The position numbers and the translations under genes are program-made. DNA of 64,000 nucleotides from Methanotrichaceae archaeon (lineage in GTDB: Archaea > Halobacteriota > Methanosarcinia > Methanotrichales > Methanotrichaceae): positions 32,001 to 96,000 of the forward strand of contig CAWEXU010000005.1 of assembly GCA_963813075.1 (NCBI GenBank), written 5' to 3'. The stretch's first letter is position 1. Each line of letters opens with the position of its first letter. The notes under the pieces were generated by a model. The model did no database searches and had not been told where the DNA came from. It saw only the letters and a list, made by a program, of their open reading frames with translations. Positions 1 to 64,000 of the stretch are shown piece by piece.

Positions 1-666
1 CTCCGGGACCAGGTACCAGTCCTCCAGGGATTCCGCCCTCTCCACCCCTTCTTCTTCCCCCATCCCTTCGCCCACCAGGCTCACATGGCTATAGCTCCGG
101 GCGAGGGCCAGGAGCTCCTGAGGGCTTTCCGCCAGATGAAGATCAATCAATTTATCCAGGCCGCGGGACTTCAGCCTCTGGAAGTCTTCGGCGCTGCTGG
201 CAGCCAAAGCCCTCTCCCTGACCCTTGAATCCGCCCTCTCCCGCAAAGGGCGGATGAAGCGAAGCTGCTCGTTTATGCCCAGGCCTTCTATCCTCCGGGC
301 TACCTCTATAGAGCGTGACGCATCAATGCGATTCACTTCTATCATCTCCCGGGAGGAGGTGGGAAAGAGGGTGCCGATCTTCAGCCGGGCGTACTCGGTA
401 TGGGCAAACCCGGCCAGCCTGGTGATCAGCAGGGAATAGATCCTGACTGCCTCATCGGTGGCCAGGAACTCGTCTGGAGAGACATTGAACTTCCGGGCGC
501 GGGCATGCTGGACCAGCTGCAGAGCCTGGCGTTCGCTAAGGGTCCTGCACAGGCCCGGCAGGTCGCCATCCTGCACCGCCTGCATGGCCTTCTCTTCATC
601 CCCATAATGCTCTCTGAGGCGCTCTCTTAATCGAGGCCCCACTCCCGGAAGATCCGCCAGTCTCAA
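1..666 (-). CDS. Archaeal MutS-like (MutS5-type) protein with N-terminal helix-hairpin-helix, 5' part only (runs off window)
   Basis: Manual translation from TTG at 666: MRLADLPGVGPRLRERLREHYGDEEKAMQAVQDGDL...RIYSLLITRLAGFAHTEYARLKIGTLFP; HhH LPGVG motif; not in ORF track because open at the edge. Confidence 0.65.
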   Translation of the reverse strand, partial: MRLADLPGVGPRLRERLREHYGDEEKAMQAVQDGDLPGLCRTLSERQALQLVQHARARKFNVSPDEFLATDEAVRIYSLLITRLAGFAHTEYARLKIGTLFPTSSREMIEVNRIDASRSIEVARRIEGLGINEQLRFIRPLRERADSRVRERALAASSAEDFQRLKSRGLDKLIDLHLAESPQELLALARSYSHVSLVGEGMGEEEGVERAESLEDWYLVPE

Positions 667-798
667 GCGCTCTCATTTTAACAGGAATATAATATATCTG
701 TTCCGCCAGGCAAAAGGCAGTATGGATCCGGATTGGCCGGCCAGGAGAAGGGCCTGGACGGAGAAGATTAATATTCCAGAGGCAGAGAGTCAATTTCT

Positions 799-1686
799 GT
801 GCTGCTTAATGAATTGCTAAATCTCGGCGAGGAGGAGAGCATCTTTTTGGCGGAAGAGTCCCTGCAGGATCTGCTCGACCTGCCCGTAACCCGACAGATA
901 ATGGATGAGGGAGTGGATTGGGATCGCTCCATCCAGCTGGAGAACATCGGCATTGCCCTTCATCTGTCCAGTTCTGAGGATTTCTGGCTGCTTCTGATAG
1001 ATCGGTATTCGGGGGAGAGAATTCTGATGGATGCTGCCGATCGGTTCAGATCGGAGGGAACAGTGAAGATCATGATCGATGAGGGTGCCTTTCTTTGCGC
1101 TCTTGTCGAGTACTATGCCAACTCGATGAAAGAAGAGCTGCTATGCGAGAGCTGCAACACGATGGATGAGCTGCAGTATTCCGAGGATCGAATAGCAAGG
1201 CTGGTCGATCTCTTGAAGCCCCACCTCTCCCCATCAGGAGATATGCCCATTCTGGAGATCTGCTGCGGCAACGGTCTGGCCACCCAGGCCCTCATTCGTC
1301 TGGGGTTGGCGCCTTTAGCCATGGACTCCGATCGCTGTGAGCTGTGTGTAGCCCTGAAGAAGGGGCTGATGGACCCTCAGAGGTCATTCGTTCTGGACGC
1401 CAGGCTCCTGCCCCGCTTTTTTTCCGGCAGGCCGTTTCAAACCGTGCTCGGTTTCATGGTGGGGCTGATCGATGACTCCAACTGGCCCCGATGGAGGGAG
1501 ATACTTCTTGCTGCCGCTTCGCTCGCTGAAAAGGAGCTGTTATTTACCGTCTACTCCCAAAAGGAGGCGGATCTCATCGCGAAGGAGATGGAGGGGGCAG
1601 GCTGGACGGGAAAAGTAATCGACAATCAAGACCCCCGGGGGATATACGACCAGTGGGTCTATAAGGGAAGTCGGGCAAAACATTAA
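799..1686 (+). CDS. Class I SAM-dependent methyltransferase-like protein
   Basis: 295-aa ORF with motif I-like ILEICCGNG and downstream acidic AMDSD. Confidence 0.65.
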   Translation: MLLNELLNLGEEESIFLAEESLQDLLDLPVTRQIMDEGVDWDRSIQLENIGIALHLSSSEDFWLLLIDRYSGERILMDAADRFRSEGTVKIMIDEGAFLCALVEYYANSMKEELLCESCNTMDELQYSEDRIARLVDLLKPHLSPSGDMPILEICCGNGLATQALIRLGLAPLAMDSDRCELCVALKKGLMDPQRSFVLDARLLPRFFSGRPFQTVLGFMVGLIDDSNWPRWREILLAAASLAEKELLFTVYSQKEADLIAKEMEGAGWTGKVIDNQDPRGIYDQWVYKGSRAKH

Positions 1687-1743
1687 AAGAATGATGGAAA
1701 GCTTAATCATCCATCCCATACCTCGGAAGATGTGGTGAGATTC

Positions 1744-1866
1744 TTGGCTGACTTTAAGAAGCGAAATGCGGAGAGAAAGGGCGGCAAAAAAGAAGAGATC
1801 AAAAGCAAGAAGCTCATGGAAGAGAACCTGGATGATTTAAGGGGCAGAGGGGAAGTAGAGAAATAG
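1744..1866 (+). CDS. Putative small charged protein (40 aa)
   Basis: Manual translation MADFKKRNAERKGGKKEEIKSKKLMEENLDDLRGRGEVEK from TTG, GGTGA-like RBS upstream; purine-rich coding-like composition. Confidence 0.4.
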   Translation: MADFKKRNAERKGGKKEEIKSKKLMEENLDDLRGRGEVEK

Positions 1867-2056
1867 GCTTCTCGAGGGATACTTTGGGCCGAATAGATCA
1901 ATGGTCCTCGAATCAAATTGTTGAATGCTGAAGTGATGGGATGCCTGAAATTGCCATCTCATCCCTTTCAAACAGCCGATCTGGAAAATGACTCTTTTGG
2001 ATATTGCAGCCAGATACAATTGGCGGGCTTATCCGGCTGCAAATGGCATTTGGCCA

Positions 2057-2449
2057 TTAAGGGGTAACGCTCAGGCTTCTGCTCAGCTCCTTGAGCTTTT
2101 CGATGCTCTCCTGGGTCTTGGCGGACTCTTTTAGCTTCTCATCCTCGAAATGCTTTATGATTTCGCCCAGGGATATGGTCAACCGGTAGACCTTCATCGG
2201 CCTCCCTTTGCCATCCTTTTTGATCTCCCTCTCCTCCACCCAGTTGTTATTGCGCAGAGTGCGCATGGCAATGCTCACCTCGGGCTGACGGAGATTGGAT
2301 CCGATCTCAATCTCTCTTGATGTGGCCTCCTCCACATTGGCCAGGTAGGTGATCATGCTGGCCACATTTCTGGGAATGCCAAGCTCGCGGAGCACCTCTA
2401 CGAACTCCCTGTCGGCATCATCCAAAACTTTCACCGAGAATTGTCTCAT
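2057..2449 (-). CDS. Archaeal winged-helix transcriptional regulator (ArsR/MarR-like)
   Basis: SREIEIGSNLRQPEVSIAMRTL HTH followed by GKGRPMKVYRL wing. Confidence 0.85.
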   Translation of the reverse strand: MRQFSVKVLDDADREFVEVLRELGIPRNVASMITYLANVEEATSREIEIGSNLRQPEVSIAMRTLRNNNWVEEREIKKDGKGRPMKVYRLTISLGEIIKHFEDEKLKESAKTQESIEKLKELSRSLSVTP

Positions 2450-2908
2450 AATGACCTCATTCTATTTTTGTATATAACAAATACCTTATGATATAAATAG
2501 TTTATTTCGAGGTGTGATATTCTTCTTGGATATAAGATTATACTATCGATATAAGTCTCTGCTGCCGTTGTCTCATCATAATCTGATATTATATCAAATA
2601 AATCATAGATGCATTTCTATGGTAATCGCATTGCATCGGCCAGAGGAGGGGCTATATGCAGCGCTGAAATGGTCGATAAACTAATGAAAGGAGATGAATA
2701 TCAGTGAGATTTCAATATTTATAATAACGCAATTTTAATTATGGTGCCATCATCTCCTGATGACATCCATAGTGGCAGATAGGTTGGATTGTCTTTCCCC
2801 TGCTATCCCGGTCTGCGCTCTGCCGATCAACACTTCTTCGCTTGATTGTCGATATCCGAAGAATAATAGAACGATGAGAAAATAGATATATCAGCGTTCC
2901 CTCCTCTT

Positions 2909-4250
2909 TTGCCCATGGAGACGAGGCTTGATCCCTGGGGTGCAGTTCATGTGGAAGATTACACCAAGCTCTTTGAGGAGTTTGGGATATCGAGCTTCGA
3001 TGATATCCTTCCCCAGCTTGAAAATCCACATCGCTACATGAGGCGCAGGATAATATTCGGCCACAGAAACTACGATGCTGTGCTGGCGGCCATGAAAAGT
3101 CATCGGCCTTTCGCCGTCATGAGCGGCTTTATGCCCACCGGCAGGGCGCACTTCGGCCATATGATGGTCATGAATGAGATCATCTGGCACCAGCAGCAGG
3201 GCGGGGACGCCTTCGCTGCAGTGGCTGATATGGAGGCCCATGCGGTGCGGGGCATAAGCTGGGCGAAATGCAGAGAATTCGGCATCGAGGAGTATATCCT
3301 CAGCCTCATCGCCCTGGGCTTTGAGCCCAAAGAGAACAGCCACATCTATTTTCAGTCCAGCAATTATGATGTTCGAAACCTGGCCTTTGAGCTGGGGATA
3401 GAGGCCAACTTCTCCGAGGTCAGCGCCATCTATGGCTTCAGCGGAGAGACCTGCATCTCGCACATGGAGAGTGTGATGGCCCAGAGCGCCGATATCCTCC
3501 ATCCGCAGCTGGAGAAATATGGCGGGCCAAAGCCGGTGGTGATACCGGTGGGCGCAGATCAGGACCCTCATATCAAGCTCACCCGTGACCTCGCTTACCG
3601 CATGAGGAGGTTTCTGGTGGAGAGGAGAGGGGAGTACATAAGCATCCGGGGCAAGGCCGCCAGCCAGGAGTTGATGCAGGCGGCTGAATCGGCATTGCGG
3701 GAGACGGGACTGGGACAGGTCAAAAGGTACGAGGAGCATATCGACCTTGTCGACCTCCAGCTGAGAGAGGGCCGGAGCATCGATCAGGCCCAGGAGGAGG
3801 TCGAGGAGCTGATTATAATGCTCGAGACGAGAGCATGGCGAGTACGGTTTTATCCCTCCTGCCTCCATTTACCACCGCTTCATGACCGGCCTTACCGGGG
3901 GGAAGATGTCCTCCTCCAAGCCGGACAGCTACATCGCTCTGACTGAAGACCCCAAAGAGGCGGCAAAGAAGGTCATGAGGGCGATCACCGGCGGCAGGCA
4001 GAGCCTGGCCGAGCAGAAGAAGCTGGGAGGAGAGCCGGATAAGTGCTCCGTCTACGAGTTCCTCCTTTTCCATCTATCCGAGGACGATAAAGAGCTTTTA
4101 GAGCTGGACGCGGAATGCCGCAGCGGCAGGAGGATGTGCGGCACATGCAAAAAAGATGTGGCCGAGAGGATAGAGAGGTTCCTCTGCCAGCACCAGCAGG
4201 CCCGGGAAGCGGCGCGGGAGAGGCTGCCGGAGTTTGGAATAAAGCTCTAA
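2909..4250 (+). CDS. trpS: Tryptophan--tRNA ligase (frameshift near 3830)
   Basis: LDPWG N-terminus, HFGH (HIGH-like), [14 protein letters not shown] in second frame; frames join as ...[25 protein letters not shown]. Confidence 0.95.
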
Positions 4251-4753
4251 ATCTCCCTTTCCTCCAGGCTTATCCATTCCCCGATTACCAGACCGTGGCC
4301 GGATTGGCTCGCAGGCGGATGTACTGATCTTTGCAATGCACCCCAATTGCCGGGATAAAATTTTTGGCGGTAGCACTCTCCAGCGCCAAAAGAACCTTCT
4401 CATCCAGGGACCTGATTCTGCCCCGATCATGAATCCCACCGTTCAGAAATACCCCGGTGACTATGTCCGATCCGCTATCATAGCTGCTCTTTCTAATATC
4501 TGTGATCATCAGCAGGGTCATGGCACGCTGGCTCCAATCTCGATGAATGCCCTGTTTTCAGAAGAGGAGTCCGGCCCTGGCAGAGGCCGGAGACCGACGA
4601 CAGGTGGACGACGGTAAAGGAGGTCAACCAGCTTTCTGTCGCTGTATTTCTAATAGGGATATTACTAGTTAATAAGACTGTTGCTTTATGTAGCAATAAA
4701 ACCTGTTTTGATGATTCGGCCCCGAGAGATGCTGCAGGCGGCAAGAGGCCGCC

Positions 4754-6958
4754 TCATAAATTCAGCTCGATGGTCCTGCCCTGTAGGACATCCTCTTCAC
4801 TTATCTCGACATTCTGAATCTTAACCCCGTTCTCATTGCCCGAGAACACGAGATAAGGATCTACTGCACGGGTATCATATCTCTTCTCTGTGGAATAAGG
4901 AACCCTTACCTCAAAAGCATCTCCAATCCGTTTGGCCTGGTTGACGTAGATAAAATCCCTTTCCATATTGGAGGTCATATTGAGCAGCACTCCTGCATTC
5001 TGATCCGGATCGGTATGGATCCTCAGCAATGCCCCGGGAACATACTGGAAGATCTTGATCTCGCTTTTTCCCGGGTTGCCACCCCGGATGGTGCTCGACT
5101 CGTATATCAGCCGGAAGCGGCCCATGCCGGTGCCGTCGACCAGGTAGAGACTGCCTAATGTGGTGTTGAAGAACCTCTCTTTGGGTATAAGGGAGACCTC
5201 GCTGCCGTAATCCTCCCGCACCATGTAGCTATTGACATCCTCATTCGCCCACTCCGCCAGGGAGGCCAGCTTGCCGTAGACGATGCTGTAATCGGTGAAA
5301 ACGTACTTAGCGCCTCTGGAATCCATGATCTCCGCCGCTTCCGTCTCATTCTCCGCCAGGTAAAACCGCACTGCATCCTCTGCCCCGGCCTGGAAGTTGT
5401 TGGCCACCACCGGCCTATTAGCCAAATAGAGAATCCAGTTGCCATAGTCCCACCAGTTCATCACGCTGTACTCCGGGACTTCTCTCGGATCGTCATAGAA
5501 GCTGGTAGGTTCGCTGTTCTCTTTCAGCCAGGATATCGAGCTATTCCAGTCGCCTGCTATCGCCGGCGGGGTATTCAGGGCAAAGGAAAAGCCATCAATT
5601 GCCGTTGGCAGGACGAGGAGAAGGATAATAGCTGCAGCCAGTGCCCGGGGTACCTTTTCTCCTTTCTCCTCCTGAATCTTCCCGAATATGTCCAGGGCAT
5701 AAAATATCAGGATGCTTATCAGTGCACCCATGTATATCGTGGATATATAGAGGAATCTGGACTGGCCCAGGGTGAGAAGGATGGAGTAGACCGCCCACAT
5801 CAGGAAGAGCAAGAGAGCCGGCTTTTCTTTCCACCCTCCCTTTCGCAAATAGTCTATGGTGACAATAGCTGCGGCCAGGGCTAACAGGATATTCAATCCC
5901 TGCCAGGAGAAGAAAACCTCGAACAGTGTCTTCATATCAAAGATCAGAGGTTGGGCCTCACCAATCCTGCCGATCATCTCCCCGCCCCAGATGTACCCAA
6001 ACCCCGTCCGGATCAGGCTCTCCAGTCCAAATAATCCTCCCATTGGCTTTAGCAGGAGCAGAAAGAGAAGCGATATGGAGAGGATGCCCAGGGGGAATGC
6101 CTTCCAGGATATGTTCCTCTTCTCGATGATCTGCGCCAAGGCCAGCATGATCGCTATGGAAATGGATATGGCTGCCAGGCCCAGGAAGGAGGGGGACATC
6201 CAGGGCGTGCTCCTGTAAGGCAAGACAAGGATCAGGGCGAGGAGAAATGCCACAAGCAGCGTGGGGGCGAGGGTCATGGACGATCTATTCTCCCGCAGCT
6301 CCAGGCTAATTGCCACTGCTGCAATAAGCAGATAAGCTCCATAGTAGACGTCTGCGCCCTGCCAGGTATAGGCCAGGGCGGCCAGAGCCACTCCTGCCGC
6401 AGAGGCGTAGAGCCACTTCTTCTCCGGCCGGCTGATGGACCGGATGATGAAAAGTAGGGAGACCAGCTGGAGAAGCACCTCTAAAGAGTGATGGTCCGTT
6501 GCCGCGACCATGGTATAAAGGAGATAGTAGGGGGCAAGAGCCGCCATGAAGCTGGCCAGGAGGGCAACCCTATGGTCGAAGAGCTCACGCATCATATAGT
6601 AGACCACAACCATCGCCAGAAGGCCGATGATCACCGGCACGTAGGCCGCCGTCATCTCCACCCCCTCTTTGCTGTGCTGGCCCAAAGCCAGACATAGGGC
6701 GGCAGAGATCTGGTCGAAGAGAGGCGGCCAGCTTATGGACAGTCCATGGGGGTAGTTGAGGTAGGAGTCAAACCAGAGCACATCGGGGAAATTGGCCACT
6801 CCATACAGTATCCTGCGCATATGATAGTATTCATCATATCCCGGAAACAGTATGCCCTGTTCAGTGAGTGACCTCCTCCCGGCAAACAGCTTCAGCAATA
6901 AGCCGAAAACAAGAACTGCAACGAGTTCAGCCGGCTCGCTTCTCTTCCCCTGGTCCAT
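4754..6958 (-). CDS. aglB: Oligosaccharyltransferase AglB (STT3 family)
   Basis: Multi-TM N-terminus with DEYYHMRR and DHH; WWDYG motif; DYSIVYGK DK motif. Confidence 0.93.
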   Translation of the reverse strand: MDQGKRSEPAELVAVLVFGLLLKLFAGRRSLTEQGILFPGYDEYYHMRRILYGVANFPDVLWFDSYLNYPHGLSISWPPLFDQISAALCLALGQHSKEGVEMTAAYVPVIIGLLAMVVVYYMMRELFDHRVALLASFMAALAPYYLLYTMVAATDHHSLEVLLQLVSLLFIIRSISRPEKKWLYASAAGVALAALAYTWQGADVYYGAYLLIAAVAISLELRENRSSMTLAPTLLVAFLLALILVLPYRSTPWMSPSFLGLAAISISIAIMLALAQIIEKRNISWKAFPLGILSISLLFLLLLKPMGGLFGLESLIRTGFGYIWGGEMIGRIGEAQPLIFDMKTLFEVFFSWQGLNILLALAAAIVTIDYLRKGGWKEKPALLLFLMWAVYSILLTLGQSRFLYISTIYMGALISILIFYALDIFGKIQEEKGEKVPRALAAAIILLLVLPTAIDGFSFALNTPPAIAGDWNSSISWLKENSEPTSFYDDPREVPEYSVMNWWDYGNWILYLANRPVVANNFQAGAEDAVRFYLAENETEAAEIMDSRGAKYVFTDYSIVYGKLASLAEWANEDVNSYMVREDYGSEVSLIPKERFFNTTLGSLYLVDGTGMGRFRLIYESSTIRGGNPGKSEIKIFQYVPGALLRIHTDPDQNAGVLLNMTSNMERDFIYVNQAKRIGDAFEVRVPYSTEKRYDTRAVDPYLVFSGNENGVKIQNVEISEEDVLQGRTIELNL

Positions 6959-7040
6959 GGCTCAGAGAATCGATATTAGATGATATAAAGCCTTTGAGTA
7001 ATAATTAAAAAGAAAAATCGCAGCAGTCACCCTATTCCTA

Positions 7041-7742
7041 TCAAAAAATAATTGGAACGACCAGTGGATGCTCATCGATCCCCGGCCCATTCCCAAACAT
7101 CCGGGGCTCATCGCAAAAGCCATCGGAGTTGGTATCATTGCAGCCCTCGCCGGGCTCGTCGAAGTCGCTGTAATGATTTCCCATGAGCTTTGCACCCTTC
7201 AATAATCCCAGGAGGCCCCCTTCTTTCATCTCCATGCTCCAGCGGTTGCCGCCAGTATCATTGGCTGAGACCCTGTTCTCCAGGAAGTCGTTGGAATAGA
7301 GGGTATTGTTCGTCGCTCCCTCTTCGATGTAAATGCCATACCGGTTTTTATAGAGGATATTATTCTGGATGATGTTATGGGAGGAGTCCACCAATATCCC
7401 GGCATTGCCGCATCCGCATCCACCGGAGCCGGTCAGATTGAAGCCCTCTATCCGGGTTGCATTGGCCCGCAATGTGATGGCACTTGAGGATTTGTTGGCG
7501 TCCACCACCGGGCGTCCGCTGCCGGTATCAACGCCGATCAGAGCTACGGAATGCAGAACCTGGACATGCTCCACATATTCTCCGCTTTGCACTTCAATAA
7601 TATCTCCATCGCTGGCATTATTCAAAGCCTGCTGAATTGTGCTGTAGTCTGCACCCTCAGGGGCCACAGTGATTTTAGCGGCCGTTGCAAATCCTATGAT
7701 CAGAATTAAGATTAGGATCATTATTATTGAACGCGCATGCAT
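7041..7742 (-). CDS. Secreted parallel beta-helix (NosD/CASH-like) surface protein
   Basis: Signal peptide, YSTIQQALNNA..GDIIEVQSGEY, Asn-rich PbH repeats, GNHYSD..GFCD C-terminus. Confidence 0.85.
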   Translation of the reverse strand: MHARSIIMILILILIIGFATAAKITVAPEGADYSTIQQALNNASDGDIIEVQSGEYVEHVQVLHSVALIGVDTGSGRPVVDANKSSSAITLRANATRIEGFNLTGSGGCGCGNAGILVDSSHNIIQNNILYKNRYGIYIEEGATNNTLYSNDFLENRVSANDTGGNRWSMEMKEGGLLGLLKGAKLMGNHYSDFDEPGEGCNDTNSDGFCDEPRMFGNGPGIDEHPLVVPIIF

Positions 7743-7846
7743 AATGCCTCATAGTCTCTATTTTCCTATTAGAACTTTTTCGTTAAAGATGACTTCCGAT
7801 CCAGAAGGATGATGACTTAAACCATGAGATGAAATAAGGCCGCCAG

Positions 7847-8233
7847 GTGGAGAAAATGTCCGATTGCATAAGATGCCAGAAATGCGGCAAAAGTGTCCCG
7901 GAGGATGAGGTCTTCGCGACAGGAGGCAAGACCTTCTGCGAGGACTGCTACATCGATGTCAACAACCGGATCCGGGTCTGCGATCCCTGGGGCGAGAGGT
8001 CGAAGAAGATTTATCGGGAGAGCCACGGCCTGGAGGGGACGGATGGTCTGACCGATCAGCAAAAGGAGATCTATGAGTACATTCAATCCCAGGGCAAGGC
8101 CACCATGGCTGAGATCGGGAAGAGGTTCAACCTATCGGAAGCCGATCTGAACAACCAGTTCGCCATCCTCCGGCACTGCCAGCTGCTGAAGGGAAGAAAA
8201 GATGGAGATGTCGTCTATATTGTGCCCTGGTAA
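7847..8233 (+). CDS. Hypothetical protein with CxxC...CxxC zinc finger and C-terminal winged helix
   Basis: CQKC and CEDC pairs; LTDQQKEIYEYIQSQGKATMAEIGKRFNLS HTH-like segment. Confidence 0.7.
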   Translation: MEKMSDCIRCQKCGKSVPEDEVFATGGKTFCEDCYIDVNNRIRVCDPWGERSKKIYRESHGLEGTDGLTDQQKEIYEYIQSQGKATMAEIGKRFNLSEADLNNQFAILRHCQLLKGRKDGDVVYIVPW

Positions 8234-8266
8234 GCCCGGGCGGCACTCTGCCTTTTATATTTTATA

Positions 8267-8743
8267 TTATTGCAGATAGTTCTCAATGCTGGTCAGCTTC
8301 TCCGCATCGCTCTTGCTGATGCTGGCATCCACCACCACCCTCTCCTGGACCTCGATGGGCGCCTTCGCCCGCAGGGCTAAAGCCAGGCAGTCGCTGGGCC
8401 GGGCATCGATCTCATTCTGGCGGCCCTCGCTCCTGATGGTCAGCCGGGCATAATAGATTCCTCCATCCAGATCATCTATCAGCACATTGGTGATGCTGGC
8501 AGACAGGCATTCCAGGACGGAGATGAACAGATCATGGGTCATGGGCCGGGGAGCCAGCTCTCCGGACAGGGCATGATGGATGGAAATGGCCTCGGATAGC
8601 CCCACGAATATGGGCACAATCCTTCCCATCTCATCCTCCAGGAGGACCACCGGAGCGGGATTGTTTCCCTCAGACTCCGCTATGTATACCCCCTTGACCC
8701 TGACCGGGACTGGCGTGTTCATGCCATCATCATGGTCGTTCAT
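8267..8743 (-). CDS. Bifunctional nuclease family protein (DUF151)
   Basis: PIFVGLSEA, RPMTHDL, IDARPSDCLALALR motifs. Confidence 0.92.
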   Translation of the reverse strand: MNDHDDGMNTPVPVRVKGVYIAESEGNNPAPVVLLEDEMGRIVPIFVGLSEAISIHHALSGELAPRPMTHDLFISVLECLSASITNVLIDDLDGGIYYARLTIRSEGRQNEIDARPSDCLALALRAKAPIEVQERVVVDASISKSDAEKLTSIENYLQ

Positions 8744-8771
8744 CTTATAAAACTCCGGCGATCAAAATCCA

Positions 8772-11700
8772 TTACGCCCTATCTATGCCGATGCGCATGC
8801 AAACGCCCTCGACATCCCAGTCCTTGACCATTAAGCCCTGTATCTGCAGCCCCAGCCCCATCTTGAACTCCGCCGCTCGAACCTCCCCTGCGATGTGCTC
8901 TTTTCTTCCAACCACCAGATCGAGAATGGGCTTGCTCTCGATATCCACCACCGCTCTGATCTGGTCTTCCACCCGCAGATCCAGCTCCTTTCTCATGTCC
9001 TGAATGCGCCTGATGATCTCCCGCGCATAGGCCTCAGCCTCCAGCTCCGGGGTGAGGGTGATGTCCACATAGACGAATCCGCGGGAGAACTCCGCTGCCG
9101 GCAGGTTCTCCGGAGGAATCTCCCGGAACTGCACCATCTCGGTGGTGATATTGAACTCCCGGCCCTGATGCCTTAAGACCGCCTGGCCGTCCCGGTCCAG
9201 ATCGGCCTTAACTGCTGCGGGCTCAGCGGCTGCTATCGCTTCCACCACCAGCTTTGCCTCCCCCTTGTAGACCGGCCCGATCTTCTTATGAACGGGAGAC
9301 ATCTCCAGGTCCATCCTGGGCTTCTCACCAATAGAGAGGACAGTTATCTTCTTGGAGTTGGTCTGTCCCCGGAGGACGTCCTCCAGGCCTCCCAGGTCCA
9401 CCGTCTCTTTGGAAGGAGCGATCACGATCTCCGATACCGGCCAGCGAAGCTTTCTCCCGCCCTTCTGCCGGGCATTGGAGGCGGCCATTGAGACCTCCCT
9501 TACCAGATCCATGCTCTCCTCCAGGCCCAAGTCTATCCACTCTTTATCTGCTCGCGGCCAGTCGCACATATGGACCGACTCCGTGGCATTCTCGTCCAGC
9601 CCCCGCACCAGGTTCTGGTAGATGGACTCGGATATGAAGGGGGTGAACGGGGCCATAAGCCTGGCCAGCTTCACCAAAACCTCATAGATGGTGGCATAAG
9701 CGGCAAGCTTGGCCGGATCATCCTGCTCAATCCAGGTGCGAGGCCGGACCAGCTGGATGTACCAGCGGCTGAGGTCCTCCAAGATGAAGTCGGATATGGA
9801 GCGGACGATCCGGTGCAGCTGATAGCCCTCCATCTCTGCGGTGATCTCCTCTGCCAGGCTGTTCACCCGGGAGAGTATCCAGCGGTCTTCCGGGCGCAGG
9901 CTGCTCGTATAGAGGGAAAGATCCGCCTTCTTCAGGTCGAAGTCGTCCAGGACCATATAGGGCAGAGCAAAGCGATAAGCATTCCAGAAGATATTGATCA
10001 TCCGGCTGGTGTTCTCGATAGCCTCCCAGGAGAAGTGCAGATCCTCCCAGGGGGCATTGGCTCCCAGGACATAGGTGCGCAGTATATCGGCACCGAACTT
10101 CTCCACCACCTCCTCCGGCTGGACGATGTTCCCTATGCTCTTGGACATCTTCCGTCCCTGGTCGTCCAGGGTGAAGCCATGCATGAGAACGCTCTTGTAG
10201 GGTGCCCGGCCAAAGGAGACCATTGATGCTCCCAGCTGGGAATAAAACCACCCACGGGTCTGGTCGTGCCCCTCGGTGATGAAATCCGCCGGCCACCATT
10301 CATTAAACTCCTCCTCGTGACTGGGGAAACGGAGGGTGGCCCAGGAGGCCACTGCGCTGTCAAACCATACATCGAAGACATCCGGTGAGCGCACCATCTT
10401 CCCGCCGCAGGGGCAGTCCAGCATAATAGCATCCACATCCGGCCGGTGCAGGTCGACCAGCTTTTGACCAGACCTCTCCTCCAGCTCCGAGGCGGTGCCT
10501 ATGACCTCCATATGGCCGCAGTCAGGACAGGTCCAGATGGGCAGGGGGATTCCCCAGTACCTCTGCCTGGAGATGCACCAGTCTCGGGCATTGCTAATCC
10601 AGTCGGCAAACCTGGCTGAGCCCGCCCACTCCGGATACCATGTCACCCGGGAGATCTCTTCTAACATCTTATCGCGGAGATCGGATATCCGCAGGAACCA
10701 CTGGCTGGTGGCGATGAAGATGATGGGGGTCTTGCAGCGCCAGCAGTGGCCGTAGCGGTGGGCGAGCCTCCCCTGGGCCAGGAGCTTACCTCGCTCCTCC
10801 AGATCATTGATGACGTTGCTGTCCGCCTCCTTGACATACTGGCCCTGGTATTTCTCCCCCGCCTCGGCGGTGTACCGCCCGTCCCCGCCCACCGGGCAGA
10901 ATATCTCCAGGTGGTGGTCCAGCCCAAGCTCATAGTCCTCAAGGCCGTGCCCAGGTGCGATATGCACGCATCCGGTGTTCTCTCTGGCGACGAAGTCCGC
11001 GGCATAAACGCCATGCTCGATCTCCCTTTGCCTGGGAACCAGGTCGATCAGAGGGTGCTCGTACTTCAGGTTCTGCATCTCTTTGGCCGAAAGGTCCTGC
11101 AAAAGCTCATAGTCCTGGTAGCGGCCCGTCTTGAGGACGGAGTCCACCAGCTCCGAGGCCATGATCAGGATCTCGGATTTGCCGTCCTTCCAGGCCCTGA
11201 CCCGGGAGTACTGGAAAGCGGGATTGACCGCCACTGCCACATTGGCGGGAATGGTCCAGGGGGTGGTGGTCCAGATCACTATGTAGGTGTTCTCCTCCCC
11301 CTTCACTGGAAATTTGACGTAGATCGAGTAGTCGGTCTCATCCCAGTACTCTACCTCCGAGTCGGCGATGGCCGTCTGGCAGCGGGGGCACCAGTTGACC
11401 ACCCTTGAGCCCCTCTCCAGGAGGTTATTCTCGTGGGCCTTCTTCAGCGTCCACCAGGCTGCCTCCAGATACTCGTTCTTCAGGGTCATGTAGGGGTCGT
11501 CCCAGTCCAGCCAGGCCCCCAGGATCTTGAATTGGGCGGTCATGTCATCCTTCTGACGGAGGGCGAACTCCTTGCACCTCTGGATGAACTTGTCCACCCC
11601 ATAGGCCTCGATATCCTTCTTGTTGCGGAATCCGAAGGACTCCTCCACCTTCACCTCAATGGGCAGGCCGTGCATATCCCATCCCGCCCGGTCCTTGACC

Positions 11701-11933
11701 TCAAAGCCGTTCATGGAGCGGTAACGGAGCACAGAGTCCTTGATCACCTTGTTCCAGGCGGTTCCCAGGTGAATGCGTCCTGTGGTATAAGGCGGCCCAT
11801 CCACAAAAAAGAACTTCTTGCCGCCCAATCTCAATTTTCGAACTTGGCGGTAGCTGTCCGCCTTTTCCCACAGCGATCTTATCTCATCCTCAAGATCTTG
11901 CGCATTGTACTGCCCAGCCACCTCACCGATCAC
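8772..11933 (-). CDS. ileS: Isoleucine--tRNA ligase
   Basis: DGPPY, HLGT, GWDMHGLP, WCISRQRYWG, KMSKS; probable GTG start at 11933 behind GGAGG. Confidence 0.97.
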   Translation of the reverse strand: MIGEVAGQYNAQDLEDEIRSLWEKADSYRQVRKLRLGGKKFFFVDGPPYTTGRIHLGTAWNKVIKDSVLRYRSMNGFEVKDRAGWDMHGLPIEVKVEESFGFRNKKDIEAYGVDKFIQRCKEFALRQKDDMTAQFKILGAWLDWDDPYMTLKNEYLEAAWWTLKKAHENNLLERGSRVVNWCPRCQTAIADSEVEYWDETDYSIYVKFPVKGEENTYIVIWTTTPWTIPANVAVAVNPAFQYSRVRAWKDGKSEILIMASELVDSVLKTGRYQDYELLQDLSAKEMQNLKYEHPLIDLVPRQREIEHGVYAADFVARENTGCVHIAPGHGLEDYELGLDHHLEIFCPVGGDGRYTAEAGEKYQGQYVKEADSNVINDLEERGKLLAQGRLAHRYGHCWRCKTPIIFIATSQWFLRISDLRDKMLEEISRVTWYPEWAGSARFADWISNARDWCISRQRYWGIPLPIWTCPDCGHMEVIGTASELEERSGQKLVDLHRPDVDAIMLDCPCGGKMVRSPDVFDVWFDSAVASWATLRFPSHEEEFNEWWPADFITEGHDQTRGWFYSQLGASMVSFGRAPYKSVLMHGFTLDDQGRKMSKSIGNIVQPEEVVEKFGADILRTYVLGANAPWEDLHFSWEAIENTSRMINIFWNAYRFALPYMVLDDFDLKKADLSLYTSSLRPEDRWILSRVNSLAEEITAEMEGYQLHRIVRSISDFILEDLSRWYIQLVRPRTWIEQDDPAKLAAYATIYEVLVKLARLMAPFTPFISESIYQNLVRGLDENATESVHMCDWPRADKEWIDLGLEESMDLVREVSMAASNARQKGGRKLRWPVSEIVIAPSKETVDLGGLEDVLRGQTNSKKITVLSIGEKPRMDLEMSPVHKKIGPVYKGEAKLVVEAIAAAEPAAVKADLDRDGQAVLRHQGREFNITTEMVQFREIPPENLPAAEFSRGFVYVDITLTPELEAEAYAREIIRRIQDMRKELDLRVEDQIRAVVDIESKPILDLVVGRKEHIAGEVRAAEFKMGLGLQIQGLMVKDWDVEGVCMRIGIDRA

Positions 11934-12069
11934 TTGCAATCCTCCGAAAAACGATTTGCATCCATGTAACACCTCTATATTTAGCCTTTGTTGCATCTTT
12001 AGAGGGCTTCGTTCTTAGGAGGAATATTGATATACGGATAGCCCAAACCCTATAATTGAGGGGTTATAT

Positions 12070-13026
12070 ATCAAAGAGGAGATCTGGATAGAGAAGTACC
12101 GGCCGGAGAGGCTGGACGATATTGTGGGCCAGGACGAGATCGTCCGCCGTCTAAAGTCCTATGTGAAGACGCGAAACCTGCCCCACCTTCTTTTCTCCGG
12201 GCCGCCGGGGGTGGGCAAGACCGCTGCCTCCATCTCCATCGTCAAAGAGATATTCGGCGAGACCTGGAGGAACAACTTCATCGAATTGAATGCCAGTGAC
12301 GAGCGGGGCATAGATATCATCCGCCATAAGGTGAAGGATTTCGCCCGGATGGCTCCTTTAGGCGAGGCGGATTTTAAAGTGATATTCCTGGATGAGGCCG
12401 ATGCCCTGACCAACGATGCCCAGAGCGCTCTGCGCAGGACCATGGAGAGATACTCCGCCACCACCAGATTCATCCTCTCTTGCAACTACTCCTCCAAGAT
12501 CATCGAGCCCATCCAGTCCCGCTGTGCGGTCTACCGCTTCAAACCCCTCTCTCCCGTTGCAGTGACAAAGAGGATCAAGTTCATAGCCGGAGAGGAGGGG
12601 CTAAAGGTTTCAGATGGCGGTCTTTCCGCCATCGAATATGTTGCCGGAGGCGACATGAGAAAAGCGATCAATGCCCTTCAGGCGGCAGCTTTAATGGGCG
12701 ACGAGGTGGACGAGGAGACGATCTACCAGATCACATCCACCGCCAAGCCTGAGGAGATCAAAAGCTTCATCAGGACCGCACTATCTGGGGATTTTTTAGG
12801 AGCGCGAACGATACTGGATGATCTCCTGCTCTCTAAAGGGCTCTCCGGCCAGGATGTGGTGGTTCAGATCCACCGGGCGATGCTGGACCTGGATGATATC
12901 GGGGACCGGGATCGGGTGAAGCTGATCGACCGCATTGGCGAGATCGATTTCCGCATGACGGAAGGGGCGAACGAGAGAATTCAGCTCGAAGCCCTGCTGG
13001 CATACTTCGCCCTGATGGCTTCATAA
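12070..13026 (+). CDS. rfcS: Replication factor C small subunit (start codon uncertain)
   Basis: WIEKYRP upstream of the called [11 protein letters not shown] Walker [17 protein letters not shown] motif. Confidence 0.95.
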
Positions 13027-13109
13027 TGAATATTTGAATCCCGGATAGATTCATAGAAGAAATGAATATCTTAATTATAGTTTTACTTTATATTGAGGCT
13101 GGCAGGGGC

Positions 13110-16100
13110 TCAGCCATTGAGGATCAGAGTGTGGCTATGCTCTAAAGCGGCGTTCAGCTCCTCGATTCGCACCGGTTTGGATACATAGTCGTCCATTCCG
13201 GCATCCAGACATACTTCTCTATCTCCTTTCATGGCGTGAGCAGTCATGGCGATGATGTAGGGCTGGTGGCATGGTGTGCTGCGTATGCACCTTGTCGCCT
13301 CCAGTCCGTCCATCTCCGGCATCTGCACATCCATCAGCACCACATCATAGGGCCTCTTCTTCAGCGCGGCCAGGACCTCCCGTCCATCTGCAGCGACATC
13401 CGCCCTGTAGCCCAGCCGCTCCAGCATACGTATGGCTACCTTCTGATTGACCACATTGTCCTCGGCAAGCAGTATTCGCAGGCTCTTTTGAGGCTGCTGG
13501 TCGGACAGGGGCAGAGGCTCTTCCGGCAGATCTCTATGGATATCGGGATCGGGCTCTTTCGAGGCTTCCGCCTGGATGGTGAAATAAAAGCTTGAGCCCT
13601 CTCCAGGAATGCTCTCCGCCCAGATCCCTCCTCCCATCAGCTCAGCGAGATGCTTGCAGATGGCAAGACCCAGTCCCGTGCCGCCATACTTGCGGGTGGT
13701 CGAGGCATCCACCTGGCTGAAGGACTGGAACAGCCGGCTCATGCGATCTTGCGATATGCCGATCCCGGAGTCACTAACCCGGAACTGGATCTCATGGCCG
13801 TCCTCTACCGGAAGAGCGGACACATCCACCCGGACGAAACCCTTCTCTGTGAACTTGACCGCATTTCCCAGCAGATTGACCAGGATCTGTCTGAGCCTGG
13901 TCAGGTCTCCCAACAGATATCTGGGGACACGTGGCTCGACCTCATAGCCAAAAGAGAGGCCTTTAGAAGAGGCGGCCTCGGCCACCATGTTCAGTGATGT
14001 CTCCAGGCATTCATAAAGGTCGAAGGCCTCCCGTTCCAGCTCCATCATCCCTCCCTCGATCTTGGAGAAGTCCAGGATGTCTGATATAACCTTGAGCAGA
14101 GAGTCTCCGCTGCTGCGAATGGTCTCTATGTAGTCCCTCTGCACCGAGTCGATCTTGGTATTGAGGAGCAGGCCGGTGAAGCCGATCACCGCATTCATTG
14201 GGGTCCTGATCTCATGGCTCATATTGGCCAGGAACTCGGACTTGGCTTTCGTGGCAGATTCTGCCCTCTCTTTGGCCTCGCGCAGGTCCTGTTCTACCTT
14301 CTTTCTCTCTGTGAGGTCGGTGCTCACAGAAATAATACCGATCAGTCGCCGCTTCTTGTCGTACAGAGTGCTGAATGCATATGAGGCGGGAAACAGATTG
14401 CCGTCCTTCCTCTGTGCCGGGTATTCGCATTCACAGTAGCCCTGGTCGAGGATATCCTTCACCAAATCACCTAAGGTGGATTTAATCTTCGGTGGTATGA
14501 TGGTATCCTGAATCCTCTGCCCCATCACCTCCTCCGCCTTCCACTGGTAGAGCGACTCGGCGAACCGGTTCCAGTATATGATCCTGCCCTCCAGATCAGT
14601 AGCTATAACGGCGTTTCTGACCTGGTCGAGCAATGATGCCTGGAATGCCACTCTTTCTTCTGCTGCCTTCCTCTCGGTGATATCCTGGCCCTGAGCAATG
14701 GTGGCGATGACACGCTTCCCGGTCTCATCATATATCGTCGCCGAGTTCCAAAGGACCGTTCTGATATCCCCGCTCTGGTGCAGGATGGGGATCTCGACCG
14801 CATCCCAGCTCTCGCCGGAGAGGGTCCTCTGGATATAGGCGAACGACTCCGCCCGGCTCTCATCGGGAAAGAGGATTCCTAATGATCGGCCCAGGACGTC
14901 ATCCGCAGGGCGGCCGGTAAGCCTCTCGAAGGCATGATTGAACCTGGTGATGCAGAAGTTCGGGTCCCAGACGATGATGGGGGCATTGGCATGGCCTAAG
15001 AGGTTCTCCAGATAATCTCTGGTCTCCCTGAGGTCGGAGGCAGCCCGTTTGAGCCCCTCAGAAGAGCGCTTGTTCTCAGTTATATCGTTGCCAATGCACA
15101 GGACCTCTACGGTCTCTCCCCGGTCGTTTACAACCAGCCGGTGCGACCAGGCGATCCAGACCCGCTCTCCATTGGATCTTATGTTCTCCGCTATATGGGT
15201 GGAGCATTCCTCTGGGTGCTCTCCCATAAGCGCTATTATCGCTTTGAGGTTGCAGACCTCGGCGCCCCGAGGAAAGATGGTGCTGGACACATTGCACCCC
15301 AGGATATCCTCCTCTTTGTAGCCGAAGAAGTGCAGGCCGAACTTGTTGATGAACCTGATAGAGCCGCTGGTGTCCACTCTGATGATGACGCTGCTTGATG
15401 TCTCCACCAGCTTGCGGTACTTCTCTTCGCTCTCCCGGAGGGCGGATTCCGCCTCGAAGCGGCCGATAAATCCCCCGATGGCGCTGGCCATGGTCATCAG
15501 AATCGAGACCTCTCCCCAGCCCCAGGCCCGCTCCTGTTTTCGGTCCTCAAAGCCGATGAAGCCCCAGAACCGGTCTATGGTGAATATGGGAACTATCATA
15601 AAGGAGAGGACATTGAGCATCTCCAGCAGTCCCTTCGCCGGCTGGGGCTGTTCCTGGGTCATTCCCCGGATGGGCATCCCTCCGGAGAGGGTCTGGAACC
15701 ATTGCGGAATGGAGCTGTATGCCCTGTAGCCCTGGTCCGGCTGGTGAACCATCCCAAATGCGGTATCCACATCGGCATTCGATGTCCATTCGTAGCGAAG
15801 CCAGATCTGATTCCTTTCCAAATCGTCCAGATAATGCTCATAGATGCAGGCCCGGTCCACATTGGCAGAGCAGCCTAAAATTTCCAGAGACTGGGTGAGA
15901 GCTACGTCCATCTCCTCCGAGATCAGGAGCTGGTTTGTGGCCAGAGCCGCACCGGCCAGGATCCTGTCCCTTTCGCGCAGATCGTCCTTGTGGCCCGGAG
16001 CCGCTTTCGATATAGTTGCCTCTTCTGGACGATCCTCCTCTTTCGCCGGGGAATGGTTCGATCTTTTCAATGTGATTATGGATCTGCCTTTATGATCTTC

Positions 16101-16376
16101 CTCCTGGATTGTGGCAATGGAGTACTCTATTCTTCTTCCCAGCAGATCGGCCTCCCCTCGAAGGATCTGGCCTTCGCGCCCTCGGGCAGACTCGATTATA
16201 CCTCTGCATAGATCTTCCAGAGCTTCCTGGCAGCCCCTGCCAGCAGCCAGAGACTCTGCCATCTCCTCTGCGGCAGGGTTGAAATAGAGGATCTTTCCGG
16301 ACTCTTCGCAGATGCATATCCCCTCATCCAGAAGCTGCAGGGCGGAAAGGAAGATGTCTTCTCCGGCCATAATCAT
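13110..16376 (-). CDS. Hybrid sensor histidine kinase (PAS-GAF-PASx3-HisKA-HATPase-REC)
   Basis: FLANMSHEIRTPMN H-box, NLLGNAVKFT, DSGIG, GGTGLGL, receiver LMDVQMPEMDG. Confidence 0.95.
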   Translation of the reverse strand: MIMAGEDIFLSALQLLDEGICICEESGKILYFNPAAEEMAESLAAGRGCQEALEDLCRGIIESARGREGQILRGEADLLGRRIEYSIATIQEEDHKGRSIITLKRSNHSPAKEEDRPEEATISKAAPGHKDDLRERDRILAGAALATNQLLISEEMDVALTQSLEILGCSANVDRACIYEHYLDDLERNQIWLRYEWTSNADVDTAFGMVHQPDQGYRAYSSIPQWFQTLSGGMPIRGMTQEQPQPAKGLLEMLNVLSFMIVPIFTIDRFWGFIGFEDRKQERAWGWGEVSILMTMASAIGGFIGRFEAESALRESEEKYRKLVETSSSVIIRVDTSGSIRFINKFGLHFFGYKEEDILGCNVSSTIFPRGAEVCNLKAIIALMGEHPEECSTHIAENIRSNGERVWIAWSHRLVVNDRGETVEVLCIGNDITENKRSSEGLKRAASDLRETRDYLENLLGHANAPIIVWDPNFCITRFNHAFERLTGRPADDVLGRSLGILFPDESRAESFAYIQRTLSGESWDAVEIPILHQSGDIRTVLWNSATIYDETGKRVIATIAQGQDITERKAAEERVAFQASLLDQVRNAVIATDLEGRIIYWNRFAESLYQWKAEEVMGQRIQDTIIPPKIKSTLGDLVKDILDQGYCECEYPAQRKDGNLFPASYAFSTLYDKKRRLIGIISVSTDLTERKKVEQDLREAKERAESATKAKSEFLANMSHEIRTPMNAVIGFTGLLLNTKIDSVQRDYIETIRSSGDSLLKVISDILDFSKIEGGMMELEREAFDLYECLETSLNMVAEAASSKGLSFGYEVEPRVPRYLLGDLTRLRQILVNLLGNAVKFTEKGFVRVDVSALPVEDGHEIQFRVSDSGIGISQDRMSRLFQSFSQVDASTTRKYGGTGLGLAICKHLAELMGGGIWAESIPGEGSSFYFTIQAEASKEPDPDIHRDLPEEPLPLSDQQPQKSLRILLAEDNVVNQKVAIRMLERLGYRADVAADGREVLAALKKRPYDVVLMDVQMPEMDGLEATRCIRSTPCHQPYIIAMTAHAMKGDREVCLDAGMDDYVSKPVRIEELNAALEHSHTLILNG

Positions 16377-17044
16377 CTCACCAGGACTGCCCGGACGGGA
16401 GTGGCTTCGGCATCTTTTATTCTCAGGGGAAGGCAGATCAGCCAGTATCTGCCGGGTGGGACCGCGCCAAGGTCGATCCCCTCCAGGACCAGGACGTCGT
16501 TTTTCAGGAGGATATTGTGAACGGGCAGGAATTCGTCCTCATATTTATCCACAGAGAGATAGTCGATCCCCACCAGGCCCGCGCCTTTAGTGATGCATAT
16601 CTTTGCCGCGGCTAATGAGACGTGGACGTAATCGGGCGAGAAGATGGGCTTACAGATCAGCCTTTGGGAGCTGTTGCCGGTCTTGAAGAGTATGGCCTCG
16701 CCTCTTTCGATGCTTATGTCCTGCAAATCCTGGGGTGAGACGGCATCGGTATCCTGGACGGCGATAACTTGTGCGGGGGTGATGAACCGCTCCAGTGGAT
16801 AGTCGTCCAGTGCCCGTCCATCCCTGAAGATATGGGAGGGGAAGTCCAGGTGGGTTCCCGCGTGGGAGCCCAGAGTGATGGCAGAGAGGCGAAAATCAGA
16901 TCCCTCCTCGAATCCCGCCATCCACTGCTGGGTGAATTTGCGGTCTCCGGGATAAAGGGGTGCGGTCCCTATAGGTGCACTTATATCGAGCAGCTCTTTT
17001 TTTGCCAGGGCTTCGGTGAGGGCCAATTCTGGGGGATGGTACAT
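16373..17044 (-). CDS. Cyclase family metal hydrolase (kynurenine formamidase-like)
   Basis: HAGTHLDFPSH motif, GIDYLSVD, PVRAV C-terminus. Confidence 0.9.
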   Translation of the reverse strand: MYHPPELALTEALAKKELLDISAPIGTAPLYPGDRKFTQQWMAGFEEGSDFRLSAITLGSHAGTHLDFPSHIFRDGRALDDYPLERFITPAQVIAVQDTDAVSPQDLQDISIERGEAILFKTGNSSQRLICKPIFSPDYVHVSLAAAKICITKGAGLVGIDYLSVDKYEDEFLPVHNILLKNDVLVLEGIDLGAVPPGRYWLICLPLRIKDAEATPVRAVLVR

Positions 17045-17203
17045 AGGATTCCTAATTTATTTAGGAGCTATCTACTCTTAAATATTTCTGCCAATATAGC
17101 CTCTGTTCCTCTGTGGTTGGGTCAGGATCGCAGTTCACCCAGGTGCAAAAAGATACAGAGAATTTGCGATTTAAGTTCACCCATACTACATAGCGAGGGG
17201 CCG

Positions 17204-17488
17204 TTATTTTTTGTCCAGCACCCGGATGAGGTGATAGCCGAACTGGGATTTGACCGGCCCTATGATCTTGCCCTTCTCGCCCTCAAAGGCGGCCTTCTCA
17301 AACTCAGGGACCATCCTGCCCTTGCCAAACCAGCCCAGGTCACCGCCGCTTTTTCCCGATGGGCACTGCGAGTACTTGCGGGCCATCTCCGTAAAGCTCT
17401 CCTGACCTGCTGCCAGCTTCTCTTTGACCTCTAACGCTTTTTTCTCCGTTTTGCACAGAATATGTGCGGCATGAACTTCTTTTACCAT
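17204..17488 (-). CDS. ppiC: Parvulin-type peptidyl-prolyl isomerase
   Basis: HIL, SQCPSGKSGGDLGWF, MVPEFE, SQFGYHLI. Confidence 0.93.
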   Translation of the reverse strand: MVKEVHAAHILCKTEKKALEVKEKLAAGQESFTEMARKYSQCPSGKSGGDLGWFGKGRMVPEFEKAAFEGEKGKIIGPVKSQFGYHLIRVLDKK

Positions 17489-17592
17489 AGGTGAGTGGTG
17501 TTGAGGAGAGGGGATAAAAAGATAGGGGTCCCGTCTTATTGGCAGGCAGAGGATAAGCGGTGCAGATATGGCGCTGATGCTTCCAATGGCGG

Positions 17593-17778
17593 TTACTGCA
17601 GTATCTCCTGCACCCGGCCCACCTGGCCGTCCTCCAGCCTCACTTTGATGCCATGGGGGTGAAATGAGGAGCCGGTGAGGATGGTCTTTACGATCCCTCG
17701 CGTTCTCTTTCCGCTGCGCTGGTCCTTCTTCAAGACAATCTCCACCTCCAGGCCTGGCCGGATATCGGCACGGTTCAT
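17593..17778 (-). CDS. YwbE family protein (DUF2196)
   Basis: IVLKKDQRSGKRTRGIV..HPHGIKVRLEDGQVGRV; start trimmed to MNRADI. Confidence 0.88.
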   Translation of the reverse strand: MNRADIRPGLEVEIVLKKDQRSGKRTRGIVKTILTGSSFHPHGIKVRLEDGQVGRVQEILQ

Positions 17779-17983
17779 ACCGCTCTTTGCGGGCATCAAG
17801 CCCTGATTCTCTCCTATCCCATTTATCAAGCCTTTGGCAGGAATGATATCCAGGAGCGTAGCTCGGCCTTCAAAGGCAATCTTTATAAGGAGAGAGGTGC
17901 AGCAAGATCTCTGCGCAGAGCGTGCCCTCAACCGATGAAGGTTTGGGGAATCATCAGCGCTAATAGTAGGGGATCATCCTGCT

Positions 17984-18055
17984 GCCAAGGTGGCGGAGCG
18001 GCTACGCAAATGCCTGCAGAGCATTACCACTCCGGTTCGAATCCGGACCTTGGCT
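17984..18055 (+). tRNA. tRNA-Cys(GCA)
   Basis: Acceptor GCCAAGG/CCTTGGC, anticodon arm AATGC-CTGCAGA-GCATT, T arm TCCGG-TTCGAAT-CCGGA, discriminator U. Confidence 0.96.
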
Positions 18056-18203
18056 TATCATTTTTAAGGATTTCATGATCTCTCTTCACTCCAGGGTGCG
18101 CTTGTCAAATCCCTTCATCATGGCCCTCAAGTGATGGTAATGCGTTTGGTTTTGTTGCAGCATATTGTATTAATCTGATCTCGAAATTTATGATATATTT
18201 TAG

Positions 18204-18217
18204 GGAAAAGCTTATAT
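18204..18217 (+). promoter_or_regulatory. Probable BRE/TATA promoter of gyrBA
   Basis: GGAAAAGCTTATAT about 55 nt upstream of gyrB; GGAGG RBS at ~18255; similar AAAGCTTTT motifs precede other genes (38886, 47503, 48881). Confidence 0.55.
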
Positions 18218-18263
18218 CTGCTCAAGTCAGTTTGATACAGTCCTAATTATTAAGGAGGCTTAG

Positions 18264-20162
<1,899 letters not shown>

Positions 20163-20170
20163 GGTGTATC

Positions 20171-22564
20171 GTGACAGAAGTACTGGTTAACATCACCGAG
20201 GAGATGAAGTCCTCTTACATCGATTACGCCATGAGCGTTATTGTGGGGAGGGCTCTGCCCGATGTTCGAGACGGATTGAAGCCCGTTCACCGCCGCATTC
20301 TCTATGCCATGTATGAACAGGGCATGACCCACGATCAGCCCTACAAGAAATCCGCCCGCGTGGTGGGCGATGTGATGGGCAAATACCATCCCCACGGCGA
20401 CTCGGCCATATATGAGACCATGGTCAGAATGGCCCAGACCTTCTCCATGCGCTATCCTCTGATCGATGGTCAGGGCAACTTCGGCTCCATCGACGGCGAT
20501 CCGGCAGCAGCCATGAGGTACACCGAGGTCCGGCTTTCCAAAATTGCGGAGGAGATGCTGGCTGACATCGAGAAGAACACCGTGGACTTTGTACCCAACT
20601 ACGACGGCTCGTTAAAGGAGCCGACCGTCCTCCCGGGAAAGCTTCCCAACCTGCTCCTCAACGGCTCGACTGGAATCGCTGTGGGCATGGCGACCAACAT
20701 CCCACCCCATAATCTGAATGAGCTGGCCGGGGCGATCATCTATCTGATAGACAATCCCCTGGCATCAGCGAGCGAGCTGATGCAGTATTTGCCGGGCCCG
20801 GATTTTCCTACCGGCGGCTATATCGTGGGCCGGGCGGGCATCGAGTCCGCCTATCTGACCGGCAAGGGGAGCATACTCATGCAGGCAAAGTCGGAGATCG
20901 AGGAGGGGTCCAAAAGCACCAGGATCATCTTTTCCGAGCTGCCCTATCAGGTGAACAAGGCCAAGCTGATCGAGGATATGGCGGAGATGGTCAAAGGGGG
21001 ACGGCTGGAGGGCATATCCGATCTGCGGGATGAGTCGGACAAAGATGGCATCCGCATGGTAGTGGATATCAAGACGGGATTCAATGCCAATGTGGTCTTA
21101 AATCAGCTGCATAAGCACACCGCCTTGCAGACCAGCTACGGCATCAACAACATGGTCCTGGTGGACGGGATGCCCAGGATCCTCTCCCTGAAAGAGACCC
21201 TGGAGCAGTACATCTATTACCGCTCCATAGTGGTCGAAAGGCGCACCCGCTTCGAGCTGGATGCGGCGGAGAAGAGGGCCCATATCCTGGCTGGCCTGCT
21301 CATCGCTCTGAGGAACATCGATGAGGTGATAAGGATCATCAAGGCCGCCTCAACGCCCGCTGAGGCCAGGGATGGTCTGATGGAGGCATTTCTCCTCTCC
21401 GAGGAGCAGTCGAAGGCGATTTTAGAGATGAGGCTGCAGAGGCTGACCGGTCTCGAGCAGGAGAAGATCGTCTCCGAGGCGGCAGAATTGGAGCGGCAGA
21501 TCGAGCGGCTCCGGCAGATCCTCTCCAGCAATCTGGAGATCCTGAGCATCATCAAGGATGAGCTCATGGAACTGATCAGCAAGTACGGCGACGAGCGGCG
21601 CACCCAGATCATTGAGGCCGAGGGCGAGGTCACCAATGAGGACCTCATTCAGGATGAGGAGGTGGCAGTGACCATCACCAGCTCCGGGTACATCAAGCGC
21701 CAGCCCCTCAATGCCTACCGCATGCAAAGAAGAGGCGGGAGGGGTGTTATCGGCGCTGAGACCAAGACGGAGGAGTTTGTGACCGATGTCTCCACCGCCT
21801 CCACCAAGGACTATCTGCTCTTCTTCACCGATAAGGGCAAGGCCCATTGGCTCAAGGTCTACGAGGTCCCCGCTCTGGGAAGGGTGGCGCGGGGCAAGTC
21901 CATTGTGAACCTGCTCCAGCTGGAGGCGGATGAGAGGATTGCCGGAGCCATCCCGGTGAAGAGCTTCGAGACGGGATATATCGTGCTGGTAACCAGGAGC
22001 GGCAATATTGTGAAGATGCCCTTGCAGGCCTTCTCCAATCCTCGCAAGGGAGGGATCAAGGCGGTGAACCTGAAGGGGGACAGCCTGGTCTCGGCCAAGC
22101 TGACCAATGGAGACAAAGAGCTCCTGGTGGCTACCAAGTTCGGAAAGGCCATCCGCTTCAAGGAGGGCGATGTGCGTGCCTCCAACCGGGGGACCATGGG
22201 GGTGAAAGCGATCAGCCTGAACATGGGAGACGAGCTGATCAGCATGGATGTGATTGAGTCCGGCTCAGGCTCAACTCTGCTCACCATCACCAACCAGGGC
22301 TACGGTAAGAGGACGGAACTCGAGGAGTATCCCCAGCAGAGGCGGGGGGGCAAGGGCGTCAAGAACATCGATGCCCGGAAGGGCTATGTCTGCTGCACCA
22401 CCACTGTCTCCGAGGACGACGAATTGCTGGTCACCACCAGGGACGGGGTGATAATCAGGATACCGGCCAGCGACATCCGGGTGCAGGGCCGATCGACGCA
22501 AGGGGTGCGGATCATGAATGTCAAGCCGGGAGACGAGGTGGCGGCGATAGCCAGGATCAAATGA
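20171..22564 (+). CDS. gyrA: DNA gyrase subunit A
   Basis: [32 protein letters not shown], GyrA-box QRRGGRG, C-terminal pinwheel repeats. Confidence 0.98.
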
Positions 22565-22673
22565 GGGAAGAGTCCGGGGGAGAGAGGCTGGGGTGCTGGA
22601 GCTTTTGTCGTTATCCCGGCCGTTGACCCCACCGGGCCGAAACGCTCATGAAAGTTCGGAATAATTGCTATCC

Positions 22674-23817
22674 TCACTGTTCGCTGTTCTCTTCTTCCCG
22701 AACTATTGCCGATAAGCTGCCGATGTATTGCCGATATTTTGCCGATAAACTATAGGATCGAGCACGACGGGAGGGATCGGCTACTTCCAGCCAGCCATCT
22801 TTAACCCAATCCGTTAGAAGGTTCCTGGCCATGCGCTCGGAGAGGCCAAGCTCTGTTGCCACCTGAGGAGCGGTGACGGTTTCCTTTGCAGCAAAGAGGC
22901 CGAGCACCACCCTTGCCCTGATGATCCAGGCGGCGCAGCTCCTCCGGCTCGGCCCCTCCCAAGGCGCACTTTTGGGCAGTGAGCCGGACGGCCTCAAAGA
23001 CTGTTGCCAGAGTGGAGATGAAGTATTCCAGCCAGGGCGTCAGATCGGCCTCGCTTCTGCCGAAGTAGTAATTGTGATGGGGATGAGTAGTCAGGGCTTG
23101 ATAGTAGCCGGGCAGATCTCGGGCGTGGTGCTCTTCCAGGGAGAAGAAGCCGTTCAGGCCGTAGCCGCCTTTGTGCAGGATAAATGTGGCCAGCAGGCGG
23201 GCGGTTCTGCCGTTGCCGTCGTAGTAGGGGTGAATGGTGACAAACTGGTAGTGGACCAGGCCGGCTATGAGGGGTGCAGGCAGCCCAGACCTCTCAGCTT
23301 CCGCTGCCCAGGCCACCAGGGAGGCCATGAGGGCTGGGACATCCTCTGCTTCCGGGGGCAGGTAGATCAAAGCGCCTGTGGAGCTGTTCTTGATGGCATT
23401 CTGGCCTTCCCGGTAGGGCGTAGGTTTCGCACGGGGGCCGACCTCGACCAGAGCATGAAGCCTCTTGATCAGCTCCTCAGTGAGCGGCTTTTTCTTCTGT
23501 GCCCAATCCTCGACCCTGAGGAGAGCGTTCCAGTAATTTCGCACCTCTGAGACATCCCTCTCCCGGCCGGCGATTTGCAGATTGGCGTCGGCGATTGCCG
23601 CCTTTGCCTGGGACAAGGTGAGGCGGTTTCCTTCAATGAAAGTGGAGTAGTGCACCGAACGCACCCGAGCATGGGCCCGAAGCTCGGCCTCGGCGGCGGG
23701 CGGCAAGGGCGTATGCTCCACTAAGGCGCGGGCTGCCTCGATCTGCATCAGGCCGCGGGCGATGGCGGGGGTGAGGGTGACGCGGGGGGACCAAGCAGTT
23801 TCTGCCAAACCAGTCAT
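22674..23817 (-). CDS. Fic family protein with C-terminal wHTH (frameshift near 22920)
   Basis: Canonical [12 protein letters not shown]ic motif, STFIEGN; second frame supplies the HTH ([17 protein letters not shown]). Confidence 0.9.
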
Positions 23818-24542
23818 AATTTCCCCAAATTTGCATTCGAAGGCATCTCATCCCACAAGCGGCCCTCAAGTTTTCGACCTGCTTTCTTCTTGTTTATGCC
23901 GCCCCATTGCTTAAAGAAAAATGGAACATCTGCTTTCTGGCATTGATCACGAATGCTAGTTACCCATGAAGGATTCATCGCTCTGGCATTGGGTCCTGAT
24001 TCTCCACCCACAATAACCCAATCGATACCTTCCAGATTAAGGTGATTCAAAGGCCCTAGCATTGGCTCAATAGAAAGGAATTTGATGTGGGCTTTTGTTT
24101 GACGAAGGTTATCTATTCGATAGCAGTAATCATTATTCTCAACGCTTACCCCCATCCAAATGTTGGGTGACCATTTCAACTCTGAATCTAGATCTAATAA
24201 TCTCCCTGACCTCTTGGTTAGAACCTGGAATCGATGCCAATGTGCCTTTTGCATCACATCAAATACTCGAAGGATGAAATCCAGCGGGACGTCTTCGTGG
24301 AAGAGATCGCTCATGGAATTAACGAAGATATTCATCGGCTTCTTCCAATGAAGTGGTGTATCTAGAGAGTTCTCGTGCAGTGTAAGCTCAAATCCGTGAG
24401 AGTAATTTGGCTGGCCCATGGCCTTGAGCCGAATGGATAGCCGCTCTGCATAACAATTTTTGCAGCCTGGGCTGACTTTTGTGCAGCCAGTCAACGGATT
24501 CCAGGTTGCTTCAGTCCATTCGATGCTCGACTTTGATCCCAT
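23814..24542 (-). CDS. DUF5131 / phage Gp37-Gp68 family protein (three-Cys radical-SAM-like)
   Basis: [53 protein letters not shown]. Confidence 0.93.
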
Positions 24543-24543
24543 C

Positions 24544-25671
24544 TTAGCTCCGTTTGCAGGGAAAAGTTACTTCAACATCGCTTGCCATGGTGACTTTATC
24601 CCCTCTTTTGGGTCTATCTATGCTTAACGGATTCGCTGAAATCTTTCCTTCCAACTCTAATTTTATCAATACATCTTTATAATTCTTTTGGATATAACTT
24701 TTATCGATGTGATGTGCTTCGAATAGTTGTTCAACTCGTAGAGTGCGACCTGCAAACTCAGCTAATAATGCACGCTCCAATTCCTCAAGAGGAGATAATT
24801 CGGACAACCGCATCTGATGAGTTTTAGTTGGGCTAAATTCAAATGATGGCACCCCCTGTTCGCAAAAAGAGCTTTCTTTACCAGTAATATCCTTGTAAAT
24901 CTTTAGAGCTGTTTTATCTTTGGTTACAAGAATTAAATAATGACTTGTGCGATCTCCTGTGTCACCCTTGAAACAGAACGGCCAAACATATGTCCCACCG
25001 ACATCGTTTAACGCTTTTTTCAGAGCTTCAACAATTATCTTCTCGCGTTCGTATTTTGTCTGACCTATTATGTTTTCTCGAAGCTGATTTGCACGTTCTT
25101 CGCCAAATAGCATATCCATGTGATCTCTGACATTTGCATTTTCTAGACCAGCATTCACACGATTATAATTGAAAAAGAAAAGGCAATCGCATCCCCATCC
25201 TTTTAAAATGGCTTTGAACAAATCAAGAGACAAACCCTTATAGCCATATGGATCAACGAAAAAGAGCGTTGGAACAAGACTCACTGAGTCTAATTCCTTT
25301 ACAATATCTTCGCCTACTTCTTCGCAAATAAAAGTTGGTTCATATTTCAATGTCTCTATTCCAGGGAGATTTAGAATTTCCTGCTCAAGTGACGTGATGT
25401 ATTCCTTATTATTATCATTGAATATTGTGGCCAATCTAGTGCGCAGATTTATGTTCTGGATTGTATCTTCGATTATGTGCAAAGGTGTCGACTTAGTTCT
25501 ATCTTCATAGAAGCCAGGACCAGCAAAAAGATCCATATAAGCTATCTTTCCATCGCCCTGTTTAACTTTCTTAATCATTATTGTCGACCAAGCAGTGAAG
25601 TATTTTCTAACAACCCTTGCTTTAATAAGAGATTGTTCTCTTGGTTCTTTGAAAAAACGAGCTGTACTCAT
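24544..25671 (-). CDS. tcmP: Three-Cys-motif partner protein TcmP (methyltransferase-like fold, C-terminal wHTH)
   Basis: [22 protein letters not shown] motifs; directly upstream of the DUF5131 gene. Confidence 0.85.
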
Positions 25672-26180
25672 GTTTCGCAGCCTCTATCTGTAATCTCTAA
25701 TTCCGAAATATCAGGATCGCCAGATATCAACTTAGACAGCAATACAAGATCTTCGCTTTTATATGAACGTCCTCGATAAATAAGTGCAATGTTCGCTACT
25801 TGCTTTACCTCCCACCCCTCCGGTATCCTCCCCAGCGGCGAGTCCACCATCTGCACCTTCTCGTGCCCCGGAAAGCGGAAGTGCACGAACCACTCGCGGT
25901 AGAGCGCCTGGGCCATCTCCTCCAGGATCTTGATGCGCCGGGTGTTGTTCTCGATCAGGTCATCGTAGGCGGAGAGGATGGCGGCGATCTTGTCGGGAGG
26001 TGGATGCATTCTGAGTCTGGTAACTCAATGAGAAAATCTTTTGGTTCGTAAATCCTGGGTACCTTCATGTCTTTATTGGATATCCAGGAAATACTGCCAC
26101 ACGAATACGCTTCTTTAGCTTTAGATGGATTACAGCCTGAATGGACTTAATGCCACTTTGTAAGTTATCCTCTCCATCGA
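25668..26180 (-). pseudogene. hsdS: Type I R-M specificity subunit (hsdS) relic with both TRDs largely deleted
   Basis: Central conserved region [48 protein letters not shown]-terminal LLSKLISG, upstream decayed TRD start SGCNPSKAKEAYSCGSISWISNKDMK. Confidence 0.8.
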
Positions 26181-26254
26181 TTTCTGTGTACCTTCCTTTC
26201 AGGAAACTTTTCTAATCATCTCTGCTATTTTCCCAATTTATAGTTTTATTAATA

Positions 26255-27665
26255 TTAGGTATAATCGATCTCATTAAATATGCGCATGTGATGAGAAGTT
26301 GCATCTATCAGCCATTCACGCACGAGCGATTCTCCTTTATAGACGCTTATGACCCAGATAAACCTCGGCATCGATTCTTTTAGCTTCGAGACTTTGTCTC
26401 TAAAAGGTAATCTCAGAAGCATCTTCTTATAATCTTGAACGGTAGTTAAATAGAGGTCAAAGTTCAGTCCAGGATTGCGGCTTCTCAATTGTCGGCAATA
26501 ACTATAAATTATATCAAATGTTATTCTGATCTTCGGATAGATCGGAATGAGCAGCTTATCCAAAGTGACCTCTGAATAACCCTCCCTCGTCACCCACTCG
26601 TTGTTCCATTTCAGGAACTTTCCTGTCGGAGAGGCATCTTTCACTCTGCAATAGGGCCCTATTTGATCATCATGAACATAGAGCTTGGTAACTTGACCAT
26701 TTTCATTTTGGCGAAAGCCGCAAATCACCACCGCATGATGCTCATGGTCCTCAATGAGGTCATGATCCTTTCTTATCAAGGAAATAGAGGCAACAATTGG
26801 AATGCCTGCCCGGGAAATCGCTTTAACTGCATCCGGGACCACCTCCTTAAGATATTCTTCAATCAAGGCCTTTTTATTCTCGGAATAATTATTATCATTG
26901 AGGATCTTTACCAGATAGTCTATATTCACTGTGTCATAATCAAGCCCAATGCCCTTGAAGAAATTCACCATTTGCTTTATCGTCAATCCAGTTGATGGAA
27001 AATTCCTTCCGCTTTCGATGAACTCAGTTGCTCTGCTTGTAATCTCTATGGGCGAAAATTCTTGAGTTCCGAATAGCTCATTTATCTTGCTGTTTGCCAT
27101 CCACAAAGATACTGTAGCGCAGGCAGCAACGGCACTGTCCTGAACCTGAAACGGCAAAGCATCTACGTTTAGTTGTATGCCATACAGATTCGCACTACTC
27201 TTTCTGATTATGCATTCTCTTGTATCAAAACTATCAGTTAACGGATTTAGATGGTGGTTTTAAAATCGTTCGACCAATCAGTGGCTGCCCCATGCTATAT
27301 TCAACTGGTTTAATAACGACGTAACCTAAATATGATTTTTTTAGATCATTGATTAAATCATGTTCAAGTTTTGCATCTTGAATATTATTTTGAAATAAAG
27401 ATATACTCTGCTCGAAATCCTCTTGAGAAAAGGAATTGGAAAAGAAATGAATTCTTTTAGTAAATCTTTCGATCCTCTCAAAAGAACGTGCGAAAAAGCC
27501 TGAATAATCAATCAAATAATCTTTATCTACATATTCATTCTCTATTATGCATGTTTTCGCAATCAAGGTATCTATTAGATAATCTATTATATATTGCGCT
27601 TGCGGAGAATAGCCCATATGGTCTCCCATATCATCTAAGGAGACCACGTAATCATTCTTTTCCAT
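26255..27665 (-). CDS. Uncharacterised papain/C39-like cysteine peptidase-fold protein (frameshift near 27255)
   Basis: 143-aa and 300-aa ORFs join via ...NLYGIQLNVDALPFQVQDSAVAAC; putative Q..C, HAVVICG and VHDD catalytic residues. Confidence 0.65.
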
Positions 27666-27674
27666 GTCAAAGAC

Positions 27675-27857
27675 TTAACAGGTAAACTGTGTCTCCAAGT
27701 CTTCCGCTGAGAGATACCCGCTCACACGAGCGAACTTATCAACATCCTTGCGGACATTCGGATCATTGCACAGCCTTTTGAAGTCCCCAAAAACAGCATC
27801 AAGATCCCTCTTAAGCTCGGCAGCATCAACATCGCGGGGAACTCCAACTTTGCGCAT
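27675..27857 (-). CDS. Small hypothetical protein (60 aa)
   Basis: ATG with GGAG upstream, AAAGCTATATA promoter at ~27916-27930, ends 9 nt before the next gene. Confidence 0.6.
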   Translation of the reverse strand: MRKVGVPRDVDAAELKRDLDAVFGDFKRLCNDPNVRKDVDKFARVSGYLSAEDLETQFTC

Positions 27858-28228
27858 TTCAGCATACTCCTAGAATTTTTGCCTACTAAGTCTATGTTAG
27901 TTATCCATTTGTTACGTTATATATAGCTTTGTTGGTCTTAATAGATATTAATACTTCTAATGCTACGATTTGGCATATCTCTTTTTGATCCGGCATTGCT
28001 TGTGCTTTTTGGAAAAGCTAGATCTAAGCTTTTAGCTGAGGTCAGTAGATGCAAGCGAATCGCCAAGCATCTCGAAAAGACTCCCGCCGGACCCATAAAC
28101 CACAAGGATTATATTCCCTCGTCCTCAGGGACTGATCATACTCTGATGTATAAGAATGCGCATAAAAGATCAATATAAACCAGCGAAACATCCCATAACG
28201 AGTAATTTCAGGCGAAGGTGAAAAGGAT

Positions 28229-29979
28229 TTGAGAAGATTGCTCTCCGGCAATGAGGCCATAGCCCGTGGGGCCTACGAGGCCGGGGTTACCGTTGGCACG
28301 GGCTATCCCGGGACCCCCTCCACCGAGATCCTGGAGAACCTGGCCCGGTACAGTCCGGAAGTCTACTGCGAGTGGTCGCCCAATGAGAAGGTGGCCTTTG
28401 AGGTGGCAGCCGGAGCCTCCCTGGCCGGGGCGCGCTCCATTGTGACCATGAAGCATGTGGGGCTGAATGTGGCTGCCGATCCGCTCATGACCCTATCTTA
28501 CATCAGCGTGGAGGGCGGGTTTGTGGCCTGCGTGGCAGACGACCCGGGGATGCACTCCTCCCAGAACGAGCAGGACACCCGCAACTATGCCCGCTTTGCT
28601 CGAGTGCCCCTGTTCGAGCCGGCGGACAGCCAGGAGGCCAAAGACCTGCTCATGCTCGCCCTCATCGTCTCCGAGCAGTTCAAGACCCCGGCCATTCTGC
28701 GCACCACGACCAGGGTCAGCCACTCTCGCAGCCTGGTGGAGCTGGGGGAGAGAGTTGAAGGGAATAAGATCGGATTTGTCAAAAATCCGCCCCGGTTCGT
28801 GCCCATACCGGTCTGGGGCCGGCCCATGCGCCAGAGGGTGGAAGATAGGCTGAAAGAGCTGCAGGCGCTCGCGGAGAAGTCGCCAGCAAACCGCATCGAG
28901 TGGCGGTCAAAAGGCCTGGGAATCATCACCTCCTCCATCGCCTACCAGTATGCCCGTGAGGTCTGGCCGGAGGCCTCGGTTCTGAAGCTGGGATTCTCCT
29001 ATCCCTTCCCGGACGCATTGATCCGGCAGTTTGCCGAAGGTGTGGACCGATTGCTGGTGGTCGAGGAACTGGATCCATTCATAGAAGAGCACGTCCAAGC
29101 CCTGGGGATAGCCTGCCAGGGGAGGGAGTATGTGCCGGGGATCATGGAGCTGTCCGTGGACCGACTGATCGAGTCCAGGAGGCTGATGGAAGGAGGAGAG
29201 GCTGCTCCGCAAGGAGGAGGATCCATTCACGGAACTTCTCCCACCCCGCCCGCCGGTGCTCTGCCCCGGCTGCCCTCACCGGGGAGTCTTCTATGCCCTC
29301 TCCAGAGAGGATGTGGTGGTCACCGGGGACATCGGATGCTACAGCCTGGGCGCTTTCCCGCCCCTGGAGCGAATGGACAGCATCCTCTGCATGGGAGCGG
29401 GAGTTTCCATGGCCCACGGCATGGAGAAGGCAGGGGAGAAGAGAAAGGTGGTGGGCGTGGTCGGTGACTCCACCTTCTTTCACTCCGGGATCACGGGGCT
29501 CTTAGATATCGTCTACAATAAGGGCCACTCCACCATAATCGTGCTGGACAACCGCACCACCGCCATGACCGGCCACCAGGACCACCCGGGCACCGGCAGG
29601 ACCATCTACTGGCGAGCCGACAGTCGCCGTCTCCATCGAGGATATCGGCCGGGCCTGCGGCGTCAAACGGGTCCGGACAATAGATCCCTACCAGCTGGAT
29701 GATACCAGAGAGGCGATCAAAGAGGAGCTGGCGGCTTTTGAGCCGTCTCTCGTCGTATCCCGCGCTCCCTGCCCCCTGCGGGAGAGAAAGAGAGTGGGAA
29801 TGATGAGAACCATCCTGGCAGAGGAGTGCCGGGCCTGCGAGCTATGCCTCTCTTTGGGCTGCCCGGCAATAGAGGGATTGGACGGGACAATGAGGATCAA
29901 CCAGGCCCTCTGTGCGGGCTGCGGCCTGTGCGAACAGCTCTGCCCTGCCGGGGCGATAGTCAGCCGGGAGGGAGCATGA
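28229..29979 (+). CDS. iorA: Indolepyruvate:ferredoxin oxidoreductase alpha subunit (frameshifts near 29205 and 29608)
   Basis: LSGNEAIARGA, GYPGTPSTE, CPGCPHR, GDSTFFHSG TPP motif, C-terminal CxxCxxC ferredoxin. Confidence 0.92.
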
Positions 29980-30569
29980 CCGAGAGGAGCCGGAATGGGA
30001 CAAAGAGCATCGTTTTCGTCGGCGTGGGCGGTCAGGGAATACTGCTGGCCAGCGAGATCTTGGCCCAGGCGGCGATGATTCAGGGCTACCAGGTCAAGAC
30101 CAATGAGGTGCACGGCATGGCCCAGAGAGGGGGCTCGGTGATGGCGCAGATTCGTTATGGGGAAGAGGTCAAGAGCCCCCTGGTCTCCAAAAGGAGCGCC
30201 CATATCCTGGGGGCGCTGGAGAAGGTGGAAGCTCTGCGCTACTGGGAGTATCTCCGGCCGGACGGCCTGGCAGCAGTCAGCAGCCAGGCTATAGTGCCGG
30301 TGACTGTCTCCTCCGGCTCCGCCCGCTACCCGGAGAATGTGGAGGACCTCTTGGCCAGAGCCTTTCCCCGGCTGGTCTATATCGATGCCCCGAAACTGGC
30401 GAAGGAGCTGGGCGATAGCAGGGCGGCTAACATCATACTATTGGGAGCGATATCCCGGGGACTGGACCTCCCACAGGAATCCTGGGAGGAGGCCATCGGC
30501 CTGTGTGTCCGGGAGAAGTTCCAGGATCTAAATTTGAAAGCGTTTTCACTTGGCAGGAGCAAAGCATGA
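29976..30569 (+). CDS. iorB: Indolepyruvate oxidoreductase beta subunit
   Basis: GVGGQG, EVHGMAQRGGSV; ATGA overlap with iorA. Confidence 0.92.
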   Translation: MTERSRNGTKSIVFVGVGGQGILLASEILAQAAMIQGYQVKTNEVHGMAQRGGSVMAQIRYGEEVKSPLVSKRSAHILGALEKVEALRYWEYLRPDGLAAVSSQAIVPVTVSSGSARYPENVEDLLARAFPRLVYIDAPKLAKELGDSRAANIILLGAISRGLDLPQESWEEAIGLCVREKFQDLNLKAFSLGRSKA

Positions 30570-31848
30570 CACAGAAGGGCAATTTTCACAATGAACCGAT
30601 GGAGACGGCATCCAAAGAGAGCATTCATGAGATGCAATCCCGGCGGCTGAGGGCCATCGTCGGCACGTCTATGAATCCAATGCCGTCTACAGGCATCTAT
30701 TCGACGAGAAGGGCATCCGGCCGGAGGATATCAGGACAGCAGAGGACGTGGTCCGGCTGCCTCTGACCAGCAAGGACATCCTCCGGGAGAGCTATCCCCT
30801 GAAGATGGCCTGCGTTCCCCGCGATCAGATCGTGGAGATGCATATGTCCAGCGGCTCCACCGGCACCCCGGTGGTCATGCCCTACACCCGCCCGGACCTG
30901 GATCAATGGGCGGAATGCATGGCCCGCTGCTACCGCATGGCCGGGGCAAAGCCCGGGGACGCCACCCAGATCACCCCTCTTTTCGGCCTTTTCAATGGCG
31001 GCTTTGGCATGTATCATGGCGCTCGGGCCGCAGGGCTTTTTGTGATCCCCGCCGGTCCGGGAAACACCGCCCGGCAGATCCGCCTGGCAAAAGATCTGAA
31101 GACCAGGGTGTTCACCGGCGTCGTGAGCTACGGCATCCGGCTGATGGAGGTTCTGGCCGAAGAGAAGGAGAGCCTGCCCGATCTGGAGATAGGCATCTTC
31201 GGAGCGGAGGTTTTCAGTGACTCCATGAAAAAGAAGATCTCTTCGGGCCTGGACATCGATGTCTTCGACATATACGGCATGACTGAGTCCGGCGGGGTGG
31301 GCACTTTAGGCATGGACTGCCCGGCACACGATGGAATCCACGTCTGGGAGGACCAGTACATCCTGGAGGTTATCGATCCCAAGACGGGAGAGCCGGTGGA
31401 TGACGGGGAGGAAGGGGAGCTGGTCTTCACCTCTCTCACCCGGCAGGCGCTGCCCATGATCCGCTTCCGGACCGCCGACCTCACCCGTGTCATATCCCGG
31501 GACCGGTGCGAATGCGGCAGAACTCACGTTCGTCTGGCACCGATAACCGGGCGACGAGATGACATGTTGATTGTGAAAGGGGTGAACTTCTTCCCCAAGC
31601 AGATCGAGCAAACCCTCCTGGGAATACCGGGCATCGGAAACAACTACCAGATCATAGTGGAAGAGATAGACGGTGTCAATAGCGTCCGGGTCAATGTCGA
31701 GGCCGAGTCGGGTGTGACCGGCTATATGGTGGAAAAGGCGCTCAAAGAGGCGCTGGGATTCTCCCCCAAGGGAGACGTCTTCCCCCTGGGAGGGCTGCCC
31801 CGCCAGGAAGGAAAGGCAAAGAGGGTGTTTCATAATAAGATCAAATAA
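30566..31848 (+). CDS. paaK: Phenylacetate--CoA ligase family (frameshift near 30660)
   Basis: SSGSTGTP, DIYGMTE, RFRTAD, GRRDDMLIVKGVN; ATGA overlap with iorB. Confidence 0.9.
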
Positions 31849-31874
31849 CTATTTTTCTCTTCCATGATGTTCAG

Positions 31875-33175
31875 ATGAGCCTGATACAAGACTTAAGGCT
31901 AAATAGATACAAGTCCAGTCAGGATTCATTGAGGTGTAAATCGTTGAGATTCAATTGCTTATGCTTAGCTCTCTTGGCCCTGGTCACCGGCCTGGGAGTG
32001 GCAGCGGGATACGATGTATCCGTATCGCAGTCCATGCAGATCTCCGAGACGACTTTTGATGAAGCATTCGTCAAGAGCCTGTTTGGATTCGGCACCAATG
32101 GCGGAATGGATGATAGCTTCTGGTATGGCCCGGAGTTTGAGGATGTCAGCACTGCTACCACCTTCTTCTCCGAGTTCTATATGGAGAGCACCGTCCCGGT
32201 GGTCAAGACCTTCACTCCGGTGAAATACGATGTGACTCAAAGTGTCCCCGCCCGGATATATTTTGGCAGCGGCAAGGAGATCGCATATAACCAGTACCAA
32301 TCCAGTGTAGCCGCCAGCAGAGGAAATGAGCTGTGGATTCAGAAGGGGCAGGATTGGTCCCAGTATGCCATAGTCCCGGCAGGATCCGGCATTCAGTTCA
32401 TCGCCTTTGCCCCGGTGGGTGGCCAGGCCGACTACTATTGGATCCTTCAGACGGATTCCCTCAATATCACCAGCAAGCGTCTGGACCTCTACCCCGGATA
32501 CAACAGCCTGAACTTCAAGGCGGATGAGGTGGGCAGGCACATTCTGCTCTTCGTGCTCAACAATCAGCCCAGCAACTCCATCATCATCGATGTGATCAGC
32601 CAGGCCCCTCCGGCCCAGCAGACGGCGGTGGTAGCTGATATGCCGCCATCCAGCAACCATCCTCCAGCCTCTGCGATGCAGGCGACACAGACTGCACAGA
32701 CGACGCAGACCGTGCAGACGCCACCCGGAGCCGCAGCCCCAGGCAGCGTGGCGCAGGCATACAGCGCAACTGCTCAGCAGACCACTACTGCCAGCACCAC
32801 CACTCAGTACCAGGCGGCAGCAGCGTCCACCCAGCCCAAGCCCGTGGGAGTGGCTTATCCCCCCCAGGCGGCTGTGGCCGCAGCACTGCAGTGCCTGCAG
32901 TAGCGGCAGGAGACACCCCGGTTACCATCAAGACCACCTTGAAGGGCTACGACGTCTATGTTGACGGCGTGATGATCGGAAAAGATGGGGCAGGTGGCGA
33001 TGCCCTGGATGGAGTCTTCAAGTTCAGGGTGGTGGGCGGCATGAGCCATAACATCAGGGTCTTCGATGGGGAGCACAATTACGAAAAGCCCATATATTTC
33101 GAGAGGGGTGTGACCAAGATCATAGAGGTACCTCCAGGCACGGTAGTTTATAGAACCGTCATACCCTATCGTTAA
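31875..33175 (+). CDS. Secreted/surface protein with Gln/Thr/Ala-rich linker and PEGA-like C-terminal domain (frameshift near 32885)
   Basis: Hydrophobic signal-like segment, ELWIQKGQDWSQYA domain, low-complexity linker, YDVYVDG...DGVF tail in next frame. Confidence 0.65.
32678..32720 (+). repeat. Degenerate 9-nt coding tandem repeat (QTx)
   Basis: CAGACTGCA CAGACGACG CAGACCGTG CAGACG encoding QTAQTTQTVQT. Confidence 0.6.
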
Positions 33176-33611
33176 TTAATGCCCTATTATTTTTTTGTTT
33201 TATGATCTTTCCGCGGAAATGATCTTGCTTGCACTATTGTCATCTGAATTCTCCATCCAAAGGGATTGAGTTATCAACTCATATTATTAACTTCTCAATT
33301 AATAATATTTGTTGTTACCAGCGCTACACTGTCCTTTAGGAAAGCCGCCGATCGAATTTCCAGTGGGAGGCATTCTGTGGTGGTGATATTCATACTGTTC
33401 TTAATAAATCAACCATCGATCGTTTAATTCACTGCCTGGGTATGATTTGCGAATCGCCATCCATACACCAACAGCTATTTATCCATAATAGATAGCATGA
33501 ACTTGGAAATTGATGTTAACAAGACTGAGCACAGAATGATATCGAGATGCACTTCATCTTGAAATATGAATCCCGTCATCAGATATCCGAAAACTTAAGG
33601 AGGCAGCCCAC

Positions 33612-34436
33612 TTGGTGGAAATCACAATCAAGAACCTCGTATTCGGCTACAACAGCCACAAAATACTGGATGGAGTAAACATCATTGTGAAGAGCTCAGA
33701 GGTCTTGAGCCTGGTAGGGCCGAATGGCTCGGGGAAGACCACTCTTTTGAAGTGCATGGACCGCATCCTCAAGCCCAAGGGAAGCATCCTCATGGATGGC
33801 CAGGAGATAGAGAGGATGAGCCGGCAGGAGGTGGCAAGACAAATAGGCTATGTGCCCCAGTCCAGCTCCACCCCCCTGGCCACAACCGTTTTCGATACCG
33901 TTCTTATGGGCAGAAGGCCTCATATCGGCTGGAGGGTGCAGGACTCCGACCTGGATAAGGTGGCTGAGGTTTTGGAGAGGCTGCACCTGGAGGAGCTGGC
34001 CATGCGTGACTTCTCCCAGCTCTCCGGGGGCCAGAAGCAGAAGGTGCTCATCGCCCGTGCCCTGGCACAGGAGCCCGCAGTCCTTCTATTGGATGAGCCC
34101 ACATCCAACCTGGATATGCTCCATCAGCTGGAGGTGATGGAGACGGTCAATAGCCTGGTCAAGGAGAAGAGGATCTCTGCGGTCATGGCCATCCACGACC
34201 TCAACTTGGCCTCCCGCTTCTCGGACAAGCTGGTGATGCTCAAGGAGGGCAGGGTATTTGCCGCCGGCGAGCCGAAAGCCCTTCTCAATGAGGCCAACAT
34301 CAGCCAGGTCTACGGCATCGAGTCCATGGTCATGAACGCTATGGGACGGCCCTATGTGGTGCCACTGCGCTCGTTGGCAGAAGCGGCTGCATGCGACTGG
34401 CACAAACCTTTATGTATTGCAGATGTAGAAATTTGA
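33612..34436 (+). CDS. ABC transporter ATPase, FecE/BtuD type
   Basis: [33 protein letters not shown]. Confidence 0.92.
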
Positions 34437-34439
34437 TTA

Positions 34440-35447
34440 ATGGCCATTTCCTTTGCAGATAATCCGGAATTCGCTTCCCAATTGACCGGACAGGGTCCTG
34501 TAGAGGATATTTTAGCAATTATAAAATATATATACATACGTTATATCGGCAGCGCTCTGGCAGAGAATGTATGGTACTTCATCTCGACCATCATATCCAT
34601 ATCGATAATTATTATCTTAACTATTTTTATCGCTCGGCTGGTCAATGAGCTGCTTGAGACGCATATCCCTCGAATTATGGAATCCAGCCGGCTGGGCAAG
34701 GAGTTTGACGAGACCTCCCATGCCCTGACCCGCAGGCTCATCGTTGCCGCAATATATACCATCGGCATTTTAATGACCATCCTCCTGATCCCTTCCCTGA
34801 ACAGAATTGCCATCGCCATGCTGGCCGGCGCTGGTGTGGCAACTCTGGCCATTGGTTTTGCCGCTCAGGACTCCCTGTCCAATATAATATCCGGGATCTT
34901 CCTGGCGATCTTCAAGCCGATGCGCATTGGCGACTATGTCGACTTCAAGGGCGAGTACGGCCATATCGAGGATATAACCCTGCGCCACACGATAATATGC
35001 ACCTGGGATGAGCGGAGGATTATTGTCCCAAACAAGATCATGGGCGCTGACTCTATTGTGAACTGGAGCATTAACAATCCTGAGATCATCTGGCCGGTGA
35101 ATTTCGGCATAGGCTACTCTTCGGATATCGATAAGGCCCGGAGCATCATCATAGAGGAGGCCAAAAAACATCCCTATGTGTTGAAGGATAAAGAGATCAA
35201 TGTCCGCCTCACTGAGCTGGGAGACTTTGCCGTAAATCTGCGTCTGACATTTCATGTCCCCAGCAGGGATGTGTCATTTGAAGCCGGATGTGACATAAGG
35301 GAAGCCGTCAAAAAGAGGTTTGATGCAGAGGGAATTGAGATTCCATATCCATATCAGAATGTCATAATCTTAAAGCAGCCTTTAGATCCGTCCGCTCATC
35401 CTGGACTGGAGAGGTCTGCATCTGATGGCAGTGCAAATGATAAATAA
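34440..35447 (+). CDS. mscS: Small-conductance mechanosensitive channel
   Basis: AIGFAAQDSLSNIISG, RIGDYV, IIVPN, GIEIPYP. Confidence 0.92.
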   Translation: MAISFADNPEFASQLTGQGPVEDILAIIKYIYIRYIGSALAENVWYFISTIISISIIIILTIFIARLVNELLETHIPRIMESSRLGKEFDETSHALTRRLIVAAIYTIGILMTILLIPSLNRIAIAMLAGAGVATLAIGFAAQDSLSNIISGIFLAIFKPMRIGDYVDFKGEYGHIEDITLRHTIICTWDERRIIVPNKIMGADSIVNWSINNPEIIWPVNFGIGYSSDIDKARSIIIEEAKKHPYVLKDKEINVRLTELGDFAVNLRLTFHVPSRDVSFEAGCDIREAVKKRFDAEGIEIPYPYQNVIILKQPLDPSAHPGLERSASDGSANDK

Positions 35448-35470
35448 AATGGATGAATAATCTATATTGC

Positions 35471-35882
35471 ATGAACCGAGTAGTGCATTTTGAGATACAG
35501 GCAGAGGATCCCCAGAGGGCGGCGAGCTTCTACCGGGAGGTCTTCGGCTGGCAGATCGATGAGTGGCTCATCCCGGGAGTGGAGATCAAGGATGAGAATC
35601 GTTACTGGCAGGTTGTGACCGGTCTAGAGACCGAGCCCGGTATCAACGGTGGTCTCGTCTTCCGGCGCGGGCCCGGCTCCAGCGGAGGGACAATCGGTCA
35701 ACTCATTCGTCTGCACAATAGAAGTTCCTGACCTGGATGAGTATATGGATCGGGTGTTGCAGGCAGGGGGGAGGGTTGCAGTCCCCAAGATGCCAATAAC
35801 CGGGGTGGGCTGGCTAGCCTATTGCCTGGACAGCGAGAGCAATATCTTCGGCCTGATGCAGACGGAGGAGAAGGCGCAATAG
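35471..35882 (+). CDS. VOC/glyoxalase family protein (frameshift near 35670)
   Basis: VVHFEI..DPQRAASFYREVFGW, PGINGG, GWLAYCLDSESNIFGL. Confidence 0.85.
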
Positions 35883-35898
35883 GGCAGAGATATTTTTT

Positions 35899-36917
35899 TT
35901 GAACATGATGAGCACGATGAGCATGATGGATGCAGAGTTCTCTATAATCCTGGCTCTGCAAGAGCAGGACTGGGCCATCCCCATAATGAAATTCGCCTCC
36001 TTTTTGGGATCGCTGGAGTTCATGCTCCTTTCTATGCCCTTTCTGTTCTGGTGCTGGGATGCAAAGCAGGGCTTCAGGGTGGGGCTGATGCTGGTTACTA
36101 GCCACGGGCTGAATGCCGCCCTGAAGATCGCCCTGCACAGCCCCCGGCCCTACTGGATCGATCCGGATATTCGAGCCTGGAGCACTCAGCCCTCCTTTGG
36201 TATGCCCTCCGGGCACGCCCAGAATGCCGTCTCCATCTGGGGCCTGACCGCTCACTTCATCCATAAACCCTGGGCCTATATTCTGGCCGCAGGCGCCTGC
36301 CTTTTGATCGGCCTCTCTCGAGCCTATCTGGGAGTTCACTTCCCCAGTGATGTGATCGCTGGCTGGGCAATAGGTGCATTGCTTTTGGGCTCATTCATCT
36401 GGGCAATGCCAGGCCAAGAGGAGAGGATCGGGAGGATGAATCTGAAAGGGCAGATGCTGCTCGCAACCCTGGCCTCCTTTGCCATCATCGCCCTTTATCT
36501 CCTGGGCCTGGCGGGCATGGGGGGATGGCAGATGCCCCCGGTCTGGGAGGCCAATTCCTGGCGGCGACGGTAGAGCCCATCGATCCATTCAGCCCGGTGG
36601 ATGCGTTCAGTGCTGCCGGGATGATGCTGGGCATCTGTTCCGGCTATGCCATTTTAAAGAGAAAGGGAGGCTTTTTGGCAGACGGGCCACGGTCCTGCCG
36701 TCTGGTCCGCTATCTCCTGGGAATGATAGGAGTGGTCTTGATCTGGTACGGACTGGAGGAGGCGGTGCAGATAGAGGCTGCCGGCTGGGTCCTCGACTAC
36801 ACGAAGAGCATGCTGGCGGGGCTCTGGGTCACATTGGGGGCGCCATTGATGTTCATCGGCCTTGGCCTGGCCAGAAGGGAAAAGGTTGATGTTGATGGGC
36901 AGAAGCTCGGGCGCTGA
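35899..36917 (+). CDS. PAP2 family membrane phosphatase (frameshift near 36555)
   Basis: K..LHSPRP, PSGH, SRAYLGVHFPSDV. Confidence 0.88.
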
Positions 36918-36968
36918 ATGTCTGATACTATGCCGGACTTTATCTCAAGCATGTCTATCTCAAGCTGG

Positions 36969-37421
36969 CTATCTCAAGCCGGACTCGATCTTGTTCAGGT
37001 TCAGGATGATGTCCGCGGCCAGAATGTTGGTCAGGCCGTGGCGCTCGCATATGTTCAGCACCCGGTGAAGCTCGTCTCTTTGCATGGAGGCGGTGTTCTG
37101 AACAGCATACAGCATTCCCCCGGAGTAGCCCTCATCCTGGATGATGTCGTGCATGCTCTCCAGAATGGTCTGATCGAAGCTCATCCCGGTGGCCCCTATC
37201 TCCTGGATGGCGCTCTCCATGGCGCTGCTGTCCAGTGCCCGGCGATTTTTTTTTGATTCTCCTGCCTTTTTGATAAAATCGAGAGCCTCTTTGGAGATGC
37301 CCCGCAAGATCAGCTCGGAGGCCAATTTTTTTAAGGTCTTCTCCTGTAGAATAGCCTCGGCTTCAAGGGCCCTGTAAGCCTCGGGGGTGATCTCTATTCT
37401 GGTATATTTTGTGCTGGGCAT
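36969..37421 (-). CDS. Hypothetical protein, N-terminal ribbon-helix-helix-like
   Basis: TRIEITPEAYRALEAEAILQEKTLKKLASELI beta-alpha-alpha pattern. Confidence 0.6.
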   Translation of the reverse strand: MPSTKYTRIEITPEAYRALEAEAILQEKTLKKLASELILRGISKEALDFIKKAGESKKNRRALDSSAMESAIQEIGATGMSFDQTILESMHDIIQDEGYSGGMLYAVQNTASMQRDELHRVLNICERHGLTNILAADIILNLNKIESGLR

Positions 37422-37513
37422 TTGTATGCTGCGCCTCGGTTTTCTCGCGAGAGTGCTAATATAATTATTCCTATTAAAAGACTGCGATCATATGCGGAAA
37501 ACGCAGAAAAAAG

Positions 37514-38764
37514 TTATAGGGGATGGACCTTCTCCGGCAGCCACTCCCACCAGCCGCCCATCCTCAGGTCAGATGGAAGGATAAAGCTCGATCCAGGTCG
37601 ACCAGGCCTGAAGATTATAAGCAGCATCTGCTGGTCAGCCGTCTGGTGATCGTAGGCCGATCCAATTACCGCATATCCTCCTTCCATGGTCGTATCCACT
37701 CCGCTGGCTACATTGAATGAGTCGAGCACCTCTGGATAGATCTTCGACCAGATGACATCTCCATTGAGGTTGGTTCTTGTCACAAGGATCTGGGCAAAGC
37801 CGCTGCTTGCAGCTCTGGTGCCTGCACTGATCAGACCTTTGCCGTCCTTTGTCACCCTGATCTGGGATAAGGTGTCCTCAGAGGGATCGCCGATGTTCTT
37901 CTCCCAGGGGGATTTCCATCCCTCATAGAGCTTGATCAGCCAGCCGTCGCACTCCATATTGCTGCCAGGACACTTGGTCATGCCCAGGAGGGTTACGGTC
38001 CTGTTTCCCTGCTTCATGGCGACCAGAGAAGCCCCATATTCCGCCCCGCCGCAGCACTCAGGATACGACCCGGCAAACAGCCTTCTCCATCCCGGAACTC
38101 CCGCGGAATCGGTCTTCTGCAGCAGGATGCATTTATCTTTTGCCTCGTTGAAGACAAAGATTCCTGCGAGGATGTAGCCATCTACTGTCTGGTGTACCTC
38201 CAGGCCGCTATCATTGTACAGCCAGCCAAAGGTCCTGTCCCATCCACCGGGCCCGTCCTTGTCGCCCAGGGAGTCGGTCTTTATCAGCCAGATGTCATCG
38301 CCCCCGGCTCCCATTGAATCCGTGGTTCCTGCGATGATGTATCCGCCATCTTTGGTCTGGCTGACATAGTTTCCTATGCTCTTCCCCGCTCCTCCAAAGC
38401 CTCTCTCCCAGATCAATGTCCCATCCCTCTTATCGAACTTTGCCAGCCATAGATCTGAGCCCGTTGCACCGGTTACGACATAGTTGCCGTCTTTTGCCAC
38501 AGCTACAGAGCGGGCAATGCAATTTCCGATGACTTTATCCCATTTGATATTGCCGTTCTTATCGGTCTTAACCAGCCAGGCATCACTTCCATTCTGTCCG
38601 GCCAGAATGAATCCGTCCGCAGTGCTTCGAATAGACCGTCCATAATCGTCTTCTGGCCCGCCAAATTTTTTTGTTATTTCCAGGCCTGAGGCACCCATCA
38701 CCATCGATGAAATCAAGATAAAAAACAGGATGCAATGCCATCTAAATTGGCTTTTCTCGCTCAT
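37514..38764 (-). CDS. Secreted beta-propeller-like repeat protein
   Basis: Signal peptide; repeated DGGY/FILAG...D.WL.KTD..G...W units. Confidence 0.75.
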   Translation of the reverse strand: MSEKSQFRWHCILFFILISSMVMGASGLEITKKFGGPEDDYGRSIRSTADGFILAGQNGSDAWLVKTDKNGNIKWDKVIGNCIARSVAVAKDGNYVVTGATGSDLWLAKFDKRDGTLIWERGFGGAGKSIGNYVSQTKDGGYIIAGTTDSMGAGGDDIWLIKTDSLGDKDGPGGWDRTFGWLYNDSGLEVHQTVDGYILAGIFVFNEAKDKCILLQKTDSAGVPGWRRLFAGSYPECCGGAEYGASLVAMKQGNRTVTLLGMTKCPGSNMECDGWLIKLYEGWKSPWEKNIGDPSEDTLSQIRVTKDGKGLISAGTRAASSGFAQILVTRTNLNGDVIWSKIYPEVLDSFNVASGVDTTMEGGYAVIGSAYDHQTADQQMLLIIFRPGRPGSSFILPSDLRMGGWWEWLPEKVHPL

Positions 38765-38934
38765 GGTCGTTCCCCTTAATTTTTTATAACTCCTATTGGC
38801 GTTGAATCGATATAAATAGATTGGATAATCGTGATGAAATTTTTAGATATCCATGCCCCGCATATTATGGTGCTTTATCTCATCCAAAAGCTTTTCTTAT
38901 AAGCGATGGTTAGTGCAGATCGAGGGAAGCGAAA

Positions 38935-42870
<3,936 letters not shown>

Positions 42871-42941
42871 ATTCTCCAATTTACACCAGTATTTATTTAA
42901 GTAAATGCTTACATATAAGCGCATACAGAGGTGGCATATGC

Positions 42942-43529
42942 ATGAGTGGAAATCCGATCCTTGATTGGAACCATCAAGGGGTTCTTTATCCGATTGATCC
43001 ACGCAGCGGAGCCACTTCTAGAAATAGATCGCCTTATAAGGTCTCCCTAAATGATTTTGTTTTGCAATTTAGCACTTCGCCGGATCGTCAAAACTTGTTA
43101 AGTGGCCTTCTTTCTTTTCGCTCGGCATTGCACGGGGCCGGAATTAGCGCTGGTTTTCAGTGGCTAGATGGGAGTTTTCTAGAAAGGGTCGAATCATTGA
43201 GATCCTGCTCGCCCAACGATATCGATGTTGTTACATTTTACATTTTACCCGCTGGTCAAACACAACAAACGCTTGCTGCAAGCCACCCACAACTTTTCGA
43301 TCACGATTATCTTAAGAATAATTATCACGTTGATGCATATTTTTTCGAATTGAAGGGCAGCACAATTGTTAGACTCATCGCCGAGACCATATACTGGTAT
43401 AGCCTCTGGTCTCATCAACGTAATTCACTGTTATGGAAAGGGTATTTGCAGGTAGATCTTTCTCCAACCAATGATATTGTTGCTTTAGACCACCTTAATC
43501 GAATAAAACGTCAAGGTGGTCTTCCATGA
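42942..43529 (+). CDS. DUF6932-like protein, predicted Pol-beta-type nucleotidyltransferase fold
   Basis: FQWLDGSF...PNDIDVV (GS + DxD), later VDAY acidic residue. Confidence 0.7.
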   Translation: MSGNPILDWNHQGVLYPIDPRSGATSRNRSPYKVSLNDFVLQFSTSPDRQNLLSGLLSFRSALHGAGISAGFQWLDGSFLERVESLRSCSPNDIDVVTFYILPAGQTQQTLAASHPQLFDHDYLKNNYHVDAYFFELKGSTIVRLIAETIYWYSLWSHQRNSLLWKGYLQVDLSPTNDIVALDHLNRIKRQGGLP

Positions 43530-44456
43530 TTCTGAATGAACGCCAGTTTCTCGAATCAGAGATAACTACATTGGAGGAGTTGATAAGCCAAACACCCGAA
43601 GAAGACGTAATAGATCGAAAGAGTTTAGAAGCCCGAAAGAGGAATGTAGAGGTGCAATTATCCGCTCTATCAACAGACATTTAATGAACCGGTCCGTACT
43701 AGGTTAATATTTCAGGGGAAGCCTACGTTTAAAAATCGCGGAATATTCATGGACTTTGCAGGAATTGCGCTAGACAAATTTACGTCAATGGTCGCTGCGA
43801 TTGGTGCTAGTCAAACAAACGATTTGGGTTTGCGCGGCATAATTCCTAAGAAAGAAGATTATCAATTAATGATAACAGGAACAACGAAAGGGTCTTTCGG
43901 CTTTGAAATTGAAGAAGTACAGCCAAAGCTTTCTTCTGAAATCTCTCCCGTCAAGGCGGCAATTAATAAGGTCAACTTAATCATGGAACTGTCACCAGGA
44001 GCAAGCGACGATGATCTGGCAGAGATTATTGCAGATGAAAGCCAACGTGCGATTACTGCGATCAGAGCATTTCTCGATGTGATGGAAGATAATGAAGCAC
44101 AATTCGCTCTTGTATTGGATAGTGACATTGATGATCATGCTCAATTCGTTGGAGTAGAACAAATTAAACGCATTAAAGAGCGGCTTAAGCCCGAAAATAT
44201 TCGCGAAGGTGAGACAGAGCTTTTGGGCAAATTCCAGGGTACCATATCTACAAGACGTCTTTTTGAATTTTTAATAGAAAATCCCCCTGAGATAATTGTA
44301 GGCAAGGTTGGACCAGAAATTGAAGATCCGATTAAAATCAATCAAATTCTCGAAAAACCAACAAGAATTCAAGTCCATACAAAGCAAGTAGGGAAAAGTC
44401 GACCTACTTATAGGCTTATCAGTGTTGAAGATCTGAAAAAGACACCCCCCATTTAG
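43526..44456 (+). CDS. Hypothetical protein coupled to the NTase-like gene (frameshift near 43680)
   Basis: ATGA overlap; MILNERQFLESEITTLEELISQTPEEDVIDRKSL.. joins ..EPVRTRLIFQGKP..MDFAG..GSFGFEIEE. Confidence 0.65.
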
Positions 44457-44592
44457 TCCGAATCCAAGCGCAAAGAGCTGCTGGAGCGTCTGAATCGGAT
44501 CCCAGGATTCAGCATTCCAGATGATGCCATCGAGCGCCGCCCGAATGTTTATTTGGCAGTACTAAAGAACAAGGATGCACTGGATCAGTTAT
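44457..44592 (+). pseudogene. C-terminal fragment of another gene
   Basis: Higher-GC stretch translating SESKRKELLERLNRIPGFSIPDDAIERRPNVYLAVLKNKDALDQL with no start codon. Confidence 0.45.
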
Positions 44593-44724
44593 GGGTTTGC
44601 ATCACGATGGAGATCGATGAGGATTGGATAACTGGTAATAGGTATTTATCTTGGGGGGAGTCAGTAGAATCCGGATACAAGGGTTAATGAGTTGAAACCG
44701 TAAGCACGATCGGGAGGAAAATTT

Positions 44725-45021
44725 ATGGCATCTTTGTGGTGGAACAGCGAAGTCCGGAATGTTAGCGTGGCTTTATCTGGAATAGGTGAGTTGAAGTTAG
44801 TCATATCGAATTCTTTGAAAAAAAAGGGTTTTTCAGATGTGCGCCTTAACAACCTTGAAGTCGCCGGTGGAAAGAACGGTGTTTGGATCTCAATCGGCCA
44901 TTTTCACATTGCTGACCGGCAATTCTGGGAAATCGTGATGGGCAGCGGCGACAGCGTAGAGCAAACAAAAGGGGTTGTTAACGAGGTTGTGACCCTTCTC
45001 CGTGACCTGAGATTTCTATGA
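44725..45021 (+). CDS. Hypothetical protein (98 aa)
   Basis: GGAGG RBS, ATGA overlap with next ORF. Confidence 0.65.
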   Translation: MASLWWNSEVRNVSVALSGIGELKLVISNSLKKKGFSDVRLNNLEVAGGKNGVWISIGHFHIADRQFWEIVMGSGDSVEQTKGVVNEVVTLLRDLRFL

Positions 45022-45542
45022 TGATAAATGCCTTGTTTGAAAATGAGTTATCCCTTGGAGTTCTCCTGCTGGCCTTGTGGTCGGCGACAATTTATATTAT
45101 TAGGTCGATTGTGGATAAGAGCATTGATGCAAAATTCGAGGCTTACTCAAAACGATTTGAAACCCGTTTAGACTTTGAGCAAAAAATTTTGAGCGAACGT
45201 TATACTCTCATAATGGAGCTATCAAGGCGTCTGGAAAAAGTAATGACAAATCTCAATAGGAAAAAAAACAGCATGCCATTACCGGATGGATTCATTACCG
45301 CAACAAATGAAATCGTGCCTCTCACAGAAATTTTTGAAGATCTAGAGATCAATCGATTAGCCCTCACAGAGAGATTCTATCTGCTCTTCACTGAACAGGC
45401 AAAGTTGGCCCTCAGAGCGGCAAATGCAGTTGATTCGGAATGGCAGGAAATATTTGAGGATTGGGCAAACCTCCGTGCTGAAATTCGAGCCGCCACCGAT
45501 GAAGTTTTCGCGCTAAGCAAAATCAAAATGCAGCTTCAATAA
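45018..45542 (+). CDS. Hypothetical protein with N-terminal TM helix and helical soluble domain
   Basis: LGVLLLALWSATIYII hydrophobic segment; coupled to upstream ORF. Confidence 0.65.
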   Translation: MMINALFENELSLGVLLLALWSATIYIIRSIVDKSIDAKFEAYSKRFETRLDFEQKILSERYTLIMELSRRLEKVMTNLNRKKNSMPLPDGFITATNEIVPLTEIFEDLEINRLALTERFYLLFTEQAKLALRAANAVDSEWQEIFEDWANLRAEIRAATDEVFALSKIKMQLQ

Positions 45543-45604
45543 ACTCAAAGGCAGGCAATCCATATTCGAAATCCTCTTAAATCGTCCGCACAAATCATCA
45601 TTCA

Positions 45605-46603
45605 ATGAATCAGAACCAGAGCCCCAACTATCTCATTTACGGCGCAGGAGCCATTGGCAGCGTCCTGGGAGCCTTCCTGCACAAGATCAATAGATCGGTG
45701 ACCTTTGCCGGCAGAGGGGCGCACTTTTCAGCCATCAAAGAGCAGGGCCTGAGGATCACCGGCATCTGGGGCGAGCACCTGGTCCCCAAAGAGGAGATCA
45801 TCACTCTTTTCGATCCACTGAATAGCGAAAAGAGATTCTCGACCATCCTCCTATCGGTCAAATCCAAGGACACGGAAAAGGCCGCCCGGGAGGCCGCCCC
45901 TCTCTTAGCAGAGGACGGTATCATGGTCTCCATCCAGAACGGCCTGGGCAACTGGGAGACCATCGCCAGGTTCGTGGGCGAGAACAGGACGGTGGGGGCG
46001 CGGGTGATCTTCGGAGCAGAGATCCCAGTTCCCGGACTGGCAAAGGTCACTGTGAATGCGGACGACGTCCTCTTGGGCGAGCCCTTCTGCCCGGTGAACC
46101 GGGCTTTATTGCAGACACTGAATGAAGACCTTAGGCTTTCCGGCATCCCGGCAAGGGTGGTCTCAAAAGAGGATATCCGTTCCGCCCTCTGGGGAAAGGT
46201 GCTCTACAACTGCTCTCTCAATCCTTTGGGGGCGATCCTTGAGGTTCCTTACGGCCGGCTGGGGGAGAACGAGGAGACGAGGAAGATAATCCGGGGGATC
46301 ATAGAGGAGATATTCCAGGTCTCTCAGGCCCTGAATGTCCCCCTTCCCTACCGGAGTGCAGATGATTACTACCGCTTTCTATTGGAGACCCAGCTCCCGC
46401 CCACCCGCGATCACCGCGCCAGCATGCTGCAGGACATCCTGGCCAAAAGAAAAACGGAGATCGATGCCCTGAACGGGGCCATCTCTCGCCTGGCCCGGGA
46501 GAATGGGATTCCTGCCCCCTATAACGACCTTCTCACCCTGCTCATTAAGTTCAAGGAGAAGGGGGTGAGCCAGGAGGGCCGGGGTCCTGGCTCGCGGAGC
46601 TGA
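45605..46603 (+). CDS. panE: 2-dehydropantoate 2-reductase
   Basis: GAGAIG, SIQNGLG, WGKVLYN, SMLQD..TEIDALNG. Confidence 0.92.
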   Translation: MNQNQSPNYLIYGAGAIGSVLGAFLHKINRSVTFAGRGAHFSAIKEQGLRITGIWGEHLVPKEEIITLFDPLNSEKRFSTILLSVKSKDTEKAAREAAPLLAEDGIMVSIQNGLGNWETIARFVGENRTVGARVIFGAEIPVPGLAKVTVNADDVLLGEPFCPVNRALLQTLNEDLRLSGIPARVVSKEDIRSALWGKVLYNCSLNPLGAILEVPYGRLGENEETRKIIRGIIEEIFQVSQALNVPLPYRSADDYYRFLLETQLPPTRDHRASMLQDILAKRKTEIDALNGAISRLARENGIPAPYNDLLTLLIKFKEKGVSQEGRGPGSRS

Positions 46604-46696
46604 AGCTGGCTGCCGGAAGCTGTACGCTGCAATCAAGCCCCGGCTGACCCTGCTGACCAGGCTGACGATCCTCCAGATAACCGGGCATGAGGATCT

Positions 46697-47317
46697 TCAG
46701 ATGACATGCGGAATGAACATCTTCGTTTTCTTTTTGTAATCGATATACTCCTGGCCGAACTCCTTGACCATGTCTGCCTCCTCTCTCTTCGCCAGACGGT
46801 AGTAGAGGACGACCAGCAGGACATAGAGAATGAGCAACGGCAATGTGACCCATTCCAGCATCATTCCAAAGGTGATCAGGAAGAATCCGATGTACTGTGG
46901 ATGGCGGATATGGCGGTATATGCCGGTCTGGACCAGTTTGCCCTCTCCTGCCTCCTGGCTCCAGTACTCCTTATGAATCTGCCTCCAGCCCACCAGCACC
47001 AGGACAATGCCCAAGAGAGAGACCATAATCCCCAGATACATCCCCCACAGGCCGATGTACTGGCCCAGGGTGTGTCCCCAAAAGACCCCCTCCGGCAGCC
47101 AGATGCCAAACAGCCAGCCCAGGGCATACATGCTGAAGGGAATCCCGAACATCTCCACTGCAAATGCCAGCACAAAAGCGGCATAGACCCCGGCCGGCTT
47201 TATGTGGCTCTTTTTGTAGAAGGGGACAAACAGAAGAAAAATGCCGTAAATGACAATCCAGACAAGAACCGCCCACCACATTCCAAAGTGGGACCAAATA
47301 TCCTCGTTCAATACCAT
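46697..47317 (-). CDS. Isoprenylcysteine carboxyl methyltransferase / PEMT-like membrane protein
   Basis: GIYRHIRHPQY, REE..FG..Y..Y. Confidence 0.88.
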   Translation of the reverse strand: MVLNEDIWSHFGMWWAVLVWIVIYGIFLLFVPFYKKSHIKPAGVYAAFVLAFAVEMFGIPFSMYALGWLFGIWLPEGVFWGHTLGQYIGLWGMYLGIMVSLLGIVLVLVGWRQIHKEYWSQEAGEGKLVQTGIYRHIRHPQYIGFFLITFGMMLEWVTLPLLILYVLLVVLYYRLAKREEADMVKEFGQEYIDYKKKTKMFIPHVI

Positions 47318-47552
47318 GTCAGGTCATCTGATTTAATTTTTCTTTTTCAAATAAGCGGTGCATAAACTCAATTGCTGCCTTACAGCTTCTAGGCAGTTGA
47401 ACACATCGATCTTTAAGTACTTTTCTGCCATTGCTGCCGCGGGGAAGGCATTTATCGCCGCCCAGGCAAAGGGGGGCCAAGGCCCTCATCATTTTTCCTG
47501 AAGAAAGCTTTTTCATCCATCCGCGACAATATTTTATGAGGAGCTGAAGGAT

Positions 47553-47930
47553 ATGGAAGGACTGACTGACATTCTGAAGACCATAACCACGGAGATGCAA
47601 AAGTCCCTCTCCCCCCGGACAGCGGTTGGCGATCCCATCACGGTAGAGGGGAAGACCATAGTGCCACTGATGAGCGTGGGGATGGGCTTTGGGGCTGGAT
47701 CCGGGACGGGAAAGGAGACCGATCCCTCGGGAGGAGCAGGCGGTGGGGGCCTGGGTATGAAGCCCATAGCCGTGGTGATAATCGACCAGCAGGGAGTGAG
47801 AATAGAGAGGATGAAGGAGAGCCGTGACACCCTGGTCGATCACCTGGTGGAAGCGGTGCCCAGGTTTATGGAGAACATCTCCCGCAAAAAGGAGACCAGG
47901 GTGGAGATCGAGGGGGCCGGAGGGGATTGA
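47553..47930 (+). CDS. GerW/YtfJ family protein
   Basis: VGDPITVEGKTIVPL..GFGAG..GGGG..PIAV. Confidence 0.88.
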   Translation: MEGLTDILKTITTEMQKSLSPRTAVGDPITVEGKTIVPLMSVGMGFGAGSGTGKETDPSGGAGGGGLGMKPIAVVIIDQQGVRIERMKESRDTLVDHLVEAVPRFMENISRKKETRVEIEGAGGD

Positions 47931-48011
47931 AGGAATCTGGCGGGACAGAGCAGTTGATATTCCAGCAATTATCGTCGGCTCGTGGATCCCGCCATCGTGG
48001 TTTATTCTGCT

Positions 48012-48464
48012 TTAGACTTCAAGCTCCTTGCCTGCATCCTGCCAGGCAGAAATTCCGCCCTGCACAATCCATGCGTCGCGGTCACCGAATACTCTTAGCA
48101 TAGCTACAGCCAAGGCGGAGTTGGTATCGTAAGTGCAGACCACTGCGATCTTCTTGTCAGCAGGAACGGCATCCATATCAGAGACGATATTCGTGAACGG
48201 GATGTTCATAGAATTGGGAATATGCCCTGATGCATAGCCCTCCTCCGGTCTTACGTCCAGGATGACCCAATCAGCCATTTCGGTTTCGTTCTCCGTGGCA
48301 TTAATCACATCTGAGACGGGTATGAGATAAAGACCGTTATCCATCATGCCCTTCATGACGTCATCTGCTTTCATCATATAGTCCGGCGAAGCCTCTTGCC
48401 CGGCTGCCAGCAGGCCGAGAACTGGTATTAGTACTGCTAATATTGCCACAATTATCCTTTTCAT
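48012..48464 (-). CDS. Exported rhodanese-domain protein
   Basis: Signal peptide, LDVRP..Y..GHIP.S.NIP, VVC active-site loop, GGISAW. Confidence 0.88.
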   Translation of the reverse strand: MKRIIVAILAVLIPVLGLLAAGQEASPDYMMKADDVMKGMMDNGLYLIPVSDVINATENETEMADWVILDVRPEEGYASGHIPNSMNIPFTNIVSDMDAVPADKKIAVVCTYDTNSALAVAMLRVFGDRDAWIVQGGISAWQDAGKELEV

Positions 48465-48917
48465 AGAAATCACGGTTTAACTTACGCCGGCTAAATATTT
48501 AAGTATTACTACAAAATGACAAATTGATCTATTAATAGTCCATAATTTGCCATTATATCATTAATTATAATGCCAAAAGCGTTTTCTTGAGCAAAACCCG
48601 GCATTCTCCTGGTCGTGGCATCCTTCTTCCAAGGTGATTCGAATACTTGCTAATATCCAATTCTGAATAGTCGAGAATCCGCCATTAGTCGGCCTTCTCA
48701 GAGAATGCCGCACTCATCAAGCTCAGCGATCGAATGTGCGATCTTAACGGCAACCTTGACACCGCCCGCCGTCTTTCGCGATCTGGTTATGAGATCTGCT
48801 GGCTGGCCAGACGCCGGCTAGCCTTTCATGCAATCCTTTTCTTAGCCCCTGATCCAGAAGCCTCGTTCTCCCCCGGATCGAAAGCTTTTTTATACTCTAA
48901 TTCATTCCTTATGGGGA

Positions 48918-49202
48918 ATGAGCGAGGGAAATATCGAAGAGGAAAAGAAGAGCTCTGCCAGGCAGAAGCCCGATCAAAAGAATAAGCTGGACCTGAAAAG
49001 CAAGCTGGAAGATGTGGACCTGGGGGTCACAATGCCCTCAACCAACATAAATGAATACATCCGCGTCCTGAAGCTGGCTCGAAAGCCCACCAGAGAAGAG
49101 TTCAACATGATCGCCAAGATATCCATGGCCGGCATAGGAATCATTGGGTCCCTTGGCTTTGTCATATACGCATTGCTCACAGAACTTCCCAAAATGTTTT
49201 AA
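48918..49202 (+). CDS. secE: Protein translocase SecE/Sec61-gamma
   Basis: EYIRVLKLARKPTREEF..G.GIIG.LGFVIY. Confidence 0.92.
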   Translation: MSEGNIEEEKKSSARQKPDQKNKLDLKSKLEDVDLGVTMPSTNINEYIRVLKLARKPTREEFNMIAKISMAGIGIIGSLGFVIYALLTELPKMF

Positions 49203-49272
49203 ATGAGGCTGCTCAAGTCCAGAGCAGCCATAAACTAGCTTTGCTTTGTCTTCTTTTATCCTTTTGGACTCT

Positions 49273-50383
49273 CTATTCAGCCTGGGCTTTATTCATAGCC
49301 CGGAGGGTGGCTCCAAACTCCGATTCCACAATTGAGCTCACTCCCATGGTCTTGGGGTGCAGATCGATCTCCACCATGACATGCTGATGGCCCAGATCGC
49401 GCAGGGGCTTGACCTGGCGGGGTCCGTTGGTGATGGAGAAGACCTCCAGGCCCTGCAGGGCGGACGCGGTCAGGGCATGGGGCACACCGGAAACCACGGC
49501 AAAGTCGTAGCTGCCCTCCTGGACCCGCTGAGCGATGATGTCCCCGGTAACCGGATACTCGTCCAGACCTCCGATAAGGCTGAACTGGACGCCCCTGTCC
49601 CGAAGGTCGCGAGCGACATTGAAGGCGTCCCTCCTCACCTTGGGCAGGCCGAGCTGATCGTCCAGGTTGGCCAGGGTGTCCACCTGCCCTCCAGCCACCT
49701 CGGCCACCGCGGCGGTGATGTCCGCAAACATATAGGCGGTCTCCTTCTTGGCATTGAGGATATTCAGGCCCCGCTTCCCCTGCCGGATCAGCTCCAACAG
49801 CCTTTCTGCCGCCTGATACTTCAGGTCGCCCCTCTCCGGAGCCAGGTACTCGGCGCTGGCCGCCCCTCTGCAGACGTTCCACCTCGGTCGCCTTCTCCAG
49901 CAGAGTCTTCTGGCGGACGAACTCCTGCTCATCTATTATCCCCAAATCCTTTGCCGCCTCAAGAGTGATGATCACCCCCTTGGTGTTATCCCGGTAGCCG
50001 GCATGAACCTCCACCTCCAGCACCGGTATATTCAGGTCCGCCTCTAAAACTGCCTGATGCAGGTCATCGCCGATGATCATGCTGCTGCAGGTACCGGATA
50101 TGGCCATCAGCCGGGGATGAAACAATTCCACCGCCTTCTTGAGAAGAGCAGTCAGCGGCTTGTGGCCGCCGAAGACGAACCCGGCTTCGTCCAGTGCTGT
50201 GGTCAGGACCCTCACTCCGTCCTCCTCCAGCAGCCGGGCGTGCTTGAAGCAGCATCCGCTCGGGCCGTGCAGTATGACCACCTCCGCCCCCAGGTCGCGC
50301 AGGGTGTATAAAGCGGCCACAATTGAACTCGGCCGGGGATGAAGCACATTCAAATTTTGCATTTCGCTTGCTATTATTGCCAT
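49273..50383 (-). CDS. cfbD: Ni-sirohydrochlorin a,c-diamide reductive cyclase catalytic subunit (frameshift near 49865)
   Basis: [37 protein letters not shown]; adjacent to cfbE/cfbA. Confidence 0.9.
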
Positions 50384-50388
50384 TATTA

Positions 50389-51645
50389 TCACCTGAAACA
50401 TTTAACTGCGCTGAGCAGCCTTTTGGGGCGAGAGAATTCTGCCTTCTTCAGCCCCTCTGCGAGGTCTCGGGCCGTCTTTGCCCCCAGCTCTGCCGCCAGG
50501 GGACGGAGCCTCTCACCCACCAGGATCAGCTCATCGATCTCCCCACGCCTCTCTCTGAGAAGCTCAGCCAGGAGGGGTATGTCCAGGCCCTCGCAGACCG
50601 TCTGGGCATCCTCTCCCACCACTGCAGCCAGATCGGGGCCCCGAGCCTTATCCAGGGCTCTTTCGATATCACTTACCTTAAGCCCGGAGTTGGAGCTATC
50701 GAATACCGTCCGCCCGTCCAGCCGCTCGATTTTCATCCGGCCAAAGAAGCCTCCAAATCCCTCCAGCGCCCTGGCCGTCTCTTCCTTTTCCACTCCCAGG
50801 AGCTCGGCAGCCGCAGCCGCCCCGGATATTGCCGTCTGATAGCTGGCAAAATCCAGATCCTCGCCTAAAGATAGGCTCAGCCTCTCCTCTCCATAGACCA
50901 GCTCATCCGGCAGGGCCTGAACCCGGCCCCCTTCAGCAAAGGAGATGTCTGGCGAGGTCCGGCAATCCGCGTTGGCCGCCAGCCTCGAGCCCCGACGGGC
51001 TAATGAGAGCATCTGCAGCTTGGCGGTGCTCGCCCACCTGGTGCCGGCGGCTATGCGGTAGTCGCCAGAGAAGCTGGTCAAGACCCCCAGATCAGCCAGG
51101 CCGGTGCCGCCCAAAGAGATCTCGCATATCAGGGCCTCGGCCCCGTGAGACAACGCCTCTTCTCTGGCCAGGATCACATTGGCGGGGGTGATGCTCAGCC
51201 CCTCTTTCAAGAGCTCTGGTCTGCCCTCTGACCAGATCTCCAGGCCGCGGGTGGTATGGGATAAGACCCTCTTTTGCCGGGATAAGATCATGGCCAGTAA
51301 AAGTGCAGTGGTGGTCTTGCTGTGCGTTCCTGTAACCTCGATCTTCCGCAGGTCATCAGGGATCGAGCCCATCATGAGCTCACCCACCGCCTGATGATGG
51401 CTGATGATCCTCTTACCAAGACCCCTCGCCTGGACCAGATGAGGATTGGCTGGCGAGAGGTGTATTGGGGCCACCACCTCATCGAAGGCATCAAGGCTGG
51501 TGGTGTGATGGTACACCTCCAGGGGCTGGGCCAGAATGCCGCTCTCGACCATCTTCCGGGCGATGACCTCTGCACCGTGGATGGTGTCCAGGACAGCTAC
51601 TCTAAAGATTCTTCTGCCCGCTTTATCGCCAGTGCTGCTATGCAT
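50389..51645 (-). CDS. cfbE: Coenzyme F430 synthetase (Mur ligase-like)
   Basis: [34 protein letters not shown]. Confidence 0.88.
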
Positions 51646-51992
51646 TCGTCCACGCCCAGGGGCTCGGCGCAGATTACCTCCACCTCATCCCCCCAGATGT
51701 TCAAGACGCCTCTGCGCTTCTCCGGGTCCACGCCCAATTCATGCGGTATATCCTGGCGGGTGTGAACGCCATGAGCTAAGAAGAGGGGCAGAGCGATGAT
51801 CTTCTTCACACCGGTGCCCTGGAAGCTCTTCAGGCCGGCGGGAATGTCTGGCTGGTTCATATTGAGATAAGCGGTTCTGACCGGTCCGGAGCTGTTGTTC
51901 TTGCCGATCATCTGGGCGAGAGACTCCACCAGCTCCCTGTTGAATGGCAGGCTGGATCCATGCCCGAGTACGAGTATGCCTACGTCCTTCAT
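51597..51992 (-). CDS. cfbA: Sirohydrochlorin nickelochelatase
   Basis: GHGS, PLFLAHGVHTRQDIP, EPLG (CbiX-S family) in cfb context. Confidence 0.9.
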   Translation of the reverse strand: MKDVGILVLGHGSSLPFNRELVESLAQMIGKNNSSGPVRTAYLNMNQPDIPAGLKSFQGTGVKKIIALPLFLAHGVHTRQDIPHELGVDPEKRRGVLNIWGDEVEVICAEPLGVDECIAALAIKRAEESLE

Positions 51993-52210
51993 GAAATCAC
52001 CAGTATTACTTTTTTTAGTTCTCGTGTTAATAGTAGGATTGTAATCGTCAGTACTAAACCCTTTCGAGACAATCGGCCATTGAGCGAAGAAAGAGTGGAC
52101 CTAAGCGCCCAGAATCGTAGCAAAAAAGTGGCGGATTTCAGGCTAAAGTCGTGCCCGGAAATGATATCTCTGGCCAAATATCCCGGCCTGAATGCGTCGC
52201 TAAGATGGGA

Positions 52211-52792
52211 TCAGCGGGAGAAGTACTTCTCAAATACCCCGGCGATCTCACCAGGAGTTTCCAGAATATAGACATCCTCGGTGCGCCGGAGCTTATCTAC
52301 GTTTTCTGCATCCTCTTTTCTGATTCTCAGCTTCATCTCGCTCCCGTCGGGGAGGATGGTGGTCAGGATCCCGGGGGCATAGTCGCAGGGCATGATATAG
52401 GTGGGCACAAATGCCTTCTGGGACATGATGGCCGCATTGGAGAGCAGTGAGTCTGCCAAACCCAGGGCGATCTTGGTTACGGTGTTGGAAGTGGTGGGAG
52501 CTATGATCAGGAACTCATAGCGCCTCACCTGCAGCTGGCCGGCGAGGAAGGGGGAGTTGGAGTTGATCTCCACCCAGACCTTATCGAAGTGCTTCTCCAG
52601 GGTATTGAAGAGCTTGTAGTACTTTATCACCTGCTCTCCTGCCTTGGATACGAAGACCCTTACATCCACCACATCATCATACTGCTTTTGCAGCTCTATC
52701 ATCTTCTCGACCGTCTCGGTGATGCGGTCGCCACTGCCCGTAATTCCCCAGGCGATCTTTCTCTTTGCCCCTTTATTTGCCATGGCTGTCAC
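52211..52792 (-). CDS. afpA: Archaeoflavoprotein AfpA
   Basis: IAWGITGSG, NSPFLAG, APTTSNTVTKI..G.AD. Confidence 0.85.
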   Translation of the reverse strand: MTAMANKGAKRKIAWGITGSGDRITETVEKMIELQKQYDDVVDVRVFVSKAGEQVIKYYKLFNTLEKHFDKVWVEINSNSPFLAGQLQVRRYEFLIIAPTTSNTVTKIALGLADSLLSNAAIMSQKAFVPTYIMPCDYAPGILTTILPDGSEMKLRIRKEDAENVDKLRRTEDVYILETPGEIAGVFEKYFSR

Positions 52793-52833
52793 CCTGAATC
52801 CGAAACTCTTAAAAGCTCATCCAAATGGACATT

Positions 52834-53427
52834 TTATTTATCGACTCTTTTCAACCACTCCAGGGTCTCGGCAAAGCGGCGGGTGGTCTTGCGCAGGGAT
52901 CTGAATCCCTCTTCATCCTTTTCTGCCTCCTCTAAGGTATCATGGGACCAGAAGGTTGCCCCGAGGTTGGCGCCGAAAAATCCCCCGCTCACCGGGATCA
53001 TGCCGTTGAGAATGTAGAAGGCATGGATCTGCTGCACCGCCAGCTCCTGGCCGCCCATGCGATCTCCCCCGATGGCTATAGCCATGCCCGGCTTATGCCG
53101 CAACGATTTGGGTTCCGCGGCCAGAGTAGCCCGGGTCCGGTCTATGGCGATCTTCAACTGGGCGCTCATGCTGCCGTTATAGACCGGGGTGGCCAGGACA
53201 AAGCCCTCTGCCTCCCGGATCAGGGGATAGAGCTGGTACATATCGTCCTTGACGATGCACTCCTTGTTCTTCAGGCAGTAGTCGCAGTGCCTGCAAGGGC
53301 TGATGTTCTTGCCTCGCATGGGGAAAAGCTGGGTCTCGTAGCCCTTCTCCTCCAGCATCTTGAGGGCCACACCCAAAATATGCTCTGTGGCCTTCTTGCG
53401 CGGGCTGCCTGATATGCCAAGAATCAT
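52834..53427 (-). CDS. Iron-sulfur flavoprotein (Isf/flavodoxin-like)
   Basis: GSPR, CRHCDYC..C..DDM, TPVY. Confidence 0.88.
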   Translation of the reverse strand: MILGISGSPRKKATEHILGVALKMLEEKGYETQLFPMRGKNISPCRHCDYCLKNKECIVKDDMYQLYPLIREAEGFVLATPVYNGSMSAQLKIAIDRTRATLAAEPKSLRHKPGMAIAIGGDRMGGQELAVQQIHAFYILNGMIPVSGGFFGANLGATFWSHDTLEEAEKDEEGFRSLRKTTRRFAETLEWLKRVDK

Positions 53428-53503
53428 GATATTGTATTGGCGCTGATGATATTTCAGACTTGCCAGCAGGACGGCATCGGCGGAAGGGGTTGACGCAGAA
53501 AAA

Positions 53504-53707
53504 TCAGAGCAGACCGCGATTCTCCAGGCGCAGCCGTATCATCTCATCCACCTCAGCCGGGCTGGTGGCGAAGACCTCCTGCAGGATCTCTTTTGCCGTC
53601 TCCAGCTCCTGGGCTTTTCTGTTCAGACCGATTCCGAAGACTGCCTTGGGCTCCATTTTTGACCCCTTTAGCCTGGGCCAGATCAGCTGCTCGAGAATGC
53701 CTGCCAT
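53504..53707 (-). CDS. Small hypothetical protein
   Basis: 67-aa ORF ending KEILQEVFATSPAEVDEMIRLRLE; TATA-rich region upstream. Confidence 0.55.
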   Translation of the reverse strand: MAGILEQLIWPRLKGSKMEPKAVFGIGLNRKAQELETAKEILQEVFATSPAEVDEMIRLRLENRGLL

Positions 53708-53990
53708 GATCCTCAACTTAGTACGTGTAAGAATAAAAACATTGCTGTCAAGAATGATATCTATAAATCTTTTTATCCATTTTTACAAGTATGTATAAGA
53801 TACAAAGACCTCCAATAAAATCCCTCCATAAATGGCCTTTCATAATTGCCAGGTGAAAAAGGGTGGGCGTGCGGGGCGAAAGTGTTTGCCACTGCCGCCG
53901 GCAGGATGGGAAAAGTGTATTATCAAGGCCTGCGGTCAGTATGATATCATCTTCGATAAGGGAGATATTCTACAGGATGTGGGCAGCACT

Positions 53991-54470
53991 ATGATCAAGG
54001 GCAAGGCATGGATCTTCGGCGACGACGTGGACACGGATGTGATCATACCGGGAAGGTACCTGCGGACGCGAGACCGCCATCTTTGGGCGGAGCATGTCAT
54101 GGAGGGCATAGACCCTCAATTTGCATCCCGTGTCGGGAAGGGAGACATAATTGTGGCCGGGGAAAACTTCGGCAGCGGCTCGTCTCGCGAGCAGGCACCA
54201 GTGGCACTGAAAGAGGCGGGGGTGGCGGCGGTGGTGGCCCGGTCATTTGCCCGCATATTCTACCGGAACGCAATCAACGTCGGACTCCCCCTCATCGAGG
54301 CGGCTCCCCTCTGCCGGGAGGGTGATCTGGTGGAGGTGGACCTTTTAGCCGGCACGGTGCGGGTAAAGGACAGAGTCTATCAGGGAGTTCGCCTGCCTGA
54401 CTTTCTAATGGAGATCCTGGAGGACGGGGGACTGGTGGCCCACCGACGACGGGAGAGAGGTTTGGACTGA
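53991..54470 (+). CDS. aksE: Homoaconitase/isopropylmalate isomerase small subunit (probably AksE)
   Basis: [41 protein letters not shown]. Confidence 0.8.
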
Positions 54471-54475
54471 CTGGC

Positions 54476-55303
54476 ATGATCTTTCCAGATAGCTACAAAT
54501 ATGTGGGCATAAAGGACCGGGAGGAGCGGGGCGCCCCCATCTACTTTTCCACCCAGTTTCTGATCAGCCGGGACGGCCCCAGCCTCTATGCAGTGAAAAG
54601 CAAGGGCTCGGGCTTCATGAGAGATGTTCAGGATCTGGAGCTGATCGCCTCCGGCCAAAAGATCGCTTTCTATCCGGAGAGGGTGGACACCAGGAACCGG
54701 ACCCTTCTGGTCGATCTGGCATATGATATCACCCGGGAGGGCAGGGCGAACACGGTGGTCTTCCAGGGCCCGGACGAGCACATCACCTTCGTTATGGACC
54801 CTGATCCCGGCCAGGTGCTGAAAATCGAGGTCATGGACGTCTCCCCCCCTGACCCTCCCTGGCTGATCTATGCTCTGCAGAGGCTGGAGGAGTGCGGAGT
54901 GCTGGGGGACCTGATGGTGAGGTTCGTGCCCAGGATTCTGAACCTGGAGAGCTTCTACTGCCCGCAAGTTTACTATCCCTGCCGGGCGGGGGGGCTGGGA
55001 AGGTCGCTGGACTCGGATCCTGTGGTCCACGAGCGGCCGAGGATCGTGGGCTGCGAGGTATCGCGGGAGATATTTCTGGCCAATAATCCGGGAAAGGAGC
55101 ACGAATTCATCAATGTCTGTCCCCTGCACTGCCGGGAGGCGGAGTTCGAGCCCCAGGGGCCGTTCATCACCCGCTGTTGCCGCTCCGAGCGTCGGGGGAG
55201 GACGAACAAGTGCGGCCAGCCGGGAATTGTTGTCCACTGGGGTGACGGCCCCTGGGAGATAGCGGAGGCGGTAAGGTGTCTGGTCAGGGATCTAAGAGGG
55301 TAG
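54476..55303 (+). CDS. Cys-rich hypothetical protein
   Basis: 275 aa; YPCR, VGCE, NVCPLHC, RCCR, VHWG. Confidence 0.75.
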   Translation: MIFPDSYKYVGIKDREERGAPIYFSTQFLISRDGPSLYAVKSKGSGFMRDVQDLELIASGQKIAFYPERVDTRNRTLLVDLAYDITREGRANTVVFQGPDEHITFVMDPDPGQVLKIEVMDVSPPDPPWLIYALQRLEECGVLGDLMVRFVPRILNLESFYCPQVYYPCRAGGLGRSLDSDPVVHERPRIVGCEVSREIFLANNPGKEHEFINVCPLHCREAEFEPQGPFITRCCRSERRGRTNKCGQPGIVVHWGDGPWEIAEAVRCLVRDLRG

Positions 55304-56261
55304 CGGTAGTCGCCGGGGACGGCATCGGCCCGGAGGTGGTGGATAGCGCCCTGGAGGTGTTGCGTGCCGCGGGCGCAGATCTAGATCTGGTTCGGGTGGA
55401 GGTGGGCCTGGGCCGCTGGAAGAGAACGGGCGAAGCCATGGGGGATGAGGACCTGGAGACAATCAGGGAGTGTGACTGCATTCTTTTTGGGGCGATCACC
55501 ACCCCCCCGGACCCCGGCTACCGGAGCGTTCTCTTGAGGATGCGAAAGGCTCTGGACCTTTATGCCAACATCCGGCCCTTTCAGTCTAAGGATCTTGATT
55601 TCATCATCGTGCGGGAGAACACCGAGGGGCTCTACTCCGGAATCGAAGAGGTGGGGGAGGATGTGTCGCGCACCACCAGGGTGATAACCCGCCTTGGTTC
55701 AGAGCGGATCGCAGAGGCGGCCTGCGACCTGGCGGCAAAGCGCCGCCAACTGACCATCATCCACAAGTCCAATGTGCTGAAAAGCGACTGGCTCTTTCTC
55801 CAGACCTGCCGGGAGGTGGCGGAGCGGCGGGGGGTTCCATACGAGGATATGCTGGTGGACGCTGCCGCCTACAACCTGGTGAGGAACCCCAAGAGATTCG
55901 ATGTCCTGGTCACCACCAACCTCTTCGGAGACATCCTGAGCGACGAGGCGGCGGGGGTGGTGGGGAGCCTGGGCCTGTGCGCCAGCGCCAACATCTGGGG
56001 ACGTCCCACGCTTTATTCGAGCCCATCCACGGCAGCGCGCCGGATATCGCTGGAAAGGGGATTGCCAACCCGATAGGAGCTATACGCAGCGCTGCCATGA
56101 TGATGAGCTGGCTTGGCGATGCCCGCGCAGCGAGCCGGATCGAGGCGGCAGTGAAAAGGGCGCTGGCCGCGGGGATGAAGACGCCGGATCTGGGCGGCAG
56201 ATGTTCTACCTCAGAGGTAACAGGAGCGGTGGTCGGATATCTGATGGCAGAAGGAAAATGA
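55276..56261 (+). CDS. aksF: Isocitrate/isopropylmalate dehydrogenase family, probably homoisocitrate dehydrogenase AksF (frameshift near 55995)
   Basis: [45 protein letters not shown]. Confidence 0.75.
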
Positions 56262-56306
56262 AAGGCTGGCGCAAAGTTCAATATTAATAAAAAAAGTGCA
56301 TCCGAC

Positions 56307-56426
56307 CTACTTCCTTCGCCCCATGCGGCGGGCGAACCAGCGGGACAGGCTCCAGGGGAGGCTGTTCTCCAGCCTTTTCCTGATCACTTCCGGGCTGTCT
56401 CTTCTCTTTTTTGACTGCCTGCTCAT
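56307..56426 (-). CDS. Putative small basic protein (39 aa)
   Basis: MSRQSKKRRDSPEVIRKRLENSLPWSLSRWFARRMGRRK, followed by a T-tract on the minus strand. Confidence 0.45.
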   Translation of the reverse strand: MSRQSKKRRDSPEVIRKRLENSLPWSLSRWFARRMGRRK

Positions 56427-56565
56427 GAAATCCACTCTGTGCAAATTATCTATTCCCTATGGTTAATACCTGATGGTCCAGGATACCTTATGGTCAGGGC
56501 GAAGGGGAAAGGAATGGAGCCCTTGTCCTCCCTTCACCTCTCCAGATCCATCTGGCCGGCAGCTT

Positions 56566-57803
56566 TCAGCAGACACTCTCCTCCAGCTTCCTTACCATCT
56601 CCTCCGCCCTCCGTCCCACCTGGACTGGATCCACGGGCACTCTGGCCACGCCGCTCTCTATGGCCGCCCGGGCCACCGCTTCTGCCACTGCCGGGACCAC
56701 TCTTCTGTCCAGAGGGGAGGGGATGATGCTCTCCCGGCTGGGATTTTGCACCAGGCCGGCTATCGCCCGTGAGGCAGCCATCTTCATCTGTTCATTGATC
56801 TCGCTGGCCCGCACGTCCAGATGCACCCCGGAATATGCCCGGAAATCCCAGGACATTGTTCACCTGATTGGGATAGTCGGAGCGGCCGGTGGCCACCACC
56901 GCTGCCCCAGCCTCCTCGGCCAGCTCGGGCATGATCTCGGGCTCTGGGTTGGCCAGGGCGAATACCACCGCGTCGCCAGCCATGCTCCTGACCATCTCCG
57001 GGGTTACGATGCCCGCCACAGAGAGGCCCAAAAAGACGTCCGCTCCCCGAATGGCGTCTTTCAGGCTGCCTGTGACATTGCGGGGATTGGTAAGGGCGGC
57101 GATCTCTTGCTTGGAGGGGTTCAGGTCCGGTCGAGATCTTGTGAATCACCCCCCTGCTATCGCAGAGGATGACATCCTTTGCCCCAAAGCTCAAGAGGAA
57201 CCGGGTGACGGCCACCCCCGCTGCTCCCGCCCCGCTCACTGCCACCTTCAGATCCGCAAAGTTTTTTCCCACCAGGTGGAGGGCATTGATCAGGGCGGCC
57301 AGGGCGACCACTGCCGTGCCATGCTGGTCATCATGAAATACCGGGATCTTCAGGGCCTTCTTCAGCCTCTCCTCCACCTCAAAGCAGCGGGGAGCGCTGA
57401 TATCCTCCAGGTTTATCCCTCCGAAGACCGGCTCGATCATGGCCACGGTCCTCACTATATCCTCTGGATCCTGAGAGGCGACAGCTATGGGAAAGGCATC
57501 GATCCCCGCGAAGTTCTTGAACAGTATCGCTTTGCCCTCCATCACCGGTATGGAGGCCAGAGCGCCGATGTCGCCCAAACCCAGCACGGCAGTTCCGTCT
57601 GTTACCACAGCTACCAGATTTCCCTTGGAGGTGTAGCGGTAGACGTCATCTGGATTCATCTCGATCTCGCGACAGGGTGCGGCCACCCCTGGGGTATAGG
57701 CCAGGCTCAAATCCCGGCTGGTGGCGCAGGGCACCTTGCTGTGCACGGCAATCTTTCCTGTGGCTGCTTCATGAAAGGCTAGTGCTTCTTCTCGAAGGGA
57801 CAT
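56566..57803 (-). CDS. NAD(P)-dependent malic enzyme (frameshifts near 57135 and 56830)
   Basis: [56 protein letters not shown]. Confidence 0.92.
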
Positions 57804-57840
57804 AACATACTCCTGAGGGAGGCATTCAGGGGAGCAACAG

Positions 57841-57848
57841 ATATAAAG
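57841..57848 (+). promoter_or_regulatory. TATA box of tRNA-Ser/rpl40e unit
   Basis: ATATAAAG about 30 nt upstream of the tRNA 5' end. Confidence 0.6.
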
Positions 57849-57874
57849 CATGGGCAAAAGGGAGTCTAACCTGA

Positions 57875-58024
57875 GCCGGGGTGGCAGAGCGGACAAATTC
57901 CGCCGGGCAAAAGCCGGTGGAAGTTCAAACGCGGCAGGCTCGAGACCTGTTGTCCCTTCCAGGGACACTTGGGTTCAAATTGACGGGTCGCAAGAGACCC
58001 GCCAGGAAAATCCCAACCCCGGCG
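57875..58024 (+). tRNA. tRNA-Ser(CGA) with two non-canonical introns (about 57897-57928 at 21/22; 57980-58010 at 59/60)
   Basis: Acceptor GCCGGGG/CCCCGGC+G, anticodon arm GCAGG-CTCGAGA-CCTGT, long variable arm TGTCCC-TTCCA-GGGACA, T stem TTGGG/CCCAA; two hairpin insertions flanked by BHB-like motifs. Confidence 0.88.
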
Positions 58025-58080
58025 CTAATAATAAGCAAAGTTTCATATCAGAGTAAGATGCGAAGAAAGAGCTGATTATT

Positions 58081-58230
58081 ATGGCTAGATTTCCAGAAGC
58101 AGAAAACAGAATCTTGAACCTCAAGATATGCATGCGCTGCAATGCGCGAAACCCGGTAAAAGCTACCCGCTGCCGCAAATGCGGCTACGAAGGCCTGAGG
58201 ATGAAGTCCAAGGAGAACAAGACCGCTTAG
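58081..58230 (+). CDS. rpl40e: 50S ribosomal protein L40e
   Basis: Manual translation [49 protein letters not shown] (below ORF-track cutoff). Confidence 0.95.
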
Positions 58231-58237
58231 ACCTTAA

Positions 58238-58996
58238 ATGACCTTTGAGATGGGCAGGGTTGAGCTGCACCTGCGGGATGCCATAAAAAAGCATGGAGCA
58301 GGCCACTTAACCCTTATCGATCCCGATTCCCAAAGCCCCCAGGAAGCAGGGAGGATGGCCCAGGCGGCCAGCCAGGGGGGGACGGACGCCATCATGGTGG
58401 GTGGCTCGGTGGGGGCGACCGGCGCCCTCCTGCATGAGACCGTGGCCGAGATCAAGCGGGTGACCGATCTCCCGGTCATTCTCTTTCCGGCAAGTGTAGC
58501 TGGGCTATGCGAGAACGCCGATGCCGTCTTCTTCATGAGCCTGCTCAACAGCCGCTCACCCAGCTACCTCATTGAGAACCAGGCTCTGGGAGCACCGCTG
58601 ATTCTGCGCTACCGCCTGGAGGCTCTGCCCATGGCCTATATCATCATCGAGCCCGGAGGGACGGTGGGCTATGTGGGCGATGCCCGCCTGATACCCAGAA
58701 AGAAGCCGGAGCTTGCTCTGGCATATGCTCTGGCGGGAAAGTACCTGGGCATGAGGCTGGTCTATCTGGAGGCCGGTTCCGGTGCGGACTCGCCGGTGCC
58801 CGCGAGCATGGTGGCCCTGACCAAGAGACTGCTGGGCGACGTGCTGGTCATTGTGGGCGGAGGCATAAGAAGCGGCGCGTCAGCGGCAGAGCTGGTGGCC
58901 GCCGGAGCGGATCTTATAGTGACGGGCACAGCTGTGGAGAAGAGCAAGGATATATCCTCATTTATCTTTGAGCTGACCTCAGCCATTCGCAGGTAG
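58238..58996 (+). CDS. Geranylgeranylglyceryl phosphate synthase
   Basis: LIDPD, MVGGS, FMSLLNS, YLEAGSGA, VGGGIR. Confidence 0.93.
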   Translation: MTFEMGRVELHLRDAIKKHGAGHLTLIDPDSQSPQEAGRMAQAASQGGTDAIMVGGSVGATGALLHETVAEIKRVTDLPVILFPASVAGLCENADAVFFMSLLNSRSPSYLIENQALGAPLILRYRLEALPMAYIIIEPGGTVGYVGDARLIPRKKPELALAYALAGKYLGMRLVYLEAGSGADSPVPASMVALTKRLLGDVLVIVGGGIRSGASAAELVAAGADLIVTGTAVEKSKDISSFIFELTSAIRR

Positions 58997-59002
58997 CCCT
59001 TC

Positions 59003-60148
59003 GTGTCATCGGATATTTTGACTTTTCTCGATTCATCAAACGTTGACGGCTTTCTCTTTGTGGGAGACAGCATATGCAACTCGGATATGTATTACCTCTC
59101 CCATTTTCTCGCTGGGGACAGGTTCGCCATCCTCTTTCAGGAGAAGACTGCGATTCTCGTCTCCTCTATGGAGAAGGGCAGAGCAAAAAAGGAATCCTGT
59201 GCAGATGAGGTTCTAAGCACCCAGGACTACCATATAATGGAAAAGCTGAAGAGCTGCACTAAACCGGAAGAGGCCTATTCAGAGGTGCTGAAGGATTTTC
59301 TGAGGGATCACGGCATATTGCGCCTGGGCGTGGCATACAGCTTTCCCACAGGGATATTCCAGCCTTTATCCCGGCATTTCGATATTCAGGTCCTGGAGAG
59401 CCCGGTCCGGAAGGCAAGGGCAACCAAGAGCCCCCAGGAGATCGAGTGCATCGCCTCTGCCCAGAGGGCCTGCGAGAGGGCGATGAGGCGGGCAGTGGAT
59501 CTTATCGCCAGCTCTGAACCGCGGGGGGATGTCCTCTGCCGCCAGGGCCAGCCCATCACCTCTGAGCAGGTGCGATCGGCTATTGATATCTCCCTCCTGG
59601 AGGATGGCTGCGAGGCGGCAGACACCATCGTCGCCGGCGGGACCCAGGCTGCCGATCCCCATGCGCGAGGGACCGGTCCTCTGCCCGCCAACTCTCCCAT
59701 TGTCATCGACATCTTTCCCCGTTCCAAGACTCACCGCTACTATGCAGATATGACCCGCACCGTCCTGCGAGGTGAGCCCCCTTTAGAGGTGAAAGAGCTC
59801 TACGATTCCGTTCTTGCCGCCCAGGAGGCAGGGATCGGTGCCATTCGGAACGGCATATCTGGAGAGGAGGTCCATTCCATTGTATCCGACGTTTTCCTGG
59901 AAATGGGCTATCCGGAAAGGGATGGCTGCGGTTTCACCCATTCCACCGGCCACGGCGTGGGCCTGGATGTGCATGAGCAGCCCTCCCTGGGCGAATACGG
60001 GGAGAGGCTGAAAAGCTCACAGGTGGTAACGGTGGAGCCGGGCCTGTACTATCCGGATATCGGCGGAGTTCGGCTGGAGGACCTGGTGGTGGTGAGGGAT
60101 AGAGGATGCCAGAACCTCACCCGCTTTGAAAAAGACCTCGTCCTCTGA
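59003..60148 (+). CDS. Xaa-Pro aminopeptidase (M24B)
   Basis: DIFP..Y.ADMTRT, HSTGHGVGLDVHE, TVEPGLY, GVRLED. Confidence 0.92.
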   Translation: MSSDILTFLDSSNVDGFLFVGDSICNSDMYYLSHFLAGDRFAILFQEKTAILVSSMEKGRAKKESCADEVLSTQDYHIMEKLKSCTKPEEAYSEVLKDFLRDHGILRLGVAYSFPTGIFQPLSRHFDIQVLESPVRKARATKSPQEIECIASAQRACERAMRRAVDLIASSEPRGDVLCRQGQPITSEQVRSAIDISLLEDGCEAADTIVAGGTQAADPHARGTGPLPANSPIVIDIFPRSKTHRYYADMTRTVLRGEPPLEVKELYDSVLAAQEAGIGAIRNGISGEEVHSIVSDVFLEMGYPERDGCGFTHSTGHGVGLDVHEQPSLGEYGERLKSSQVVTVEPGLYYPDIGGVRLEDLVVVRDRGCQNLTRFEKDLVL

Positions 60149-60173
60149 AAAAAGGATTAGAGATTTGGTGATA

Positions 60174-61058
60174 ATGATGGACGCAGAAATTCTAGATAAT
60201 TATCGGAAGGCCGGACGGATTCTGGCCGAAGTGCTGGAAGAGGCAAGGCCGAGGGTAGATGTAGGGGTGCCCCTGCTGGAGGTGGGCGAGTTCGTGGAGG
60301 AGGCCATAAGGTCAAAAGGCGGACTGCCTGCATTTCCCTGCAACATATCTTTAGACCGGAGCGCAGCTCATTATACTCCCTCGCCAAAGGACGAGAGCGT
60401 CTTTGCCGAGAATATGGTAAAGCTGGATGTGGGAGTGCATGTGGACGGCTACATAGCCGATGCCGCCATCACCATAGATCTCGGCGGCCACGAGGATCTG
60501 GTCCTCGCTGCTCAGGCGGGCCTTGATGCCGCCCTGGAGCTGGTAGGGCCAGGGGTGAGCACGGCTGATATTGGCAAAGCAATAGAGGATGCCATAGTTG
60601 GCTACGGGTACAAGCCGGTGTACAATCTGACCGGGCACGGACTCTCCCGTTATACTGCTCATGACCTGCCAGCGGTGCCGAACAGGGGCATGGATAAAGG
60701 GGTAACCCTAAAGGAAGGGGATGTCATTGCCATCGAGCCCTTCGCCACCAATGGCTCAGGGAGAATCAGCGAGGCGCCCATCACCGAGATCTATGGATTT
60801 TCCGGCCCGCGGCCCCAGAGGCTCCCCGCGGCCAGAGCGCTGATGAAGGAGATAATGGAGAGCTACAAAACCCTTCCCTTCGCCAGACGGTGGTTGAAAG
60901 GGGAACGGGCGGAGTACTCATTGATGCATCTCGTGCGGAGCGGGGCTGTGCACGGATATCCGGTTCTTTGGGAGGTCGAGGGGGCACTGGTCTCCCAGGC
61001 GGAGCATACGGTCCTGATTCTGGAAAATGGATGCGAGGTTACAACCAGGCTCCGCTAA
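60174..61058 (+). CDS. map: Type II methionine aminopeptidase
   Basis: AFPCN..AAHYTP, KLDVGVHVDGYIAD, LTGH, AIEPF, QAEHT. Confidence 0.95.
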   Translation: MMDAEILDNYRKAGRILAEVLEEARPRVDVGVPLLEVGEFVEEAIRSKGGLPAFPCNISLDRSAAHYTPSPKDESVFAENMVKLDVGVHVDGYIADAAITIDLGGHEDLVLAAQAGLDAALELVGPGVSTADIGKAIEDAIVGYGYKPVYNLTGHGLSRYTAHDLPAVPNRGMDKGVTLKEGDVIAIEPFATNGSGRISEAPITEIYGFSGPRPQRLPAARALMKEIMESYKTLPFARRWLKGERAEYSLMHLVRSGAVHGYPVLWEVEGALVSQAEHTVLILENGCEVTTRLR

Positions 61059-61079
61059 ACGTTTTTTTTAAGGATAGGG

Positions 61080-61691
61080 CTAGTCACCCTCTCCGGTATC
61101 CTCCGATCCGTCCTCATCTTTGTAGCTATCATCGCCGATCATGGCTGCGGAGATGGCATCAATGCCGTCCATCAGCTCGGCAGTCATGCAGTAGGGCAAT
61201 TCGCCGATCTCAGGAAGGCTCTCCCCGCTGACCACCCTGGCCCCTACCTGGCTGAGCAGATCGAAGGCCTGGTCCAGGTCCTCCTTCTCCTCTGCCGCTA
61301 CCGCCCTTGCCACCAGCTCCTCAATCGGGCTCTCCTGATCGAAGCTTCCGGTGATATAGCGCTGGCTGGAGACGAACACCGCCGCAAGGGAGGTCTTGAG
61401 GGATTCTATCATCAGATCAGCATCCTCTCCCAGGGATTCGTGCTCCTGGAAGACTATTGAACGGATGGACTCGATTTCGTCCAGGGCCTCATCAGTAGTT
61501 ATGATCTCTCTTTCAGAGCGGGCTATAACCTTCAGACAGGCTAAAACCACATCGTCCATTATGTAGATGAAGACCGCTCCCGAGTTCTTGTCATCGGACT
61601 CTGTGAGCTTGAAGTTGCTTTCCTTCACCTTGTTCATCCAGTTAAGCCACCGCTTCTGGGTGTAGAATTCTTCCTTCATTGTAGAACTCAT
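61080..61691 (-). CDS. DUF2150 family protein
   Basis: EFYTQKRWLNW, DDVVLAC acidic archaeal conserved pattern. Confidence 0.75.
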   Translation of the reverse strand: MSSTMKEEFYTQKRWLNWMNKVKESNFKLTESDDKNSGAVFIYIMDDVVLACLKVIARSEREIITTDEALDEIESIRSIVFQEHESLGEDADLMIESLKTSLAAVFVSSQRYITGSFDQESPIEELVARAVAAEEKEDLDQAFDLLSQVGARVVSGESLPEIGELPYCMTAELMDGIDAISAAMIGDDSYKDEDGSEDTGEGD

Positions 61692-61707
61692 CCTTTATCT
61701 TAACAAT

Positions 61708-62217
61708 TCAGCGGTATGTATCCGCCAGGGCCACTCTCTCGATAACCAGGTCCTCGATCCTGTCCTCGCCCACCGCTTCAAGCTCTGCAGAAGAGATATT
61801 AAAAGCCTCTTTCACCGCTTCATATCGGCAGGAGCAGCCAAGTCCATCCGGCTTGAGGAGTCTGGATAGCTCTCTTTCACCCGGCCAGGAACACTCGCTG
61901 CCCCGGCTGGTAAGGATCAGGGCTATGCGCTCTGTCCTATCTGATACGCCCATATTAAGGGCCCTTTCGATCTGCCTCTCTCCGGAAGCATATCTCATTA
62001 TCTCCATGCCGGCATCATTGGCGATGTTTCTCTTCTGAGAGAAGGCAGACATGGCCTTTTCCGTGGCAAAGAGAAGGTGCCTGGTGCTAACCACTTTATC
62101 TGCATCCAGGGCCTGTACAATACAGCCATATTGAAGTTGCAGATTTTTTATTGCCGAAATGAGCTCCCTTTTATCTGGGATGGCAGGCCGTCCGAAGAGG
62201 AGGCGGATTTCATTCAT
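61708..62217 (-). CDS. cgi121: KEOPS complex subunit Cgi121
   Basis: QALDAD.V.S.RHL, EIMRYASGERQIERAL..G, ERVAL. Confidence 0.88.
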   Translation of the reverse strand: MNEIRLLFGRPAIPDKRELISAIKNLQLQYGCIVQALDADKVVSTRHLLFATEKAMSAFSQKRNIANDAGMEIMRYASGERQIERALNMGVSDRTERIALILTSRGSECSWPGERELSRLLKPDGLGCSCRYEAVKEAFNISSAELEAVGEDRIEDLVIERVALADTYR

Positions 62218-62380
62218 CTCTGCAAAATCAGATCCGGTGCTCTAAAAGCTTGCGGTCTTGCAATCGATTTACGCAAAGATCATAGAAATATATGTGACAA
62301 AATGAATTAAAAGCGTCTAAAAATGCTAAAATCTGAGGAGGGCAGTATTCTCTGCCCAATTAGGTGTAAATTTTAGCCTT

Positions 62381-63241
62381 TCAGACCAGGCCGGCACGCT
62401 GCAATCTGAGCAGATCTGCCGTGTCGAGCTTCTCGCCCTGCCGGAAGTGAGTAAGGATCTCTTCTGCCTCGCGCTTGGCAACCTCTTTGGCGCGATCCTC
62501 TTTGATATCCTTATTCTTCTTCTTCAAGCCCATGATGACCTTCTCGAAGTCGCGAACCTCGCGCTGGGTGCGGATGAACTCCTTATGCTGCTCATCTGCA
62601 GCCTCCTGGGCCTTCACAAACTCCTTGTGGGCAGCGTCTGCTTCCGCACGGGTCTGATCGGCGTCCTTGAAGGTGGCGATCATCTGATCATGATATTCCT
62701 GGGCCAGCTCTGCATATCGTGTGACTTCATCGTGGTGCTTGGATGCCTCATCCCTCAATGCCTGGGCCTCATCCAGAAGCTTTCTCAGCTCGTCGTTCTT
62801 CTCAAGCTGCTCTTTACGGCTCCTGAACTCCGCATGCAGGGAGGCGATCTTGTCCACCAGTTGTTTTTCTTTGTCCGGGCTCAAGACCTCAGTCTGCTGC
62901 CTAAATTCCAGGTGATCTATCTCCCGGCGCAAGTCTCTTATCGATCGATCACCGGTAAGGTTGTACTTCTTGCGGATATCGTCTATCCTGGCGTAGAGCT
63001 GATTGGTCTTCTCGTTGAACTCGTCCCTGTGCTTCTTGGATTCAGCCACATTCTTGTTGTTCTCATCTCGCAGCTTCTTGAGCTCCTGGGCCTTATCGAT
63101 CAATTCCTTGGTGCCCTTGTTCAGCTCATTTCTCTTGGCGGCCCACTTGCTCGCCTCTGCGTTTAATTGGCTGCGTCTATCCTTAAAGGCAAGGGACTCC
63201 TGCCTGAGTTTGCCTCTTTTATCTTCTAGTTCTGCCAGCAT
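62381..63241 (-). CDS. Archaeal coiled-coil protein (COG1340-like)
   Basis: Heptad-rich; LEFRQQT..L...EK.LV, C-terminal GEKL.T.DL..LQ. Confidence 0.85.
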   Translation of the reverse strand: MLAELEDKRGKLRQESLAFKDRRSQLNAEASKWAAKRNELNKGTKELIDKAQELKKLRDENNKNVAESKKHRDEFNEKTNQLYARIDDIRKKYNLTGDRSIRDLRREIDHLEFRQQTEVLSPDKEKQLVDKIASLHAEFRSRKEQLEKNDELRKLLDEAQALRDEASKHHDEVTRYAELAQEYHDQMIATFKDADQTRAEADAAHKEFVKAQEAADEQHKEFIRTQREVRDFEKVIMGLKKKNKDIKEDRAKEVAKREAEEILTHFRQGEKLDTADLLRLQRAGLV

Positions 63242-63244
63242 CCC

Positions 63245-63345
63245 CCGTTTATCCTCCTGTTCCAGCCCGCGGCTGGGGTTTGGTCCCGCTCCGGAACCAA
63301 AAAACCCGGGAATCCTTCGCCAGGGTGGCGAAGCGCTTTTCTATG
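63245..63345 (-). promoter_or_regulatory. Structured 5' leader of coiled-coil gene
   Basis: Three consecutive hairpins between a TATAAAAA box (~63362-63370) and an AGGAGG RBS. Confidence 0.5.
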
Positions 63346-63841
63346 GCGCGATACATATGGGTTTTTTATATGCTCAATTTATTGATCCAATGGTATTGCC
63401 CTGTTAGGTAAGATCAAAAAATGGCCATTCCATAAGATCAATAGGAGCGAACATACTAAAGACCTATCGAGAAACCCTTTACGTATTAACCTTTTGGTAT
63501 GCTAAAGTGATCTAACCGGCCAAAACGGGATTCAGATCGGGATTAAACCAATTATTTTTAAAGGGCTCTTTAACGATTGACCCATAACTACACTGCTTTC
63601 AGCAGGGGTGCTTATCTGCGCTGATATCTATTCGGTATGTCCGACCTCAAATAAAATCTTTTAAAGTTTTAAAAATTTTATAAAAATCTTATGAATTTAT
63701 TCATAATATGCTTGCCGCAAGGGGAAAATCCATTTCATATTTATAAAAGGCGATCAACAGATTAAAATAGGTGAGTTGACCTAAAGAAAAGAAGGATCAC
63801 TTAATGAAAATGGCGATATTCGCTTAGATGGAGGGATTGAT

Positions 63842-64000
63842 CTGAATAAGGCTATATTAGCACTGTTGGCAGCAATGGTTTTGATTGCTTTTACAGGGAT
63901 TTCACTGGCAGGAGAGATAGTTGAACCAGCGACAATGAAATACCCCAACGCATATGTGGAGAAGAACACCACCTTCAATTTCGAGCAGAGCGTTCAGGGT
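63842..64000 (+). CDS. Secreted protein, 5' part (runs off window), probable CTG start
   Basis: GGAGGG then CTG AAT AAG: (M)NKAILALLAAMVLIAFTGISLAGEIVEP.. signal peptide. Confidence 0.6.
   Translation, partial: MNKAILALLAAMVLIAFTGISLAGEIVEPATMKYPNAYVEKNTTFNFEQSVQG

Follow-up and report, generated by a model that had tools for sequence, protein, structure and literature searches.

Among archaeal splicing endonucleases (EndA), the alpha4 and alpha2 enzymes are described in the available text of PMC4033280 as cutting canonical BHB motifs only, with Korarchaeum as the sole alpha2 archaeon having non-canonical introns and M. kandleri and M. thermautotrophicus as the multi-intron Euryarchaeota named. 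This review and others, in their accessible passages, confine efficient removal of relaxed introns to the (alpha-beta)2 and epsilon2 enzymes; the same enzyme rule is restated, and introns at position 59/60 are documented, in the accessible sections of PMC3239211, PMC12397907, PMC6379350 and PMC4090602. According to the available part of PMC5829648, the A. fulgidus alpha'2 EndA gave no clear removal of the D-loop HBh' intron of M. kandleri in vitro, and the loop-less M. kandleri EndA removes this intron inefficiently and slowly, with mature tRNA present in RNA-Seq. The pre-tRNA-Glu(UUC) of Methanopyrus kandleri shares with the gene described here a D-loop HBh' intron, the presence of two introns and an enzyme without a specificity loop. 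Its D-loop intron lies at position 20b/21, its second intron is canonical and its enzyme is an (alpha-beta)2 heterotetramer, whereas the present gene is interrupted at 21/22 by its D-loop intron, has two non-canonical introns and belongs to a host whose enzyme is of the alpha'2 homodimer type. Introns at 59/60, like the T-loop intron reported below, interrupt pre-tRNA-Cys(GCA) and pre-tRNA-Pro(GGG) of ARMAN-2 (Ca. Micrarchaeum acidiphilum), in which two non-canonical introns likewise occur in one tRNA (PMC3239211, available text). That organism has an epsilon2 EndA with an ASL loop and 56% interrupted tRNA genes, whereas the present host has an EndA without the loop and one non-canonical gene among the tRNAs examined. 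The A. fulgidus alpha'2 EndA (PDB 1R0V, 2GJW) resembles the host enzyme in its two-unit design and catalytic residues and is reported, in the accessible literature, to be limited to canonical BHB, or to BHL at 37/38 in a full pre-tRNA. The host enzyme differs in being longer (350 against 305 aa), in having additional residues in its N-terminal unit, and in co-occurring with a conserved relaxed D-loop intron.

The locus lies in a window of 64,000 nucleotides, the whole stretch of DNA that was analysed, from a Methanotrichaceae archaeon. The tRNA-Ser(CGA) gene occupies positions 57875-58024, and its features and flanking elements are as follows.

57841..57848, plus strand: putative tRNA promoter element resembling a TATA box; identical 8-mer in same-genus loci
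57875..57896, plus strand: exon 1, tRNA positions 1-21; junction agrees with intronless orthologues
57891-57894 with 57923-57926, plus strand: intron 1 central helix; paired in 125/125 distinct genes
57895-57897 and 57927-57929, plus strand: intron 1 bulges
57897..57928, plus strand: intron 1, 32 nt, D-loop position 21/22; relaxed HBh' motif
57929..57979, plus strand: exon 2, positions 22-59, comprising the anticodon arm, long variable arm and 5' part of the T arm
57941-57943, plus strand: anticodon CGA, inside exon 2
57974-57977 with 58005-58008, plus strand: intron 2 central helix; A.G at the fourth pair
57978-57980 and 58009-58011, plus strand: intron 2 bulges; the T-stem is the exon-side helix
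57980..58010, plus strand: intron 2, 31 nt, T-loop position 59/60; near-strict hBHBh'
58011..58024, plus strand: exon 3, positions 60-73, with G73 discriminator; CCA not encoded
58081..58230, plus strand: ribosomal protein L40e gene (NCBIfam NF003161, 87.9 bits)

Re-reading of the sequence bore out the coordinates of the gene and of both introns given in the initial annotation, together with its description of central helix 1 (GGAC/GTTC, with two AAA bulges), of central helix 2 (TTCA/GGAA, with an A.G fourth pair and AAT bulges) and of a canonical 37/38 site that is uninterrupted in this gene. The gene had also been described as a complete two-intron tRNA-Ser(CGA), and ARAGORN identified the 87-nt in-silico product as tRNA-Ser(cga). 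This call does not fix the intron boundaries, because 277 of 3916 double deletions of equal sizes are also accepted as tRNA-Ser(cga). The predicted boundaries rest on the bulge rule (a cut after the second base) and are confirmed by comparison with intronless orthologues (L197, L204-L206). The 150-nt precursor folds at z = -5.0, and none of 200 shuffles was equally stable. Two irregularities were missing from the initial annotation: the D-stem contains just two Watson-Crick pairs, with an A12.C23 mismatch, and in the stem of intron 2 the third pair is an A.C mismatch. The A12.C23 mismatch is common to 117 of 125 orthologues and to the intronless orthologue L206, and its interpretation as an intron-linked adaptation or editing site was rejected, since intronless genes can have C23 and intron-bearing ones U23. 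Copying between intron 1 and intron 2 was without support, their mutual identity being 0.47.

Parsing of 157 of 176 loci yielded 125 distinct genes, 66 with two introns and 59 with intron 1 only; the other 19 loci comprised EndA loci, intronless or unrelated genes, or incomplete ones. The search pattern fixed exon anchors, so that exon conservation is partly built in, and left intron-side bases free. In intron 1, none of the four positions of the exon-side helix h pairs in 124 of the 125 genes, which upholds the earlier description of a relaxed motif, and the intron-side helix h' reaches at least 3 bp in all 125. On these pairings intron 1 is classed as a relaxed HBh' intron that falls short of strict hBHBh' for lack of the exon-side helix. 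The four intron-side bases of its central helix, free in the pattern, pair in every one of the 125 genes, in three variants. Intron 2 differs in that the T-stem and an intron stem flank its two 3-nt bulges in the 66 two-intron genes. Its fourth central pair is A.G in 53 genes, A-T in 11 and another purine pair in 2, and the motif is near-strict rather than strict because four standard central pairs are present in only 11/66. Mean exon identity to the window across the 66 genes was 0.977 (minimum 0.93), against 0.614 for intron 1 and 0.718 for intron 2. The first three stem pairs of intron 1 are kept in 119/119 distinct introns and the first two of intron 2 in 54/54, the stems change on both sides (T-A to C-G, G-C to C-G), and for several pairs the observed pairing was reached by 0/1000 shuffles, a comparison in which kinship among genes is ignored. 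This pattern of substitution demonstrates selection on both of the predicted BHB motifs. The modelled fold would count against selection on the BHB motifs, and likewise against slow cutting by an ordinary enzyme as proposed below: the conformer bearing both BHB motifs is predicted at -66.6 kcal/mol, 8 kcal/mol above the minimum-energy fold (-74.6 kcal/mol), with predicted pair probabilities of 0.12-0.14 for central helix 1 and 0.02-0.03 for central helix 2.

The element was found in 33 of 36 other genomes of the same genus, and a pattern scan of GTDB genomes returned at least 119 loci. Among the matches listed, 57 were titled Methanothrix, Methanosaeta, Methanocrinis or Methanotrichaceae (53 complete and 4 at contig ends), and both introns were present in all 53 complete loci. 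The other 62 matches listed comprised 53 with the D-loop intron only, 7 broadly titled records with both introns and 2 that were unscorable. The D-loop-only loci among the matches listed came from Methanolobus, Methanococcoides, Methanohalophilus, Methanohalobium, Methanosalsum, ANME-2 and broadly titled records. Among the matches listed, Methanotrichaceae was the only family in which intron 2 was found. On the strength of named loci such as L108 (Methanothrix sp.), whose exons equal those of the window gene and whose intron 2 is nearly identical, the host is probably a methanogen of the Methanothrix type. At the level of the phylum, the exon type was present in 46 of 221 genomes, with the D-loop intron in 35 of these (families f1, f3 and f7) and absent from 11. 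Genus g4 has a canonical 37/38 intron instead, and genus g6 (L172-L176) has an intronless Ser(CGA) gene unrelated in sequence to the class orthologue, which suggests gene replacement. Read from presence and absence, intron 1 appears as the older and patchy element, and the ancestor of Methanotrichaceae is the likely point at which the T-loop intron was acquired. Several loci depart from these forms. Family f7, of another class (L198-L203), carries a D-loop intron of 17-18 nt together with a variable-arm insert of approximately 32 nt, in hosts that also carry one two-unit EndA. Genome G053 of genus g6 has a second, degenerate Ser(CGA) copy 9 kb away. In an ANME-2 record (L168) a 60-nt insert interrupts the T-stem of the D-loop-intron gene, which also lacks its acceptor 3' end, with a second copy of the gene start approximately 240 nt downstream.

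An identical TATA-like 8-mer was located 33-34 nt upstream of the gene in all 32 same-genus loci checked, that of the window included. The L40e gene starts 56 nt downstream of the tRNA gene on the same strand and is followed by a GGGP synthase gene; the tRNA-L40e arrangement also occurs in L004 and L021 and was not seen in 10 loci of other families. Co-transcription of L40e with the tRNA gene is possible. Upstream, a malic enzyme gene (window 56566-57803, minus strand) diverges from the tRNA gene and contains two frame changes, its orthologue in L004 being intact; these changes represent either assembly indels or a pseudogene. Further away, an ORF at window positions 49289-50401 (minus strand), which we take to resemble a NifD-like coenzyme F430 biosynthesis subunit, has an unlikely sequence after approximately 180 residues, probably through a frameshift. 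The frameshifts near the gene in this assembly, the weak D-stem with its A12.C23 pair and the lack of an orthologue in genus g6, which has the unrelated intronless Ser(CGA) gene instead, could be taken to mean that the gene is not matured, being a decaying gene, a non-tRNA structured RNA or an assembly artefact, with tRNA-Ser(UGA) reading all UCG codons. This is very improbable: the exons are near-invariant and the anticodon intact across the phylum-wide set, the BHB pairs and promoter element are kept, A12.C23 also occurs in an intronless orthologue and the inserts recur in dozens of independent assemblies.

Another intact tRNA-Ser(CGA), which the initial annotation had named as refuting evidence if it went together with the absence of a spliced product, was looked for, and no second Ser(CGA) gene was found in the host genome (G000, 83% complete). 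Nor was a Ser(CGA) gene with an intact T-loop found in 5 near-complete genomes of the family, using a pattern similar to one that detects the g6 genes. The usual archaeal tRNA types number 46; 44 of them were counted in the host genome, including Ser(GCU), Ser(GGA) and Ser(UGA), and a search of that 83% complete assembly for hidden Arg(UCU) and Leu(GAG) genes was negative. The tRNA-Ser(UGA) gene (G000:C31:257062-257180) contains a canonical intron and is mis-called tRNA-Ala(UGC) by ARAGORN. In a crude set of 690 long ORFs, UCG accounts for 3067 of 24575 serine codons (12.5%). A degenerate tRNA-Pro-like fragment is present on contig C18 of the host (3050-3092). The tRNA-Arg(CCU) gene, intronless in G000, G026 and G247, measures 123-135 nt in two sister genera (L241, L242, L243; G111, G137, G167; locus positions approximately 1440-1580), where it apparently contains two nested or tandem D-loop introns, an inner one of 15-29 nt and an outer one of 31-33 nt; these appear to share one cut site near position 17, and their sequential removal would give a normal 75-nt gene.

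A euryarchaeal-type enzyme had been expected in this host, and a single alpha'2 EndA was found. The host genome contains one EndA gene (contig C20) encoding 350 aa, with two PF01974 units in one frame (NF006795, 515.7 bits). A single two-unit frame was likewise found in 15 of 15 further genomes, and neither a second EndA nor a separate beta-subunit gene was found in the 83% complete host genome or in those 15. Judged by its sequence the host EndA is of the alpha'2 type, its structural and catalytic units standing in tandem. Among solved structures it matches the A. fulgidus alpha'2 EndA best (E 2e-39), and the catalytic Tyr, His and Lys of the two align. A CSL/ASL (L1/L2) insertion is absent: the place at which the CSL-grafted chimera 3P1Y carries its loop is without an insert, and the length at that site is that of A. 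fulgidus. As regards the C-terminal L3 insertion of the Nanoarchaeum/ARMAN enzymes, no sizeable insert was seen relative to A. fulgidus, M. kandleri and M. jannaschii, the three chains covered. Alignment of 14 of 16 catalytic units (those of G064 and G065 lying outside it) revealed no residue pattern separating intron-bearing from intronless hosts. In the EndA of G060 and G053, Gly occupies a position that is Arg in the others, three residues ahead of the conserved cation-pi Arg. The host genome carries two RtcB genes (G000:C5:6195-7487 and G000:C30:479835-481127), whose scores and frame lengths are almost equal, reflecting either a recent duplication or an assembly duplication.

With the anatomy and conservation of the gene, its position as the only tRNA-Ser(CGA) found in the genome, one alpha'2 EndA and RtcB demonstrated, the favoured reading, to which we give a probability of roughly 60%, is that intron 2, as a near-strict BHB, and intron 1, as an HBh' processed slowly, are both removed by the ordinary alpha'2 EndA, with RtcB joining the exons. 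Because its bulges are flanked by helices on either side, intron 2 needs little relaxation, leaving intron 1 alone to strain the textbook rule. One purine-purine pair notwithstanding, the T-loop intron would be processed as a normal BHB. In the D-loop intron the intron-side helix alone is present, which would place its 3' cut in an open loop, and this intron may be cut slowly by residual EndA activity, by analogy with the loop-less Methanopyrus enzyme; after excision the exons would be rejoined by RtcB. The in vitro result with A. fulgidus EndA and the rule of the reviews, both given above, count against this reading. Slow maturation of tRNA-Ser(CGA) would be tolerable because UCG makes up only the share of serine codons given above and a tRNA-Ser(UGA) gene is present to buffer the demand. 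Wobble reading of UCG by tRNA-Ser(UGA) is likely but assumed, on general grounds and from a description in yeast. None of the 23 sequencing runs listed for L004, a locus of the same genus, was marked as RNA, and the eight examined consisted entirely of contigs, seven probably from DNA and one of unrecorded kind, and three of the eight contained the unspliced stretch in one piece. The single joint skipping the D-loop intron, in run X9, was rejected as splicing, as it lies on a 22.6-kb contig with unrelated flanks and represents the intronless gene of another organism.

A both-BHB conformer that is not the predicted ground state could also point to a strict enzyme for which intron 1 becomes a good substrate through refolding after removal of intron 2, through base modification or through a helper protein or RNA supplying the missing exon-side helix. 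For the same problem, Kaneta et al. name folding, modification and bound proteins as possible causes (PMC5829648, available text), and a slipped register offers the possible exon-side pairs G15-C25 and C16-G24 with a 4-nt bulge. We consider this quite unlikely: intron 1 stands alone in 59 of the 125 genes, so that removal of intron 2 is no general requirement, and the neighbouring genes are those for L40e, GGGP synthase and malic enzyme.

The initial annotation had instead proposed a broader EndA specificity, and the comparison of sequences may be read in that way, with the alpha'2 EndA of this lineage truly broadened without a CSL or ASL loop. Candidate determinants would be the longer, less degenerate N-terminal unit, a feature absent from A. 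fulgidus EndA, or a conserved lysine of the loop site (G-K-P), present after the glycine in 12 of the 14 catalytic units aligned. In alpha'2 relatives inserts recur at 21/22, at 59/60 and in the variable arm, and apparent nested D-loop introns occur in tRNA-Arg(CCU) of 3/5 family genomes tested; these recurrent inserts, in tRNA-Arg(CCU) and the f7 variable arm, would fit a real broadening better than mere residual activity. The same lysine and architecture are, however, present in genomes without the intron (G060, G053, G063, G233), the lysine is absent from the intron-bearing G037, and no other non-canonical intron was found among the host tRNAs examined, unlike the situation in the intron-rich hosts of loop-bearing enzymes. 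A true broadening is improbable, if deserving of some weight. A related and more general proposition, tentative and on balance doubtful, is that the loop-less alpha'2 endonuclease of Methanosarcinia and relatives efficiently removes both relaxed and nested D-loop introns by an undescribed route. If true, it would break the published rule that specificity loops license non-canonical tRNA introns, and tRNA-Ser(CGA) would stand as an enduring hot spot for introns (at 21/22, at 37/38, in the variable arm and at 59/60) in cultivable methanogens.

The gene itself is ordinary and of a known kind, with orthologues in a published annotation table. Its novelty does not stand, as Ser-CGA genes have already been predicted by tRNAscan-SE 2.0 in three Methanosaeta species. 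The available supplement of PMC8450103 lists Ser-CGA genes of 151 nt (69.0 bits) in Methanosaeta concilii GP6, 150 nt (81.3 bits) in M. harundinacea 6Ac and 153 nt (81.8 bits) in M. thermophila PT, each missed by v1.3, and 119-124-nt Ser-CGA genes in the Methanosarcinaceae genera Methanohalobium, Methanohalophilus, Methanococcoides and Methanosalsum. These predictions share isoacceptor and family with the window gene, and their lengths are those of the two-intron and D-loop-only forms; the named M. harundinacea loci L070, L151 and L155 measure 150 nt and contain both introns. The rows, as available, give coordinates and scores and are silent on intron positions and motif types, on distribution and on the enzyme, and the available main text of PMC8450103 does not mention these genes. 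The accessible text of PMC3218864 refers to non-canonical introns in three thermophilic methanogens of the Euryarchaeota, left unnamed there and possibly including Methanosaeta thermophila, and that of PMC2237900 places M. thermophila and M. burtonii in a SPLITS data set. The available portions of PMC3146512 and of a 2026 Asgard preprint contain nothing on this tRNA-Ser(CGA) gene, and the literature covered, which includes few subscription papers, yielded no study of the gene or of the enzyme conflict in these methanogens. Earlier tRNA-intron papers (Sugahara 2007; Sugahara 2008; Marck and Grosjean 2003), GtRNAdb or SPLITSdb may already list the intron positions. The value of the locus lies in its being a counter-example, with a relaxed D-loop intron kept in more than 100 distinct genes of alpha'2 methanogens, against the strict-motif rule of the reviews. 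It also offers a small and direct test of the capacity of a loop-less enzyme, since relatives with and without the intron allow pre-tRNA/enzyme crosses.

The suggestion that default annotation may miss the gene proved right for some programs and wrong for another. ARAGORN misses it in both window and genome, and a relaxed ARAGORN score produces hundreds of false calls; Rfam gave 0 matches in 55000-61000, and tRNAscan-SE 1.3 misses the orthologues that tRNAscan-SE 2.0 predicts in relatives. Pipelines built on ARAGORN, Rfam or tRNAscan-SE 1.3 would hence undercount tRNA-Ser(CGA) in these widespread methanogens. ARAGORN also twice called a repeated hairpin in the host genome Leu(CAG) (G000:C31:37788-37867 and C6:68266-68344).
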